Source: an uncultured Bacilli bacterium
GTDB lineage: Bacteria; Bacillota_I; Bacilli_A; RF39; UBA660
Length of the DNA: 64,000 bases
Direction of reading: 5' to 3'
Assembly (NCBI GenBank): GCA_910585045.1
Contig: CAJUCD010000002.1
Coordinates: 73,829-137,828, forward strand
In this document: piece after piece, positions 1 to 64,000 of the stretch
How the letters are laid out: each line of letters begins with the position of its first letter
How positions within the stretch are numbered: position 1 is the stretch's first letter
Translations under genes and position numbers: made by a program
Notes under the pieces: model-generated
The model's database searches: none
What the model saw: only the letters and a program-made list of their open reading frames with translations
Told to the model about the DNA's origin: nothing

Positions 1-26
1 GACTATTATAAAATTAAAGTCTTTTT

Positions 27-290
27 TTAATGATTATGTCTATGACATCCACTTTGTTTGTTATGTCCATGACCATTATTACTATGATTATTAACATAAT
101 TGCAATTATTATTTTTTGGACAATTATGTGTATTAGTTGTTTCATCATAGTAAGGACAGCTTTCGTTACTATATGGGCAGTTATGATTAAAGACTAGTGT
201 TTTATTTGCAGAGTTATTATCACCTAATGCATAAGCGGTTGTAAATGCTACAGTAAATGTGATTATTCCTGCTAATAAATATTTTTTCAT
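27..290 (-). CDS. Small secreted Cys/His-rich peptide. Signal peptide, then a mature part of about 65 aa with spaced Cys and a His-rich C-terminus. The likely start is the internal Met, which has a strong RBS.
   Basis: The minus-strand reverse complement shows AGGAGG followed 7 nt later by ATG AAA AAA TAT. The hydrophobic N-terminus is MKKYLLAGIITFTVAFTTAYA. The mature part contains CPYSNESCPY, CPKNNNC and GHGHNKQSGCHRHNH. Confidence 0.55.
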   Translation of the reverse strand: MKKYLLAGIITFTVAFTTAYALGDNNSANKTLVFNHNCPYSNESCPYYDETTNTHNCPKNNNCNYVNNHSNNGHGHNKQSGCHRHNH

Positions 291-422
291 GTTAAGTCCT
301 CCTTTATTCATAATTAATTATATAAATATTATGAGAAGATGTCAATTAGATATACTTTAATAAGAAGTAATTGTTATGCAAGTAATGTTGAGTTTTTGAA
401 GTATTTATGATAGCATAATGTT

Positions 423-1892
423 TTGAGGTGTTTTGTAGTGCAAGATATTGAAAATAGAATTAAAAATTTAATAGATAGTTTGGAATTTAGAAAAAAAGAG
501 TTATTAAATTCAAATAAAGATAGTGATGAATTAAAAGAAATAGATTTAGTTTTAAATAGAGTTAAAGATTTATACCAAGCTTATTTAGAAAAAGATGGAG
601 CTCTTAAACATAAAGTGGCTTTGGAGTTAGTTGCATATGTTAGAAGCCCTATATTTATGAGAATTATTAGAAAATGTAATAAAGGTATTGCAGCTTTTAT
701 GATGTTTGTAATTTTATTCTTGGCAAGTGCTTGTAATTCCAAAAATAGATATTCAGATAATAATAATGATAACGTTATTATTGGAAATACAGATAATTAT
801 CATTTTTGGCATGTTAAATTTGTTAATTTTGATGGAAGTGTTGAACATCAAGAAGTATTAAATTATAGTTTTTTAAAACCACAAATTGTCAAAAAAGTAG
901 ATGGATATAAATTTTTGGGTTGGTTTTTAAATGGACAGTTATATGATTTTAATATGCCAGTTCAAAGTGATTTAGAATTAGAAGCGAGATGGATTCCAGA
1001 AAAGTATCCTAATATAAAAGCATTAAGTGATTCTTTGGAAAACTTAGTTAGAGATTTAGGTTTAAATGGATTAATTTCTTCTAATGCAATTGATGATTTT
1101 ATTTTAGTAGGATTTGATATTCAAGATTTAGGAATTATTTTAGATATTTTAGAAAAAAATAAGGCTTTAGGTTATGATGTAGTGGTAGATTGTAAGGATA
1201 TTAATTTAAATAATTATAAGTTATTAGCAAATCTTCCAAGAGAATTTTTTTATTGGATATCAATTAGTGATGATTTTTCAAATGTTAATTTAGGAGAATA
1301 TCTTCAAGGGTTAAAAATTAATACGTTTGTTTTAGATTATAATGCTAATGTTAGTGAATCTGATTTAAAGAAATTATTACAAGTGAATGGCTTAAACTTA
1401 AAAATATATAGTAAAGTGTTTGATAAATATGCAAAATTAAGTACTTTAGCTTCAAATAGTAATATTGGTTCATTATCTTTGTCTTTAAATGCAAATGCTA
1501 ATGAGCAAGAAGTTGTTTTGCCTAATTATGAAATTGTTTTTGTGAGTAATTCTAATGATGTAAATGCCAATGTTGTTTTTCAAAATGGTTATGTATTAAT
1601 AGATTATGAGAACATGGATAATTTGAATGTTGCGGTTCCTGATAAGACAGTTGTTAGAATATGTTGCCCTAGTTTTGAAGATATTGGTTCTTTAGAGAAT
1701 TTATTTAAAAGTCCTATTTTTACTTCATTAAATAATATGGGTATGTTGGAAGTTTTTTGTTTTGATTTTTATGCAAGAGGAGAAATAACATCAGAAGGTA
1801 TTACTATGTATGACAATAATGGTATAAAATTGGGATATTTTGATGGTGAGAAATATCATAAAGTAAAATATTATGCGAGAACATTGCAATAA
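423..1892 (+). CDS. Surface lipoprotein with a Listeria-Bacteroides repeat (Flg_new-type) domain. The start is uncertain: the ORF-track start is a TTG, and a more plausible ATG lies near 658 just before the lipobox.
   Basis: A lipobox-like LFLASAC follows a hydrophobic stretch. The motif YKFLGWFLNGQLYDFNMPVQSDLELEARW matches the Listeria-Bacteroides repeat pattern. Confidence 0.5.
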   Translation: MRCFVVQDIENRIKNLIDSLEFRKKELLNSNKDSDELKEIDLVLNRVKDLYQAYLEKDGALKHKVALELVAYVRSPIFMRIIRKCNKGIAAFMMFVILFLASACNSKNRYSDNNNDNVIIGNTDNYHFWHVKFVNFDGSVEHQEVLNYSFLKPQIVKKVDGYKFLGWFLNGQLYDFNMPVQSDLELEARWIPEKYPNIKALSDSLENLVRDLGLNGLISSNAIDDFILVGFDIQDLGIILDILEKNKALGYDVVVDCKDINLNNYKLLANLPREFFYWISISDDFSNVNLGEYLQGLKINTFVLDYNANVSESDLKKLLQVNGLNLKIYSKVFDKYAKLSTLASNSNIGSLSLSLNANANEQEVVLPNYEIVFVSNSNDVNANVVFQNGYVLIDYENMDNLNVAVPDKTVVRICCPSFEDIGSLENLFKSPIFTSLNNMGMLEVFCFDFYARGEITSEGITMYDNNGIKLGYFDGEKYHKVKYYARTLQ

Positions 1893-1953
1893 CAAAAGAA
1901 AAACTCTTTTTTTTCGAAGGCGAAAATGTTATAATTTTTAATAGGAGGATACT

Positions 1954-2211
1954 ATGAATAATAAAAAAGAGGGAATAAAGATTTATGAGTTTTGTTTTTT
2001 TGGCGCTGTATTAGTTATTTTAATTTTAATATCTATTTCGATATTTAAAAATAATAAAGTAGATGCTTATTCAAAAAATGATGGTATGTCTTTAGAGGAG
2101 CATTGTAGCAAGGCAATATGCAATGATGACAATACAATGTGTTATACTTATGCTTTAGATGATGGAACAGATATTACTTGGAAAGGCGATTGCTCTAAAT
2201 TAACTAAATAA
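1954..2211 (+). CDS. Small membrane-anchored Cys-containing protein, hypothetical.
   Basis: Strong RBS: AGGAGGATACT then ATG. One N-terminal TM helix. Four Cys in the C-terminal 45 aa. Confidence 0.5.
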   Translation: MNNKKEGIKIYEFCFFGAVLVILILISISIFKNNKVDAYSKNDGMSLEEHCSKAICNDDNTMCYTYALDDGTDITWKGDCSKLTK

Positions 2212-2288
2212 TGGTTGTAGGGTTATATTGTATTTTTTGAAGAAATTTGTTAGAATATTGAATGTACTTATGAAAGTAGGAATTATGT

Positions 2289-2717
2289 ATGCGATATTTA
2301 GGCCTTGATTTAGGCACTAAAACTTTAGGTGTTGCAATAACAGATAAAACAGGAGTTTTGGCAAGGGTTTTAAAAGTTATAAGATTTAATAGTGAGGATT
2401 ATGAATTTGCTGCAAAAGAAGTAATAAATATATTGGGACAGTATGAAATTAGAAAGATTGCTTTAGGATTGCCAAAGAATATGGATAATTCTTGTGGTTT
2501 TGCTAGTAAAAGAAGTTTGGAGTTTAAGAATATTTTAGAGTCAATGACAGATGTGCCAATTATCCTTGTTGATGAGAGATTAACTACATTAGAAGCAGAG
2601 AATATTTTGATAAGTGCTGATGTAAGACGAGAGAATAGAAAAAAAGTTATAGATGGGTTAGCTGCACAAATAATATTAGAAACATTTATAAAAATGGAGG
2701 AAAATAATAATGAATGA
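2289..2717 (+). CDS. ruvX: Holliday-junction resolvase-like / pre-16S rRNA nuclease YqgF (RuvX).
   Basis: The N-terminus LGLDLGTKTLGVAI is the YqgF/RNase H-like signature. Synteny with yrzB and mltG. Confidence 0.85.
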   Translation: MRYLGLDLGTKTLGVAITDKTGVLARVLKVIRFNSEDYEFAAKEVINILGQYEIRKIALGLPKNMDNSCGFASKRSLEFKNILESMTDVPIILVDERLTTLEAENILISADVRRENRKKVIDGLAAQIILETFIKMEENNNE

Positions 2718-2985
2718 TGAAAAAGAGAAATTTTTTACAGTAACTGATGAAAAAGGTAAAGCAACAGAATATGAGATTTTATTTACTTTTGATTCTGATG
2801 AGACAAAGAAGAGTTATATAGTTTTTACTGATAATACTGAGGATGATGCTGGTAGTTTAAATACGTATGCAGCTACTTATAATAAAGATGGTAATAAATT
2901 AGAATTAAAAGATATTAAAACAGATAAAGAATGGGATTTAATTGAGAATTTATTGTCACAATTTGAAGATAAAATGGGAGAATAA
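2710..2985 (+). CDS. DUF1292 family protein (YrzB-like).
   Basis: Small acidic protein with YEILFTFD and YIVFTD motifs. It lies between ruvX and mltG, as yrzB does in Bacillus. Confidence 0.6.
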   Translation: MNDEKEKFFTVTDEKGKATEYEILFTFDSDETKKSYIVFTDNTEDDAGSLNTYAATYNKDGNKLELKDIKTDKEWDLIENLLSQFEDKMGE

Positions 2986-2997
2986 AAAAGAGGTATT

Positions 2998-4071
2998 ATG
3001 AAAAAAAAGATAATTATCGTAGTGGTTTTACTAATTGCTGTTATTTGTGTATTAATTGGAACATATTTTTATGGGCTTACACCAGTTTCAAAGGATAATA
3101 AAATAGTAGAATTTAAAATTAGTTCTGGAACTAGTAAACTAGATATAGTGGATAATTTAAAGGAACAAGGTTTAATTAAAAGTAAAATATCATTATATAT
3201 TTATGTTTTATTAAATCGTAATTTAAATTTACAAGCAGGAACTTATGAAATTAGTGCCAATATGCGAGCAGATGAAATTTTAAAGAAAATAAATGATGGT
3301 AAAATAAAAGAAGTTAAAAATACTTTTAATTTAAAATTTATTGAAGGTAAAAGGTTAACTAATTATGTAAATATTATAGCAGAAGCTACAAAGAGTACAA
3401 AAGAAGAAGTTTTAGCTGTATTAAATGATAAAGCTTATTTGCAGGAGTTAATTAATAAATATTGGTTTTTGACTGATGAAATATTAAATGAGGGTATTTA
3501 TTATCCTTTGGAAGGCTATTTATTTGCAGATACATACGAGTTGTATAATGGAAGTACTATTAAAGATATAGTTGGTAGAATGTTAGATGGAATGAATGAT
3601 AAATTAACAAGTCTAAAAAATGAAATAGAAGCTTCTAATTATAGTGTTCACGAAATACTTACATTGGCTAGTATTGTGGAAAGTGAAGGCGCTAATTCTG
3701 ATGATCGAGCTGGCGTTGCAGGAGTATTTTATAATCGTTTAAAAATAGGTGATTCTTTAGGTAGTGATGTTACAACTTATTATGGAGCTAAAGTAGAAAT
3801 GAGCGAAAGAGATTTATATATAAGTGAAATAAATGATTGCAGTAATGGTTATAATACACGTGGGTTATGTAATAAAGGAAAATTACCTATAGGACCAATA
3901 AGCTCGCCAAGTTTTGAATCAATTAAAGCGGTAGTAAATCCAAGTGAACATGATTTTTATTTCTTTGTAGCAGATAAAAATAAAAAGACATATTTTACAA
4001 AGACTAACCAAGAACATATAAATAAAGTAAATGAATTAAAGAATAAAGGTTTATGGTATCAATATAAATAA
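2998..4071 (+). CDS. mltG: Endolytic murein transglycosylase MltG (YceG family).
   Basis: N-terminal TM helix, YceG-like domain, and synteny. Confidence 0.8.
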   Translation: MKKKIIIVVVLLIAVICVLIGTYFYGLTPVSKDNKIVEFKISSGTSKLDIVDNLKEQGLIKSKISLYIYVLLNRNLNLQAGTYEISANMRADEILKKINDGKIKEVKNTFNLKFIEGKRLTNYVNIIAEATKSTKEEVLAVLNDKAYLQELINKYWFLTDEILNEGIYYPLEGYLFADTYELYNGSTIKDIVGRMLDGMNDKLTSLKNEIEASNYSVHEILTLASIVESEGANSDDRAGVAGVFYNRLKIGDSLGSDVTTYYGAKVEMSERDLYISEINDCSNGYNTRGLCNKGKLPIGPISSPSFESIKAVVNPSEHDFYFFVADKNKKTYFTKTNQEHINKVNELKNKGLWYQYK

Positions 4072-4080
4072 GGAGACTAT

Positions 4081-4677
4081 ATGAAAGATTTAATAATAGA
4101 GATGGAGCAATACGCCTCCCTTCACAATGTACCCATAATTGAAAAAGAGTCTATTACTTTTATAATGAAGTATATTAAGGCTAATAAGATTAAAAATATT
4201 TTAGAAATAGGAAGTGCTATAGGTTATTCAGCAATATTAATGGCAAGCACAGCTCAGGATGTTACAGTAACAACTATTGAAAGAGATGATACGCGTTATA
4301 TGGAATGTTTGAAGAATGTTAAAAAATGTGGTTTTGAACAGAAAATTAATGTGGTTTTTCAGGATGCTTTAGATGTTAATTTAACTGATGTTAGTTATGA
4401 TTTGATATTTATTGATGCTGCTAAAAGTCAATCTATTAAGTTTTTTGAAAAGTTTAAGTATTTTTTGAAAGATAATGGAACAATTATTACAGATAATTTA
4501 AAATTTCATGGAAATGTTGGAAAATCTAGTGAAATTGAATCTAAAAATTTAAGAAGTTTAGTAGGTAAAATTGAAAACTATATTGAATTTTTAAAGAATA
4601 ATCCAGAATTTGAGACTAAGTTTTATAACGTTGGTGATGGATTATCAGTGAGTGTAAAAAAAGATGAAAAAAAATAA
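4081..4677 (+). CDS. trmR: Class I SAM-dependent O-methyltransferase, YrrM/TrmR-like (tRNA ho5U to mo5U methyltransferase family).
   Basis: The SAM-binding motif ILEIGSAIGYS, an O-methyltransferase family 3 pattern, and a conserved position ahead of the two U32 genes. Confidence 0.65.
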   Translation: MKDLIIEMEQYASLHNVPIIEKESITFIMKYIKANKIKNILEIGSAIGYSAILMASTAQDVTVTTIERDDTRYMECLKNVKKCGFEQKINVVFQDALDVNLTDVSYDLIFIDAAKSQSIKFFEKFKYFLKDNGTIITDNLKFHGNVGKSSEIESKNLRSLVGKIENYIEFLKNNPEFETKFYNVGDGLSVSVKKDEKK

Positions 4678-5464
4678 TATATTATTGTTAGTAAATAATT
4701 TAGATATTGTGAAAGATTTAAAAGAAGAAAGTAATATTACTTTCCTTTTTCCTGTTAGTGAGTTTAGTGTGGGATTTGAAAGAACTTTTAGGGTTGAAGA
4801 GATTCCAGAAGGTTTTATTTTTGTAAATAGAATATTAGATAATGAGGGAATTGAAAAATTTAAGAAATTTATAGGAGCTTTACCTTCTAATATTAAAGGA
4901 ATAGTTTTTGATGATGTAGGCGTTTTAAATGTTTTATTAAAAGTTAATCTTAATATTACAAAAATATTATTTTTAAATCATTTAAATTGCAATTATGAAA
5001 GTGTTAATGCTTATTTAGATTTTGTTGATAGTGTAGTAGTGAGTACAGATATTACTATCGAAGAAATTGATGAGATTTTAAAGAAAGCTAAGAAACCAGT
5101 AGTTTTGTATACTTTCGGTCATATTAATATTATGTATTCTAGAAGAACACTTTTAACAAATTATAATAATCATTTTAAAAAGGATGTTCCAACTATAGCA
5201 GATTTGACAGAAAAAATTAGTGGAAAAAAATTTAAAGCTCAAGAGAGCATTTATGGGACAGTTATATATACAAATGAACCTTTTAATGGTCTAGAATTAC
5301 GAAATAGAGAAAATGTTTTGTTTAATTTAATAAATATGACTTTTTTTACCAATGAGAAAATGCTAGAGATAATTAAGAGTGATAGTAATTTAGAAGATAA
5401 ATATCCCTATAAGTATTTGAGTGCTGAAAAAACAATTGTTAAAATTAGTGATATTAAAGATTAA
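4664..5464 (+). CDS. Peptidase U32 family protein, YrrN-like partner subunit.
   Basis: Position and size match B. subtilis yrrN. It overlaps trmR by 14 nt. Confidence 0.5.
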   Translation: MKKNNILLLVNNLDIVKDLKEESNITFLFPVSEFSVGFERTFRVEEIPEGFIFVNRILDNEGIEKFKKFIGALPSNIKGIVFDDVGVLNVLLKVNLNITKILFLNHLNCNYESVNAYLDFVDSVVVSTDITIEEIDEILKKAKKPVVLYTFGHINIMYSRRTLLTNYNNHFKKDVPTIADLTEKISGKKFKAQESIYGTVIYTNEPFNGLELRNRENVLFNLINMTFFTNEKMLEIIKSDSNLEDKYPYKYLSAEKTIVKISDIKD

Positions 5465-5508
5465 ATTTTTAGAATAGCAATAAGAATGGATATAGTTTGG
5501 AGGCTAAT

Positions 5509-6696
5509 ATGATAGAATTACTAGCACCAGCAGGTAATTTAGATAGACTTAAAATAGCTTATCTTTATGGAGCTGATGCCACATATATTGGAGGATATAA
5601 TTATTCTTTGAGAGCTAATGCAATTAATTTTAGTGCAGAAGAATTAAAAGAAGCAGTAGAGTTTGCACATAGCTTAAATAAAAAAGTTTATGTAACAGTA
5701 AATATTGTACTACATAATAGTGATTTGGCAGGTTTAAAAGAGTATTTATTAGAATTAGAAAGTATAGGGGTTGATGCTGTAATAGTAAGTGATATTGCAG
5801 TTATTAATGTAATTAAAAATAATAATATTAATTTAGAAGTACATGTTTCAACACAAGCTAGTACCTTAAACTATGAGGCAGCTTTATTTTATAAATCATT
5901 AGGAGCTAAAAGAGTGGTTTTGGCAAGAGAGGCTACTAAAGATGATATAAAGATAATCAAAGATAAAACAGGTCTTGATTTGGAATGCTTTATTCAGGGG
6001 GCTATGTGTACTAGTTTTAGTGGGAAATGTGTATTATCAAATGTTGCAACTAATAGAGATTCTAATCGTGGTGGTTGTGCACAAATATGTCGATGGACTT
6101 TTGATATAAATAATGAAAATAATGTATTTAGTATGACACCTAAAGACCTTAATATGGCAGTATATCTAAAACAAATGATGGATATTGGAGTTAATTCTTT
6201 TAAAGTAGAAGGTAGAATGCGTTCGGTTTATTATATAGCAACTGTAATTTATGAATATCGTAATTTGTTTGATAAAATAAAAAGTAATACTTTAACTGAA
6301 AATGACATATTATATTCTAATGATGTCATTAATAGATGTGCTAATAGGGAAAGTGTACCACAATTCTTTGATGGGCAACCAACAGAAAAAGAGCAATATT
6401 ATTTAGGGAGAGATGAAGTTTCTAATCAAGATTTCTTAGGAATAGTATTGGATTCTTTAGAAGATAAGATTTTAATTGAGGAACGTAATTATTTTAAAGT
6501 TGGAGATGAAGTGGAATTTTTTGGGCCAGGAATTGAAACTTTTTCTTATAAGATTGGGGAAATTTTGGATGAGAAGATGGAGTGTATTGAAGTTGCAAGA
6601 CATCCTAGAATGCATGTTTATTTACGACATGATAAGAAACTTCCAAAGGGTACTATGATGCGATTAAAAGTATTTGACAAAAAGATGTATTTGTAG
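5509..6696 (+). CDS. Peptidase U32 family protein, YrrO/PrtC-like (tRNA U34 hydroxylation-associated).
   Basis: ELLAPAGNLDRLKIAYLYGADA is the U32 N-terminal signature. GGAGG sits 5 nt upstream of the ATG at 5509. The ORF-track start at 5497 is a TTG. Confidence 0.8.
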   Translation: MIELLAPAGNLDRLKIAYLYGADATYIGGYNYSLRANAINFSAEELKEAVEFAHSLNKKVYVTVNIVLHNSDLAGLKEYLLELESIGVDAVIVSDIAVINVIKNNNINLEVHVSTQASTLNYEAALFYKSLGAKRVVLAREATKDDIKIIKDKTGLDLECFIQGAMCTSFSGKCVLSNVATNRDSNRGGCAQICRWTFDINNENNVFSMTPKDLNMAVYLKQMMDIGVNSFKVEGRMRSVYYIATVIYEYRNLFDKIKSNTLTENDILYSNDVINRCANRESVPQFFDGQPTEKEQYYLGRDEVSNQDFLGIVLDSLEDKILIEERNYFKVGDEVEFFGPGIETFSYKIGEILDEKMECIEVARHPRMHVYLRHDKKLPKGTMMRLKVFDKKMYL

Positions 6697-6735
6697 TATT
6701 CTTTTGTAGTACAAAATTTATTTCGAGGTGAAAGA

Positions 6736-7203
6736 ATGAAAAAAGAAAATAAAGTAGTATTAACTCCGCAGGGTTATTTGGAACTAGAAGCAGAGTTAAA
6801 TGATTTGAAGTTAAATAAAAGACCAGAAGTAATAAGTTCACTTAAATATGCACGTAGTTTAGGGGATTTATCAGAGAATGCTGATTATGATGCAGCACGT
6901 AATGAGCAAGCTCAATTAGAAAGTAGAATTAAAGAGTTAGAATATAAATTGGAACATTGTGAAATTGTAGATAATAAAGATAAAAATGTTGCTAATGTAG
7001 GTTCTACAATTGTTGTAGAGTATGATGAAGATGATACAGAAGAATTTAAAATTGTAGGTTCTTTAGAAGCTGATCCGTTTAATAATAAGATTTCAAATGA
7101 ATCACCAATAGGTAAGGCTGTTATTGGACATAAAGCAGGTGAAAAAATCATGGTTGATAGTCCAAATGGTTCATATGAAGTGCTTCTTAAGAGTGTTGCC
7201 TAA
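6736..7203 (+). CDS. greA: Transcription elongation factor GreA.
   Basis: The coiled-coil N-domain and the GreA C-terminal signature, including motifs ARSLGDLSENADYDAAR and IGKAVIGHKAGE. RBS GAGGTGA. Confidence 0.9.
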   Translation: MKKENKVVLTPQGYLELEAELNDLKLNKRPEVISSLKYARSLGDLSENADYDAARNEQAQLESRIKELEYKLEHCEIVDNKDKNVANVGSTIVVEYDEDDTEEFKIVGSLEADPFNNKISNESPIGKAVIGHKAGEKIMVDSPNGSYEVLLKSVA

Positions 7204-7319
7204 AAATTTGTTGTAATTTAAAATTAAATATGTTATAATTTTTTAGAACCCAAGAAAATAATCCGCTTATTTTGATAATGATTATTGGTTTAATAAATAT
7301 AGAGAAAGGATGTTGTTTG

Positions 7320-7682
7320 ATGGCAAATTTAGTTGATAAGATTAATAGCAAGCATATCAAAAAAGACATACCAGAATTTCGTGTTGGAGATACTGTTCGA
7401 GTAGACGTATGGGTTAAAGAAGGAAAAAAAGAAAGAATTCAAGCATTTGAAGGTTTAGTAATTGCTAAAAAAGGTGCTGGAATATCTGAGACTTTTTCAG
7501 TAAGAAAAAAATCTGGAGGAGTTGGGGTAGTTCGTGTTTTTCCTGTTAATACTCCTACAATTGATAAAATTGTGGTAATTAAAAAAGGTTTGGTTAGACG
7601 TGCTAAACTTAATTTTATTAAAGATATGCGTAAAGAATATCGTGTTAAAGAAAGAAACGATAGTGTTAAAGCTGAGAATTAA
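7320..7682 (+). CDS. rplS: 50S ribosomal protein L19.
   Basis: L19 motifs FRVGDTVRV and ISETFSVRK. The likely start MANLV has an RBS AGAAAGGA. The track start at 7272 is probably too far upstream. Confidence 0.85.
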   Translation: MANLVDKINSKHIKKDIPEFRVGDTVRVDVWVKEGKKERIQAFEGLVIAKKGAGISETFSVRKKSGGVGVVRVFPVNTPTIDKIVVIKKGLVRRAKLNFIKDMRKEYRVKERNDSVKAEN

Positions 7683-7690
7683 GAAATTAA
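7666..7690 (+). terminator. Rho-independent terminator after rplS.
   Basis: Hairpin GAATTAA-GAAA-TTAATTC followed by T7. Confidence 0.6.
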
Positions 7691-7799
7691 TTCTTTTTTT
7701 CTACCTAAAATTGGAGTATAGATAAGTAAACTAATAAGGAAAAATATTTACTAAATTATAAAAAAGTGGTACTATTAATTCAGGATAAATGGTGATTTT

Positions 7800-8282
7800 A
7801 TGAAAATAGTAAAAAGCTTAATGCCTTACATTGTTATTGTAATCGTAGTTATATTAATTAGAAGTTTTATTGTAACGCCAGTTAAAGTTAATGGTTCTAG
7901 TATGTACCCAACTTTAGATGGTGGAGAAATAATGTTTTTAAATAAACTAGCTAAGCTAAAAAGATTTGATATAGTAGTGTTGCAAATTGATAGAGAAAAT
8001 GAAGATTTAATTAAAAGAATTATTGGTCTTCCAGGAGAAAAGGTTAAGATTTTAAATAATAAAATTTATATTAATGATGAAGTTTTGGAAGATAAATATG
8101 GTTTTGGAGAAACAAATGACATGGATGAGATTACTTTAGCAGATGATGAATATTTAGTTTTGGGTGATAATCGAAAGATTTCTCTTGATTCTAGAGTTTT
8201 TGGAGCAGTAAAAGAAGATGCTATAAAAGGTACTGCAGATTTTGTAATGTATCCATTTAAGAATTTTGGAAAAGTAGAGTAA
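7800..8282 (+). CDS. lepB: Signal peptidase I (S26).
   Basis: N-terminal TM helix, the GSSMYPTL catalytic Ser motif, and the GDNR motif. Confidence 0.85.
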   Translation: MKIVKSLMPYIVIVIVVILIRSFIVTPVKVNGSSMYPTLDGGEIMFLNKLAKLKRFDIVVLQIDRENEDLIKRIIGLPGEKVKILNNKIYINDEVLEDKYGFGETNDMDEITLADDEYLVLGDNRKISLDSRVFGAVKEDAIKGTADFVMYPFKNFGKVE

Positions 8283-8298
8283 ATTTTTGATTAGGTAA

Positions 8299-8754
8299 AT
8301 GGCCATGATAAATAGAATTTTAATGGAATTATTTGATGATTATGAAAAAAATAATGTAGATAGTTTAATAAATTTTACTAATAAAACATTTCCTAAAAAT
8401 GGAACAGATAAACTTTTTATAGGATGTGTTTTAATAATGTTTTCTAGGGCTGTTGGCTTTAAACCAAGATATTATGTCTCACGTGAAAATCTTCTTTCTA
8501 TTGTTTTATCTTCAAAGGAGAAAATAGGAACAACTAATTTATTAGCATTTTATGTAGAGAGAGTAAATACTAAGAAAGGAATTAGTAATTATTTGAAAGA
8601 TGTTGTAAATGATGAAAAACTTGATACATATAGCGATGTAATTATTGACTATTTGGAATATTTTAAACCGCAATTTATAGAAGAATTAAGAATACATAAA
8701 GGTATTGATAAATATGTTAAATATAAATCTATAGAAAAGATTGACAATAATTGA
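8299..8754 (+). CDS. Hypothetical protein.
   Basis: ORF with no recognisable motif. It begins an accessory patch. Confidence 0.35.
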   Translation: MAMINRILMELFDDYEKNNVDSLINFTNKTFPKNGTDKLFIGCVLIMFSRAVGFKPRYYVSRENLLSIVLSSKEKIGTTNLLAFYVERVNTKKGISNYLKDVVNDEKLDTYSDVIIDYLEYFKPQFIEELRIHKGIDKYVKYKSIEKIDNN

Positions 8755-8769
8755 AGATTACTTGGAAGG

Positions 8770-9303
8770 ATGAAGTTGGTGGCAAATAAAAAATTAAATT
8801 TAGATAGTATTAAAATAGTTATTTTTGATTTTGATGATACTTTAGCTATTCATAAAGACAGAGATTATGCAAAACGTCGTATTAAAGATGATAATATTTA
8901 TTTAGATTATTGTTTAAAGGCATATTTAAATCCTGAAATATTTTATGAGACTATAGAACCGTGTTTAGTAATGGAATCATTGCAAAAGTTTATTAAAATA
9001 TGTGAAAAAAGTAACATTAAAATGTATTGCGTATCTAAATTGAAATTTTCTTTTAATTTGAAAGCAAAACAGGCTTTTGTACATAAACATTATAGTACTA
9101 ATATTGAAGTAATATCGTCTGGAACTCAAGAATTAAAATGTGAAGCAGTGAAAATTATTCAGCGTATTAATAAGTGTGATTTAAATGAAATATTATTTGT
9201 AGATGACATGAAAGATAATATTATTAGATTTAAGAATATGGGAATATATGCTTTGTTACCAGAAGAAGTTGATAAATTGATTATAAATATGAAAGATGAG
9301 TGA
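8770..9303 (+). CDS. HAD-superfamily hydrolase-like protein.
   Basis: HAD motif I DxDxT in IVIFDFDDTLA, and motif IV FVDD. Confidence 0.5.
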   Translation: MKLVANKKLNLDSIKIVIFDFDDTLAIHKDRDYAKRRIKDDNIYLDYCLKAYLNPEIFYETIEPCLVMESLQKFIKICEKSNIKMYCVSKLKFSFNLKAKQAFVHKHYSTNIEVISSGTQELKCEAVKIIQRINKCDLNEILFVDDMKDNIIRFKNMGIYALLPEEVDKLIINMKDE

Positions 9304-9722
9304 TAAACGTTATGAAAGATTTAATGAAAACAAATTGTTATGATATTGAAGATACAATGATTATAGTGGGAAGTTGTTTACAAAGAATGCAACCTAAGGC
9401 GTATAATGAATTACAAAAAGTAACTATTAATATTTATGATGTGTGTTTAGAATGTATTCATTTAAATATGGTTATCACAAAGATTATAGGTATGCTTTGT
9501 AGAGTAAATGTTAAGCGTCTGATTTTCGCTTCTGTAGATAAATCGCCGCATTGTGTTCAATTGCATTATATTGAAAATGAGATAAGAAAAGCTATGAATA
9601 TAGACTGTATTGAAATTGTTCATTATGTAGCTATAGATAATGAGCTTATTAAAATAGAAAATGATACAATAAAAAAATCTAAAGCTCTTGGTGAATTAGA
9701 AAGAGAAAAGGTGTTAAATTAG
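9300..9722 (+). CDS. Hypothetical protein.
   Basis: Its start overlaps the stop of the previous gene. No recognised domain. Confidence 0.35.
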   Translation: MINVMKDLMKTNCYDIEDTMIIVGSCLQRMQPKAYNELQKVTINIYDVCLECIHLNMVITKIIGMLCRVNVKRLIFASVDKSPHCVQLHYIENEIRKAMNIDCIEIVHYVAIDNELIKIENDTIKKSKALGELEREKVLN

Positions 9723-9793
9723 ATGAGATAAGTTCTATAAAAATAGATAGGATAAAACCTATTGAAGAAAGAATATTAAATTTATATAGATAG
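9721..9793 (+). pseudogene. Remnant of a paralog of the small ORF at 11031..11309.
   Basis: It translates to DEISSIKIDRIKPIEERILNLYR, which matches DVDEISSIKIDRRKPSNERILDF...ENLYR of the 11031 ORF with an internal deletion. Confidence 0.6.
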
Positions 9794-9803
9794 ATAAATT
9801 GAA

Positions 9804-9869
9804 ATGATTTATTTTTTAAGACACGGTAGTACTGATTGGAATGAAAATTTAAATAATGAGTTAGTTTGA
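9804..9869 (+). pseudogene. Remnant N-terminus of a histidine-phosphatase (phosphoglycerate mutase family) gene.
   Basis: It translates to MIYFLRHGSTDWNENLNNELV then a stop. Compare MIYVTRHGQTNWNLEKK at 46627. Confidence 0.55.
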
Positions 9870-10124
9870 GGGGGTACCAAAAGATGGAAATTATTTGAAT
9901 TTCGAATTAGGAACTGGTAAATTGAAAGAATTTAGTTTTGAAAGATTATAAAAAAATAGATAATCAAAAGGAAGTGAAAAGTTATGGAAAATAATCGACA
10001 AAATCCAATAAATATAAACTGGTTGATTATAATTTAATTAAGAACACCGTAATTTTGGCATTATTTATAATAGGAATTAGATAGGTGATTACGAACTTTA
10101 AGAACATAGAAAAGAGGCGAATAT

Positions 10125-10967
10125 ATGACAAACAAAATAATCGAAGTTCAAAATATTAAAGTGAACATAACAAATATGAATGACAGCGATTATATTTGTA
10201 TTTCTGATTTTACCAAATTTAAAGAAGGAAAATCCACATCAGATGATGTTATCAGAAATTGGTTAAGAAATAGAATTACTTTAGAATTTTTAGGTACTTG
10301 GGAGTCAATTTACAATCCAAATTTTAATTCCGTCGAATTCGACGGGTTTAAAAGTGAGGCTGGACTTCATACTTTTACACTAAGTGTTACAGAATGGTGT
10401 AGTAAAACAAATGCAATTGGTATATATTCGAAGCGTGGAAAATATGGTGGAACTTATGCTCATAAAGATATTGCTTTTGAATTTGCGTCTTCTGTTAGCC
10501 CAGTTTTTAAACTATATTTGATAAAAGAATTTGAAAGACTTAAGCAATTAGAAAATCAAAATAGGGAATGGGATATAAAAAGAATTTTAACCAAAAATAA
10601 TTATCTTATTCATACAGATGCAATTAAAAATTATATATTACCTGATAACGATTATTATAAAGATAGAGAATGGTTAAAGTATGCAGAAGAAGCAGATATT
10701 TTAAATGTTGCTTTATTTAATACAACTGCTAAAAGATGGAGAGAACTTAATCCGAATTTGGCAAAAAATTCAAATGTTAGAGATTATGCTTCAATAAATG
10801 AATTAACTGTATTGTCTAATTTGGAATCACATAATGCAGAATTAATTAAAGAGGGGAAAAACAAAGAAGAAAGATTTGAAATATTAAGTAGCATAGCAGA
10901 GTATCAACTTAATATACTGAACAATGCAGAAAAGATAAAATTATTAGGAGAAAAAGATAATATATAG
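10125..10967 (+). CDS. KilA-N domain-containing protein (phage/plasmid-associated DNA-binding domain family).
   Basis: ICISDFTKF together with GTYAHKDIAFEFASSVSPVFKLYLIKEF fits the KilA-N pattern. RBS AAGAGG. Confidence 0.65.
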   Translation: MTNKIIEVQNIKVNITNMNDSDYICISDFTKFKEGKSTSDDVIRNWLRNRITLEFLGTWESIYNPNFNSVEFDGFKSEAGLHTFTLSVTEWCSKTNAIGIYSKRGKYGGTYAHKDIAFEFASSVSPVFKLYLIKEFERLKQLENQNREWDIKRILTKNNYLIHTDAIKNYILPDNDYYKDREWLKYAEEADILNVALFNTTAKRWRELNPNLAKNSNVRDYASINELTVLSNLESHNAELIKEGKNKEERFEILSSIAEYQLNILNNAEKIKLLGEKDNI

Positions 10968-11030
10968 TATTTTGCACATTTGTATTACTTCTTTCAAAAT
11001 AATAAAATTATTATAGAAAGAAGGTAAAAT

Positions 11031-11309
11031 ATGTATAAATATAATATTAAGGAATTAGAAGAAAAACTTAATATATGTAGAAATATGAAACTTGAAGATG
11101 TATCTTTAGAGGATGTAGATGAAATAAGTTCTATAAAGATAGACAGAAGAAAACCTAGTAATGAAAGAATATTAGATTTTATTGCAAAAGTAAAGAATCC
11201 TTATATATTTAAAGTAAATGGAAAATTAGTTAGAATTAGCTTTTCAAAGAATACAGATTTAACAGCAGATGATTGCTTAACTAAAGTTCTAGAAAATTTA
11301 TATAGATAA
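11031..11309 (+). CDS. Hypothetical small protein. A degenerate copy lies at 9721..9793.
   Basis: RBS AGAAGG. 92 aa. Confidence 0.45.
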   Translation: MYKYNIKELEEKLNICRNMKLEDVSLEDVDEISSIKIDRRKPSNERILDFIAKVKNPYIFKVNGKLVRISFSKNTDLTADDCLTKVLENLYR

Positions 11310-11324
11310 TTTTTGGAGGGAAGT

Positions 11325-12107
11325 ATGAATAAAATAAAAGCGATTATTTTAGATCTTGATGGAACATTATTAGATGATAATAAAAAAATAGGCGACAAAA
11401 CAATACATTATTTGAGACAAATTAAAAATAATTTAAAAATAATTCCAGCAAGTGCTAGACAATTTTGTACTATAAAACCTTACTTGGAAAATTTAGGTTT
11501 GTTAGACGAAAATAATTATACAATTTGCTTCAATGGTTCTTTAATAGTTAATAACAAAGAATCCGAAATATTTTCATCATATATTGATAAAAGTGTAGTT
11601 TTTAAAATAGATAATTTCATTTTAGATAATAAAATAGATTGGATTTATTATCTATATGATAATAGATTATTAAGAAACGAAATAAGCAATATTGAGAAGT
11701 TTGCAAACGAAAATAAGATATATAAAATAGTTGGTGTATCAACACCTAGTGTAATAAACAAAATTAGAAGTAATTTACCTAAAGAAGTATTAGAAAATTT
11801 AGAAATAACTAGTAGCGAATTAAATAGGATAGAATTTGTTAACAAAGGAATGACAAAATTTAAGTCAATTGAATTATTGTTAAATAAATTAGACATTGAC
11901 AAAGAAAATGTTGTAGCAATTGGTGATGGGGATAATGATATAGATATGATAAAATATGTTGGTTGTGGAATAGCAATGTTAAATTCACCAGAAATAGTAA
12001 AAGAAAATGCAGATATAATTACTGAATATTCTAATAATGAAGATGGTGTTTATTATGCAATTAAAGAATTGTTAAGTGAAGGAATAGATAATGATGAACG
12101 ACAATAA
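11325..12107 (+). CDS. Cof-type HAD-IIB phosphatase.
   Basis: Motifs IILDLDGTLLDD and GDGDNDIDM. GGAGGG RBS before the ATG at 11325. Confidence 0.75.
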   Translation: MNKIKAIILDLDGTLLDDNKKIGDKTIHYLRQIKNNLKIIPASARQFCTIKPYLENLGLLDENNYTICFNGSLIVNNKESEIFSSYIDKSVVFKIDNFILDNKIDWIYYLYDNRLLRNEISNIEKFANENKIYKIVGVSTPSVINKIRSNLPKEVLENLEITSSELNRIEFVNKGMTKFKSIELLLNKLDIDKENVVAIGDGDNDIDMIKYVGCGIAMLNSPEIVKENADIITEYSNNEDGVYYAIKELLSEGIDNDERQ

Positions 12108-12969
12108 AGGACAAAATTCGACAAATATAAATTGGTATCCAGGACATATGGAAAAAGCCAAAAGACTTATGATGAAAGAATATAAAAATATTGATGCGGT
12201 TTATGAATTAATAGATGCTAGGATACCAAAATCGTCTAAAATTAAAAATATATATGATATTATAGGTAATAAGCCTAAAATAGTTATCATGACTAAGAAA
12301 GATTTGGCTGATCCAATTGGAGTAGAAAAATGGGTTAAATATTATGAAAATTTAGGAACAAAAGTAATTGTTGCTGATTTAAATGATGATAATGATATTA
12401 AAAAAATAATTAATTTAACTCATGAACTTATGGAAGAATTGCAGATAAAAAGAGAAGTAAAAGGAATGTTTCGTAAAGAAATTAGAGCTTTAGTTGTGGG
12501 AATTCCTAATGTAGGTAAATCGACTTTAATTAATAGATTAGTTGGCAAAAAGGTAGTTAGTGTTGGTAATAAGCCGGGTATTACTAAGAGTTTGGTATGG
12601 CTTAAAACTAAACATAATATTATGCTTTTAGATACTCCAGGAATTTTATGGCCCAAATTAGATAATAAAGAAATAGCTCTTAATTTAGCAGCAATATTTT
12701 CTATTAAAATAGAAATATTAGATGTTAATGAAGTAGCAGTACATATATTAAATAAACTTAATTATTATTATCCAAAAAAACTACAAGAAAGATATAATAT
12801 TGCTCCATCTTCTTTAGGTTTAGATATAGAAGAAGTGTATAATAATCTAGGAGGAAAAATGGGAGCTATTCGTCATGGCGAAGTAGATTATGAAAGAGTT
12901 AGTAATAGAATAGTAAATGATATTAAAGATGAGTATATAAAAGGAATAGTGTTTGATAATGAAATGTAA
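12091..12969 (+). CDS. rbgA: Ribosome biogenesis GTPase A (YlqF/RbgA).
   Basis: The WYPGHMEKAKR N-terminus, circularly permuted GTPase motifs, and synteny with rnhB. Confidence 0.85.
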   Translation: MMNDNKGQNSTNINWYPGHMEKAKRLMMKEYKNIDAVYELIDARIPKSSKIKNIYDIIGNKPKIVIMTKKDLADPIGVEKWVKYYENLGTKVIVADLNDDNDIKKIINLTHELMEELQIKREVKGMFRKEIRALVVGIPNVGKSTLINRLVGKKVVSVGNKPGITKSLVWLKTKHNIMLLDTPGILWPKLDNKEIALNLAAIFSIKIEILDVNEVAVHILNKLNYYYPKKLQERYNIAPSSLGLDIEEVYNNLGGKMGAIRHGEVDYERVSNRIVNDIKDEYIKGIVFDNEM

Positions 12970-13609
12970 TTTGCTTAAATACGAAAAGGAATTATATAAG
13001 AATAATATATCTTTAATTGCTGGGGTAGATGAGGCAGGAAGGGGACCTCTAGCAGGGCCAGTAGTAGCGGCGGCGGTTATATTGCCTAAAAATTATAAAT
13101 TAGATGGACTTAATGATTCAAAGCAATTAACTGAGAAAAAGAGAGAAGAATATTTTAAAGTTTTAGAAAAAGAGGCTTTGAGTATAGGGGTGGGAATTAT
13201 AAGCCCTCAAGAAATAGATGAGATTAATATTTTGGAAGCTTCTAGAAAAGCAATGTATGTGGCTTTAAATAATTTAGATTTAACACCTGAATATATTTTG
13301 AGTGATGCTATGAGCTTAAATGATATAGATATTCCATCTAGACCAATTATTCATGGAGATGCCTTATCTTTATCAATTGCGGCCGCTAGTGTTATAGCTA
13401 AAGTAACTAGAGATCATATTATGTATGAAATTGATTTAAAGTATCCAGAATATAATTTTAAAAAACATAAAGGATATCCTACTAAAGAACATTTAGAATT
13501 GTTAAAAAAATATGGAGTTATGGAGGAATATCGAAAATCATATAAGCCTGTAAAACAAATAATGGAGGAATTAAATTGTGAAGAAAATAGGGAAAGTATG
13601 GCAGAGTAA
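12953..13609 (+). CDS. rnhB: Ribonuclease HII.
   Basis: The GVDEAGRGPLAGPVV active-site signature. Confidence 0.9.
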   Translation: MIMKCNLLKYEKELYKNNISLIAGVDEAGRGPLAGPVVAAAVILPKNYKLDGLNDSKQLTEKKREEYFKVLEKEALSIGVGIISPQEIDEINILEASRKAMYVALNNLDLTPEYILSDAMSLNDIDIPSRPIIHGDALSLSIAAASVIAKVTRDHIMYEIDLKYPEYNFKKHKGYPTKEHLELLKKYGVMEEYRKSYKPVKQIMEELNCEENRESMAE

Positions 13610-15641
13610 ATTTTTTAGAAATTATGTGATATTAATAAGCTCTTTTTTACTTTTAGAAATATTTTTTAGAAGTGTTTCTGATTTATCATTAATTTCATAT
13701 GCTAGTTTAAGAATATTATTATTTTTAAATGTTTTTGCTTTATTCTTTAGTTTTATTCTAAGCTTTTGTTCTAATAAGGTGAGTAAAATATTTAATATTT
13801 TAATAATTTTATTATTAACGATTTATGGGATAGCTCAACTAGGCTTTAAAAGTTATTTAGGAGTTTATGTTTCAATTCAATCTAGTGGACAAGCAGAAGC
13901 AGTAACTTCATATATTTGGGATTTTATTAAAAGTTTTCATTTGAGTTATTATTTATTATTAATACCCCTTTTATTAGTACTAATTTATTATATATTTGTC
14001 GAAAAAAGAGTAGTGTTTGATATGCCTAAAAAAATTTGGAATATGACTACTTCTATTGTTAAGGGTTTTCAGTTTTTAATTATAGTCTTTTTTTCTTTAG
14101 GATTTTTAGTAACTTTAAAATTAGATTTTATGCAAAATAAAACCCAAGCAATAACTGATTATGAACTTTTTTTAAAGCCTAATAATCCTAGTTTATTAGT
14201 TAATGATTTTGGTTTTATTGGTTTTGGCTTTTTAGATATTAAAGAGACTTTTTTTCCTGGAAAAGAAATAACAGATAAGATTGATTATGATCCAAATAAA
14301 ATACCTACTAATAATAATCAAAACTCGGTAGGTACACCAGAAACTCCAGTTTTTAGTAATCAACTTAGTATAAATAATGATATATGGATAAAAATTATAG
14401 AAAATGAAAGTAATGCTAATAAAAATACTCTTAATAAATATTTTATTAGTAAAACACCAACTAAGACTAATGAATATACAGGAATTTTAGAAAATAAAAA
14501 TTTAGTTATGATTATGATAGAGTCTGGCGGAAACTTGATGATTAATGAAGAATATTATCCTAATATTTATAAATTATATAATGAAGGAATAAGTTTTGAT
14601 AATTATTATTCACCAAGAAATACTTGTAGTACAATTAATAATGAACTAACAAATTTAACTGGTTTATTTACTATAAATAATAATTGTACAGCAAATTATT
14701 ATAAAAATAATACTTATTTTAATAGTATATTTAATTTGTTTAATAACAAGGGATATGTAACAAATAGTTTGCATGATAATTATGATGCTTATTATCCAAG
14801 AACTGTAATTCATAAAAATTTAGGAAGTGGAAGATTTTATAAAGTACAAGATTTGAAAATTAAATATAGTACAGATTATGGTGATTGGGCTAGTGATGAA
14901 GATTTTATGAATGCCTATTTGAATATTTTAGATAACCGAGATATGAGTAAACCTTTTATGAGTTTTTTAACAACAGTTTCTTCTCATATGCCATATACTG
15001 ATAAGTGTAAATTTAATACGATGTATGCTGATATGTTTTCAAGTGATTTACCAAAAGATGTAAGAGCTTATATGTCAAAGTTAAAAGTGGTAGATAATGC
15101 AATAGGAATATTGATAGATGGACTTAAAGAGCGAGGAATATTTGATGATACAGCGATAGTTTTATTTGCAGATCATTATCCTTATGGTATTTCCAAAAGT
15201 AATCTTAGTAAAGCTTTTGGTTATGATATAAGTATTGATAATGAAGCAGAAAAAGTCCCTTTTATAATTTATAATTCAAGTCTAAAAAAAGAGCATATTT
15301 CTAAGTATACTGAACATGTTAATACAACACCAACTATTGCTAATTTATTTAATTTGGATTATGATTCAAGAATTTATATGGGTAGTGATGTTTTAAGCAA
15401 TGAGTATGAATCCATTACGATATTTGATGATGGTTCTTGGAAAAATGAATATGCTTATTATGATGCTAGTAATAATAAAGTACATTATTATGCCAATAAA
15501 GTGTATAGTGAAGAAGAAATACTTGCAATAAATGAAAAAGTAAGTTTAAAATTAAAAATGAGTAGTTTGGCTATTAAAAGCAATTACTTTGACTATTTAG
15601 AAGAAAAATTAAATAGTTATGCAGCCACTTCCAAAGAATAA
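13578..15641 (+). CDS. LtaS-family polyglycerolphosphate transferase / sulfatase-like membrane protein.
   Basis: About 5 N-terminal TM helices followed by a large extracytoplasmic domain of alkaline-phosphatase/sulfatase type. GTG start with a GGAGG RBS. Confidence 0.55.
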   Translation: MKKIGKVWQSKFFRNYVILISSFLLLEIFFRSVSDLSLISYASLRILLFLNVFALFFSFILSFCSNKVSKIFNILIILLLTIYGIAQLGFKSYLGVYVSIQSSGQAEAVTSYIWDFIKSFHLSYYLLLIPLLLVLIYYIFVEKRVVFDMPKKIWNMTTSIVKGFQFLIIVFFSLGFLVTLKLDFMQNKTQAITDYELFLKPNNPSLLVNDFGFIGFGFLDIKETFFPGKEITDKIDYDPNKIPTNNNQNSVGTPETPVFSNQLSINNDIWIKIIENESNANKNTLNKYFISKTPTKTNEYTGILENKNLVMIMIESGGNLMINEEYYPNIYKLYNEGISFDNYYSPRNTCSTINNELTNLTGLFTINNNCTANYYKNNTYFNSIFNLFNNKGYVTNSLHDNYDAYYPRTVIHKNLGSGRFYKVQDLKIKYSTDYGDWASDEDFMNAYLNILDNRDMSKPFMSFLTTVSSHMPYTDKCKFNTMYADMFSSDLPKDVRAYMSKLKVVDNAIGILIDGLKERGIFDDTAIVLFADHYPYGISKSNLSKAFGYDISIDNEAEKVPFIIYNSSLKKEHISKYTEHVNTTPTIANLFNLDYDSRIYMGSDVLSNEYESITIFDDGSWKNEYAYYDASNNKVHYYANKVYSEEEILAINEKVSLKLKMSSLAIKSNYFDYLEEKLNSYAATSKE

Positions 15642-15661
15642 ATTTTAGAGAAAGGAATAAT

Positions 15662-17686
15662 ATGAGTAATTTAGTAATAGTAGAGTCTCCTGCTAAAAGT
15701 AAAACTATTGAAAAATATTTAGGAGGAGATTATAGAGTTGTTTCTAGTAAAGGACATATAAGAGATCTAGCTACAACTGGTAAATATGGTTTAGGGATTG
15801 ATATTGAAAATAATTTTGCTCCTAACTATATTGCAATTACAGGAAAGAAAAAAGATATATCAGTCTTAAAGAAAATGGCTAAGGAAAGTGATAAGGTTAT
15901 ATTAGCAACTGACCCTGACCGAGAAGGAGAAGCTATTTCTTGGCATTTATATGATGAACTTGGATTAAAAGATAATAATTATGAAAGAGTTGTTTTTAAT
16001 GAAATTACAAAGGATGTAGTAATTAATTCAATTAGTAATCCTCGTAAAATAGATATGGATTTAGTTAAATCTCAAGAGACAAGAAGAATGCTTGATAGAA
16101 TAATAGGTTTTAGATTAAGTAAATTAATGCAACGAAAAACTGGTGGTAAAAGCGCAGGAAGGGTTCAAAGTGTAGCTTTAAAATTAATAGTTGATCGTGA
16201 AAGAGAAATATTAGCTTTTATACCAGAAGAATATTGGACAATAGAGGCACTTTTTAAAGAGTTTAGTGCAAGCTTAGAAAAATATAAAGATAAAAAGATT
16301 GAAATTCATACTGAAGCCGAAGCTCAAGAAATTTTAGATAAGTTATCTTTATCTTTTAAAATAGATAGTGTAGAAGAAAAAGAAAAATTAAAGAAACCTA
16401 AAGACCCTTTTAGAACATCTACTTTACAACAGATGGCTGCTAATAGGCTTAATTTTTCGTCAAGTAAGACAATGCAAATAGCACAAAAGTTATATGAAGG
16501 TATGAATATTGGTAGTGAGACAGTAGGTTTAATTACTTATATGCGTACTGATTCAACTAGACTTAGTGATGTTTTTGTTGATGATACAAAGGCATATATT
16601 AAAAATAATTATGGTAGTCAGTATGTTGGTAGTGTTAAAGTTTCTAAAGAGCCTAAAGGAGCTCAAGATGCTCATGAAGCAATAAGACCAACAAGCATTA
16701 TGAGAACGCCAGAGTCTATTAAAGAATATTTAGCTCCTGATGAGTATAAATTATATCGTTTGATATATATTCGTAGTTTAGCTTATTTAATGAGTAGTGC
16801 TAAAACTTTAGCGACAACTGTAAATTTAGAAAATAATGATTATATGTTTAAGGCTACAGGAAGCGTTTTAAAATTTGATGGTTATTTAAAAGTTTATAAA
16901 GAATATGAAGATTCAGAAGATGTTATATTGCCAGATTTTAGTTCTTATAAAGACGGCATGATTGAGGCTCAAAGTATAGAGAAAACTCAACATTTTACAA
17001 AGCCTGCTCCAAGATATACAGAATCAAGTCTGATTAAAGAGATGGAAGCTTTAGGGATTGGACGTCCTAGTACTTATGCAACTATTATGAAAACTATTAA
17101 GGATAGAGGCTATGTTACTATTGAGGATAAAAAATTTTTTCCAACTGATATAGGTATGGAAACAACTGATAAATTGCAAGAGTTTTTTAGTGATATTGTA
17201 AATGTGGAATATACAGCTAATATGGAAACTGAATTAGATGAAATTGCTGACAATAAGAAAGATAATATAGAGGTTTTGAAAAACTTTTATGACGCTTTTG
17301 CACCTCTTGTAGAGCAAGCATTTAAAGAAATGGAGAAAAAAGAACCTGAGAAAACTGGAGAAGTATGTCCAGATTGTGGCAGCGATTTAGTAGTTAGAAG
17401 TGGTAGATATGGCGAGTTTGTCGCTTGTGGAAATTATCCTACTTGTAAGTATGTAAAAAAAGAGGCTCAAGAAGTAACGGTGGTTGCTAAATGTCCTAAA
17501 TGTGAACATGATATTGTGGCAAGACATACTAAAAAAGGTAAAGTTTTTTATGGATGCAGTAATTATCCGAAGTGTAAATATGCTACATGGTATGAACCAA
17601 CAGGAGACATTTGTCCTAATTGTAAAAATTTATTGGTTAAGAAAAATAATGCGACTATTTGCGAAGAATGCGGCTATGTGAAATAG
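15662..17686 (+). CDS. topA: DNA topoisomerase I with three C-terminal C4 zinc ribbons.
   Basis: TOPRIM motif LVIVESPAKSKTI. Repeated C-terminal zinc ribbons of the form CPxCG...CxxC. Confidence 0.9.
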   Translation: MSNLVIVESPAKSKTIEKYLGGDYRVVSSKGHIRDLATTGKYGLGIDIENNFAPNYIAITGKKKDISVLKKMAKESDKVILATDPDREGEAISWHLYDELGLKDNNYERVVFNEITKDVVINSISNPRKIDMDLVKSQETRRMLDRIIGFRLSKLMQRKTGGKSAGRVQSVALKLIVDREREILAFIPEEYWTIEALFKEFSASLEKYKDKKIEIHTEAEAQEILDKLSLSFKIDSVEEKEKLKKPKDPFRTSTLQQMAANRLNFSSSKTMQIAQKLYEGMNIGSETVGLITYMRTDSTRLSDVFVDDTKAYIKNNYGSQYVGSVKVSKEPKGAQDAHEAIRPTSIMRTPESIKEYLAPDEYKLYRLIYIRSLAYLMSSAKTLATTVNLENNDYMFKATGSVLKFDGYLKVYKEYEDSEDVILPDFSSYKDGMIEAQSIEKTQHFTKPAPRYTESSLIKEMEALGIGRPSTYATIMKTIKDRGYVTIEDKKFFPTDIGMETTDKLQEFFSDIVNVEYTANMETELDEIADNKKDNIEVLKNFYDAFAPLVEQAFKEMEKKEPEKTGEVCPDCGSDLVVRSGRYGEFVACGNYPTCKYVKKEAQEVTVVAKCPKCEHDIVARHTKKGKVFYGCSNYPKCKYATWYEPTGDICPNCKNLLVKKNNATICEECGYVK

Positions 17687-17710
17687 ACGCTTTTTTAATA
17701 GCAATTTTTT

Positions 17711-18163
17711 TTATTTTAAATATTTTGGCTCGTCTATTTTACCGAGAAGATAATCAGCACTTATTTTATATTTTTTACATATATCATAAAGAAAAGGTGT
17801 AGCAATTATGTATCTTCCTGATTCATATCCAGCGATAGTGCCATAAGAACAGTTTAATATTTCGCCTAATTTAGTTTGAGTTAGTTTATGTTCTTTACGA
17901 AATTCTTTTAGTCTTGTACTTGAGTTTTTAATATTGTAACTATGTTTTTGATTAGCATAGTTTTTATTTTTAGTGAAATTAAATATATAGTCAATTGAAA
18001 CATTAAAATAGTCAGTTATAGTTATTAAATGCTTTAGAGGGATTATGTCATCTTCATTTTCATAGTGAGAGTATGTAGTTCGATCAATGTTTAAAATAGA
18101 GGCTAGTTCTTGTTTAGTTAAGATGTTTTTGTTTCTAAGAGAAGTTATTTTGTTTTTATACAT
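17711..18163 (-). CDS. XRE-family transcriptional regulator with two tandem HTH_XRE domains (R1).
   Basis: Two XRE-HTH units of about 60 aa each. The C-terminus SADYLLGKIDEPKYL is shared with the regulator at 53902..54372. Confidence 0.7.
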   Translation of the reverse strand: MYKNKITSLRNKNILTKQELASILNIDRTTYSHYENEDDIIPLKHLITITDYFNVSIDYIFNFTKNKNYANQKHSYNIKNSSTRLKEFRKEHKLTQTKLGEILNCSYGTIAGYESGRYIIATPFLYDICKKYKISADYLLGKIDEPKYLK

Positions 18164-18213
18164 TTGTAATCACCTACAATAATTGTCGCATTTTAAAAAG
18201 TAATTTAAAATAT

Positions 18214-18414
18214 ATGTGGGAAATGCCTCCAAATAGTTGGTTTAAAAGTGGGTCTAGTAGTTGGGCTTTTATGAGTCTAGTAGATACTAGTGGTCGTATT
18301 GCTGGAACTGGTACAAATAGTACAGAAGTTGGCATACGTCCAGTAATAAATTTGAAATCTAACGCAATAATTTCAAGAGGCGCTGGTACGCGAACTAATC
18401 CTTATGTTGTTTAG
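18214..18414 (+). pseudogene. C-terminal fragment of the paralogous secreted-protein family that ends in the NPY motif.
   Basis: SWAF...GIRPVINLKSNAIISRGAGTRTNPYVV aligns to the last 60 aa of the 54557 ORF (SWVWAF...GVRPVINLRSDIKISGNGTKDNPYVV). Confidence 0.65.
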
Positions 18415-18518
18415 AATAAGTGGTATTTAATACTGCTTTTTTTGTTTAAAGTTGTGCCATATGATTTTTTGCGCTATAATATTTGAAACCACTTTCACTA
18501 ATTTAGAAAGGAAATATT

Positions 18519-19418
18519 ATGAGTATATTAAAAGTTGAAAATTTATGCAAAAAAATAGGAAAGAAAGATATACTGAAAGATGTATCTTTTGAAGTTGTTG
18601 CTGGTGATATTATGGCTTTTATTGGCCCTAATGGTGCTGGTAAGACAACAACTATAAAGTGTGTATTAGGACTGCAAAAAATTACTAGAGGAAAAGTCTT
18701 TATTAATGGTTATGATATAAGTAAGAATTTTGTTAAAGCTATAGAAAAAGTTGGGTCAATTGTCGAATCGCCAGATGTCTATATGTATATGTCAGGTTAT
18801 GATAATTTGCTTTTACAAGCTAGAATGTATAAAAATATAAAAGAAGAAGATATTTATAAAATAATAAAATTAGTAGGATTAGAAAATAGAATATATGATA
18901 AAGTAAATAAATACTCTTTAGGGATGAGACAACGCCTAGGAATTGCTATTGCCTTAATAAATAATCCTAAACTACTTATTTTAGATGAACCAACAAATGG
19001 CTTGGATCCTGAAGGGATAAAAGAACTTAGAGAATTATTAGTTGAGTTGGCAAAGTCAGGAATGGGTATACTTATTTCTAGTCATAATTTAAGTGAGTTA
19101 GAAAGCTTTTGTAATAAAGTTTGTATTTTATCTCATGGAGAGCTTTTAGAAGAAAATACGATTGCAAAAATAAAAGAGATTGATGAAAATAAATATATTA
19201 TCAAAGTATCTAATTTAAAGAAAATTTTAAAATTTTTAAATAGTTGTGATAGAGTAATAGATGATAATTATGTAGAAGTAATAAGAGATGAAAAAGATAT
19301 TGCTAAATTTATTAAAGAATTAGTTAATAATAATATAGATATTTTTGAAGTTAAAAAAGAAGAATTGAGTTTAGAAGAGGCATTTATAAGAAGAGCAGGA
19401 GGAAAAAAAATTGATTAA
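18519..19418 (+). CDS. ABC transporter ATP-binding protein.
   Basis: Walker A GPNGAGKTT, ABC signature LSLGMRQRL, and Walker B LLILDEP. Confidence 0.85.
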   Translation: MSILKVENLCKKIGKKDILKDVSFEVVAGDIMAFIGPNGAGKTTTIKCVLGLQKITRGKVFINGYDISKNFVKAIEKVGSIVESPDVYMYMSGYDNLLLQARMYKNIKEEDIYKIIKLVGLENRIYDKVNKYSLGMRQRLGIAIALINNPKLLILDEPTNGLDPEGIKELRELLVELAKSGMGILISSHNLSELESFCNKVCILSHGELLEENTIAKIKEIDENKYIIKVSNLKKILKFLNSCDRVIDDNYVEVIRDEKDIAKFIKELVNNNIDIFEVKKEELSLEEAFIRRAGGKKID

Positions 19419-20808
19419 TTTAATTAAATTAGAATTAAAAAAGATTTTTAAGAAAAGAAGTTTTTTAATATTAACTATAATTTTTATTATGTATGCAATA
19501 CTTACAAATGTTATTTATAAAACAATCTCATTTAATGAAATGACTGAGGAAATAGATATTGCGGAATTAAAAGAAATAAATAAATCTTTAGATTTAAATA
19601 ATAGTGAGGATAAAGAAACTTATATTATTAATTTAACAAATATTGAAGTTTATGAATTAAAAAATAAAGAGAAAGATAATACAGCTAAGTTTTTGATTGA
19701 TAATTATTTATGGGATTTAATATATGCTAAGAATGAGAATTTATATGGCTTAAAAGAAGAAAATAAAGAACATGATATAAATTTAGAAATAACTAATGTT
19801 TTAAATAAAATAAATGATAATGATTGGGAGTATTTTACTAAACAAGAATTGCAAGAATTAAAAAATAAATTTGATGGAGCAGATTTAAAAAATAAAGAAA
19901 AGTTAGAAGAACTTATAAAATTAGAAGAATATCGTTTAGATAATAAACTTGGTTATGATAATGATAACTATTTATGTGAGGCAATAAATACTTTAAAAAG
20001 AGATATTGTAGAATACTATAATTTAGTTAATAAAAATAGTTTAACTAAAAATGAAGAAGAAAGACTTTTAGATCTTAAAGAAACTAGAGAGATTAATAAA
20101 TATATTTTAGATAATAAGGTTGATATTAATAATAGTAATAGTCTAAGGGCTGTATTAAAAAATTTTCCTAATGAGTTTGGATTGTTTATCTTAATATATA
20201 TTGTGATGATTAGTGGAACAATTGTTAGTGAAGAATTTAATAAAGGGACGATAAAATTTCTTTTAACTAAACCATATAAGAGAAGTAAAATTTTAACAGC
20301 CAAATTATTAACAGTTTTATTATTAATACCATTAATTATAATAATTATGAGTCTATTAGAAGTAATTGTTGGAGGTTTGATTTTAGGTTTTGATACACTT
20401 AATGTACCTATTCTTTTATATAATAATGGGTTAGATACTTTAATAGTTCGAAATATATTTGTTCATTTAGTATTTATCTTATTAGGTAATTTGCCAATTT
20501 ATGTAGTTCTTGGAATAATATGTTTTATGTTAAGTACTATTACTGTATCAAGTAGTGCTGCAATTACAATTACTTTCTTATTTTATTTAGTAAGTAATGT
20601 AATTTCTAATTTAGTTTTGATGTATAAAATTAAGTTTTTAAATTTATTTATTTCTTTACATTGGGATTTTACTTATTTAATGACTTATGAAAATAACCCT
20701 TTTGATTTTAGTGTTTTGCTTTCTTTGATTGTTATAGGTTTGTATATAAGTGTAATACTTGGTGTAACATATATTTATTTTAATAAAAAAGATGTAAAAA
20801 ATGTTTAA
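19411..20808 (+). CDS. ABC-2 type permease with a large N-terminal extracytoplasmic domain.
   Basis: TM1, then about 200 aa of charged domain, then 5 TM helices. Translationally coupled to the ATPase gene. Confidence 0.6.
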   Translation: MINLIKLELKKIFKKRSFLILTIIFIMYAILTNVIYKTISFNEMTEEIDIAELKEINKSLDLNNSEDKETYIINLTNIEVYELKNKEKDNTAKFLIDNYLWDLIYAKNENLYGLKEENKEHDINLEITNVLNKINDNDWEYFTKQELQELKNKFDGADLKNKEKLEELIKLEEYRLDNKLGYDNDNYLCEAINTLKRDIVEYYNLVNKNSLTKNEEERLLDLKETREINKYILDNKVDINNSNSLRAVLKNFPNEFGLFILIYIVMISGTIVSEEFNKGTIKFLLTKPYKRSKILTAKLLTVLLLIPLIIIIMSLLEVIVGGLILGFDTLNVPILLYNNGLDTLIVRNIFVHLVFILLGNLPIYVVLGIICFMLSTITVSSSAAITITFLFYLVSNVISNLVLMYKIKFLNLFISLHWDFTYLMTYENNPFDFSVLLSLIVIGLYISVILGVTYIYFNKKDVKNV

Positions 20809-20840
20809 AATGAGTTATAATAAATATAGGTAGTGATAGT

Positions 20841-22100
20841 ATGAAGTATAAAGTTTTTAGTTTAGAAAATATGATAGTTTTATTCTTAGGACTTGTAGTT
20901 GCAACAATAGGTTTAATATTTATGAGTAGACATTTAGAAGCAAGTTTTTATGATGATAATAATAAAATTCCTGTTAGTCAATCAAGTCCTGTGAAATATA
21001 TTGATGTTGAGAAAATAGTTAATAGTATTAAAGAGAAGAATGATACAGCAGAACTTAAATATGAAAGTAAAGAAGTAGAAGATTTTAGGAGTTTAATATA
21101 TAAAGTTACAGATATTAAAGATGTAGATAAAATTGGTAATGTAGAATATAAATGTATACTTATAAGTGCTATAACAGGGGAAGAAATAGAATTTGTTGAT
21201 TTAATAAAAAAGGATAAGATTTCAGATTTTAATAATCGAGAATTAGAGTTATTAAGACTTAAATATCCAGAATTTATTGTTGAAGCAATATTAGACAATG
21301 GTGATAACTTGGGTAAAAAAGTTTATTATGTAAAAGATAATGAAGTTATCATATCTTATGAAGGATATAAGTTATCTTATCAGTATAGTGAGCCGATATC
21401 TTTAAAAATTAATTTTAATGAAATTAAAGATTTAGTATCTTTTAGACCTTTTTTAGATTTAGATTATCAAAATGAAAATGGTTTTAGTTATACAAATAAT
21501 AAAAAGAGTATTGCTCTTACTTTTGATGATGGACCAAGTGGTAAATATAATCCTTTGATATTAGATGAACTTAATAAAAATAAGGCTCGAGCAACATTCT
21601 TTATGGTTGGAGAAATGATGAATAGTTGTCAAAAGTGTGTTTATGATACATATCGTTCTGGAAATGAAGTGGCATCACATACTTATGAGCATATGAATAT
21701 TAAAAGAGGAACAGTTCAAAAAGTTGAGGAAAGTATTAAAAAAGTTAATGATTTATATTATAGTATAACAGGGGATACTATTAAATATTTAAGGCCTCCT
21801 TATGGAGCTTATAATAAAACAAATTTAGAAAATGTTAATTTGCCATTTATTATGTGGAATATGGATACTTTAGATTGGCGATATAGAGATGTTGATCACA
21901 TTGTTAATTATATAATGGAAAATGCTCAGGATGGTTCTATTATTTTAATGCATGAGCTTTATGAGACAAGTTATGAAGCATTAAAAATAGTTTTACCAAG
22001 ACTTTATGCTGAAGGGTATCAAGTAGTTAGTATAGGGGAATTAGCTAAAATTAAAGGAAGAACTTTAGAAATTGGTAATGCTTATACTTCATTACGTTAG
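20841..22100 (+). CDS. Membrane-anchored polysaccharide deacetylase (NodB/CE4 domain).
   Basis: N-terminal TM helix. The C-terminal NodB motifs LTFDDGPS and the His-His motif. Confidence 0.8.
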   Translation: MKYKVFSLENMIVLFLGLVVATIGLIFMSRHLEASFYDDNNKIPVSQSSPVKYIDVEKIVNSIKEKNDTAELKYESKEVEDFRSLIYKVTDIKDVDKIGNVEYKCILISAITGEEIEFVDLIKKDKISDFNNRELELLRLKYPEFIVEAILDNGDNLGKKVYYVKDNEVIISYEGYKLSYQYSEPISLKINFNEIKDLVSFRPFLDLDYQNENGFSYTNNKKSIALTFDDGPSGKYNPLILDELNKNKARATFFMVGEMMNSCQKCVYDTYRSGNEVASHTYEHMNIKRGTVQKVEESIKKVNDLYYSITGDTIKYLRPPYGAYNKTNLENVNLPFIMWNMDTLDWRYRDVDHIVNYIMENAQDGSIILMHELYETSYEALKIVLPRLYAEGYQVVSIGELAKIKGRTLEIGNAYTSLR

Positions 22101-22460
22101 TTCAACATCAGGTGTATTGCCAGTTAGTTCGACATATAATGCAATAACACCACCAACTAAAAATAGAAGGGCTGATATTAGACTTAAATGTTGATTTAGA
22201 ACTTCTTTTTTTGTGGCATCACGTTTTAAAGCATTAATATCTTCATAATTTATAAATACAAAATATACATAGATGAAAAGCGCTACTACAAATATAGTTA
22301 TATTAATAGTTTTATATTTTTTTTGACTATTTTTATTGTTTGTAATTAAAAAATTTCTTTCGTAAACATCAGAAATGATAGCGGCTAGAGCAATAAAGAA
22401 ATATACTACCCATATAAAATCTTCAGTATTTAGTCTTTGTAATTTTATTCCTATACCCAT
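22092..22460 (-). CDS. Small integral membrane protein (3 TM helices), hypothetical.
   Basis: Hydrophobic helices. Convergent with the deacetylase gene. Confidence 0.4.
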   Translation of the reverse strand: MGIGIKLQRLNTEDFIWVVYFFIALAAIISDVYERNFLITNNKNSQKKYKTINITIFVVALFIYVYFVFINYEDINALKRDATKKEVLNQHLSLISALLFLVGGVIALYVELTGNTPDVELT

Positions 22461-22517
22461 ATTTAATTATATGATTAGATGTTACTTAAAAGAATAGCTT
22501 GAAAATAGAAATAAAAA

Positions 22518-23804
22518 ATGTTAGAATATAAACTAATTTTATTTAAAAAGGGGCGAATAAAATTGGAAAAAAGAGTGTTTTTAAAACGGGTAGAGGATAT
22601 TTTAAATACTAAAGATTGGTCGGGCATTGCTAAGAGTTATATTAAGGGAGCAGCTAAATTTGTCTATGAAAATTATGCACCACATGATTATTATAAAGTT
22701 TCAATTTTTAATTATTTAGAAAGATTTCTCTATATTTTAAATAATATGAAGGACTTTAAAGTTGTAGAGTTTGCAGATTTTGGTTTAGAAGTTGAATATA
22801 TGGATTATTTTAGGTCGCAAGTTAGGGTAGCAAATGGAAATGATGGTACTTTAGATATTGTAGATGGTCAATTTGTACCTGCGGTTAGAGGTCGTTATAG
22901 TTGTCCATTGTCTGGTTATGCTGACTTAAATAAAAGAAACGTTTATTTATTAAGTGAAAGTGATAAAGTTTTTCGTCATTTAAATATTGTACATGAACTT
23001 ACACATTTAGATGATGGTAAATATTCATTTCCAGTTGGTAAATTACCTTTTGGAGCAGATTTTAGAAAAATGTGTATAGAAGGTAAAGCAGTTTTTCATG
23101 AAACTTTATTTGGCACTCAAATAGAAGATGGAGCATGGTGTGATAATATTAATGATGAAAAACACCATTTACAAATATATTCTGATTCGTGTTCTTACCC
23201 TTTATATGAAATTTTGTATAAATTATTGATTTTGATTTTCGGGGTAGAGACAATTGAGAAAATGTCTAAAAATACAGATGCAGGACTTAATATGATTGAA
23301 ACTTTAAAAGCAATGTATCCAAATCTTCCAGTTTATGAAATATATGCTCACTTTGTTTATATTTTAGCTATGTTTGATGATAACTCTAAATCATTTATTA
23401 AAAATACTATTAATATTTTTAGAAAATCACAGTATAGTTTATTTTCGCAAGAACAAGCTAATTATAAAAATTATATCCGTGCTTTGAGAGAGTTACATAG
23501 AAATATTATGCAAGCTCAAGATAAAGCTTCATATAATGAATTTAAGAAAATATTTATATTTGCTTTAAAAGAAACTCAAGCATCAAAAGAGAAAATGCTA
23601 GCATTAAAGGATGAGAGTTTAACTTATGCTTTGATGGATATATGTGTTAAAAATGGTGATTTGATAGCATCTTTTGACTTTTTAATAAATGTTGCTAATA
23701 TGGTTATCTTTAGTAGCAAAACAGTTGATGAATCTATGGCTAAAGAGTTAGGTAATATAAGAAATACTTTAATTGAAGCAAGAGAATTAGGTAATATTAG
23801 ATAA
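22518..23804 (+). CDS. Hypothetical 428-aa protein with an HExxH motif (possible zinc-metallopeptidase-like fold).
   Basis: NIVHELTHLDDG, with a downstream Glu candidate in FHETLFG. No clear RBS, so the start is uncertain. Confidence 0.4.
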   Translation: MLEYKLILFKKGRIKLEKRVFLKRVEDILNTKDWSGIAKSYIKGAAKFVYENYAPHDYYKVSIFNYLERFLYILNNMKDFKVVEFADFGLEVEYMDYFRSQVRVANGNDGTLDIVDGQFVPAVRGRYSCPLSGYADLNKRNVYLLSESDKVFRHLNIVHELTHLDDGKYSFPVGKLPFGADFRKMCIEGKAVFHETLFGTQIEDGAWCDNINDEKHHLQIYSDSCSYPLYEILYKLLILIFGVETIEKMSKNTDAGLNMIETLKAMYPNLPVYEIYAHFVYILAMFDDNSKSFIKNTINIFRKSQYSLFSQEQANYKNYIRALRELHRNIMQAQDKASYNEFKKIFIFALKETQASKEKMLALKDESLTYALMDICVKNGDLIASFDFLINVANMVIFSSKTVDESMAKELGNIRNTLIEARELGNIR

Positions 23805-23852
23805 GAAGTATTAGAGAGCTTCTTTTTTTAATTTAAAAATATTTGTTTTTAT

Positions 23853-23882
23853 TGACTTTTAGCTTCGGGGGGGGGGTATAAT
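23853..23882 (+). promoter_or_regulatory. Near-consensus sigma-A promoter TTGACT-N18-TATAAT. The spacer contains a G10 homopolymer, making it a candidate phase-variable promoter.
   Basis: TTGACT at 23853-23858. G10 at 23867-23876. TATAAT at 23877-23882. Flanking inverted repeat AGCTTC / GAAGCT. Confidence 0.55.
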
Positions 23883-23918
23883 GAAGCTAGTGATTATAAC
23901 AAAAGGAGTAAGAGGTTT

Positions 23919-26042
23919 ATGGTGTTTAAGTGTAAAATGTGTGGTGGTGATATTACCCCTAAACAAGGAACAAATATAGGAATATGTAGTTATTGTAAAA
24001 GTACCATGACTTTGCCTAATTTAGAAGATGAGAAAATAGTAAATTTATATAATAGAGCTAATGATTTAAGACTAGCTAATAGGTTTGATGAAGCAAAAGA
24101 AATATATGAAAAGATTTTATTAATTAATAATGCTGAAATAGAAGCTCATTGGGGAATATTACTTTGTAGATACGGGATTGAGTATGTAGATGATCCTAAT
24201 ACTAATAAGAAAATTCCAACTTGTCATAGAACTATTGATAGTTCAATTTTGGTAGATGCAGATTTTAAATTTATAAAAAAGGAAGCTTATGGTGAAGTTT
24301 TAGAATTATATAAAAATGAAGCTAAAGTTATTGATGAAATTCAAAATGGTATATTATCTATTTCAAAAAAGGAAAAGCCTTATGATGTATTTATATGTTA
24401 TAAAGAGACTGATGAGGCAGGAGAAAGAACTAAAGATTCAGTTATAGCAGAAGATATTTATGATAAATTAGTTCTACAAGGCTTAAAAGTATTTTTTGCA
24501 AGAATTACTTTAGAAAGTAAATTAGGAATGGAATATGAACCTTATATTTATTCAGCTTTAAAGTCAGCTAAAGTAATGTTAGTGGTTGGAACAAAGGAAG
24601 AACATTTTAATGCTGTTTGGGTAAAAAATGAATGGTTAAGATTCTTAGAAATGATGAAAACCAATAAAGAAAAACATTTGATTCCTGTTTATAGTGGTAT
24701 TGATGCTTATAAATTACCAGAAGAATTTGCTATGTTACAAGCTCAAAATATGGATAAAATAGGAGCGATGCAAGATATAGTAAGAGGAATAAAAAAGATT
24801 TTAGATGAATATAAAGATGATTCAGAATATGAGGAAATAAATAAAGAAACTATTGAAAAAGTGGCGGCGGCTATAGGTGATGCCAGAAGTTTAGGAAATG
24901 GTTCTTATGAAGTAACTGTAGTAAAAGAGAGACTTCCTGTATGGTATTACTTGTTAATTAGTGCGACATTTGTTTTTGGTTTTTTCTTTTCATTAATGCT
25001 ATTAAGTAATGAAGTATTTTATCATTTGGTAACAAAAGAAAGCTATAGTGTTATCGACTTAATAAGATATGTTACTGGTAATGGGTTACTAATATTGTGG
25101 GGAATGTTTGTTTTGTTCATGATAATAAGTTTACTTTGTTTTATTATAAATCGTAAAACATTTAAGTTGAGAAAATACTTTTTAATAACAGGGCTATTAA
25201 TTTTTTTAGAGTTTAATATGTTACCTATAAAATATGGTTATATGCCATTTAGATTTCCTTTTGTTTTAAATATTAGAGATTTAGATGGAGTCTTCTTTTT
25301 CTATTTTATATTTGTAACTTTGTTTTTATTATTGTGGTTTATAAAGCCAACTTGGCAAATTAATACTAGTGGAAAAACTTTGATGAATGAAGAAGAAAAA
25401 AATAAACAATTGGCTAAAAATCAAGAAATTAAAAATAATTTTAGTAGAAAAGATGATTCTAAAGTAAATAAAAAATTTCTACTAGGGATATTTTTAACAT
25501 TAGTTGTTTTATTCTTTATTAATATTTATACATCACTAGCAGCTTGTAAAGGTACTAATAAGGATGATACTATAGATCAAGTAGAAATAATGGTAAGCAA
25601 AGAAATGACTAAGTTACCAGGCAGTAAATATTATAATGGACAGGTAAAAAAAGGGGAATTTTATAATTTAATAAATGTAGTTGTTAAAGATAATAAGATG
25701 TATCTAGGAATCAAAAATAAGGCGGGAATTTTTGGTTATATAAATAGAGCTAGTGTGAATATTAATTGTGTTTCTGATAAATGTTTGCAAATGTTTAAAC
25801 AAACAAATGATAGAAATCCAGAAGTAAAACAGCTAATAGTAACAACTGAATATATAAATATTCGTGCTAGTTCATATGCATCTAGTGTCAACTTGGGAAG
25901 GGTTTATAAAGATGAAATATATACTATTTTAGATAAAGCTGGTTATCAAGAAATTTGGTATAAAATAAAAACATCAAATGGAATAGAAGGATGGATTGCA
26001 GGCAGTTTTAATAAAGAAAAAATGGTAGATATTTTAGATTAG
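23919..26042 (+). CDS. Transmembrane TIR-domain protein. It has an N-terminal zinc ribbon, a TPR-like region, a TIR domain, 5 TM helices and C-terminal extracellular SH3b domain(s).
   Basis: CKMCGG...CSYCKS; KPYDVFICYKETD...KVFFARI...VMLVVGT...WVKNEWLRFLE (TIR pattern); the SH3b segment YINIRASS...GWIAGSF. Confidence 0.7.
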   Translation: MVFKCKMCGGDITPKQGTNIGICSYCKSTMTLPNLEDEKIVNLYNRANDLRLANRFDEAKEIYEKILLINNAEIEAHWGILLCRYGIEYVDDPNTNKKIPTCHRTIDSSILVDADFKFIKKEAYGEVLELYKNEAKVIDEIQNGILSISKKEKPYDVFICYKETDEAGERTKDSVIAEDIYDKLVLQGLKVFFARITLESKLGMEYEPYIYSALKSAKVMLVVGTKEEHFNAVWVKNEWLRFLEMMKTNKEKHLIPVYSGIDAYKLPEEFAMLQAQNMDKIGAMQDIVRGIKKILDEYKDDSEYEEINKETIEKVAAAIGDARSLGNGSYEVTVVKERLPVWYYLLISATFVFGFFFSLMLLSNEVFYHLVTKESYSVIDLIRYVTGNGLLILWGMFVLFMIISLLCFIINRKTFKLRKYFLITGLLIFLEFNMLPIKYGYMPFRFPFVLNIRDLDGVFFFYFIFVTLFLLLWFIKPTWQINTSGKTLMNEEEKNKQLAKNQEIKNNFSRKDDSKVNKKFLLGIFLTLVVLFFINIYTSLAACKGTNKDDTIDQVEIMVSKEMTKLPGSKYYNGQVKKGEFYNLINVVVKDNKMYLGIKNKAGIFGYINRASVNINCVSDKCLQMFKQTNDRNPEVKQLIVTTEYINIRASSYASSVNLGRVYKDEIYTILDKAGYQEIWYKIKTSNGIEGWIAGSFNKEKMVDILD

Positions 26043-26058
26043 AAAAAGAGGTAGAAAA

Positions 26059-27126
26059 ATGGCATTATTTGAAGTAATAAAAAAAGCAAAAGATGATAAA
26101 AATATTGTTTGGCGATATCCGAAACAGAATTTTAATACAGGATCAAAGTTAATTGTTAATGAGTCAGAAGAAGCGCTGTTCTTTTCTTGTGGTGAAGCCT
26201 TAGATTTATTTGGGCCTGGTAGATATACATTAAATACTAATAATATTCCTTTATTAAGAAGATTATTAGATATTCCAACAGGTGGAAAAACTTCTTTTAC
26301 AAGTGAAGTGTATTTTATTGATAAAACTGTTAGGCAAACAAAATGGGGAACATCATCAAAATTAGAGTTTTTGGAACCAATCTATAAATTTCCTATACAA
26401 ATTGGAGCATGTGGAGAAATACGTTTTGAAATTGAAGATTCTCGAAAATTGTTAGTAAAGCTAGTAGGCATTAAACGAAATTTTGATATTAATAATATAG
26501 ATGATTTTTTTGCTAATCAAATACTTGTGAAGGTTAAAGCTTATTTGACGGGAATAATTAAAGAAGAAAAAATAAGTATTTTTGAGATTGATGAAAAATT
26601 AGATAAAATAAGTAGAGAATTAAAAGAATTATTAAAAAATGATTTTCAAGAATTTGGCATTAAAATAGATAATTTCTTTTTAAGTAATATTGCAAAGCCT
26701 GAAGATGATAAACAATATCTAAAATTTAAAGAGTTATACTTTAAAAAAGGAGTTTTAATTGCAGATGTACAATTAGATAAAGAAATATCAGATATTGAAG
26801 CAGAAAAAGAGGCTAGTAGAATAGGAATTACGGCAAAAGGTATAGCTACAAAAAGAAAAACAGAAGGTTATTCTTATCAAGAGGAAAAAAGCTTGGAGAT
26901 TGGTAAGGAAGTGGCTAGAAATGAAGCAATGGGACAATTTACTAATATTGGAGTTGGTCTGGGTGTAATGAGTGGTACTTCAAATGTTTTAGGAAGTGAA
27001 GTTACAAAACAGGTTCAAGGAGCTTTTATGAATTTGAATGAAAAATTTTGTTCTTATTGTGGACAGAAACTTAATAATGAAGCACTATTTTGTTTTAAGT
27101 GTGGAAAGAAGGTAAGTGATGAGTAA
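26059..27126 (+). CDS. SPFH/band-7 domain protein with a C-terminal zinc ribbon (COG4260, virion-core-protein-like family; same family as B. subtilis YdjI).
   Basis: The N-terminus MALFEVIKKAKD...IVWRYP...FGPGRYTLNTNNIPLL is typical of COG4260. C-terminal zinc ribbon CSYCGQKL...CFKCGKK. Confidence 0.65.
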   Translation: MALFEVIKKAKDDKNIVWRYPKQNFNTGSKLIVNESEEALFFSCGEALDLFGPGRYTLNTNNIPLLRRLLDIPTGGKTSFTSEVYFIDKTVRQTKWGTSSKLEFLEPIYKFPIQIGACGEIRFEIEDSRKLLVKLVGIKRNFDINNIDDFFANQILVKVKAYLTGIIKEEKISIFEIDEKLDKISRELKELLKNDFQEFGIKIDNFFLSNIAKPEDDKQYLKFKELYFKKGVLIADVQLDKEISDIEAEKEASRIGITAKGIATKRKTEGYSYQEEKSLEIGKEVARNEAMGQFTNIGVGLGVMSGTSNVLGSEVTKQVQGAFMNLNEKFCSYCGQKLNNEALFCFKCGKKVSDE

Positions 27127-28360
27127 GAGTACTAAGATTATATTGTTAGTTGGGGTGTTGTCTTTTATTGTTTTTTTAGTAGTAGCATATTTTCATTATC
27201 AAGGTAGTTCAGATATAGTATTTTTGACCTCAAAAGATTCTTATGCAGATAATTATGCTAAAAAGCATTTTTTGGATGTTGAATATGTTTCTAATATGGA
27301 AAAGAATAAGTATCAAAGAAAATTAGAAAATTTTGATTATAAAATTGATAAGGGAATTACTATTACAGGTTATAAAGGTAAAAGTTCAAGATTAGTAGTG
27401 CCAGCTGTTATTAGGGGCATAAAAGTTTTAGAAATAGAGGCAGATATATTAAATAATAAAAATATTGAAACATTAGTATTATCTAGTAATATAGAAAAAA
27501 TAGATAAAGAAAAATTTAAGAGTGTTAATATTGAATGTTTTGCTAATTCTTTTTGTTTAGAGTTAAAAGAAACAGATGGCATGAATGTAACAATTTTAGA
27601 TGATTCAGAATTTGTAGATTTTAATAATTATTTAGATGAATATGCTTATGAGTTAAATGATGGCCAAGTAGAAATTATAAGGTATGATGGTCAAGATTCT
27701 TATCCAATAATTCCTAATACTATCAATGGTTATCAAGTTAAAACTATAACTTTTGCGGCTAATAATATTAAAGGTATATATATTCCTGATACAGTAGATT
27801 ATATAGGAAATAACTTTATTATGAAGCATTTAAATAGAACGTATTTAACGGTGGTTTTAGGTAATTTAGGGGCTTTGATAATATTTGTAGTTGTAAATAT
27901 ATTTAATAAGAGTAAAAAATTAGAAGAGATAAGCGCTAATTCAATTATTAGTATTATAAGTATAATATATTTAGGAATTATTTATTATTTTTCTTATAAT
28001 ATAAATATATTTTTAGACTATAAATGGTATATTATAAAGACATTAATCGGAACATTTATTTATATTTTACTCATAGTTTCTCTTTATTTAGGATTAAGTA
28101 ATAGAAAGAAATATACTAGTAGTATTAAATATAAAAAAGAGTTTTTAAATGAAACATTAAATTTGTTAGATGATGTTGATTCAAATGATGAATATAATTT
28201 AAGAGAGTTAATTAGATATTCAGAACCAATATCTACTGACCAAGTAAAAGATATAGAATATAAAATCCTAGAATTAATTACAAATATAAGTAAAGATAAT
28301 GTAGAGGAAATAAAAAAGCTTATTAAGAAAAGAAATAATGTTTTAAAGCAAAATAAATAA
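27116..28360 (+). CDS. Membrane protein with an extracytoplasmic BspA-type leucine-rich repeat region, 3-4 further TM helices and a C-terminal coiled-coil tail.
   Basis: BspA-LRR-like spacing: ITITGYKGKSSRLVVPAVIRGIKVLEIEADIL...IIPNTINGYQVKTITFAANNIKGIYIPDTVDYIGNNFI. Overlaps the SPFH gene by 11 nt. Confidence 0.5.
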   Translation: MMSKSTKIILLVGVLSFIVFLVVAYFHYQGSSDIVFLTSKDSYADNYAKKHFLDVEYVSNMEKNKYQRKLENFDYKIDKGITITGYKGKSSRLVVPAVIRGIKVLEIEADILNNKNIETLVLSSNIEKIDKEKFKSVNIECFANSFCLELKETDGMNVTILDDSEFVDFNNYLDEYAYELNDGQVEIIRYDGQDSYPIIPNTINGYQVKTITFAANNIKGIYIPDTVDYIGNNFIMKHLNRTYLTVVLGNLGALIIFVVVNIFNKSKKLEEISANSIISIISIIYLGIIYYFSYNINIFLDYKWYIIKTLIGTFIYILLIVSLYLGLSNRKKYTSSIKYKKEFLNETLNLLDDVDSNDEYNLRELIRYSEPISTDQVKDIEYKILELITNISKDNVEEIKKLIKKRNNVLKQNK

Positions 28361-28382
28361 GTATCTTAATTGATACTTTTTT
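28359..28382 (+). terminator. Rho-independent terminator ending the TIR/SPFH/LRR transcription unit.
   Basis: Hairpin AAGTATC-TTAATT-GATACTT followed by a T-run. Confidence 0.6.
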
Positions 28383-28409
28383 AAATATTTTAAAATTAGC
28401 AGTTATATA

Positions 28410-28438
28410 TTGACAAGTGCTAAGCATAATATTATAAT
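28410..28438 (+). promoter_or_regulatory. Consensus sigma-A promoter of the hrcA operon (TTGACA-N17-TATAAT).
   Basis: Exact -35 and -10 hexamers with a 17-nt spacer. Confidence 0.7.
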
Positions 28439-28442
28439 GGTA

Positions 28443-28469
28443 TTAGCACTGAAGGTTAGTTAGTGCTAA
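28443..28469 (+). promoter_or_regulatory. CIRCE operator (HrcA binding site).
   Basis: TTAGCACTG-N9-TAGTGCTAA, compared with the consensus TTAGCACTC-N9-GAGTGCTAA. Confidence 0.8.
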
Positions 28470-28485
28470 TTGTATAGGTGATGGC

Positions 28486-29490
28486 ATGGACGAAAGAAAA
28501 AAAGATATTTTAAAAGAAATAGTAGAAAGTTATATTAAAGAAGCAAAGCCTATAGGCTCTAAGCATTTATGTGATAAGTTTAAATGTTCTAGTGCAACAA
28601 TTAGAAATGAAATGGCTGTTTTGGAAAGTCTAGGCTATATTGAGAAAAATCATATATCTAGTGGTCGTATTCCAAGTGAGCTAGGTTATAAGTATTATGT
28701 AGAATATTTAATGAAACCAAAAGAATTAACTGGTGAAGATATGTTAAAATTACAAACTATATTTTCCAATCAAAATTTAATGGTTAGTGAAGCTATAGAG
28801 GCTTGTTTAGAAATTATTAGTGATATAACTAATTATACTAGTGTAAGTTTAGGGAAAGAAAGCTATAATAATACTTTAAAACAAATTTCAATTATACCAC
28901 TTGATGAACATAAAATAGTAGCTCTGGTTTGTACTGATAAAGGAATTGTTAAAAATAAACAGTTTGTTCTTAATCAGGGTATTAATTTAAAAGAGTTAAT
29001 GAAAACTAGTGAAATAATTAATAAAATGTTGATAGGTACACCAATACCAGATATTTCAGAAAGATTAGAGTATGAAATTAAGCCAATTATTTCTCGAGAG
29101 ATGGAACAATATGAAGCGATATATGGAATATTTTATGAAGCTTTTAGTGACTTTGTAAAAAATCAAGAGAATGTACATGTAGTTGGTAAATCAAAAATGT
29201 TAGCCCAACCAGAGTATAATGATTCAGAAGAAATTAAACGTTTAATTTCTAAATTAGAAGATGAAAGTTCTATTCGAAAAATTGTACAAAATGATGATGA
29301 TAAAAATATTAGTATATATATTGGTAGCGAGTCTGATTTTGATGATAATGTAACAGTAATTAAAACAAATTATAAATTAGGTGGCGAGGAAGGAACTATA
29401 GCAATAATTGGTCCTAAACGTATGGAATATGACCGGGTTGTAGGAGTATTAGATAAATTAAATAAATGGCTAGAGGAAAAAGGTGAATAA
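28486..29490 (+). CDS. hrcA: Heat-inducible transcription repressor HrcA.
   Basis: HrcA N-terminal wHTH (ATIRNEMAVLESLGYIEKNHISSGRIPSELGYKYYV) and the CIRCE upstream. Confidence 0.9.
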   Translation: MDERKKDILKEIVESYIKEAKPIGSKHLCDKFKCSSATIRNEMAVLESLGYIEKNHISSGRIPSELGYKYYVEYLMKPKELTGEDMLKLQTIFSNQNLMVSEAIEACLEIISDITNYTSVSLGKESYNNTLKQISIIPLDEHKIVALVCTDKGIVKNKQFVLNQGINLKELMKTSEIINKMLIGTPIPDISERLEYEIKPIISREMEQYEAIYGIFYEAFSDFVKNQENVHVVGKSKMLAQPEYNDSEEIKRLISKLEDESSIRKIVQNDDDKNISIYIGSESDFDDNVTVIKTNYKLGGEEGTIAIIGPKRMEYDRVVGVLDKLNKWLEEKGE

Positions 29491-30040
29491 ATGGATGAGA
29501 ATGTAAAAATAGCAGAGGAAGTAAAAGAAGATACTGTTATGGAAACTTCTGTAAAAGATGAGAAAAAGAAAGATAAAAAGAAAAAATTTATCGATAAAGA
29601 AAAAGAAGAATTGAAGAATGCTAATCTAGAACTAAAAGAAAAAGTTTTAAGAATAACTGCTGATATGCAAAATATGCGTCGTCGTTATGATTTAGATTTG
29701 GCGCAAGCTTATAAATATGATGGTTTTGATTTAGTAGAGAAAATATTACCAATTCTAGATAATTTTGAGAGAGCTTTAAAAATTAAATCGGAAGGAAATG
29801 AGAAATTTTTAGAAGGCTTTAAAATGATTTATGAAAATTTAATAGCAATATTAAGTTCAAAAGGTATTACAGAAATAGATTGTTTAAATAAGGAGTTTGA
29901 TCCTACTGTAATGAATGCAGTAGTAACAGAAGCAAATAATGATGTAATGGAAAATACAGTATTAGAAGTTTTACAAAAAGGCTATATGTATAATGATAGA
30001 TTGATGCGTCCAGCAATGGTTAAGGTTAGTTGTAGAGAGA

Positions 30041-30054
<14 letters not shown>
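29491..30054 (+). CDS. grpE: Nucleotide exchange factor GrpE.
   Basis: GrpE coiled-coil and the C-terminal beta-domain motif MRPAMV. Confidence 0.85.
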
Positions 30055-32423
<2,369 letters not shown>

Positions 32424-32428
32424 AGGCA

Positions 32429-32455
32429 AGTTCTAGGAAACTAGAACTTTCTGTT
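32429..32455 (+). terminator. Hairpin / partial terminator between dnaK and pepF.
   Basis: AGTTCTAG-GAAA-CTAGAACT followed by TTCTGTT, an interrupted T-run. Confidence 0.4.
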
Positions 32456-32472
32456 AGCTCGAAAGGATAACT

Positions 32473-34266
32473 ATGGCAAAATTAAGAGAAGATTATGAAG
32501 AAAAGTTAAAGTGGAATGTTAAAGATTTGTTTGCATCTGAAGATGATTATTTAAAGATGGTTGATGAATTAAGTTCTTCATTAGAAAAGTTTAAAGTTTT
32601 TAAAGGTAAATTATTAAGTAGTGCTAAGACATTGTATGATTTTTTGAGTTTTGATAATAACTTTAATAGTAATTTAGAACAAGTTTATATTTATGCTCAT
32701 ATTCAAAATGACCAAGATACTACTAATACTAAGTATCAAGCGATGTATGGTAAAGCATATAAATTATATGAGCGATATAATGAAGAAACAGCTTTTGTTA
32801 TTCCAGAATTATTAAAAGGTGATTTTAGTACTATTAAAGAATTTATAAAAGAATGCAAAGAATTAGAAGATTATGAACGAGAACTAAAAGATATTTTTAA
32901 GTTTAAAGCTCATACTTTAAGCGATGAAGAAGAACGATTATTATCATCACTATCTAGTGCATTTAAAACTCCTGATGATGTTTTCTCGATGCTTACTGAT
33001 GCAGATTTGAAATTTGGAGATATTGTTAATGAAGATGGTAAAAGTGAAGAATTAACAGAAAAAAGTTATCGTAAATTTATTGAAAGTAGTAATCGTAATG
33101 TAAGAAAGAAAGCCTTTAATAAATTATTAGAGACTTATGGTAATTATAAAAATACTTATGCGTCTTTATTAGCAAGAGAAGTAGGTCTTAATAATAAAAA
33201 AGCTGAAATAAGACATTATGGTAGTGCTTTGGAGTCTTCTTTATATCGTAATGATATTCCAGTAGAAATATATGATAATTTAGTAAATTCAGTAAAAAGA
33301 AATGTTAAGCCTTTATCTATGTTTTGGAATTTAAAAAAGAAAGCCTTAGGAGTTACTAAATTGCATTTATATGATGCTAATGCGCCAATAACTAAGATGG
33401 TTACTCATCATTATAGTGTAGATGAGGCTAAAGATTTATTAATGAAATCTTTGAGACCTTTAGGCGAGACTTATTTAAATGACTTGAACCGAGCTTTTGA
33501 AGAAAGATGGATAGATTTTTGTTCAAATGATGGAAAGAGAAATGGAGCTTATTGTACAGCTTGTTATAATGTGCATCCTTATGTATTATTAAGTTTTGAT
33601 GGTTCACTTAATAATGTTTCTACTTTAGCTCATGAACTTGGGCATGCAATGCATTATCATTATGCTATTAAAAATCAAAAGTATCAAGATTATGGTTATT
33701 CTATTTTTGTAGCAGAGGTAGCTAGTCAAGTAAATCAGATTTTGCTTAGTAAATATTTAATTAGTAAATCAAGTGATAAAGAAGAAAAAAAGTATTTAAT
33801 TGATGATTTAATTAGAGATTTTAAAGCAACAATTTATCGTCAGACAATGTTTGCAGAATTTGAAAAATTAATTCATGAAAAAGAAGCTAGTGGAGAAATA
33901 CTTACTTATGATGTTATGTGTGATATTTATTATAATTTGAATAAGGAATATATGGGACGTAATATTGTAGTTGATGATGTTATAAAATATGAGTGGGAAA
34001 GAGTTCCTCATTTCTATATGAATTTTTATGTGTATCAGTATGCCACTGCTTATGCGGCAGCAATTAAAATTGCTCAAGATATATTGAATAATAAGTCTGG
34101 GGCAGTAGAGAAATATTTAGAATTTTTAGGTTTAGGTTGTACTAAAACTCCTATTGATTCTTTACTAGTTGCAGGTGTTGATATGACTAAGCAAGAAACT
34201 TTAGATGAAGCATTTAAATATTTCTTGGAACTAGTAAAAGAGTTAGAAAATCTATATAATGAATAG
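32473..34266 (+). CDS. pepF: Oligoendopeptidase F (M3B).
   Basis: M3 signature HELGHAMH and a length of about 600 aa. Confidence 0.85.
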   Translation: MAKLREDYEEKLKWNVKDLFASEDDYLKMVDELSSSLEKFKVFKGKLLSSAKTLYDFLSFDNNFNSNLEQVYIYAHIQNDQDTTNTKYQAMYGKAYKLYERYNEETAFVIPELLKGDFSTIKEFIKECKELEDYERELKDIFKFKAHTLSDEEERLLSSLSSAFKTPDDVFSMLTDADLKFGDIVNEDGKSEELTEKSYRKFIESSNRNVRKKAFNKLLETYGNYKNTYASLLAREVGLNNKKAEIRHYGSALESSLYRNDIPVEIYDNLVNSVKRNVKPLSMFWNLKKKALGVTKLHLYDANAPITKMVTHHYSVDEAKDLLMKSLRPLGETYLNDLNRAFEERWIDFCSNDGKRNGAYCTACYNVHPYVLLSFDGSLNNVSTLAHELGHAMHYHYAIKNQKYQDYGYSIFVAEVASQVNQILLSKYLISKSSDKEEKKYLIDDLIRDFKATIYRQTMFAEFEKLIHEKEASGEILTYDVMCDIYYNLNKEYMGRNIVVDDVIKYEWERVPHFYMNFYVYQYATAYAAAIKIAQDILNNKSGAVEKYLEFLGLGCTKTPIDSLLVAGVDMTKQETLDEAFKYFLELVKELENLYNE

Positions 34267-34277
34267 AGGTAAATATT

Positions 34278-35405
34278 ATGAATAAAAGAGATTATTATGA
34301 AATTTTGGGTGTATCTAAAACAGCGACTGATGAAGAAATAAAACGTGCTTTTAGAAAGTTAGCTAAAACTTATCATCCAGATAATAAACAGACTGGTGAT
34401 GAAGCTAAATTTAAAGAAGTAGGCGAAGCTTATGCTATACTTTCAGACCCAACAAAAAGACGTCAATATGATCAATTTGGACATCAAGCATTTACTAATA
34501 ATGGTGGAGCTAATTATAGTGGATTTAGTGCAGAAGATATTGATTTAGGTGATATTTTAAATGATATATTTGGTGGAAACTTTGGAGGCTTTGGGAGTGG
34601 TTTTTCAGGCTTTGGTGGGTCTAGCAGAGGGAATTCTAAGAGACCTCGTAAAGGTGAAGATAGTTTAGTGAATGTTAATTTAACATTTGAGGAAGCAGCA
34701 TTTGGTTGTAAAAAAACTATTACATTAGATTTAAATGAGAAATGTTCCAAGTGTGATGGAGCAGGTGGCTTTAAAGAAACTACTTGTAAGACATGTAATG
34801 GCAGTGGACGTATTATAAGTGAGCAAAGATCTTTATTTGGAGTTTTTCAAACCCAAACTACTTGTACAGAATGTGGTGGCTCAGGTCGTACTTTTAAAGA
34901 TACTTGCACAGAATGTAATGGTAGAGGAAATGTTAGAAAGAAAAAAGATTTAGAAGTTACAATTCCTGAGGGTATAGATACAGGATATCAACTTCGTATT
35001 AGTGGTAAAGGTTCAGCAGGGGTAAATGGTGGACCAAATGGTGATATTTATTTAGAATTTAAAGTGCGTGAACATGAATTGTTTACAAGAGAAGATGAAG
35101 ATGTAATATTACGAGTTCCGCTTAATATTGCAGAAGCAATGTTAGGATGTAAAAAGGAAATACCAACTTTAACAGGTAACGTAATATTAGAGGTTAAGCC
35201 TGGTACTCAATCTAATGATAAAGTTAAACTTAAAGGTAAAGGTGTTAAGAAAGTTAATGGCATTGGAAAAGGCAATATGTTTGTTATTTTTGATGTGATT
35301 ATTCCAAATAAATTGTCAATGGCACAAAAAAGATTAGTAAAAGAATTACAAGAAACAGATTTAGAAGATGCTAGTGAATTTAAAGTTTTTAAAAAATATT
35401 TATAG
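34278..35405 (+). CDS. dnaJ: Chaperone DnaJ.
   Basis: J-domain with HPD, a G/F-rich region, and four CxxCxGxG repeats. Confidence 0.95.
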   Translation: MNKRDYYEILGVSKTATDEEIKRAFRKLAKTYHPDNKQTGDEAKFKEVGEAYAILSDPTKRRQYDQFGHQAFTNNGGANYSGFSAEDIDLGDILNDIFGGNFGGFGSGFSGFGGSSRGNSKRPRKGEDSLVNVNLTFEEAAFGCKKTITLDLNEKCSKCDGAGGFKETTCKTCNGSGRIISEQRSLFGVFQTQTTCTECGGSGRTFKDTCTECNGRGNVRKKKDLEVTIPEGIDTGYQLRISGKGSAGVNGGPNGDIYLEFKVREHELFTREDEDVILRVPLNIAEAMLGCKKEIPTLTGNVILEVKPGTQSNDKVKLKGKGVKKVNGIGKGNMFVIFDVIIPNKLSMAQKRLVKELQETDLEDASEFKVFKKYL

Positions 35406-35429
35406 AATAGGTTCTGCTATTCTTTTTTT
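35404..35429 (+). terminator. Rho-independent terminator after dnaJ.
   Basis: AGAATAG-GTTCTG-CTATTCT followed by T6. Confidence 0.7.
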
Positions 35430-35479
35430 GTTTTGACTAAATATTATGGGATATGATATAATTTATTAGTTAATAAGGA

Positions 35480-35953
35480 TTGATAATGATGACTTTAGAA
35501 AATAGCAAAATAGGATCAAATGCAAGTAATAGAAAAATTCCTGATAAACATGATGTATGGAATTCAGGGGCTATTGTTATTGATAAATATGGTAATGTTG
35601 CCAAAGAAGCTAAAATAGGTTATGATGATAATCACGGAGCAGCAACGGTTAGGGCGGCAGAAAGATTAAAAATTGTTCTTGATAAGGCAATGGGTGTAAT
35701 TGTTGCTAATAATGCTAATCTTTTAGATTTAGCAGTGTTTCATACTGAAGCTAAATGTTTATTTGTATTTTTGCCATCACATATAACTGAGATTCAGAAT
35801 CAAGCAATTCACGATGTATTTTTAAATAAGCAGGATTTTTGCTTATTTTTAATGCAAGGGGAAACTAGATATTCTAATATATCGTTTGTTGAATTTTATG
35901 AATTCTTAAATAAAATAACTGTTTTAGAAGAAACAGAAGGTATTAGTAGATAA
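35480..35953 (+). CDS. Hypothetical protein.
   Basis: ORF of about 155 aa with no known motif. Confidence 0.35.
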   Translation: MIMMTLENSKIGSNASNRKIPDKHDVWNSGAIVIDKYGNVAKEAKIGYDDNHGAATVRAAERLKIVLDKAMGVIVANNANLLDLAVFHTEAKCLFVFLPSHITEIQNQAIHDVFLNKQDFCLFLMQGETRYSNISFVEFYEFLNKITVLEETEGISR

Positions 35954-35982
35954 CATTATTTATAGATTTTTTGATTTTCAAA

Positions 35983-36011
35983 TTGACAATAAAAACAATT
36001 ATGTATATACT
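35983..36011 (+). promoter_or_regulatory. Sigma-A-type promoter TTGACA-N17-TATACT for the secreted-protein paralog A.
   Basis: Hexamers read directly. About 30 nt upstream of the ATG at 36041. Confidence 0.5.
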
Positions 36012-36040
36012 TAAAATAAGAGGGGAACGTTAATAAATAT

Positions 36041-37276
36041 ATGCGAGCAAAATATAAGAGAACTTTATTTTTTATTGGTGTTTTAATAGTTATGTGTGGC
36101 TTTGTGGGAGTGGCATATCTTTTTTATGATAAAGTTTTAAGTCCAGAAACTGATGTTGTAGTAGTAGAAGAATTATCTGTAAATTTTATAGATGGTTTTA
36201 AAGTTAATAGAGAAGGAGCATTTAATTTTTCAGTAACTAATAATGGTGATAAAGATATATATTATGAGATTCGTTATAATGAATTATTAGGATATCAAGA
36301 CAATATTAAGTACAGTTTAGTGTCACAAGATGCTAGTATAAATATTAGTAATGCAACTATTGATAAAGATAATAATAATTTAGCAGTGGGTATTTTGATT
36401 CCTAGCAGAGCTACTCAAAGTTTTACATTCAATGTTAGTGGTAATACTATTGCTTCATTTAATATTGAAATTAGAAAAGTTATGGATACAGATAAATATT
36501 TTTATACTACTATACTATCTAATAATAAAGTTAAAAAATCTAGTGTTACTAAAGTAGGCGAAGAAATAGCAGAAACAGATGAGGGATTAATTGAGGATAT
36601 TGATGATTTAGGTTTAACATATTATTTTAGAGGAAATGTTCAAAATAATTATGTGAAAATAGCTGAATCTTTATGGCGCATCATTCGTATTAATGGCGAT
36701 GGAACAGTAAAATTGGTTTTGGATGAAAATGTTAGTGAATTAGCTAATTATCATAGTGATATAGAAAATTTTGAAAGCTTAAAAGATGCTAGTATAAGTA
36801 CTTATTTAGCAAATTATTATGAAAGTAATTTGACTGAATATGATGATTATATTATAAATTATAAATATTGTATAGAAACAGAAAGTATTAGTAATACTAA
36901 TGAGAAATTGTATAATGGTTATACAAGATTAGTTACAAATAAAATTCCAACATTTAATTGTTTAGGAAGCCTACATAGTAGTAAAATTGGTTTATTAACA
37001 GCAGATGAAGTAATATATGCAGGAGCTAATTTTGAAAAAGAAAATAAAAGCTATTACTTATATAATAGTAAAATTGAGAATGTTTGGTGGACATCATCGC
37101 TTGCTAAAGCTAGTGCCACAGTATTTTATCCTTTTAGTGTTAATAGTAATGGAAAAGTAGAATATGCGACAAGCGGTATGTTATATCGTAATTTGAGACC
37201 GACTATTAATTTAATTAGAAAAACAGTAGTAAGTGGTAATGGTACGAAAGATAACCCTTATGAAATAAAGATATGA
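36041..37276 (+). CDS. Secreted/membrane-anchored protein, paralog A of a family with the conserved C-terminus RPxINL...SGNGTKDNPY.
   Basis: N-terminal signal anchor. Shared blocks with the 54557 ORF: YYFRGN..NY, WRIIRINGDGT, YAG, SYYLYN, and the C-terminal RPTINLIRKTVVSGNGTKDNPYEIKI. Confidence 0.6.
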   Translation: MRAKYKRTLFFIGVLIVMCGFVGVAYLFYDKVLSPETDVVVVEELSVNFIDGFKVNREGAFNFSVTNNGDKDIYYEIRYNELLGYQDNIKYSLVSQDASINISNATIDKDNNNLAVGILIPSRATQSFTFNVSGNTIASFNIEIRKVMDTDKYFYTTILSNNKVKKSSVTKVGEEIAETDEGLIEDIDDLGLTYYFRGNVQNNYVKIAESLWRIIRINGDGTVKLVLDENVSELANYHSDIENFESLKDASISTYLANYYESNLTEYDDYIINYKYCIETESISNTNEKLYNGYTRLVTNKIPTFNCLGSLHSSKIGLLTADEVIYAGANFEKENKSYYLYNSKIENVWWTSSLAKASATVFYPFSVNSNGKVEYATSGMLYRNLRPTINLIRKTVVSGNGTKDNPYEIKI

Positions 37277-37388
37277 TTTATCATGTCTTTTTGTTTTGTG
37301 TAAAGTAGATGAAAATAAAGTGTAAATGGTTGAATAATGCTTTTATATTGTTCGCTTTTCTGATAGAATATAAGTGTGTGGTGATATT

Positions 37389-37901
37389 ATGCAAATATTT
37401 AGTGATATAATAAATTTTATAAAGACTCTTTCTTTTGTAGATATAGTATTCTTTTTTGCGGTTTTAGCTTTAATGCTTTTAATTATTACTTTAATCTATT
37501 TTTTAAGAGAGAATAATGATAGTGATATTGAAGTTAATAAAAGTTCTGATAAGAAAGAATTAACAAGTGATGAAGCAGCATTACTTAGCTTAAAAGAATT
37601 AACTGAGGCTTTAGAGAATGCTGAGCCAAAAGAAGTTAATTTGAACCGTTATGAGGAAGAACAAGAAGAAAAAGCAATTATTAGTTATGAGGAACTACTA
37701 AATAGGAAAAATGATTTTGCTATTAATTATAGTGAAGAAGAAAATATTGATGAAGAACTTACAATTAAGAAAGTAGATTTAGATAACTTAATTAATAAAG
37801 AAGTTACAGAACCACAACATATAAGTGTAACTGTTATTTCTTATGATAAGGAAGAAGCTTTTTTGCAAGCTTTAAAAACATTACAACAAACACTTAATTA
37901 G
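37389..37901 (+). CDS. Acidic membrane-anchored protein, hypothetical.
   Basis: GGTGA RBS before the ATG at 37389. One TM helix, then an acidic Glu-rich tail. Confidence 0.4.
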   Translation: MQIFSDIINFIKTLSFVDIVFFFAVLALMLLIITLIYFLRENNDSDIEVNKSSDKKELTSDEAALLSLKELTEALENAEPKEVNLNRYEEEQEEKAIISYEELLNRKNDFAINYSEEENIDEELTIKKVDLDNLINKEVTEPQHISVTVISYDKEEAFLQALKTLQQTLN

Positions 37902-37918
37902 TGTTTTAGGGGGATATT

Positions 37919-39211
37919 ATGAAGTTTAAAATTATAACTTTAGGATGTAAAGTTAATACATATGAAAGTGAATATATGCTGGAGTCTTTAATTGCCTCTG
38001 GCTATATTTATTGTGAGGAAGATCCGGATATAATAATTGTTAATACATGTAGTGTAACTAATATGGCAGATAGTAAATCTTTGAAAGTAGTAAGAAGAGC
38101 AAGAAGAGAGAATCCTAATAGTTTAATTTTAGTTTGTGGTTGTAGTTCGCAAAATAATCCAGAAAAGTATCAAGAGTTAGGAATAGATATTTTACTTGGT
38201 AATAGAAAAAAAAGTGAAATTGTTGCGTTAATAGAAGATTATTTTAAGAATAATGAAAAGTTTATTTATTTTGATAAAAATCGAAAATTAGATTTTGAAG
38301 ATATGCAAGTAAAGAAATTTACGACACATACTAGGGCTTTTCTTAAAATTCAAGATGGTTGTAATAATTTTTGTTCTTATTGTGTAATACCTTATGTTCG
38401 GGGAGATGTTAGAAGTAAAGATTTTACTAAAACTATTAAAGAAGTGGAAACTTTAGTTAATAATAATCATAAAGAAATTGTTTTAACTGGTATTCATACA
38501 GGGTCTTATAATTCTGATGGTAAAGATTTAAGTGATTTATTAATAGAGTTATCAAAAATAGAAGAATTAGAGCGAATTAGAATATCTAGTATTGAAATTA
38601 CAGAGTTAGATGATAAATTTTTGGATGTTTTAAAAAATAATTCGAAAATTTGTGATCATCTTCATATTCCATTGCAAAGTGGAAGTGATAATATTTTAAA
38701 GAAAATGAACCGAAAATATGACAAAAAGTATTATTATGAAAAAATTAAGAAAATTAGGGAGATTAGACCAGATATTTCTATTACAACTGATGCTATAGTA
38801 GGGCATCCATATGAAACAGATTTAGATTTTATAGAATATTTAGATTTTTGTAGAGAAATAGCTTTTAGTAAAATTCATGTTTTTCCATATTCGATGCGAA
38901 ATGGTACTGCGGCGTCTTTGATGCCTCAAGTTCCTAATGAAATCAAAAAAAAGCGAGCACATGAACTTATAGAGCTATCTAAAACTTTAGAGGATGACTA
39001 TATAAAACGTTTTATTAAAACTAAGCAGCTAGTTATTACAGAAGAATATAACGGCGAGTATACAATTGGATTTACGAGTAATTATATAAAAGTATATCTT
39101 AAAGGTGAATATCTGTTAAATATGGAATATTTATGTGTAATAGAAAAAGTAGAAGAAAATATAGCTTATGGAGTAGTACTCACTTGTAATACTAATAAAA
39201 TAGGCTTATAA
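37919..39211 (+). CDS. mtaB: MiaB-like radical-SAM tRNA methylthiotransferase (MtaB/YqeV-type).
   Basis: N-terminal MTTase domain (three conserved Cys) and the radical SAM motif CNNFCSYCVIP. Confidence 0.65.
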   Translation: MKFKIITLGCKVNTYESEYMLESLIASGYIYCEEDPDIIIVNTCSVTNMADSKSLKVVRRARRENPNSLILVCGCSSQNNPEKYQELGIDILLGNRKKSEIVALIEDYFKNNEKFIYFDKNRKLDFEDMQVKKFTTHTRAFLKIQDGCNNFCSYCVIPYVRGDVRSKDFTKTIKEVETLVNNNHKEIVLTGIHTGSYNSDGKDLSDLLIELSKIEELERIRISSIEITELDDKFLDVLKNNSKICDHLHIPLQSGSDNILKKMNRKYDKKYYYEKIKKIREIRPDISITTDAIVGHPYETDLDFIEYLDFCREIAFSKIHVFPYSMRNGTAASLMPQVPNEIKKKRAHELIELSKTLEDDYIKRFIKTKQLVITEEYNGEYTIGFTSNYIKVYLKGEYLLNMEYLCVIEKVEENIAYGVVLTCNTNKIGL

Positions 39212-39220
39212 TGATGGTAG

Positions 39221-39832
39221 GTGGTCAAGTTGGCAAAAGAAGAATATAAAGAAGCGATAATTATAGGAACATATAATCCACAAAATAATGTTTTTACAAT
39301 GAATGAAATTATACCTATTGATAAAAATTCCAAACCTAAGCGAAGATTTCATTTAATGAGAAACTTTTTTGGTAGGATTTTTGATGAGATTATAGAACCA
39401 GTTGCATATCATAGCAGCCAAGCTGCGAAAAGAGTTCGCTTAATGGTTATTAGTATGAAAGAAGGTATTGGAATTAAACTTTTTTGTGATAATGAAGGTT
39501 TAGTATATTTTTATGATACTAATGGTTTAAGGTATTATATTAGTGAAGATAATTCTTTTGCTTTAAGTGAAGATGGTAATTATTTTAGAATTGAATTTGA
39601 TGAAGGTGAATATTGGTTAGCAGAAGTGCCAAGATTTGAGAAGGCTTTTCCTTTTAAAACTATTTATAAAGCAAAGGAGGAAGGTTATGATTTTGGTGAT
39701 GACGATGATTTTTTAGATATGCTTGGAGCAGAAGAAGACCCTTTTGCATCAGAACTTCCTAAAAGTAGTAAAATTATTGATTTTGAAGCAGCAATGTTTA
39801 TCCGAGATAGAGAAGAACAAAGAAGACGATAG
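39221..39832 (+). CDS. Hypothetical protein with an acidic C-terminus. The start is uncertain: GTG at 39221 or TTG at 39230.
   Basis: AGGTGG RBS at 39218-39223. Confidence 0.4.
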   Translation: MVKLAKEEYKEAIIIGTYNPQNNVFTMNEIIPIDKNSKPKRRFHLMRNFFGRIFDEIIEPVAYHSSQAAKRVRLMVISMKEGIGIKLFCDNEGLVYFYDTNGLRYYISEDNSFALSEDGNYFRIEFDEGEYWLAEVPRFEKAFPFKTIYKAKEEGYDFGDDDDFLDMLGAEEDPFASELPKSSKIIDFEAAMFIRDREEQRRR

Positions 39833-39840
39833 AGGTAAAT

Positions 39841-42048
39841 ATGAATTACATCAAGGGTAAAGTACGTAATATAATATATCAAAATAAAGAGAACGGCTAT
39901 GTTGTAGCTGTTTTTCGCATTAAAGAAACTAATGATAGTAAAATGGAAGAATATATAAATAAAACTATTACTATTACAGGTAACTTTTTAGATATTAATA
40001 CTGAAGAAACTTTTACTTTAAGTGGGAGTTCGCTTAAACATGAGAGATTTGGCTTTCAATATAAAGTTGATAGTTACTCGAAAGAAGAATTAACCTCAGA
40101 AGATGCGATTGTAGAGTTTTTATCTAGTTCTTTAGTTAAAGGTTGTGGAGAAAAAACAGCTAAAAAAATTGTGGAAGTACTTGGTGTTGATGCGATTAAA
40201 TTAATTAAAGAAGATGAAAATGTTTTAATTAACATTCCTGGGTTAAATCAAGGTAAGGCTAAATCAATTAGAGATTCGATTCTCGCTTATTCTGATGCTG
40301 ATGATTGTCTTTTAAAATTAAAGGAATTGGGGTTTTCTATTCCTGAGTCTACACGTATTTATAAAAAGTATCAAGAAGCTACTAAATATATAATTGAATC
40401 AGATTTGTATGTTTTAAGTGAGATTTTAGATTTTAATAAGATTGATGTTATATATCAGAAGAATCATGAAGAATATGATGATACTAGAGTAAAAGCTTGT
40501 ATTTTAGAGTGTATGCGAAGACTTAGTTTTAATAATGGGGATACTTATTATTTTGATACAGAAATAAAAGATGCGTTAAAAAGAGAATTTGATTTAGTAG
40601 TAGATGATGTGATGTTTGATGAAATCACCTATGAATTAGAATCTCAAAATAGAATAGTTATTAAAGATAATTTTTATTATTTAACAGAGTATTATGAAGC
40701 TGAGGCAGATATTGTGGATAATCTTTATAGTTTAAATCAAAGTAGTAAAACACCTATTTATGATTTTGCTGAAGAAATAGCTAAATTAGAAGAAGAATTT
40801 AATGTTTCTTATAATGAAGACCAAAGAAAAGCTATAAAGAATGCTTTGGAAAATAAAGTTACAATTATTTCTGGTGGTCCTGGAACTGGTAAAACAACAA
40901 TAATTAATGCAATTGTAAGATTGTATATAAAAATGCATAACTTTAGTCAAATGGAAGTTTTGCAAAATATTGCGCTTTTAGCGCCAACAGGACGAGCTAG
41001 TAAAAAAATGAGTATGGCAACTACTTTGCCTGCTATGACTATTCATAGATACTTAAAGTGGAATAAGGATACTAATAATTTTGGCGTAAATGAATATCAT
41101 AAATCTCAAGAGAATTTGATAATAGTAGATGAAATGAGTATGATAGATGTTAATTTATTTAATGCTTTATTAAAGGGAATTAGAAGCAATGTACAATTAA
41201 TTATGGTAGGGGATGTTTTTCAATTGCCTTCAGTAGGTGCAGGTTTAATATTAAATGATTTAATTGAAAGCGACTTGTTTACTTTTTGCCCTTTAGAAAA
41301 AATTTATCGTCAAAGTGAAAATTCTTATATTCCGTATTTAGCTTTAGAAATTAAAAATAAAGATTTGGCAGATGATTTTGTTAATCAAAAAGATGATTAT
41401 AATTTCTTAGAAGCAGATAGTAAATATATTAAAGATATGATTAGAAAAATATGTATGATGAGTAAAGAAAAAGGCTTGAATGAAAATGATATTCAAATAC
41501 TTGCACCAATGTATAAAGGTGAGAATGGTATTGATAACTTAAATATTGCTTTGCAAGAACTATTTAATCCGAGTGATCCTAAAAAAGAAGAAATATTTAT
41601 TGGAGATGTTGTATTTCGAGAAAATGATAAAGTGTTACAATTGCAAAATAATCCTGATTGTAATGTTTTTAATGGAGATATTGGGTATATTAAGAAAATA
41701 ACTAAGAAGAGTACAAAGAATAAAGATACCATTATTATTGATTTTGAAGGTAATAAAGTAGAATATAACAGAGAAGATATGTTTCAAGTTAAACATGCAT
41801 ATGCAATAACTATTCATAAGAGTCAAGGAAGTGAGTTTCCACATGTTATTTTACCTATTTCTAAAGGTTATTATAAGATGCTTTACAATAAGTTAATATA
41901 TACAGGTGTTTCTAGAGCTAAGAAAAGCTTGGTAATAATTGGGGAATCTAAATGTTTTATGATGGCTATTAATAATGATTATGCCTCTAAAAGAAAAACT
42001 TCATTAAAAGAGAAGTTAATGTATAAATTTTATAATAATGGTACATAA
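39841..42048 (+). CDS. recD2: ATP-dependent RecD-like DNA helicase (RecD2/YrrC family).
   Basis: N-terminal OB/HhH region, Walker A GGPGTGKTT, and the SF1 helicase motifs. Confidence 0.85.
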   Translation: MNYIKGKVRNIIYQNKENGYVVAVFRIKETNDSKMEEYINKTITITGNFLDINTEETFTLSGSSLKHERFGFQYKVDSYSKEELTSEDAIVEFLSSSLVKGCGEKTAKKIVEVLGVDAIKLIKEDENVLINIPGLNQGKAKSIRDSILAYSDADDCLLKLKELGFSIPESTRIYKKYQEATKYIIESDLYVLSEILDFNKIDVIYQKNHEEYDDTRVKACILECMRRLSFNNGDTYYFDTEIKDALKREFDLVVDDVMFDEITYELESQNRIVIKDNFYYLTEYYEAEADIVDNLYSLNQSSKTPIYDFAEEIAKLEEEFNVSYNEDQRKAIKNALENKVTIISGGPGTGKTTIINAIVRLYIKMHNFSQMEVLQNIALLAPTGRASKKMSMATTLPAMTIHRYLKWNKDTNNFGVNEYHKSQENLIIVDEMSMIDVNLFNALLKGIRSNVQLIMVGDVFQLPSVGAGLILNDLIESDLFTFCPLEKIYRQSENSYIPYLALEIKNKDLADDFVNQKDDYNFLEADSKYIKDMIRKICMMSKEKGLNENDIQILAPMYKGENGIDNLNIALQELFNPSDPKKEEIFIGDVVFRENDKVLQLQNNPDCNVFNGDIGYIKKITKKSTKNKDTIIIDFEGNKVEYNREDMFQVKHAYAITIHKSQGSEFPHVILPISKGYYKMLYNKLIYTGVSRAKKSLVIIGESKCFMMAINNDYASKRKTSLKEKLMYKFYNNGT

Positions 42049-42067
42049 TAATATTGAGGTGGATAAT

Positions 42068-42223
42068 ATGAAGAAAATGATGGTTGGAAGTATAGTTGCT
42101 ATGGGTGTAGGAGCTAGTATGATGGCTTATGCTTTAACAAATAAAAAAACAAGATGTAAAGCAAATAAATTAGTAAATAATGCACTTGATATGGCAAATG
42201 ATAAAATAAATAAAATGAAATAG
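42068..42223 (+). CDS. Small membrane protein (51 aa), hypothetical.
   Basis: GAGGTGGA RBS before the ATG at 42068. One TM helix. Confidence 0.35.
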   Translation: MKKMMVGSIVAMGVGASMMAYALTNKKTRCKANKLVNNALDMANDKINKMK

Positions 42224-42264
42224 GGCTAGACTCTATTTTTTATTGGTATTTTTTGGAGGTAATG

Positions 42265-42801
42265 ATGTTTAATTATGAAGTTTTAAGTAATAATGAATTT
42301 AATAAGACTATTAATAATTATATAAGTGAAAAAGAACAAGATTTCTGGGATATAGTAAAGGATTATAAATTAGAAAACTATAGTTTTAATGTTAATTATG
42401 ATAAGTATAATTATAAGAATATTGAAACAGTACATTTTATTATTTATCAATATGTAGGCGGGGCTCATGACGAGAGATTTGATGAAATATTTTATTATGA
42501 TAAACAAAATAAAAAACAATTAATGATTAGTGACTTGTTAATTATTAATGATAGTTTTTATGAGAAGCTTAGTCTTCTTGCAAGAGAAAAATTGACTTCA
42601 CAAAAAGATTTATTGTTTCAAGGTGATATGCTAGAAGATGGTTTAAAAGGAGTAGCCTCAAATTATAAATATTTAATTTTTACTGATGAAGGTTTAAAAA
42701 TAGTATTTCCACCATATCAAATAGGACCTTGGAGTAGTGGAGAAATAGATGTTATTATTCCATATCATAGTATTAGTGAATATTTAAAATTTATTTATTA
42801 A
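42265..42801 (+). CDS. DUF3298-like (RsiV-type) domain protein.
   Basis: The YVGGAHD motif is characteristic of DUF3298. GGAGG RBS 5 nt before the ATG at 42265. Confidence 0.45.
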   Translation: MFNYEVLSNNEFNKTINNYISEKEQDFWDIVKDYKLENYSFNVNYDKYNYKNIETVHFIIYQYVGGAHDERFDEIFYYDKQNKKQLMISDLLIINDSFYEKLSLLAREKLTSQKDLLFQGDMLEDGLKGVASNYKYLIFTDEGLKIVFPPYQIGPWSSGEIDVIIPYHSISEYLKFIY

Positions 42802-42896
42802 AAATAAAAAGAAGTTTTAAAATGATTGTTGTAAATGATATAAATTAAATTACAAAAAAAGAATATGTTAAAGTTAATTAGCTTTATAACATATTC

Positions 42897-43268
42897 TTAT
42901 TTTATTATAAGATTAAAGTTTTCTTCTACACTTCGTTTAGAAGTGTTTTTTATTCCTTGATATTCAGGAAGAATGTGCATGTGAAAATGATTTACTTCTA
43001 AACTTGCTCCATAGTTAACTAGTAAAGAAAGTGATGTAGCGTTTAATTTAGTTACTAATGTAGTTCCTACTATCTTGGCTATTTCAAAAATATGACTAGC
43101 TGTTTTATTATCAAGGCTCATGTAATCATCAAAGTGTTTTTTAGGTATTATTAAAGCATGACCATCAACACTAGGATTAATGTCTAATATAACTTTAACT
43201 AATTCATCTTCATAAATAGTATAACTAGGTATTTCATTATTTATAATCTTACAAAATATACAATCCAT
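42897..43268 (-). CDS. HIT-family (histidine triad) protein.
   Basis: CIFCKII N-terminus and the HxHxHxx triad VNHFHMHILP. GGTGA RBS before the second Met. Confidence 0.85.
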   Translation of the reverse strand: MDCIFCKIINNEIPSYTIYEDELVKVILDINPSVDGHALIIPKKHFDDYMSLDNKTASHIFEIAKIVGTTLVTKLNATSLSLLVNYGASLEVNHFHMHILPEYQGIKNTSKRSVEENFNLIIK

Positions 43269-43358
43269 TTTTATCACCATTTTAATTATATCAAAGTTTT
43301 TAAAAAAAGTGTACTTTTATCATGGGTTTGCATAGATTAAAATAGAGGAGGAATAAAA

Positions 43359-43889
43359 GTGGCAAGTTATAAAGAGATAGTTACAAAGGCGGTTGTTGGT
43401 AAAGCAAAAAAGAATAGTGTTTCTAAGTTTGTGGTAAAACCTGAAGAAACTCCTGATACAATTCTTGGGTGTTGGGTTATTAATCATAATTTTGAAGGTA
43501 AAAACCAAAATGGTGTTGTAAATATTAATGGAGCATTTGATGTTAATGTGTGGTATTCATATAATAATGATACCAAAACAGCAGTTTCAACAAAGAGATT
43601 TCAATATAACGATAAAATGAATGTTAGATTAAAAGATGGTGCTGCTTTATCTGATGCGACTGAAATTATAGTACGTAGTTTAAATCAACCAACAGTTACA
43701 GATGTTTATATTAATAATGGGGTAGTAAATTTATCTGTGGAAAAGGAACTTGGTGTGGAAATTGTTGGAAATACAATGATTAAGGTAAGTGTGGAAGAAG
43801 ATCCAGATGATTATGAGGTTTTGGAAGATTTTGATGAGGCAAGTGTAGCAGAGGATATTAATGCTGTAAATGAAGATTATTTATCATAA
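43359..43889 (+). CDS. cotE: Outer spore coat morphogenetic protein CotE.
   Basis: MASYKEIVTKAVVGKAKK...ILGCWVINHNFEG...NVWYSYNNDTKTAVSTKRF aligns closely with B. subtilis CotE. Acidic C-terminus. GTG start with a GGAGGA RBS. Confidence 0.8.
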   Translation: MASYKEIVTKAVVGKAKKNSVSKFVVKPEETPDTILGCWVINHNFEGKNQNGVVNINGAFDVNVWYSYNNDTKTAVSTKRFQYNDKMNVRLKDGAALSDATEIIVRSLNQPTVTDVYINNGVVNLSVEKELGVEIVGNTMIKVSVEEDPDDYEVLEDFDEASVAEDINAVNEDYLS

Positions 43890-43957
43890 GTCAACCAAAA
43901 ATAGTTGACATAGCTATTTAGGTTTGATAGAATGTAGTAACAAAGGAGGAACTAAAT

Positions 43958-44233
43958 ATGGCAGTTAAATTAAGACTTAAGAGAATGGGTAGTAAACAAA
44001 AACCATTTTATCGTATAGTAGCCGCTGATTCAAGAAGTCCTAGAGATGGAAGATTTATCGAAGTAGTAGGTACTTATAATCCAGTTAAAAAACCAGCTGA
44101 AATTAAGGTTGATGAAGAATTAACTTTAAAATGGTTAAGAAATGGAGCACAACCTACTGATACAGTTAGATCTATACTTTCTAAAGAAGGAATTATGGCT
44201 ACTTATGCAGCTTCAAAAAAAGAAAGTAAATAG
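43958..44233 (+). CDS. rpsP: 30S ribosomal protein S16.
   Basis: The N-terminus [21 protein letters not shown]. Confidence 0.95.
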
Positions 44234-44235
44234 TT

Positions 44236-44481
44236 ATGGATGTAGTAGATTTTACAACTTATTTAATTAAGAATATTGTTAAGAATCCAGATATGGTAAA
44301 AGTAAGTAGCTTTATGGGCGAAGAAGAAACTACAATGGTGGAAGTTTTAGTGTCTAATGAAGATATGGGTGCAGTAATTGGTAAGAGTGGAAAAAATGCT
44401 AAGGCTTTAAGAACAATTATTCAAGCTCATGCTTATTTAAACAATATTAATAAAATACGAATCAATATTGATTCCTTTTAA
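44236..44481 (+). CDS. KH-domain RNA-binding protein (YlqC-like).
   Basis: VIGKSGKNAKALRT is a KH GXXG-type motif. Position after rpsP. Confidence 0.75.
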   Translation: MDVVDFTTYLIKNIVKNPDMVKVSSFMGEEETTMVEVLVSNEDMGAVIGKSGKNAKALRTIIQAHAYLNNINKIRINIDSF

Positions 44482-44598
44482 GAGCTTGTGCTCTTTTTTA
44501 TTTAGTTTTTTATGTAAATAGACTGTAAAAAAGTGAAAATAGCGCTTATTTTTTATGAGAGTTATTTTATAATATATTTAGTTAGAAAGTAGGATTAT

Positions 44599-45390
44599 AT
44601 GAAACAGAGAATTATAAGTGCTATTATAATGCTTATAATAGTTGTTCCTATTATATGGTATGGTGATACAATTTTTAGAATAGGCGTTGGAATTGTGGGT
44701 GTTTTAGCTTTAAAAGAACTATTAGATTTAGATAAAAGTCATAAGAAAATACCTGTTTTTGCTTCGTTAATTGCAGAAATAGCACTACTTTTTATCATAT
44801 TAGCAGAGTATGATGGATATTCTATAATGTATGGGATAACATATAAAGGAGTGGGTATCTTATTATTAGCTTTATTATCTTTGACACTGTTTTATAAAGA
44901 TGATAAGTTTAGAGCTACTGATGCAATATTTGTTATTGGTTCAGTGTTATTAATAGGAGCTTCATTTAATGCAATGATATTAGTAAGAATGTTTAGTTTA
45001 TATAAGTTTATATTCTTAATATTAATATTTGTTTTAACTGATACCTTTGCTTTTTTAGGAGGGTTAAAGTTTGGTAAGCATAAACTAATACCTCATGTTA
45101 GTCCTAAAAAAACAATTGAGGGTAGTTTGATAGGTTCAGTTGTTGGAACTATTGGAGCTAGTTTGTTTTATCACTATTTGATAGCGCCTATAAGTTTTAA
45201 AGTGGTTTTGGGTATTATTTTGCTATCAATAATAGGTCAAATAGGAGACTTAATATTTAGTAAATTAAAAAGAGAGAATGATATTAAAGATTATAGCAAT
45301 TTGATACCAGGACATGGCGGAATATTAGATAGGCTTGATAGTACTATTGCAATAATGTTAGGTTATTTAATATTTTATGGATTATTTTAA
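44599..45390 (+). CDS. cdsA: Phosphatidate cytidylyltransferase.
   Basis: Multi-TM. C-terminal CTP_transf_1 signature SKLKRENDIKDYSNLIPGHGGILDRLDS. Confidence 0.85.
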   Translation: MKQRIISAIIMLIIVVPIIWYGDTIFRIGVGIVGVLALKELLDLDKSHKKIPVFASLIAEIALLFIILAEYDGYSIMYGITYKGVGILLLALLSLTLFYKDDKFRATDAIFVIGSVLLIGASFNAMILVRMFSLYKFIFLILIFVLTDTFAFLGGLKFGKHKLIPHVSPKKTIEGSLIGSVVGTIGASLFYHYLIAPISFKVVLGIILLSIIGQIGDLIFSKLKRENDIKDYSNLIPGHGGILDRLDSTIAIMLGYLIFYGLF

Positions 45391-45402
45391 GGAGGAATAT
45401 AT

Positions 45403-46455
45403 ATGTGGTTTTTAACTTTAATTTTATTGATATTGATATTGGGTATTATTATTTTAGTTCATGAATTTGGGCATTTTATAACAGCTAAAAAAGCTGGAGT
45501 GCATATTTATGAGTTTTCAATTGGAATGGGGCCATTATTAAAAACTATTAAAAGTAAAGATGGAATAGATTATAATATAAGAGCTTTTCCTATTGGTGGT
45601 TTTGTTTCTATGGCAGGAGAAGTTTATGAGGATGATGACTCTAAGAAAATTAAAAAAGAAGACTTTATGTGTAATAAAAAGTGGTATCAAAGAGTTATTA
45701 TTTTAGCAGCAGGAGTTTTTAATAATTTTGTTTTAGCAATAATTGTTTTATTTATTTTAGCTCTTATTTATGGGGCTCAAAGTATGGAACCTAAAATTGG
45801 CGAAGTAATTCCAAATTATCCAGTTAGTGAAGCAGGTATTAAACCTGGTGATAAAATTTTAGAAATTAATGGAAAAAAGGTTTCAACATGGGATCAAGCT
45901 CAAATTTATCTTGTGATGAAAAGTGATAATTCAAAGTATACATTTTTAATAGAACATGAATCTGGTAAAAAAGAAAAATATGAAATTGCTCCTAAAATAA
46001 CTAAAAATGAAGACGGTGAAGAAGAAAGAGCTTTTGGTTTTAAAATTGCGCAAGAAGAAACTAGAGGTTTTATAGCCAGTGTTAAATATGCTTTTCAAAA
46101 ATTTGGAAGTTTAATTAGTACAATGTGGTTAACAGTGGTTAATTTATTTACAGGTAAAATAGCTTTAAGTAGTTTATCAGGACCTGTAGGAATATATCAA
46201 GTAGTTGGTCAAAGTTTGGCGGCAGGTATTCAACAAATAATATATTTAATAGCATTTTTAAGTATTAATGTTGGTTTAATTAATATTTTACCAATTCCAG
46301 CTTTTGATGGAGGAAGAATTTTATTCTTAATAATTGAAAAAATAAAAGGAAGCCCTGTTAATCAAAAATTTGAAAATATGTGTCATACAGTTTTCTTCTT
46401 CCTACTTATTGCATTAATGATTTATATAACAGTATTTGATATTATTAGATTTTAA
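45403..46455 (+). CDS. rseP: RIP zinc metalloprotease RseP/RasP (site-2 protease) with a PDZ domain.
   Basis: HEFGHF zinc motif, a PDZ domain, and the LDG motif in the C-terminal TM region. Confidence 0.85.
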   Translation: MWFLTLILLILILGIIILVHEFGHFITAKKAGVHIYEFSIGMGPLLKTIKSKDGIDYNIRAFPIGGFVSMAGEVYEDDDSKKIKKEDFMCNKKWYQRVIILAAGVFNNFVLAIIVLFILALIYGAQSMEPKIGEVIPNYPVSEAGIKPGDKILEINGKKVSTWDQAQIYLVMKSDNSKYTFLIEHESGKKEKYEIAPKITKNEDGEEERAFGFKIAQEETRGFIASVKYAFQKFGSLISTMWLTVVNLFTGKIALSSLSGPVGIYQVVGQSLAAGIQQIIYLIAFLSINVGLINILPIPAFDGGRILFLIIEKIKGSPVNQKFENMCHTVFFFLLIALMIYITVFDIIRF

Positions 46456-46517
46456 GGTTTGCTAAGGCAAATCTTTTTCTTTTCTTTTTTTTTATTTAAT
46501 GATAAAATGTGATTAGT

Positions 46518-46594
46518 GTCCCAGTAGTTTAGTTGGATAGAATGCTGGCCTCCGACGCTAGAGATCGTGGGTTCGAATCCCGCCTGGGACGCCA
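46518..46594 (+). tRNA. tRNA-Arg (anticodon CCG).
   Basis: A manual cloverleaf folds as follows. Acceptor GTCCCAG/CTGGGAC. T-arm GTGGG-TTCGAAT-CCCGC. Anticodon stem CTGGC/GCTAG with loop CTCCGAC. Discriminator G plus a CCA end. Confidence 0.8.
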
Positions 46595-46626
46595 TTTAAA
46601 AATTTTAATTAAATAGGAGCTTATTT

Positions 46627-47200
46627 ATGATATATGTTACACGTCATGGTCAAACAAATTGGAATCTAGAAAAGAAAGTAATGGGAAGATGTGATGAACC
46701 TTTAAATGATAAGGGTAAAAGTCAAGCTTTAGAAACTAAAAACAAACTATTAGATGTAGGTATAGATTTGATAATTTGTTCACCACTTCTTAGGACAAAA
46801 CAAACGGCTGAAATTATAAATGGTAATAGAAATATTCCTGTAATTTATGATGATAGAATTATCGAAAGAGATTTTGGCGAATTTGAAGGAATGCAAGTAG
46901 ATAATTTTGATTTTCATGGGTATTGGAATTATTATAAAAATGAACAGTATCAAAAAGCGGAAAATATTCAAGTGTTTTTTAAGAGAGTTTATAGTTTTTT
47001 AGAAGATGTTGTTAAAAATTATAGTGATAAGAATGTTCTTATTGTAGCACATGGAGGAGTAAGTATTCCAGTGACATGTTTTTTTTAATAATAATATACC
47101 AGATGGTTCATTAATTGATGCTGGTTTAGTTTTGGGGAATTGTGAGATTTTGGCTTTTTCAACTGAACTTCTAAATAGACATAAAGAAACTTTGCTTTAA
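46627..47200 (+). pseudogene. Histidine phosphatase (phosphoglycerate mutase family) gene interrupted by a frameshift at a T8 homopolymer (47079-47086).
   Basis: The first frame ends ...LIVAHGGVSIPVTCFF then a stop. The conserved C-terminus continues in another frame, IPDGSLIDAGLVLGNCEILAFSTELLNRHKETLL, to a stop at 47200. Confidence 0.6.
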
Positions 47201-47329
47201 ATAGCAGAAGTTTTTTTGTTTTTGGGATAATATTAAAAGTAACAATTCTCTTATATTATTTTAGTTTAAAAAAACTAAAAAGGCTATACATTTAAACAAG
47301 TGTATGCTATGATATTAATGGTGATAGTT

Positions 47330-47884
47330 ATGTATAGTTATATTATAGGAAGTGTAGTAATTCAGGAAAACAACTATATTGTGCTAGATAATAATGGAAT
47401 AGGCTATATGATTTATGTTGCTAATCCTTTTAGTTATGAGCTAGAAAAAGAAGCCAAAGTTTATTTATATAATCAAATAAAGGAAGATGAGCATAGTCTG
47501 TATGGATTTAAAACTACAGAAGAACGTGATTTGTTTTTGAAACTTATTAATGTTAAGGGTTTAGGTCCTAAGATGGCAATGCCAATGTTAGCGACTGGAA
47601 GTATTGCAGGAATAGTGGATGCAATAGATAGAGAGAATATATTGTATTTAAAGAAATTTCCTAAAATAGGAGAAAAGTTAGCTCGTCAAATAATATTAGA
47701 TTTGAAGGGTAAACTTACACAATCGGTTGATGTTAGTGTAAGTGGTAATTTTGATGAATTAGTTAGCGTTTTAGAAAGTTTAGGTTATAAAAATGTGGAA
47801 ATAAAGAAAATTTTACCTAAAGTAAATGCGTCTTTAGATATAGAAAGCCAAGTAAAAGAGGCTTTAAAATTAATGCTTAAGTAG
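47330..47884 (+). CDS. ruvA: Holliday junction branch migration protein RuvA.
   Basis: OB-fold N-terminus, and the HhH motifs LINVKGLGPKMA and KFPKIGEKLARQI. Confidence 0.85.
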   Translation: MYSYIIGSVVIQENNYIVLDNNGIGYMIYVANPFSYELEKEAKVYLYNQIKEDEHSLYGFKTTEERDLFLKLINVKGLGPKMAMPMLATGSIAGIVDAIDRENILYLKKFPKIGEKLARQIILDLKGKLTQSVDVSVSGNFDELVSVLESLGYKNVEIKKILPKVNASLDIESQVKEALKLMLK

Positions 47885-47892
47885 GTGAGTAA

Positions 47893-48414
47893 ATGACTAT
47901 TGGAATAGATATTGATGATACAATTACAAAAACAAGTGAAAAGGCTGCAGAGAATTTAGCAAAATATGATAATAATTATTTAGATTATCATAATCTTCCA
48001 AGTGAAAAATATGAAGAATTTATGAAATTATATCAAGCAGAAATTTTAAGAACAGTAGAACTTAGAGAAGGAGTAAAAGAGGCTTTTAGATATTTTAAAG
48101 ATAAGGGTTATCGTATTGTTATTATAACAGCAAGAGATAATACTTATTCAAAAGAGATAAAAACAATTACTTTGGATTATTTGGCACAAAATGAATTAGA
48201 ATATGATAAAATAATTTTAGGGAAAGAAAATAAAGGGAAAATAGCAAAAGAAGAAGGAATAGATATTTTTATTGATGATAAAGAAACAGTATTAGATGAT
48301 ATGGTCGAAAATGGAATTAAAACTATTAGAAGAACAGAAAAGACTGATAGTAAACATGTTTCTTTTGCTAATTGGAGTGATATTGTTAATTATATAAAAA
48401 CATTGGAGGGGTAA
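47893..48414 (+). CDS. HAD-superfamily 5'(3')-deoxyribonucleotidase-like protein, inserted between ruvA and ruvB.
   Basis: DxDxT in [10 protein letters not shown]. Small size of 173 aa. Confidence 0.5.
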
Positions 48415-48415
48415 A

Positions 48416-49420
48416 ATGGATGAACGAATTATTACAGCAGAAGAATTAGATTCTGATGTTTTTGAACAAAATATTAGACCTGAGTCATTAAATGAGTATA
48501 TAGGTCAAGAAGAAATAAAAGAGAATTTAAGAATTTTTATTGAAGCGGCTAAAATGCGAGGAGAGTCACTTGATCATGTGTTACTTTATGGTCCTCCAGG
48601 ACTTGGAAAAACTACTTTAGCACATATTATTGCAAATGAGCTTGGTAGTGATTTGAAAACTGCTAGTGGACCAGCATTAGAGAAAAGTGGTGATTTAGCA
48701 GCGGTTTTATCTAATTTGGAACCTGGGGATGTTTTATTTATTGATGAAATTCATAGAATGCCTAAATTTGTGGAAGAAATATTATATCCTGCTATGGAAG
48801 ATTTTGAGCTAGATATTATTGTTGGAGCAGATGGTAAGAGTAGAAGTATTAAAATAGATTTACCACCTTTTACTTTGGTAGGAGCGACTACTAGAGCTGG
48901 AGATTTATCTAGTCCATTAAGAGATAGATTTGGAATAGTTTCAAAACTTAATTATTATAAAGATACAGAGTTACAACAAATTGTTAAAAGAACAGGTAGA
49001 GTTCTTAATATGGCAATTAATGATGAAGCGGCTTTGGAAATTGCTCGGAGATGTCGTAAGACACCGAGAGTGGCTAATAGATTGTTTAAGAGAGTAAGAG
49101 ATTTTGCTTTGGTTAAAGGCACTGGAATAATAGATTATGAAATAACAATGGATAGCTTGATGAGACTTAAAGTGGATGAATTTGGATTGGATCAGGTAGA
49201 TATTGAATATTTGGAGGCTTTAATTAACAAATTTAATGGAGGACCTGTTGGTATTGAAACTATTGCTACCGCGATTGGAGAGGAAGTTACAACAATTGAG
49301 GATGTAGTTGAACCATTTTTGTTACAAGAAGGATTTATTAAAAGAACTCAAAGAGGTAGAGTAGCAACAGAAAAAGCTTATGAACATTTAAAAATAGATA
49401 AGCAAGGAGCATTGTTTTAG
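48416..49420 (+). CDS. ruvB: Holliday junction DNA helicase RuvB.
   Basis: Walker [10 protein letters not shown] and the RuvB N/C domains. Confidence 0.95.
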
Positions 49421-49429
49421 GAGATATTT

Positions 49430-49960
49430 ATGAAAATTTTACTTGGAAGTAAAAACCCTGGGAAAATAGAAGGTACTAAATTAGCATTTGAAAATTATTT
49501 TAAAGAGTTATCAATAGAGGGAGTTCCAGTTTTATCAAATGTAAGTGAAGAACCAGTAAATGAAGAAATTTATATAGGTGCTAAAAATAGAGTTGATAAT
49601 TTAGTAGAATATGCAAAAGAAGAAAATATTGATTGTGACTATTTTGTTGGTGTTGAGTCAGGAATTGCAAAAATTTTTGGTAATTGGATGATTATTAATA
49701 TAGCTGTTGTAATGGATAAGACAGGATTTTTAGGTGTTGGAACTAGTTCAGGATTTCCAGTTCCAGATAAATATGTTGAAGAAATAATTAAAACTGACCT
49801 AGGTAAAGTAATGGATAGAATATTTGATAAGAGTGATTTACGAAGTAGTAAGGGTGGAATTAGTTATTTGACTAAAGGTAAAATTACAAGAATAAATTTA
49901 ACAACTGAAGCAATTGTAATGGCTTTAACACAATTTATTAATGAGAGTATTTGGAAATAA
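49430..49960 (+). CDS. Inosine/xanthosine triphosphatase (YjjX/DUF84 family), a non-canonical purine NTP phosphatase.
   Basis: An overall alignable pattern to YjjX: LGSKNPGKI...VGVESG...KGGISYLTKGKITR. Confidence 0.55.
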   Translation: MKILLGSKNPGKIEGTKLAFENYFKELSIEGVPVLSNVSEEPVNEEIYIGAKNRVDNLVEYAKEENIDCDYFVGVESGIAKIFGNWMIINIAVVMDKTGFLGVGTSSGFPVPDKYVEEIIKTDLGKVMDRIFDKSDLRSSKGGISYLTKGKITRINLTTEAIVMALTQFINESIWK

Positions 49961-50055
49961 ATAAAGAAGGGAGTGGTAATTATGCATATATTACTACTTA
50001 TAATTGAGACTTATTTATGTTAGATTATAATTTATAACATAGAAAGGAGCTTAAT

Positions 50056-50898
50056 ATGAAAATTATAGATGGAAATCATCTTGCAAACAAGTTGAGGGAA
50101 AACTTGAAAAAAGATATAAAAGATAATGATTTATGTCCAGGACTAGCAATTATTTATGTTGGAAATAATCCTGCAAGTGAAGTTTATATACGTAATAAAT
50201 TGAAAACTTGTGTAGAGCTAGGAATTGAAGGCAATTTGTATCATTTTGAAGAAAATGCTCAGCAAGAAGAAATAATTGCCAAAATTAAAAATTTAAATGA
50301 AGATAAAAAAGTTCACGGAATTATTATTCAAAGTCCTGTTCCAAAAAAATATGATGAAGATTTATTAAATAGTTATATACTAAAAGAAAAAGATGTTGAT
50401 GGTTTTGGGATTTATAATGTCGGAAGCTTAACAGCAAATAAAGAAGAAATGTTAGCGGCTACTCCTGCAGGAGTTATTAAAATGCTAGAGAGTGAAAATA
50501 TTAAGATTAGTGGAAAACATGTAGTGATGGTTGGAAGAAGTAAAATTGTAGGGAGACCACTAGCAATGATGTTTTTAAATAGAGATGCGACTGTGACAAT
50601 AGCACATTCGAAAACAGAAAATTTAAAAGATATTACTAAATTAGCAGATATTTTAGTGGTAGCTATAGGTAAACCGTTATTTATTAAAAAAGGTTTTATA
50701 AAAAAAGGGGCAGTTGTTATTGATGTTGGTATTAATCGCCTTAGTGATAAAATAGTTGGAGATGTAGATTTTTTAGATGTTAAGAAAAAAACATCATTTA
50801 TTACACCAGTTCCAGGTGGAGTTGGACCAATGACTATTACAATGTTGCTAGCAAATGTGGTTGATAGTGCGAAAAAAGCAAAAGAAAGAGGTAAATAA
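50056..50898 (+). CDS. folD: Bifunctional methylenetetrahydrofolate dehydrogenase/cyclohydrolase.
   Basis: The FolD motifs [16 protein letters not shown] and [11 protein letters not shown]. Confidence 0.9.
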
Positions 50899-50900
50899 TA

Positions 50901-52124
50901 ATGGATAAAAAAATAAAAGAAGCTTTAGAAAAAGAAATGAAAAGGCAACAAAATAATGTTGAACTTATTGCGTCTGAGAATTATGTTTCAAAGAGTGTTT
51001 TGGAATTACAGGGAAGTATATTTACAAATAAGTATGCTGAGGGTTATCCAAAAAAAAGATATTATGGTGGATGTGTTAATGTTGATACTGTAGAGGAATT
51101 AGCAATTTCTTATGTTACAGAGTTGTTTGGTGCTAAATATGCTAATGTGCAACCTCATAGTGGTTCTAGTGCTAATATGGCAGTGTATAGAGCATTATTA
51201 ACTCCTGGTGATAAAGTTTTGGGAATGAATTTAAGCCATGGTGGACATTTAACACATGGACATACAATTAATTTTAGTGGTATGGATTATGAATTTGTGG
51301 CTTATAATTTAAATAGTGAAACTGAAATGTTAGATTATGAAGAAATTCGTGAGATTGCTTTAAGAGAGAAGCCTAAAATGATTGTAGCAGGTGCTAGTGC
51401 TTATTCAAGAGAAATTGATTTTAAAAAGTTTAGAAGTATTGCTGATGAAGTTGGAGCTTTGTTATTTGTAGATATGGCTCATATAGCAGGTTTAGTAGCA
51501 GCAGGTTTACATCAAAATCCGGTTTTATATGCTGATGTAGTTTCTTCAACAACTCATAAAACTCTTAGAGGGCCAAGAGGGGGAATAATTTTAACTAATG
51601 ATGAAGAAATTATTAAAAAAATTAATAAAGTAGTATTCCCTGGTATTCAAGGTGGTCCATTAATGCATGTTATTGCAGCTAAGGCTCAATGCTTTTATGA
51701 AGCTTTACAACCTGATTTTAAAGAATATGCGAAACAAATTATTAAAAATACAGCAGTTTTAGCAGATACTTTAAAAGATAAAGGATTTAAATTAGTTTCA
51801 GGTGGTACTGATAATCATTTAATCTTAGTTAATGTTAAAGAATCTATTGGTATTACTGGTCAAGAGGCAGAGAATATTTTAGATGAAATATATATAACTG
51901 TTAATAAGAATACTGTTCCTAATGAGACTGAATCTCCTCAAAAAACTAGTGGAATTCGTGTTGGTGCAGCAGCGATGACTACAAGAGGTTTAAAAGAGGC
52001 AGAATTTAAAAAGATTGGTGAAATTATAGCGGAAGCTCTTAGAAATAAAGACGATCATGATGTTTTAGAAAAACTTGGTAAAGAAGTTTTAGAATTAACA
52101 GATAATTTTCCGATTTATAAATAG
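50901..52124 (+). CDS. glyA: Serine hydroxymethyltransferase.
   Basis: The PLP-site signature [14 protein letters not shown]. Confidence 0.95.
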
Positions 52125-52136
52125 GAGTGATGCAAA

Positions 52137-52808
52137 TTGAGTAAAGGCAAGTTAATTGTTATTGAAGGAACAGATTGTTCTGGCAAACAAACACAAAGTG
52201 AATTATTAGCACAGAATATGCGAGAAATCGGATATAAAGTAGTGAGTTTTAGTTTTCCAAATTATGCATCGCCAACAGGGCAAATAATTGGAGAAGCTTA
52301 TTTGGGCAAAAGTGGTAATTCAGTATTTAGTGAGGGAATAGAAAATGTTGACCCGAAAATTTCTAGTCTTTACTATGCAGCGGATAGAGTGTATAATATT
52401 GAAGTCATTAAAAATTATTTGGATAATGATTATATTGTTATTTTAAATAGATATGTTGAGTCTAATATGGCTTTTCAAGGTGGTAAAATTAAAGATATAA
52501 AAGAAAGAAATATGATGTATGAATGGTTAGATAATCTAGAATTTGTATTGTTAGAATTACCAAGACCAGATTTAGTAATATTTCTTTATTTACCATATGA
52601 ACATGTTTGTATGTTAAAAGAAAAAAGAGGAGAAAAAGCTAATCATAATATGCTTAGAATGGCAGAGATTGCTTATGTTGAATTAGCAAATATTTATGAT
52701 TACTTAAAAATTAATTGCTTAAATAATGCAACTCTTAGACCAATTAATGATATTGCAAAAGAGATATTAGGCAAAGTAGAATTATTTTTAAAGATGGAAG
52801 TGAAATAA
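52137..52808 (+). CDS. tmk: Thymidylate kinase-like P-loop kinase.
   Basis: [15 protein letters not shown] is a P-loop. It has the dTMP-kinase-like size. TTG start with an AGGAGTGA RBS. Confidence 0.55.
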
Positions 52809-53830
52809 TGAATTTAAGTGACTTTGATTATGAATTACCTTCGGAGTTGATTGCCCAGACTCCATTAAAAAAAAGAGATGAATCTAAATTATTAGTACTT
52901 GATAAAATGACAGGAAGTATTAATCATAAACATTTTGAGAGTATTATTGATGAACTTAATTCAGGAGATGTTTTAGTTTTAAATGATACAAAAGTTATTC
53001 CAGCACGATTAATAGGTGTAAAATCTGAGACAGGTGCTGTCATTGAACTTTTATTGTTAAAAGATTTAGGTGAGGATAACTGGGAGTGTTTGGCGAGACC
53101 TGCTAAGAGATTAAAGGTAGGTACAATTATTACTTTCAGTGAAGAATTACAAGCTAAAGTGTTAGAGAAATTAGATGAAGGTTTAGTACATGTTGAATTG
53201 ATATATAAGGGCATTTTGATGGAAATCTTAGATAGATTAGGAGAAATGCCGCTTCCTCCTTATATTCATGAACATTTAGAAGATAAAAATCGTTATCAGA
53301 CTGTTTATGCTAAGAATGTTGGGAGTGCAGCAGCACCTACGGCAGGTCTTCATTTTACAGAAGAACTTTTAGAAAAAGTGGAATCTAAAGGTGTTGAAAT
53401 ATTATTTGTTACTTTACATGTAGGTTTAGGAACATTTAGACCTGTAGAAGTGGATAACATCTTAGAGCATCATATGCATAGTGAGTATTATCAAATGACT
53501 GATATTGTGGCTGAAAAACTAAATAAAGCTAAAAAAGAGCATAGAAAAATATATGCAGTTGGAACAACAACAACTAGAGTTTTGGAAACAATAGCTCATA
53601 AATATGAACAGTTTAAAGCTTGTAGTGGAAATACTGAGATATTTATATATCCTGGTTATGAATTTAAAGCTATTAATGGTCTTATAACTAATTTCCATTT
53701 ACCTAAATCAACATTGTTAATGTTAGTGAGTGCTCTTTCAACAAGAGAAATTATTTTAAATGCTTATAAGGAAGCAATAAAAAATAAATATCGTTTTTTC
53801 TCGTTTGGTGATGCAATGTTTATAAAATAG
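52808..53830 (+). CDS. queA: S-adenosylmethionine:tRNA ribosyltransferase-isomerase.
   Basis: N-terminus [15 protein letters not shown], and the GLHFTEELL motif. Confidence 0.9.
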
Positions 53831-53901
53831 ATAATTAGTAAAAAAAGCATTTTCTTTTTTAGAGAATGCTTTTTAGTTTTAAAAAATATAATTTGGTTAA
53901 A

Positions 53902-54372
53902 CTAGTCTAAATAAATAGGATTGTCAACTTTTCCTAAAAGATAGTCTGCTGATAAATTATTTTTTTGACAGATATTATATAAGTATGTCGTTAAAATTTT
54001 ATTTTTATCATTGAGATAAGCCCATATAGTAGAAACTGTTGTGCCAGCATCAATAGCCAGCGATTCTAATTTCAGATGATTTTTTTCTTTAAAATTTTTG
54101 AGGTTTTCTGATAATTTGTTAAAGTTCATTGGCTTATATTCTATATTACTTTTCTCAGTATAAAAGTTGAATAGATAATCTATTCCTATATTATAAAAGT
54201 TAGCTATTAAGTCAAGTTTTTCTAAAGGGATTTCTACTCTAGCTGATTCCCAGTTTGCATAAGTTGCTCTTTTAATATTTAATTTTAAGCATAAATCTTC
54301 TTGCTTTAACTTTTGCTCAATTCTTAAATAATGAAGTTTATTAGCTATAATTATAAGAGGTTCGTTTTTCAT
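53902..54372 (-). CDS. XRE-family regulator with two tandem HTH_XRE domains (R2, paralog of 17711..18163).
   Basis: Two HTH units. The shared C-terminus LSADYLLGKVDNPIYL. Confidence 0.7.
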   Translation of the reverse strand: MKNEPLIIIANKLHYLRIEQKLKQEDLCLKLNIKRATYANWESARVEIPLEKLDLIANFYNIGIDYLFNFYTEKSNIEYKPMNFNKLSENLKNFKEKNHLKLESLAIDAGTTVSTIWAYLNDKNKILTTYLYNICQKNNLSADYLLGKVDNPIYLD

Positions 54373-54455
54373 TATACATCACAGATTAATTGTCTCATTT
54401 TAGCGTTTAAAAATGAATTGTCAAAACTCATATGTGCTCGTTCACGAAAAAAAAC

Positions 54456-54484
54456 TTGACAAATAGTATAGGTGATATTATAAT
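54456..54484 (+). promoter_or_regulatory. Consensus sigma-A promoter TTGACA-N17-TATAAT for secreted-protein paralog B.
   Basis: Exact hexamers. Preceded by an A8 tract. Confidence 0.6.
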
Positions 54485-54515
54485 TTTAGTATAAATGATA
54501 AATTTCTAATATAAT

Positions 54516-54525
54516 TGAGCGCTCA
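54516..54525 (+). promoter_or_regulatory. Perfect 10-bp GC-rich palindrome TGAGCGCTCA between the promoter and the RBS of paralog B. Candidate operator for the divergent XRE regulator.
   Basis: It is its own reverse complement. It stands out in the roughly 80% AT intergenic context. Confidence 0.35.
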
Positions 54526-54556
54526 TTATTTAGAATCAGAGAAAAGAGGATAAATA

Positions 54557-55828
54557 ATGAAATTAGAAAAGTTAGGTAAAAATTATAGAAAAGAAGTAAT
54601 AGGAGGTTTGATAGTAATAAGTGTAATAGGAGTATTAGGATTTAATTTAACAAAAGCTAAGTATCAGAATATTGAAGATATAGAATTAGTAAAAGGCGAA
54701 GTTAATTATAAATTACCAGATTTTAAAATGATGGCAATGTATAAAAGTGATGATGGCAGTTATGAAGAAGTAAGTGAATTACCAGGAAATAACTATAAGA
54801 TAAATGAAAGTAAGAGTTATTGTACAATAAATAATGTAGATAAAGATAATAGTGCAAAACTATATACAGATAAATATGGCCAACATGTAATAGGAAATAT
54901 AAGCAAGAACGATAAATGCTATTTATATTTTGATAAGAATACAGAAGTAGTAAGTACAGTCTTAGGAAATATTGAAGTAAATAACTATACTCCAGACTTT
55001 AGTGTAACAGCAACAACAGATGAAGGAATATTTAAAGCTGAAGATAATGATGGAGTAAGCTATTACTGGAGGGGAGCAGCAACTACAAACTATTTAAAGT
55101 TTGGCGGATATTGTTGGCGCATAATTCGTATTAACGGTGATGGAACGATGAGATTAATCTATGATGGAACAACATGCCATAAAAATGGCGAAGTAACAAC
55201 AGATAGTATAGCAGTAGCAAATATAGCGTACAATGCAGCATTTGGCAAGTCAGAATATGTAGGATGGACATATACTGAGGGCTTACAAAGGCCAAATAGT
55301 ACAATAGAAGGAACAAATGCACCAATTAAAACAGTTCTGGAAAATTGGTATAACAATAATTTAAAGAGCTATGAAGAAAAAATAGCAGATGGAAAATTTT
55401 GTAATGATAGAAACGTTCAAAGTGGGCAAAGTTGGTTAAGCACATCAAGTAATACATACTATTACGCACCCAGCGCAAGAACATATACAAATTATGCACC
55501 AACACTATGCTGCACAGTGCTAGATACATATATATTAAAAGTAGGACTTATAATATCAGATGAAGTAATGTATGCTGGAGGCAAAAATGTTGACAATGAC
55601 TCATACTACCTATATAATGGCCAGAATTATTGGACTATGACTCCACACAGTTGGCTTGTAGGAACAGTTGCCAGTTGGGTTTGGGCGTTCTATGTACATT
55701 CAACTGGCTACTTCAATGCTTACGGAGTAGACAATAAGTTTGGTGTGCGCCCTGTAATAAATTTGCGTTCTGATATTAAGATTTCTGGAAATGGAACAAA
55801 GGATAATCCATATGTTGTTTTAAATTAG
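54557..55828 (+). CDS. Secreted/membrane-anchored protein, paralog B of the RPxINL...SGNGTKDNPY family.
   Basis: Signal anchor. The blocks YYWRGAATTNYLKFGGYCWRIIRINGDGT, YAGG, SYYLYNG, and the C-terminal GVRPVINLRSDIKISGNGTKDNPYVVLN. Confidence 0.6.
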   Translation: MKLEKLGKNYRKEVIGGLIVISVIGVLGFNLTKAKYQNIEDIELVKGEVNYKLPDFKMMAMYKSDDGSYEEVSELPGNNYKINESKSYCTINNVDKDNSAKLYTDKYGQHVIGNISKNDKCYLYFDKNTEVVSTVLGNIEVNNYTPDFSVTATTDEGIFKAEDNDGVSYYWRGAATTNYLKFGGYCWRIIRINGDGTMRLIYDGTTCHKNGEVTTDSIAVANIAYNAAFGKSEYVGWTYTEGLQRPNSTIEGTNAPIKTVLENWYNNNLKSYEEKIADGKFCNDRNVQSGQSWLSTSSNTYYYAPSARTYTNYAPTLCCTVLDTYILKVGLIISDEVMYAGGKNVDNDSYYLYNGQNYWTMTPHSWLVGTVASWVWAFYVHSTGYFNAYGVDNKFGVRPVINLRSDIKISGNGTKDNPYVVLN

Positions 55829-55914
55829 AGAAATATGATAAAAAAAATAAAAGATAGGCATTGATTCTTTTATTTTTTTGTTTTTAATGATATAATTTTC
55901 TTAGGTGGTTATGT

Positions 55915-56445
55915 ATGAAAATTTATTTAGTTGCAGGTAAAAGTGGTAGTGGAAAAGGTGAAGTTGCAAAACTTATTAAAAAGTATTATATTTCTAAAAA
56001 AGCAAAACCTTTTATTACTGAATATAGTAAATATTTAAAGATGTACGCCAAAGATATTTTGAATTGGGATGGTGGAGAACCTAAACCTCGTAAATTTTTG
56101 CAAGATATAGGTGTTACTATAAGAGAAAATATGGATATGCCAAAAATGCTTATTAATAGAATGATTGAAGATATAAAGATTTATGATTTATATTATGATG
56201 TAGTAATTATTAGTGATGTTAGATATCCAGAAGAAATTGAAGAAATGAAAAAACATTTTAATGATGTTAAAGCTATATATGTGATTAATCAATTTGGACC
56301 TAGTAAACTAGCTTTAAATGAGCAAATGCATGTTACGGAGACTGCATTAGAGAATTATGGTAATTTTGATATAACTTTAACTAATGATACTTTAGATACA
56401 TTAGATAATAAAATTTATAATTATTTAGATAGTGAGGGAGAGTAA
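55915..56445 (+). CDS. P-loop kinase, deoxynucleoside-monophosphate-kinase-like.
   Basis: Walker A VAGKSGSGKG. Small size of 176 aa. GGTGG RBS. Confidence 0.4.
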   Translation: MKIYLVAGKSGSGKGEVAKLIKKYYISKKAKPFITEYSKYLKMYAKDILNWDGGEPKPRKFLQDIGVTIRENMDMPKMLINRMIEDIKIYDLYYDVVIISDVRYPEEIEEMKKHFNDVKAIYVINQFGPSKLALNEQMHVTETALENYGNFDITLTNDTLDTLDNKIYNYLDSEGE

Positions 56446-58197
56446 ATGAATTTAAAAGATGCATATATAAATTATTTTAAAAAACATGGGCATGTACAAA
56501 TTCCTAGTGCACCATTGATACCAGAAAATGATCCATCTGTTTTATTTAATACAGCTGGAATGCAACCTTTAATTCCATATTTAATGGGTAAAGAACATCC
56601 AGAAGGAAAAAGGCTAGTAGACTATCAAAAGTGTGTAAGACTTACAGATTTAGATAGTATTGGAGATAAAACTCATCATACTTTCTTTGAAATGTTAGGT
56701 AATTGGAGTTTAGGAGATTATTTTAAAAAGGAAAGTATTCAATATAGCTATGAGTTTTTGACAGAGACTTTAAATATTCCAGTGGAAAAATTAGCGGTGA
56801 CAGTTTTTGCGGGAAATGATGATATTCCACGTGATGAAGTTAGTGCTGATGTTTGGCGTAGTTTAGGAATTAGTGAAGATAGAATTGCTTATCTTGGAGT
56901 AGAAGATAACTTCTGGATTGCAGGAGAATCTGGTCCTTGTGGTGGCGATACAGAAATCTTTTATTTTAGAAGTACTGATGAAGTTCCAGCTGAATTTGAC
57001 CCTAAAGATGAACGTTGGGTGGAAATTTGGAATAATGTTTTTATGGAATTTAATAAGGATGAAAATGGTAAAATAACTGAACTTCCTAGTAAAAATGTTG
57101 ATACAGGAATGGGTTTAGAACGTGTTGTAGCAGTACTTGAGGGTGTAGATGATAATTATAAAACTTCTATTTGGAAAGAAATCATAGAGACTATAGAAAT
57201 GGTTAGTAAAAAAACTTATGTTGGTAATGAGCTTAGTATGCGAATTATTGCTGATCATATTAGAACTAGTGTATTTATAGCTGCTGATAGAGCGTTAGTT
57301 AAACCTAGTAATACAGATCAAGGATATATTTTAAGACGTTTAATTAGAAGGGCTATTCGTCATGGTAAAAAATTAGAAATTGATATGAATAGTGATTGGC
57401 TTGCTATAATTGCTAAGGAAGTAATTAAGAAGTATGAGAACTATTATAGTGAAATTAAAGATAATAAAGAGATAGTTTTAGATGTATTAAGAAATGAAAG
57501 TTTAAAATTTAATCGAACTTTAGAAAAGGGTTTGAGGGAATTTGCTAAAATGTTGAAACATTTAGATGGTAATATAATTGATAAAGATAATGCTTTTAAA
57601 TTATATGATACTTATGGTTTTCCAATTGAACTTACAGAAGAAATGGCAACTGAGCATAATATGAGTGTTGATGTTGAAGGTTTTTATGATAAATTTAGGG
57701 CTCATCAAGAAAAGTCACGTACAGCTAGTGCAGGTAAGTTTAAAGGTGGTTTAGCTGGTGATGGAGAAACTGAAACAAAGTATCATACAGCAACTCATCT
57801 ACTTAACGCAGCATTAAAAATAGTTGTAGGACCTGACGTTCATCAAAGAGGAAGTAATATTACTCCTGAGAGAATGCGTTTTGATTTTTCTTGTGATCAT
57901 AAGCTAACTGATGAAGAAAAACATGAAGTAGAGAAGTTAGTTAATGATTGGATAAAAGCAGATATTCCAGTAACTATGGAAACTATGGCTAAAGACGAAG
58001 CTGTAAAAAGTGGAGCAGAGGCTATGTTTATTGAAAAGTATGCTGATATTGTTAATGTTTATAGTATTGGTGATGTTTCAAAGGAGATTTGTGGAGGACC
58101 ACATGTTAATAGTACTAGTGAATTAGGTGTATTTAGAATTAAAAAAGAAGAAGCTAGTAGTGCTGGTGTTAGAAGAATAAAGGCTGTATTAGAATAG
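56446..58197 (+). CDS. alaS: Alanine--tRNA ligase, unusually short at 583 aa. The catalytic, tRNA-recognition and core editing motifs are present. The C-Ala domain and the editing beta-barrel subdomain are absent.
   Basis: N-terminal motifs PLIPENDPSVLFNTAGMQP...HHTFFEMLGNWS. Editing motifs HTATHLLN and CGGPHV. The protein ends at GVRRIKAVLE. Confidence 0.75.
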   Translation: MNLKDAYINYFKKHGHVQIPSAPLIPENDPSVLFNTAGMQPLIPYLMGKEHPEGKRLVDYQKCVRLTDLDSIGDKTHHTFFEMLGNWSLGDYFKKESIQYSYEFLTETLNIPVEKLAVTVFAGNDDIPRDEVSADVWRSLGISEDRIAYLGVEDNFWIAGESGPCGGDTEIFYFRSTDEVPAEFDPKDERWVEIWNNVFMEFNKDENGKITELPSKNVDTGMGLERVVAVLEGVDDNYKTSIWKEIIETIEMVSKKTYVGNELSMRIIADHIRTSVFIAADRALVKPSNTDQGYILRRLIRRAIRHGKKLEIDMNSDWLAIIAKEVIKKYENYYSEIKDNKEIVLDVLRNESLKFNRTLEKGLREFAKMLKHLDGNIIDKDNAFKLYDTYGFPIELTEEMATEHNMSVDVEGFYDKFRAHQEKSRTASAGKFKGGLAGDGETETKYHTATHLLNAALKIVVGPDVHQRGSNITPERMRFDFSCDHKLTDEEKHEVEKLVNDWIKADIPVTMETMAKDEAVKSGAEAMFIEKYADIVNVYSIGDVSKEICGGPHVNSTSELGVFRIKKEEASSAGVRRIKAVLE

Positions 58198-58256
58198 TCT
58201 TTATTTTTTATTTAAAATATGGTATGATATAAAAGAATAAGAAAAAGGTGAAGTTG

Positions 58257-59363
58257 ATGAAAATACTTAGTATTGGTAGAACTAGTTACGATATTGCATG
58301 TCCTGTTGAAGAATATCCTGTTGAGGGAACGAAGTATTTTTTGAACGAGAAAATTGAATCTGGTGGAGGAACAGCAGCAAATGTAGCCTATTTATTAGGT
58401 AGATGGGGTGAGACTTCTTATTTTGCGGGAGTTTATGGTTCTGATGATTATGGTACAAGAATAAAAAAAGAATTGGAACAAGCAATGGTTAAAACAGATT
58501 TAATGGAAATTTCATATGAGGTTGGTACACCATTGTCTGTAATTTTAGTTAATAAGAAAAAAGGTACAAGAACGCGTTTTGATGTAGTGGGAGCAACACA
58601 ACCTCAATTAAAAAAGTATGAATATACTATAGTTCCAGATGTTGTATTTTCGGATGGTAAAGAGTATGCTGCAACTATTAATGCATTAAATAAATTTCCA
58701 AATGCAATTAGTATTGTAGATGCAGGTCGAGTAGATAGAGATTTGTTAGAACTTTGTAAATATGTTAAATATATAGTATGTTCTAAAGGATTTGCTGAAA
58801 AAGTAAGTGGTTTAAAAATAGATTTTGATAATTCTTTAAGTTTAGTTAATGTTTATAAGAAACTTAAAGATAGATACCCTAATAATGAAATAGTTGTTAC
58901 TTTAGAAAGTATGGGAGCTATGTATTCAGTTAATGGTGAAATAAAAATTATGCCAGGTATTAAGACTAAAGTAATTGACCCTAGTTGTTCTGGAGATATT
59001 TTTCACGGAGCTTTTGCTTATTGTTTAGCTAATGGTTTTGATATAGAAAAAACTGTAACATATTCAAATATAGCAGCAGGGCTTTCGGTTGGTAAAATGG
59101 GTGGAAGATCTTCTATTCCTGCAATTAAAGAAGTAATTAATTATTATAATAAAAAGTTTAATATAGAAGCTGTACAAGAAGAGGAAGAAGTTGTTGAAGA
59201 AACTGTAGTTCAGGAAGTATTACCAGAAATACCTGATGCTGCAACATTTAAGATTCCAGAAGTTATTCCTGCATCTAATATGGCAGAAGCAATGTTTTCA
59301 ATTGGAGGAGCAACAATTCCAGTTGTAGAAGCAGGTAATTCAAATAATAATGTTTCACAGTAA
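58257..59363 (+). CDS. PfkB-family carbohydrate/nucleoside kinase with an acidic C-terminal extension of about 75 aa.
   Basis: GGGTAANVAYLLG and the anion-hole motif DPSCSGDIFHGAFA. RBS GGTGAAG before the ATG at 58257. Confidence 0.7.
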   Translation: MKILSIGRTSYDIACPVEEYPVEGTKYFLNEKIESGGGTAANVAYLLGRWGETSYFAGVYGSDDYGTRIKKELEQAMVKTDLMEISYEVGTPLSVILVNKKKGTRTRFDVVGATQPQLKKYEYTIVPDVVFSDGKEYAATINALNKFPNAISIVDAGRVDRDLLELCKYVKYIVCSKGFAEKVSGLKIDFDNSLSLVNVYKKLKDRYPNNEIVVTLESMGAMYSVNGEIKIMPGIKTKVIDPSCSGDIFHGAFAYCLANGFDIEKTVTYSNIAAGLSVGKMGGRSSIPAIKEVINYYNKKFNIEAVQEEEEVVEETVVQEVLPEIPDAATFKIPEVIPASNMAEAMFSIGGATIPVVEAGNSNNNVSQ

Positions 59364-59604
59364 ATCGCCAACTTTAAATTTACATGGAGAAACTAGAGAT
59401 ACTATAACTTTTCTTATAAATGATTTTATAAATGATAATGTTAAATTAAAAAATGAATATGTAGGAATAATTCATGGGAGAAGTTCTAATATTTTACGTG
59501 ATAAGGCTCATGAAATTTTGAAATTAAATAAAAATGTGGATTCGTTTAAGGTTGATATTTTTAATCCTGGAATGACAATAGTTAAAATAAAATTTAGAAA
59601 GTAA
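59350..59604 (+). CDS. Small Smr-domain protein.
   Basis: LNLHGETRDT...IIHGRS is the Smr pattern. Overlaps the kinase gene by 14 nt. Confidence 0.6.
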   Translation: MFHSKSPTLNLHGETRDTITFLINDFINDNVKLKNEYVGIIHGRSSNILRDKAHEILKLNKNVDSFKVDIFNPGMTIVKIKFRK

Positions 59605-59620
59605 TAGACTTTCTTTTTTT
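59596..59620 (+). terminator. Rho-independent terminator.
   Basis: AGAAAGT-AATAG-ACTTTCT followed by T6, overlapping the stop codon. Confidence 0.65.
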
Positions 59621-59670
59621 CTTGTTTTATTAGAATGTTTTAAGTATAATTATAGGTAGGAGATTTAATA

Positions 59671-60399
59671 ATGATAGATATATTTAAAAAAAAGAAAGTT
59701 ATAATTTTTGATTTGGATGGAACATTAATTGATTCAATAAATATATGGAATGAAGTAGATGAGAAAGCTGTTATGACATTGTCTGATAATAAAATTCATC
59801 CTAAAAATATTGGCGAGTTTAGAGATGAAGTGTTAGCAAATTGTAGTTCTAGCGATATTTATTTAGAATATTGTGAAGCTTTAAAAAATAAATATAATTT
59901 AGAGCAAACTCCTAAAGAAATTTTAGATTTTCGTTGGGATTTATCTGATTACTATGTAAAAAATAAAATTGATTATAATGAAAATGCAGATAAAGTTCTT
60001 AAATACTTAAAGGAAAAAGGATATGTGTTAGCACTAGCAACAACTACTACAAATATTCAGCTAAATGCTTATTTAAATTATAATCAAAATATAATTCAAA
60101 AAGCTAAACTTGATGATATTTTTTCAATTATTTTGTCTAAAGATTATGTTTTAAATAAAAAGCCAAATCCTGAGGTTCATTTGAAAATTATGGATATATT
60201 AAAGGTAAGTTGTGAAGATTGTTTAATAATAGAAGATTCTTTAGTGGGAGTAGAAGCAGCTTGTAATGCGGGGATTGATGTTATAACGGTGTACGAAAAA
60301 AACTCTCTTAAAGATAAAGAGAAGATTGATAAAATCTCTAAAAAAATGTTTTATAATTTTGATGAGTTATTGGATTATATTAAAATGGAGATAGATTAA
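59671..60399 (+). CDS. HAD-IA family hydrolase (beta-phosphoglucomutase-like phosphatase).
   Basis: VIIFDLDGTLIDS in motif I and IEDSLVGVEAA in motif III/IV. Confidence 0.7.
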   Translation: MIDIFKKKKVIIFDLDGTLIDSINIWNEVDEKAVMTLSDNKIHPKNIGEFRDEVLANCSSSDIYLEYCEALKNKYNLEQTPKEILDFRWDLSDYYVKNKIDYNENADKVLKYLKEKGYVLALATTTTNIQLNAYLNYNQNIIQKAKLDDIFSIILSKDYVLNKKPNPEVHLKIMDILKVSCEDCLIIEDSLVGVEAACNAGIDVITVYEKNSLKDKEKIDKISKKMFYNFDELLDYIKMEID

Positions 60400-60456
60400 T
60401 ATTTAATGTTCAAATGATTTTTTTAATAATTGTTTTATAAGATATAGGAGTAAGAT

Positions 60457-61488
60457 ATGACAAGATATATAGATAGATTAAGTGATTTTAGGAAAGATTA
60501 TTATCATATTTTATCTAAAGAGTTTCCAGAGTTTTTAGATGATTATATTAATACAAAAGAAATGCTTAGATTAGAAGGTGTTAATCAGATTTGTGGTTCT
60601 TATTGGCGCAAGAAAAATATATTTAATAATAAATATTCTGTGTTAGATCATAGTATAGCAGTGGCTCTTATAATTTGGAATTTTACCCATGATAAGATAC
60701 AAACTCTTGCAGGTTTATTTCATGATATATCAAGTCCAGCTTTTAAGCATTGTTTAGATTTTATGAATGGCGATGCTGAAACTCAAGAAACACTTGAAGA
60801 TGACACTATTGATGTAATTCGAAATTCTAAAGAAATAATGAGTTTATTAAATAGAGATGGCATTACTTTAGAAGAAGTAGTAAATTATAAAATATATCCT
60901 ATAGCGGATAATGAAACTCCCAAGCTTTCGGCAGATAGATTAGAATATACTTTTATGAATGGAATTTATTTAAAAGAAGTACGGAATTTAGATATAATAG
61001 CTAGAATTTATAATGATATTGATGTTTTTAAAGATGAAAAAGGTATGCTAGAATTAGGGTTTAAAACTATTTCAATAGCTGAGCAATTTGTTTTTGGTGC
61101 TAAAGAATTATGGCCAATCTGGATCGGCTCTGAAGATATTGTAACTATCTATTTTTTTGGCGATATGTTAAAAAGACTTTTTCAAGATAATATTATAGAG
61201 CTAAATGATTTGTATAAATTATCGGAACAGGAAATTATGCGATTGTTTGCTACTAGTAAAAATAAAAAGGTAGCAGAAGATTATACTAATTTGATGACTA
61301 AAGCGGTGTTTAGGGATAGTGATATTTTTGTTTTAGACAAGTTCTGCGTTAGTAAAAAAACGAAAAAAAGATATATAAATCCTTTAACTAAAAAGGGAAG
61401 ATTAAAAGATGTTTCTAATAAGGCAAAGAAATATATTACAGAATTTTTAGATAATAAAGTTAGTTCATATGCTTATTTAGATATATAA
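60457..61488 (+). CDS. HD-domain phosphohydrolase.
   Basis: LDHSIAVALII...GLFHDISSP is the H...HD motif. Confidence 0.6.
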   Translation: MTRYIDRLSDFRKDYYHILSKEFPEFLDDYINTKEMLRLEGVNQICGSYWRKKNIFNNKYSVLDHSIAVALIIWNFTHDKIQTLAGLFHDISSPAFKHCLDFMNGDAETQETLEDDTIDVIRNSKEIMSLLNRDGITLEEVVNYKIYPIADNETPKLSADRLEYTFMNGIYLKEVRNLDIIARIYNDIDVFKDEKGMLELGFKTISIAEQFVFGAKELWPIWIGSEDIVTIYFFGDMLKRLFQDNIIELNDLYKLSEQEIMRLFATSKNKKVAEDYTNLMTKAVFRDSDIFVLDKFCVSKKTKKRYINPLTKKGRLKDVSNKAKKYITEFLDNKVSSYAYLDI

Positions 61489-61619
61489 TAATTTACTAAG
61501 CATAAAATATTTAAAAAAGCTATATTATTTTATCTTTTTCGCTCTATTTTGACAACTATTTGACAAAATATTTAAAATGTGCTATAATGTATTCGTAATT
61601 CAAATAGGGGGTTAGAATT

Positions 61620-62039
61620 ATGAAAGGGTATGTTTTAGATTATATTAATGAAAATGAATTTAAAAAGCTAGAAAGAGCATTAAAGAAATATAATATGTTA
61701 GCTTTTAAGAAACTTAATTTTGATTATTATCCAGCACTTAGAAATGGTAAATTTGTAGGTAAGTTAGTTAGTACTAATAAAAAAGAAGGTACTGAAAAGT
61801 ATGAACTTAAACTTCCTAGTGATAAAATGTTTAGTGCAGTTCATGGAGAAGTTAAATTATTTTATACTGTTTATGTAAAAGAAGGAACAGTAATGTTAGA
61901 AACAATTACACCTACTGAAATATTATTAGAAGGTCATATGAGTGAGCTTACTACTTATAAAGGAATAATGATTTCAAAAGCTAATGCTTCAAAAGATAAA
62001 TTTAAAATTGATTTATTAAATATGTTACAAGATAAGTAA
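61620..62039 (+). CDS. Hypothetical protein.
   Basis: AGGGGG RBS. 139 aa. Confidence 0.4.
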   Translation: MKGYVLDYINENEFKKLERALKKYNMLAFKKLNFDYYPALRNGKFVGKLVSTNKKEGTEKYELKLPSDKMFSAVHGEVKLFYTVYVKEGTVMLETITPTEILLEGHMSELTTYKGIMISKANASKDKFKIDLLNMLQDK

Positions 62040-62106
62040 CATATTTTTTTCTTGCTTTCAAATGGTAATTATTATATAATATTATGCGTAATTATTTGAG
62101 GAATTT

Positions 62107-62934
62107 ATGTATAGACGTTATAGATTTAATTTAGAGGAAAAACTAGATACTCATGTTATGCTTGGAGTTAATGCTCAAATTCTATTGGAAGACTTTCAAA
62201 GAACTTTTGAAGGTATTAAAAAAGTTTTGAGCTTTTTTGGTTTTATTAATTGTTTTGTTGATTTGGTAGAAAATAATAATGGAGTATTAATATTTAATGT
62301 AAAGGATAGAAATAAACAAGCAGTTTTTTGGATAGATAGAGATAAAGTAATCTTAAAAATTGGAAATTATATTTATACTTTTGAAGTAAATATTAATTAT
62401 CGAAATAATTTAATTGAATATGATTATGAAATTATATTTACTAGTATGGAAAAAATAGATACTAATAGAAGGTTAAAGCAAAATATAGAAGGCCGTAGGA
62501 CTAAAATTACAATATTTGATAATGAAAGAACGCTTCAAATAGAAATGTTAGGTGATTTTGAGTATTTTTTTGATTTTAGTTTGTTTAATGGTTTGAAAAG
62601 TTCAACTAGTATAGATGATTTATTAAAGTTTTATAAAAAAGTTTTAAGAATATTTCAGTTTGATTTTGACCAAAGAGATTTAATAGTATTAACAATAAGT
62701 GAAAAAATTAATGGGAATGATGTTGTTCTTGATAAATACATATTGAATTATGGTTTATTAATAGAGTATTTACTTAGTGAAAGACGGGGTAATACTGTAA
62801 TTAGTGTTTCTAGTACTAGTGCTAATGAGAGAATGATTGTAAATTATGATTCAACAGTTAGTTTAGATGCTTTAGCTCAAGATTTAGATGTTCGTAAAAG
62901 AATTTTAGATGATAAATTAAATAATCAAAATTAA
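62107..62934 (+). CDS. Hypothetical protein.
   Basis: GAGGAA RBS. 275 aa. Confidence 0.4.
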   Translation: MYRRYRFNLEEKLDTHVMLGVNAQILLEDFQRTFEGIKKVLSFFGFINCFVDLVENNNGVLIFNVKDRNKQAVFWIDRDKVILKIGNYIYTFEVNINYRNNLIEYDYEIIFTSMEKIDTNRRLKQNIEGRRTKITIFDNERTLQIEMLGDFEYFFDFSLFNGLKSSTSIDDLLKFYKKVLRIFQFDFDQRDLIVLTISEKINGNDVVLDKYILNYGLLIEYLLSERRGNTVISVSSTSANERMIVNYDSTVSLDALAQDLDVRKRILDDKLNNQN

Positions 62935-62995
62935 ACCTTTTATTTGCTATTTCAATATAAGGGATATTATGTTAAAATTAATTTGGTGATTGCAC

Positions 62996-63748
62996 ATGCT
63001 TAAGATTGATAATTTAACTGTTAGAGCACAAGAAAAGGAAATATTAAAAGATTTAGATTTATTTATAGATGATGGTGAAATACATGTACTTATGGGGCCA
63101 AATGGAACTGGTAAAAGTACAATATGCAAAGCTTTATTAAATCATCCTGATTATGAAATTGTTAAGGGGACAATAACATTTAATGATGAAGTTTTAAATA
63201 ATAAATCTACTACAGAAATAAGTAGAAAAGGAATTTTTTTATTAAGCCAAAATCCAATTGAAGTGGAAGGGATTAGTAATTCCGAAATGCTTAGAAATGC
63301 TATTAGTGAGAAAACTAATGAAAGAGTAGACATTTTTAAGTTTAATAAAAAGTTAAATACAGTATGTGATATTATTAGTATGCCAAAAGAGTTTGTACAT
63401 AGAGATATTAATTTTAATATGAGCGGTGGCGAAAAGAAAAAAAATGAACTTTTGCATTTGTTTATGCTTGAACCTAAATTTATTATATTAGATGAAATAG
63501 ATAGTGGCTTAGATGTTGATGCCCTGAAGGTTGTAGGTTCTTCATTAAAAAAGTATTATGATATGTATAATCCTGCCATATTAATTGTGACACATCATGC
63601 TGATATATTAAAATATTTTGATGATTATAAAGTTCATGTGTTAGGTAATGGAAAAATAGTTCAAAGTGGTGATAAAACATTAGCTAAAAGTATAGAAATT
63701 GATGGTTTCAAGGCGAATGTTATTGGTGGTAGTGAGATAAATGAATAA
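62996..63748 (+). CDS. sufC: Fe-S cluster assembly ATPase SufC.
   Basis: LKIDNLTV N-terminus and Walker A GPNGTGKST. GGTGA RBS 6 nt before the ATG at 62996. Confidence 0.9.
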   Translation: MLKIDNLTVRAQEKEILKDLDLFIDDGEIHVLMGPNGTGKSTICKALLNHPDYEIVKGTITFNDEVLNNKSTTEISRKGIFLLSQNPIEVEGISNSEMLRNAISEKTNERVDIFKFNKKLNTVCDIISMPKEFVHRDINFNMSGGEKKKNELLHLFMLEPKFIILDEIDSGLDVDALKVVGSSLKKYYDMYNPAILIVTHHADILKYFDDYKVHVLGNGKIVQSGDKTLAKSIEIDGFKANVIGGSEINE

Positions 63749-64000
63749 AATATTATTGGTAGAGGATATTAATAAAATAGAAAATGGAAAATATTTAATA
63801 GAGTACACTAAAAATTCAGCAATAAATGTTTTAGGCACTACCAATTTAAGTGATTATGCTATAAATAGTTGTGATTTAGAGTTTACCTTAAGTGATGGTG
63901 CTAATCTTACTTTAGATAAACTTAACTTTGTAACAAAAGATGTTTCTTTAATAATTAATATTAATAATGATGGTTTAGTTAATCTTAATTGGGTTATTAT
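63741..64000 (+). CDS. Fe-S cluster assembly protein SufD/SufB family, N-terminal part only (truncated by the window end).
   Basis: It follows sufC with a 4-nt overlap, which is the typical sufCD arrangement. Confidence 0.55.
   Translation, partial: MNKILLVEDINKIENGKYLIEYTKNSAINVLGTTNLSDYAINSCDLEFTLSDGANLTLDKLNFVTKDVSLIININNDGLVNLNWVI

Follow-up and report, generated by a model that had tools for sequence, protein, structure and literature searches.

A two-HTH regulator divergent from a DUF6273-like surface protein gene in uncultured gut Bacilli: covariation points to a bipartite operator upstream of the target promoter

The stretch of DNA analyzed here (64,000 nucleotides, referred to as the window) carries on its reverse strand the gene regB (53902..54372), which according to the list of open reading frames encodes a chain of 156 amino acids, and on its forward strand the divergent family gene famB (54557..55828), which encodes 423 amino acids; a spacer of 184 bp (54373-54556) lies between them. 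The divergent arrangement of the regulator with this copy of the family (copy B) and the length of the spacer are as given in a preliminary description of the locus, which had also recognized two XRE-type HTH domains in the single RegB chain. Both Pfam and AlphaFold2 bear out this last point: the two domains are of the Cro/C1 (XRE, HTH_3) type, with a Pfam HTH_3 (PF01381) score of 59.5 bits against a gathering cut-off of 23 and HTH_19 matching two separate stretches of the chain, and the AlphaFold2 model (pLDDT 92.5, pTM 0.87) consists of two helical bundles, with helices at residues 4-19, 24-31, 35-42 and 50-59 in the first and at residues 84-97, 102-109, 113-120 and 128-138 in the second. 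The predicted recognition helices are residues 35-42 of the N-terminal domain (HTH1) and residues 113-120 of the C-terminal domain (HTH2). The identical regB sequence is present on 104 contigs of MAGs labelled 'Bacilli bacterium'.

The product of famB, as judged from modelling and from its homologues, appears to be a membrane-anchored, DUF6273-like surface protein, in which an N-terminal membrane anchor is followed by a beta-rich ectodomain. A Pfam search with famB itself gave nothing at E≤0.1; its homologues number more than 6000, some of them with PF19789, and the precomputed PF19789 matches are on homologues 41-63% identical to it. The AlphaFold2 model (pLDDT 81.8) has a single significant match in the PDB, the Thomasclavelia ramosa IgA peptidase (9qa6, E = 4e-5, 299 columns), and the matched region includes the DUF6273 N-terminal domain of that enzyme. 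Through PF19789 on the homologues and the match of the model to 9qa6, famB can be compared with the DUF6273/C-type-lectin-like binding domains, among which are targets of diversity-generating retroelements; unlike the peptidase, famB has no peptidase domain and is anchored by an N-terminal transmembrane helix. According to PMC10743442, DUF6273 is lectin-like and in phages serves as a target of retroelements. The idea that famB is itself the target of a diversity-generating retroelement gains no support from a blastn search of the window, which found no template-repeat-like DNA copy of the 3' regions of famB, of family copy A or of the family-gene remnant (both described below).

A second two-HTH regulator, regA (17711..18163, reverse strand, 150 aa, 38% identical to regB), has an HTH_3 score of 83.6 bits against the same cut-off of 23, with HTH_3 matching two separate stretches. 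The Pfam signal of the second HTH domain is weaker in regB than in regA. The preliminary description had the pairing of regulator and family member recurring at 17711..18414. The regulator is indeed intact there, but all that stands beside it is a remnant (18214..18414, forward strand) of the C-terminal 66 aa of a family gene, which aligns to famB residues 359-423 with 43% identity in tblastn; the promoter, the operator region and the 5' part of the adjoining family gene, about 85% of it, have been deleted, and regA is now an orphan. Family copy A (36041..37276, forward strand, 411 aa) has its own TTGACA-N17-TATACT promoter, and neither a regulator, nor the promoter-plus-leader cassette, nor the palindrome discussed below is found upstream of it. 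The suggestion that regulator and target duplicated as a unit is supported by related genomes, in which a divergent family gene lies within 400 bp of 71 of the 78 homologous regulators with enough upstream sequence, and in which tandem FAM-REG-FAM-REG arrays are found. By sequence comparison the module appears to be a widespread two-gene unit of uncultured low-GC gut Bacilli, carried by MAGs labelled 'Bacilli bacterium', 'Mycoplasma sp. CAG:776', 'Tenericutes' or Ca. Caccenecus. A small single-chain regulator containing two different Cro/C1-type HTHs would be combined in every module with a divergent, membrane-anchored, DUF6273-like surface protein. We searched the literature and found neither this module nor a bipartite mode of binding by tandem XRE domains described.

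The famB promoter is an exact TTGACA-N17-TATAAT at 54456..54484 on the forward strand, as the preliminary description stated. Perfect sites of this kind occur 5 times in the window against an expectation of 0.04, and for this reason they are a real feature of this genome. In relatives the promoter is conserved as (ATTTTTC)TTGAC(T/A)-N17-TATAAT in about 68 of 71 modules and is nearly invariant. On the reverse strand, the presumed regB promoter (54397..54424) has its -35 hexamer TTGACA at 54424-54419, a 16-bp spacer and its -10 hexamer TAAAAT at 54402-54397, a match at 11 of 12 positions in a promoter scan. An anchored alignment of about 69 modules contains two conserved blocks on this side. One is the Shine-Dalgarno-like GTGAT of regB (54378..54382, reverse strand), with family consensus GGTGAT (ATCACC as read on the forward strand). 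The other is ATTGTCTCAT (54389..54398, reverse strand; family consensus ATTTTCTCAT, ATGAGACAAT on the regulator strand), which is nearly invariant across modules and takes in both the last part of the presumed regB -10 and the beginning of the presumed regB transcript. A short upstream reading frame 5' of regB, beginning at a conserved ATGAGA, was dropped from consideration, as its AUG overlaps the presumed -10. The spacing within modules is rigid: 57 of 63 modules have 46-47 bp between the regulator-side motif and the -35 of the target, and in the clade of the window the distance is 57-58 bp. The region is less AT-rich than the value of about 80% that had been proposed: A+T amounts to 75% in the spacer and 78% in the leader, with a window mean of 73%.

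Within the famB leader (54485..54556, forward strand), between the -10 and the ribosome-binding site, lies the perfect 10-bp palindrome TGAGCGCTCA (54516..54525), which the preliminary description had singled out as the operator of RegB, where the bound protein would repress famB as a roadblock. Several features speak for this proposal: the palindrome is a perfect, GC-rich one that has no second copy in the window, it lies in the transcribed leader of the divergent target, and related leaders hold a palindrome at the same place whose changed cores (GAGGCCTC, GAAGGCCTTC) are still palindromic. By itself, the palindrome is not remarkable: perfect 10-nt palindromes in which 6 or more bases are G/C number three in the 64-kb window, and a match to it with no more than one mismatch turns up in 24 of 100 shuffles. 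If RegB were bound there, the palindrome would be expected to change with the recognition helices of the adjoining regulator, and it does not. The promoter and leader bearing TGAGCGCTCA occur, at 96-97% DNA identity, beside the regulators of loci L166 and L167, which are 34-38% identical to regB, and the identical palindrome adjoins regulators 34-40% identical to regB that have other recognition helices; the palindrome stands beside four different pairs of recognition helices (in the window and at L019, L041 and L085). Conversely, L019 and L028 share their recognition helices, yet their palindromes are GAGCGCTC and GAGGCCTC respectively. Over all pairs of regulators that share both helices, the excess identity in the palindrome zone is -0.02 (p = 0.64). 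Furthermore, a chain with two dissimilar HTHs should not need a site with perfect two-fold symmetry, and the palindrome is missing from most modules, being found in a single leader type out of several; neither copy A nor the regA locus has it, which goes against the proposal by the refuting condition that the preliminary description itself had set. We also scanned metagenome DNA for leaders of the window type; among the 73 stretches recovered L154 is the only real module, and the scan therefore adds no covariation power for the palindrome. On this evidence we regard binding of RegB to TGAGCGCTCA as highly improbable. Comparison of modules points instead to a separate promoter-plus-leader cassette of which the palindrome is a part: leaders are 88-100% identical between modules whose regulators are only 34-60% identical and whose recognition helices differ, and the core of the palindrome varies between leaders (GAGCGCTC, GAGGCCTC, GAAGGCCTTC) with palindromy kept.

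A different picture is obtained upstream of the promoter. When 69 modules are sorted by their recognition helices, identical DNA groups together just upstream of ATTTTTC-TTGAC, whatever the type of leader, and the covarying DNA spans 8 to 23 bp upstream of the target -35 hexamer. Pairs of regulators that have only the HTH2 helix in common show identities of 0.52-0.90 at positions -12..-8, against a background of 0.19-0.56, with positions -23..-18 at background; pairs that have only the HTH1 helix in common show identities of 0.50-0.71 at -22..-18, against a background of 0.23-0.28, with -12..-8 no higher than background. In label permutations the excess identity is +0.39 at the proximal site for the HTH2-only pairs (p = 0.0002) and +0.31 at the distal site for the HTH1-only pairs (p = 0.0002), while the crossed helix/half-site terms come to -0.01 and -0.07; where both helices are shared, the two half-sites give excesses of +0.54 and +0.49. 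An unbiased residue-by-base mutual-information scan supports the links between helices and half-sites, with helix residues in the top pairs 113/-8, 35/-22, 41/-17, 115/-11 and 40/-20 (residue/DNA position), and it also returns clade artefacts, such as residue 102 paired with position 13 of the leader and residue 148 with its position 26. The Mantel correlations computed globally are modest; the informative comparison is the class-based, per-position contrast with its permutation test. An independent check is offered by L166, a locus fetched by way of its famB-like gene: its HTH2 helix is NTTHSVIADYEKGR and its proximal half-site is TCCGAC, the same half-site as in L064 and L066, whose HTH2 helix is NTTHSVIADYERGR. 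Taken over the family, the covariation indicates that the C-terminal HTH helix tracks the promoter-proximal half-site and the N-terminal HTH helix the distal half-site. Two other candidate operators, the promoter spacer and a 23-bp direct repeat (TAGTATA...GATA), were rejected, as identical helices adjoin different spacers and the excess identity is not significant.

In the window the corresponding sequence is TGTGCTCGTTCACGAAAA (54433..54450), with TGTGCT as distal half and CACGA(AAA) as proximal half, the proposed operator of RegB. It occurs once in the window, midway between the divergent -35 hexamers and 8 bp from that of regB (54424); the covarying positions end at 54448, 7-8 bp before the famB -35 (54456), and the block as a whole ends 5 bp before it. 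TGTGCT and CACGAAAA are invariant in all loci of the regB clade (the window, L001, L002, L011, L012, L154 and L168, which represent 5 distinct lineages and 2 close orthologues), and the flanks diverge. This clade is atypical of the family: its regulator side is longer by one helical turn, its regB has a full -35, and AAATA is missing between the half-sites; because of this, its operator rests on the 5-sequence footprint and on analogy with the wider family.

Covariation of this kind could also arise by hitch-hiking, if the regulator gene and the adjacent DNA were merely co-inherited and the upstream site had no role in binding. In keeping with such linkage, an evident recombination junction, ATTTTTC-TTGAC, leaves the site on the same side as the regulator, and the -15..-8 segment is correlated with regulator identity outside the recognition helices as well. 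Linkage, however, predicts a gradient opposite to the one observed: the C-terminal helix, encoded furthest from the site, tracks the half-site furthest from the gene, and this double dissociation holds while the intervening distal half-site and N-terminal helix differ. There is also little excess identity at -40..-25, between the start of the regulator and the site. We therefore consider co-inheritance without binding very unlikely.

The reading that we prefer is that RegB binds, probably as a monomer, to an asymmetric bipartite operator just upstream of the -35 of its target, the palindrome belonging to a separate cassette; we think this arrangement likely on the strength of the comparisons between modules. 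Monomeric binding is suggested because the site is asymmetric. The C-terminal HTH would read the proximal half-site, about 8-12 bp upstream of the -35, and the N-terminal HTH the distal half-site, about 18-23 bp upstream and one helical turn further. In the window the candidate operator TGTGCTCGTTCACGAAAA would be centred between the -35 boxes of regB and famB, and a regulator bound at this position would most likely control both divergent promoters; the distal half-site falls on the position of the regulator's own -35 in most of the other modules. Neither repression nor activation is an obvious fit, since simple repressors do not usually bind upstream of the -35 and famB already has a consensus promoter. 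We favor autoregulation combined with down-modulation of the consensus-strength famB promoter, which could be achieved by occupancy of the UP-element/alpha-CTD zone or by contact with RNA polymerase. Free recombination at the conserved (ATTTTTC)TTGAC junction would join the promoter-plus-leader cassette to different cassettes of regulator and operator.

These features can be compared with those of known regulators. RegB shares its HTH fold with the Cro/C1 (HTH_3) repressors (lambda, 434 and P22 cI, SinR and the C-proteins of restriction-modification systems), and its best structural matches, one domain each, are C.BclI, C.Esp1396I, SinR and the 434 and P22 repressors; no solved chain was found that covers both domains (query-normalised TM-score ≤0.41). 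As with Cro/C1 repressors, a small regulator is divergent from its target, the site lies between the promoters and autoregulation is likely. The lambda, 434 and P22 cI repressors, SinR and the C-proteins are homodimers, with two-fold symmetric operators that overlap core promoters, whereas RegB is one chain with two dissimilar HTHs, and the covarying site is asymmetric and upstream of the -35. Comparable in architecture are MarA, SoxS and Rob (monomers of the AraC family) and the eukaryotic POU domains, in which one polypeptide with two HTH units binds an asymmetric bipartite site of about 17-20 bp, one half-site per unit, that adjoins or overlaps the -35; their fold is that of AraC or of the homeodomain, as against Cro/C1 for RegB, and we know of no detected homology between RegB and either group. 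The profile phrog_8 (PHROG 8) aligns over both RegB domains in a single stretch. Membership of the regulators in the Wmk or RstR families was rejected, as all scores are below the curated NCBIfam cut-offs (34 and 43 bits against 300 for Wmk, NF047948; 49 and 75 bits against 80 for RstR, NF041951). Wmk, of Wolbachia prophage, has two XRE-family HTH domains in one protein of about 300 aa, for which no DNA target is named in the source (PMC6736233); unlike the regulators studied here, it is not paired with a DUF6273-like gene. Protein p4 of phage phi29 binds between the back-to-back promoters A2c and A3, from where it shuts down strong early promoters and switches on one whose -35 is poor (PMC3100819). 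In most modules, likewise, the target has a consensus promoter and the distal half-site takes the -35 position of the regulator's promoter. This is an analogy only, since p4 is an unrelated protein that needs the co-factor p6, and in the clade of the window both promoters are near consensus.

If this reading is correct, assignment of the operator shifts from a plausible-looking palindrome to an 18-bp candidate site with comparative support. In this family each genome would supply dozens of pairs of regulator and operator, and the species together hundreds, with changes of helix that map onto changes of half-site; few such natural data sets exist for DNA choice by Cro/C1-type HTHs or for the construction of orthogonal regulators. 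It would also mean that these gut Bacilli, small as their genomes are, maintain many surface proteins that are under private regulation, diverge fast and are related to the DUF6273 domain of an IgA protease, which hints at controlled surface variation at the interface with host or phage. A bolder extension, on which we place a rather low likelihood, is that each module is a self-contained, orthogonal switch for one variable lectin-like surface protein out of a large repertoire. In that case dozens of paralogous two-HTH regulators would each have a private bipartite operator, and together they would form a natural code, open to decipherment, by which Cro/C1 HTH domains recognize DNA; every regulator would control itself from the site at its own -35 and keep a consensus-strength target promoter off or on; cells would show different subsets of surface proteins without DNA rearrangement; and recombination at ATTTTTC-TTGAC would reshuffle regulator plus operator against promoter, leader and surface gene.

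With the palindrome assigned to the leader cassette, two readings of its role may be weighed. It could be the DNA site of a different factor shared by all genes with this type of leader, either a symmetric, dimeric regulator or a methyltransferase or restriction enzyme (the cores are AGCGCT, AGGCCT, TCCGGA, CCATGG and TCGCGA). The central bases are palindromic in most variants (GCGC, GGCC, CCGG, CATG, CGCG), which the loop of a hairpin would not need, and in two groups of leaders the palindrome is fixed about 31-32 nt after the -10, independent of the adjoining regulator. A single enzyme or regulator, however, is difficult to reconcile with the mixture of several cores in one assembly (the JAMPHW01 loci) or with the many leader types that have no such palindrome, and CCTGGG and TCGCGG are imperfect as DNA palindromes, TCGCGG pairing only by way of G-U, which fits RNA better. 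Overall, we regard a shared factor as unlikely.

The second reading, that the palindrome works in RNA as one arm of a switch, is doubtful as well, if somewhat less so; the predicted start-codon hairpin with which it would compete is itself part of the reading that we prefer. Besides the palindrome, the famB leader contains a second -10-like sequence (TATAAA, 54490-54495) and the Shine-Dalgarno AAGAGGA (54544-54550), and folding predicts a hairpin at 54523..54560 on the forward strand, a perfect 10-nt inverted repeat in which UCAUUAUUUA (54523-54532) pairs with UAAAUAAUGA (54551-54560), with the Shine-Dalgarno in the loop and the AUG in the stem. Its stability is -9.5 kcal/mol (z = -4.3), which none of 200 shuffles attains, and the famB start codon has a pairing probability of 1.0, where shuffled leaders give 0.36. 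In this predicted translation-initiation hairpin, the start-codon region would pair with the UCA at the 3' end of the palindrome and with the next 7 nt. Covariation lends it almost no support, because it is invariant within its leader group, although in L001 one G-U pair preserves the pairing. When leaders of every type are taken together, the start codon is paired only slightly more than in shuffles (0.48 against 0.39, p = 0.048), and whole-leader folding z-scores average -1.05, which is suggestive and not decisive; sequestration of the start codon in every leader type was given up on this weak support and retained for the leader group of the window. The palindrome might then serve as an anti-sequestor, pairing in competition with this hairpin and making the leader a two-state translational switch. 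Against such a switch, the palindrome alone folds with 0 kcal/mol, and the longer imperfect hairpin that could form at 54503-54540 (-5 kcal/mol) is no better than shuffles (z = -1.2). The sequences are too alike for real covariation statistics, and an Rfam 15 covariance-model search of 54485-54556 returned no family, even at E≤10. More favorable to a switch, in addition to the overlap of the 3' half of the palindrome with the significant hairpin, are the substitutions seen in relatives: L001 has A-U in place of G-C and extra pairs at the tip, one variant of the group-3 leaders has a G-U pair, and the group-3 palindrome overlaps a hairpin that covers the Shine-Dalgarno.

The two-HTH XRE-type regulator regB (53902-54372, minus strand, 156 aa) and the divergent surface-protein gene famB (54557-55828, plus strand, 423 aa) are separated by a 184-bp spacer, which contains an exact TTGACA-N17-TATAAT promoter for famB (54456-54484, plus strand) and, in the famB 5' UTR or leader, the palindrome TGAGCGCTCA (54516-54525), unique in the window. 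The preliminary description was correct in all of these features and coordinates; the A+T content of the spacer is 75% rather than the approximately 80% given there. The two HTH domains that it recognized in regB are recovered as an HTH_3 match (59.5 bits vs a cut-off of 23) plus two HTH_19 stretches, and as two helical bundles in the AlphaFold2 model (pLDDT 92.5, pTM 0.87), with residues 35-42 and 113-120 as presumed recognition helices. Each domain is an ordinary Cro/C1 HTH (best matches to C-proteins, SinR, and the 434 and P22 repressors); in structure comparisons no solved chain spans both. Tandem XRE HTH proteins are already known: Wolbachia Wmk carries two such domains in one protein (PMC6736233), and phrog_8 extends over both regB domains. 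The regB sequence scores below the curated cut-offs for Wmk and RstR.

The exact regB sequence is found on 104 contigs, and an alignment-based scan of species-representative genomes yielded at least 280 regulator relatives, the best 80 of which all belong to uncultured low-GC Bacilli whose genomes each hold many copies and whose labels include 'Mycoplasma sp. CAG:776', 'Tenericutes' and Ca. Caccenecus. Where the upstream sequence exceeds 700 bp (78 regulators), a divergent family gene lies within 400 bp in 71 cases, and tandem FAM-REG-FAM-REG arrays are seen at L013, L025, L031, L038 and L081 (and L006); regulator and target therefore travel as a unit, as had been proposed from two copies, on a far wider scale. 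Array neighbours have identical leaders and different regulators and upstream sites, and some genomes hold a dozen or more modules (e.g., the JAMPHW01 loci). The second pair reported in the window, at 17711-18414, stands only for its regulator: regA (17711-18163) is an intact orphan, 38% identical to regB, adjoining a remnant (18214-18414) of the last 66 codons of its partner. Most of the family gene, together with its promoter and the operator region, has been lost by deletion; all that is left in the 50-bp gap is the Shine-Dalgarno and the conserved block of the regulator side (ATTGTCGCAT). The third family piece in the window, copy A (36041-37276), has its own promoter, no regulator, and no trace of the palindrome expected upstream of other family members. 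At L169 (GCA_949048855.1, an assembly also carrying the exact regB) a 152-aa two-HTH regulator and a family gene with 65% identity to famB diverge from a 272-bp spacer without the canonical cassette, so some modules depart from the standard architecture. At L165 (1178-1500) an 88% famB orthologue is syntenic, upstream of the same 176-aa gene and AlaRS-like gene, and a 68-aa single-HTH gene (HTH_26) with an unrelated promoter lacking the palindrome replaces the regB/operator/promoter region; this surface gene can therefore have its control region swapped from one close relative to another.

In an alignment of about 70 modules the target promoter is almost invariant, (ATTTTTC)TTGAC(T/A)-N17-TATAAT, as is, nearly, the regulator side, with the Shine-Dalgarno GGTGAT and the block ATGAGAAAAT (regulator strand). 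The distance from the regulator-side motif to the target -35 is a rigid 46-47 bp in 57 of 63 modules, and 57-58 bp, one helical turn more, in the regB clade. Leaders fall into a few types, each very conserved internally; that of the window, palindrome included, recurs in L019, L020, L028, L041, L085, L001, L154 and L166-L168, with the core GAGCGCTC, GAGGCCTC or GAAGGCCTTC. A second -10-like hexamer (54490-54495; TATAAA in the window, TATAAG elsewhere), beginning 5 nt past the -10, is almost invariant and present at the same position in nearly all related modules; it could be a sigma-dependent promoter-proximal pause element, whose geometry it has, or a conserved mRNA 5' end. A 14-nt direct repeat with 23-bp spacing (TAGTATAGGTGATA, 54464-54477; TAGTATAAATGATA, 54487-54500), matched in many modules by TTTAGTATA after both the -35 and -10 hexamers, does not track the regulator.

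What does track the regulator is the DNA upstream of the -35. When modules are sorted by the recognition helices of the N-terminal (HTH1) and C-terminal (HTH2) domains, those with identical DNA directly upstream of ATTTTTC-TTGAC cluster, whatever their leader type: full sites are shared by L086, L029 and L061 (TGCTCAAAATAGGTAC), by L060, L015 and L038 (GCACCTwwATACGAC), and by L016, L037 and L078 (TATCCTAATAATGAG). With one helix in common, one half-site is in common: for HTH2, ATACGAC in L020 and the L060 group, AATAATGAG in L041 and the L016 group, and the proximal ACCAAAA in L076 and L048; for HTH1, the distal ATCCCGAAATA in L054 and L076. Over 59 non-redundant modules (5000 permutations, alongside per-position profiles), pairs sharing only the HTH2 helix (n = 29) have excess identity at -12 to -8 bp from the target -35 (+0.39, p = 0.0002) and none at -23 to -18 (-0.01), while the reverse holds for pairs sharing only the HTH1 helix (n = 14; -0.07, and +0.31 with p = 0.0002); pairs sharing both (n = 12) reach +0.49 and +0.54. 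At the level of sequence comparison, this is a double dissociation. Little or no excess is found in the promoter spacer, early leader or palindrome zone. An unbiased residue-by-base mutual-information scan, which also yields some clade artefacts, has among its top links the helix residue/base pairs 113/-8, 115/-11, 35/-22, 40/-20 and 41/-17. Simple linkage does not account for this pattern: HTH2, whose helix is encoded at the greater distance from the site, follows the half-site at the greater distance from the gene, leaving out the DNA and coding sequence that lie between. L166, which was fetched via its family gene, has the proximal half-site TCCGAC predicted by its HTH2 helix, the same as in L064/L066. 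The half-sites are unrelated in sequence and about 11 bp apart, on the same helix face, which fits one chain setting two different HTH domains into successive major grooves. The comparison thus points to a bipartite site upstream of the -35 as the specificity determinant of the regulator.

The preliminary description had instead proposed the palindrome as the repressor operator. The comparison does not support this assignment, since the palindrome is not regulator-specific: leader DNA is 88-100% identical where regulators are only 35-60% identical, and the identical palindrome adjoins four different helix pairs, those of the window (HTH1 KRATYANWES, HTH2 TTVSTIWAYLN), L019 (SRVQYNQYEN, TTFSNIAFYEKG), L041 (EKDTYGKYER, VVKGTIGNYESA) and L085 (SDSMYSRYEK, VANGTIANYECG). 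L019 and L028 have common helices, yet their cores are GAGCGCTC and GAGGCCTC, respectively. Label permutation gives no excess identity over the palindrome zone for regulator pairs with both helices in common (-0.02, p = 0.64). In the cleanest natural experiment, that of L166 and L167, the family genes share 72-73% identity with famB, and the promoter and leader DNA, palindrome included, is 96-97% identical to that of the window, while the regulators share just 38% and 34% identity with regB and no relationship is seen in the DNA upstream of the -35, with a recombination junction at (A/C)TTTTTC-TTGAC. As a bare statistic the palindrome is unexceptional, as there are 3 GC-rich perfect 10-mer palindromes in the 64 kb; a match with at most one mismatch arises in 24 of 100 shuffles.

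In the regB clade (the window, L001, L002, L011, L012 and the close orthologues L154 and L168; regulators 52-100% identical, helices kept) only the blocks TGTGCT and CACGAAAA, with four variable bases between them, are invariant in the stretch from the regulator-side motif to the target -35. This identifies 54433-54450, unique in the window at up to 2 mismatches, as the best-supported candidate operator, and we consider both its location and mode of recognition probable. The regB -35 (TTGACA, 54424-54419) is 8 bp away; the covarying positions of the candidate operator end 7-8 bp before the famB -35 (54456) and are centred close to the midpoint of the two -35 hexamers.

The regulator would bind there as a monomer and control both divergent promoters. 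If the regulator -10 abuts the conserved GAGAAAAT, the -35 position of the regulator promoter coincides in most modules with the distal half-site, and the centre of the site is then at about -41 relative to the regulator promoter and about -51 relative to that of the target. Many distal half-sites also resemble weak -35 boxes on the regulator strand, and together these observations favour autoregulation. At the target, a promoter of consensus strength argues for negative over positive control, and repression could proceed through occupation of the UP-element/alpha-CTD zone or contact with RNA polymerase. Since it is activators that more typically bind upstream of the -35, we lean only slightly toward repression over activation, with much lower confidence than for the operator. 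Phage phi29 p4 offers a precedent for one protein, placed between divergent promoters, that both represses strong promoters and activates a promoter whose -35 is poor (PMC3100819); a similar arrangement would, speculatively, turn each module into a bistable switch.

Our literature search found no paper on the module, the bipartite operator or a helix-to-half-site code. We describe regB as an XRE-family divergent regulator whose novelty would be a single-chain, two-domain, asymmetric reading mode, in a regulator type that has expanded into a large set of surface-protein genes, each under private control.

The palindrome may have other roles, all of which we rank much lower than the operator conclusion. 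Its last three bases, joined to the seven that follow (UCAUUAUUUA, 54523-54532), can pair without mismatch with UAAAUAAUGA (54551-54560), in a predicted hairpin (54523-54560) whose loop contains the Shine-Dalgarno and whose stem contains the AUG (-9.5 kcal/mol, z = -4.3; 0 of 200 shuffles equally stable), where the start codon has a pairing probability of 1.0 vs 0.36 in shuffled leaders; L001 preserves this hairpin with one G-U pair. The palindrome may belong to an RNA switch, or it may be a shared DNA site, for a symmetric DNA-binding factor or a modification. In most variants palindromy continues through the centre (GCGC, GGCC, CCGG, CATG, CGCG), which suits a DNA site more than the loop of a hairpin; in one variant, pairing survives solely through a G-U pair, which favours the RNA reading over the DNA site. 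Neutral variation under structural constraint may also account for it. The GC core alone does not fold (0 kcal/mol), and an Rfam search returned no matching family. Group-3 leaders (L045, L047, L048, L052, L056, L062, L072, L075, L077) carry AATCCGGATT, AACCATGGTT, AATCGCGATT, AACCTGGGTT or AATCGCGGTT at the position, counted from the -10, where the window has its palindrome; all are short palindromes with a GC core and paired base changes, and they overlap a hairpin (AUUUGCU/AGCAAAU) spanning the Shine-Dalgarno.

The famB product has more than 6000 homologues, mostly unnamed proteins of 'Bacilli bacterium' MAGs, a few with PF19789 (DUF6273), and itself has no match in Pfam, NCBIfam, PHROG or PADLOC. 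In its model (pLDDT 81.8) residues 1-54, unstructured or transmembrane, precede a beta-rich ectodomain. In the PDB, only the Thomasclavelia ramosa IgA peptidase 9qa6 matches it significantly (E = 4e-5, 299 columns), an enzyme whose N-terminal 31-322 is annotated as DUF6273 (PMC12402451); such domains are C-type-lectin-like and are targets of diversity-generating retroelements in phages (PMC10743442). No template-repeat-like DNA occurs within the window. The product is best described as a membrane-anchored, fast-diverging putative binding protein.

Perfect TTGACA-N17-TATAAT sites number 5 in the window vs 0.04 expected. One other than the famB promoter lies inside the famB coding region (55590-55618, plus strand, over the VDNDSYYLYN codons), some 300 bp ahead of the next gene (55915), and the remaining three are at 317-345 (minus strand), 28410-28438 and 61560-61588. 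GC skew is strongly positive window-wide (+0.24 to +0.45 per 2 kb) and nearly all genes are on the plus strand, regA and regB being among the very few on the minus strand. The alanyl-tRNA-synthetase-like ORF at 56446-58197 (tRNA-synt_2c and tRNA_SAD in related contigs) encodes 583 aa, shorter than a typical bacterial AlaRS.
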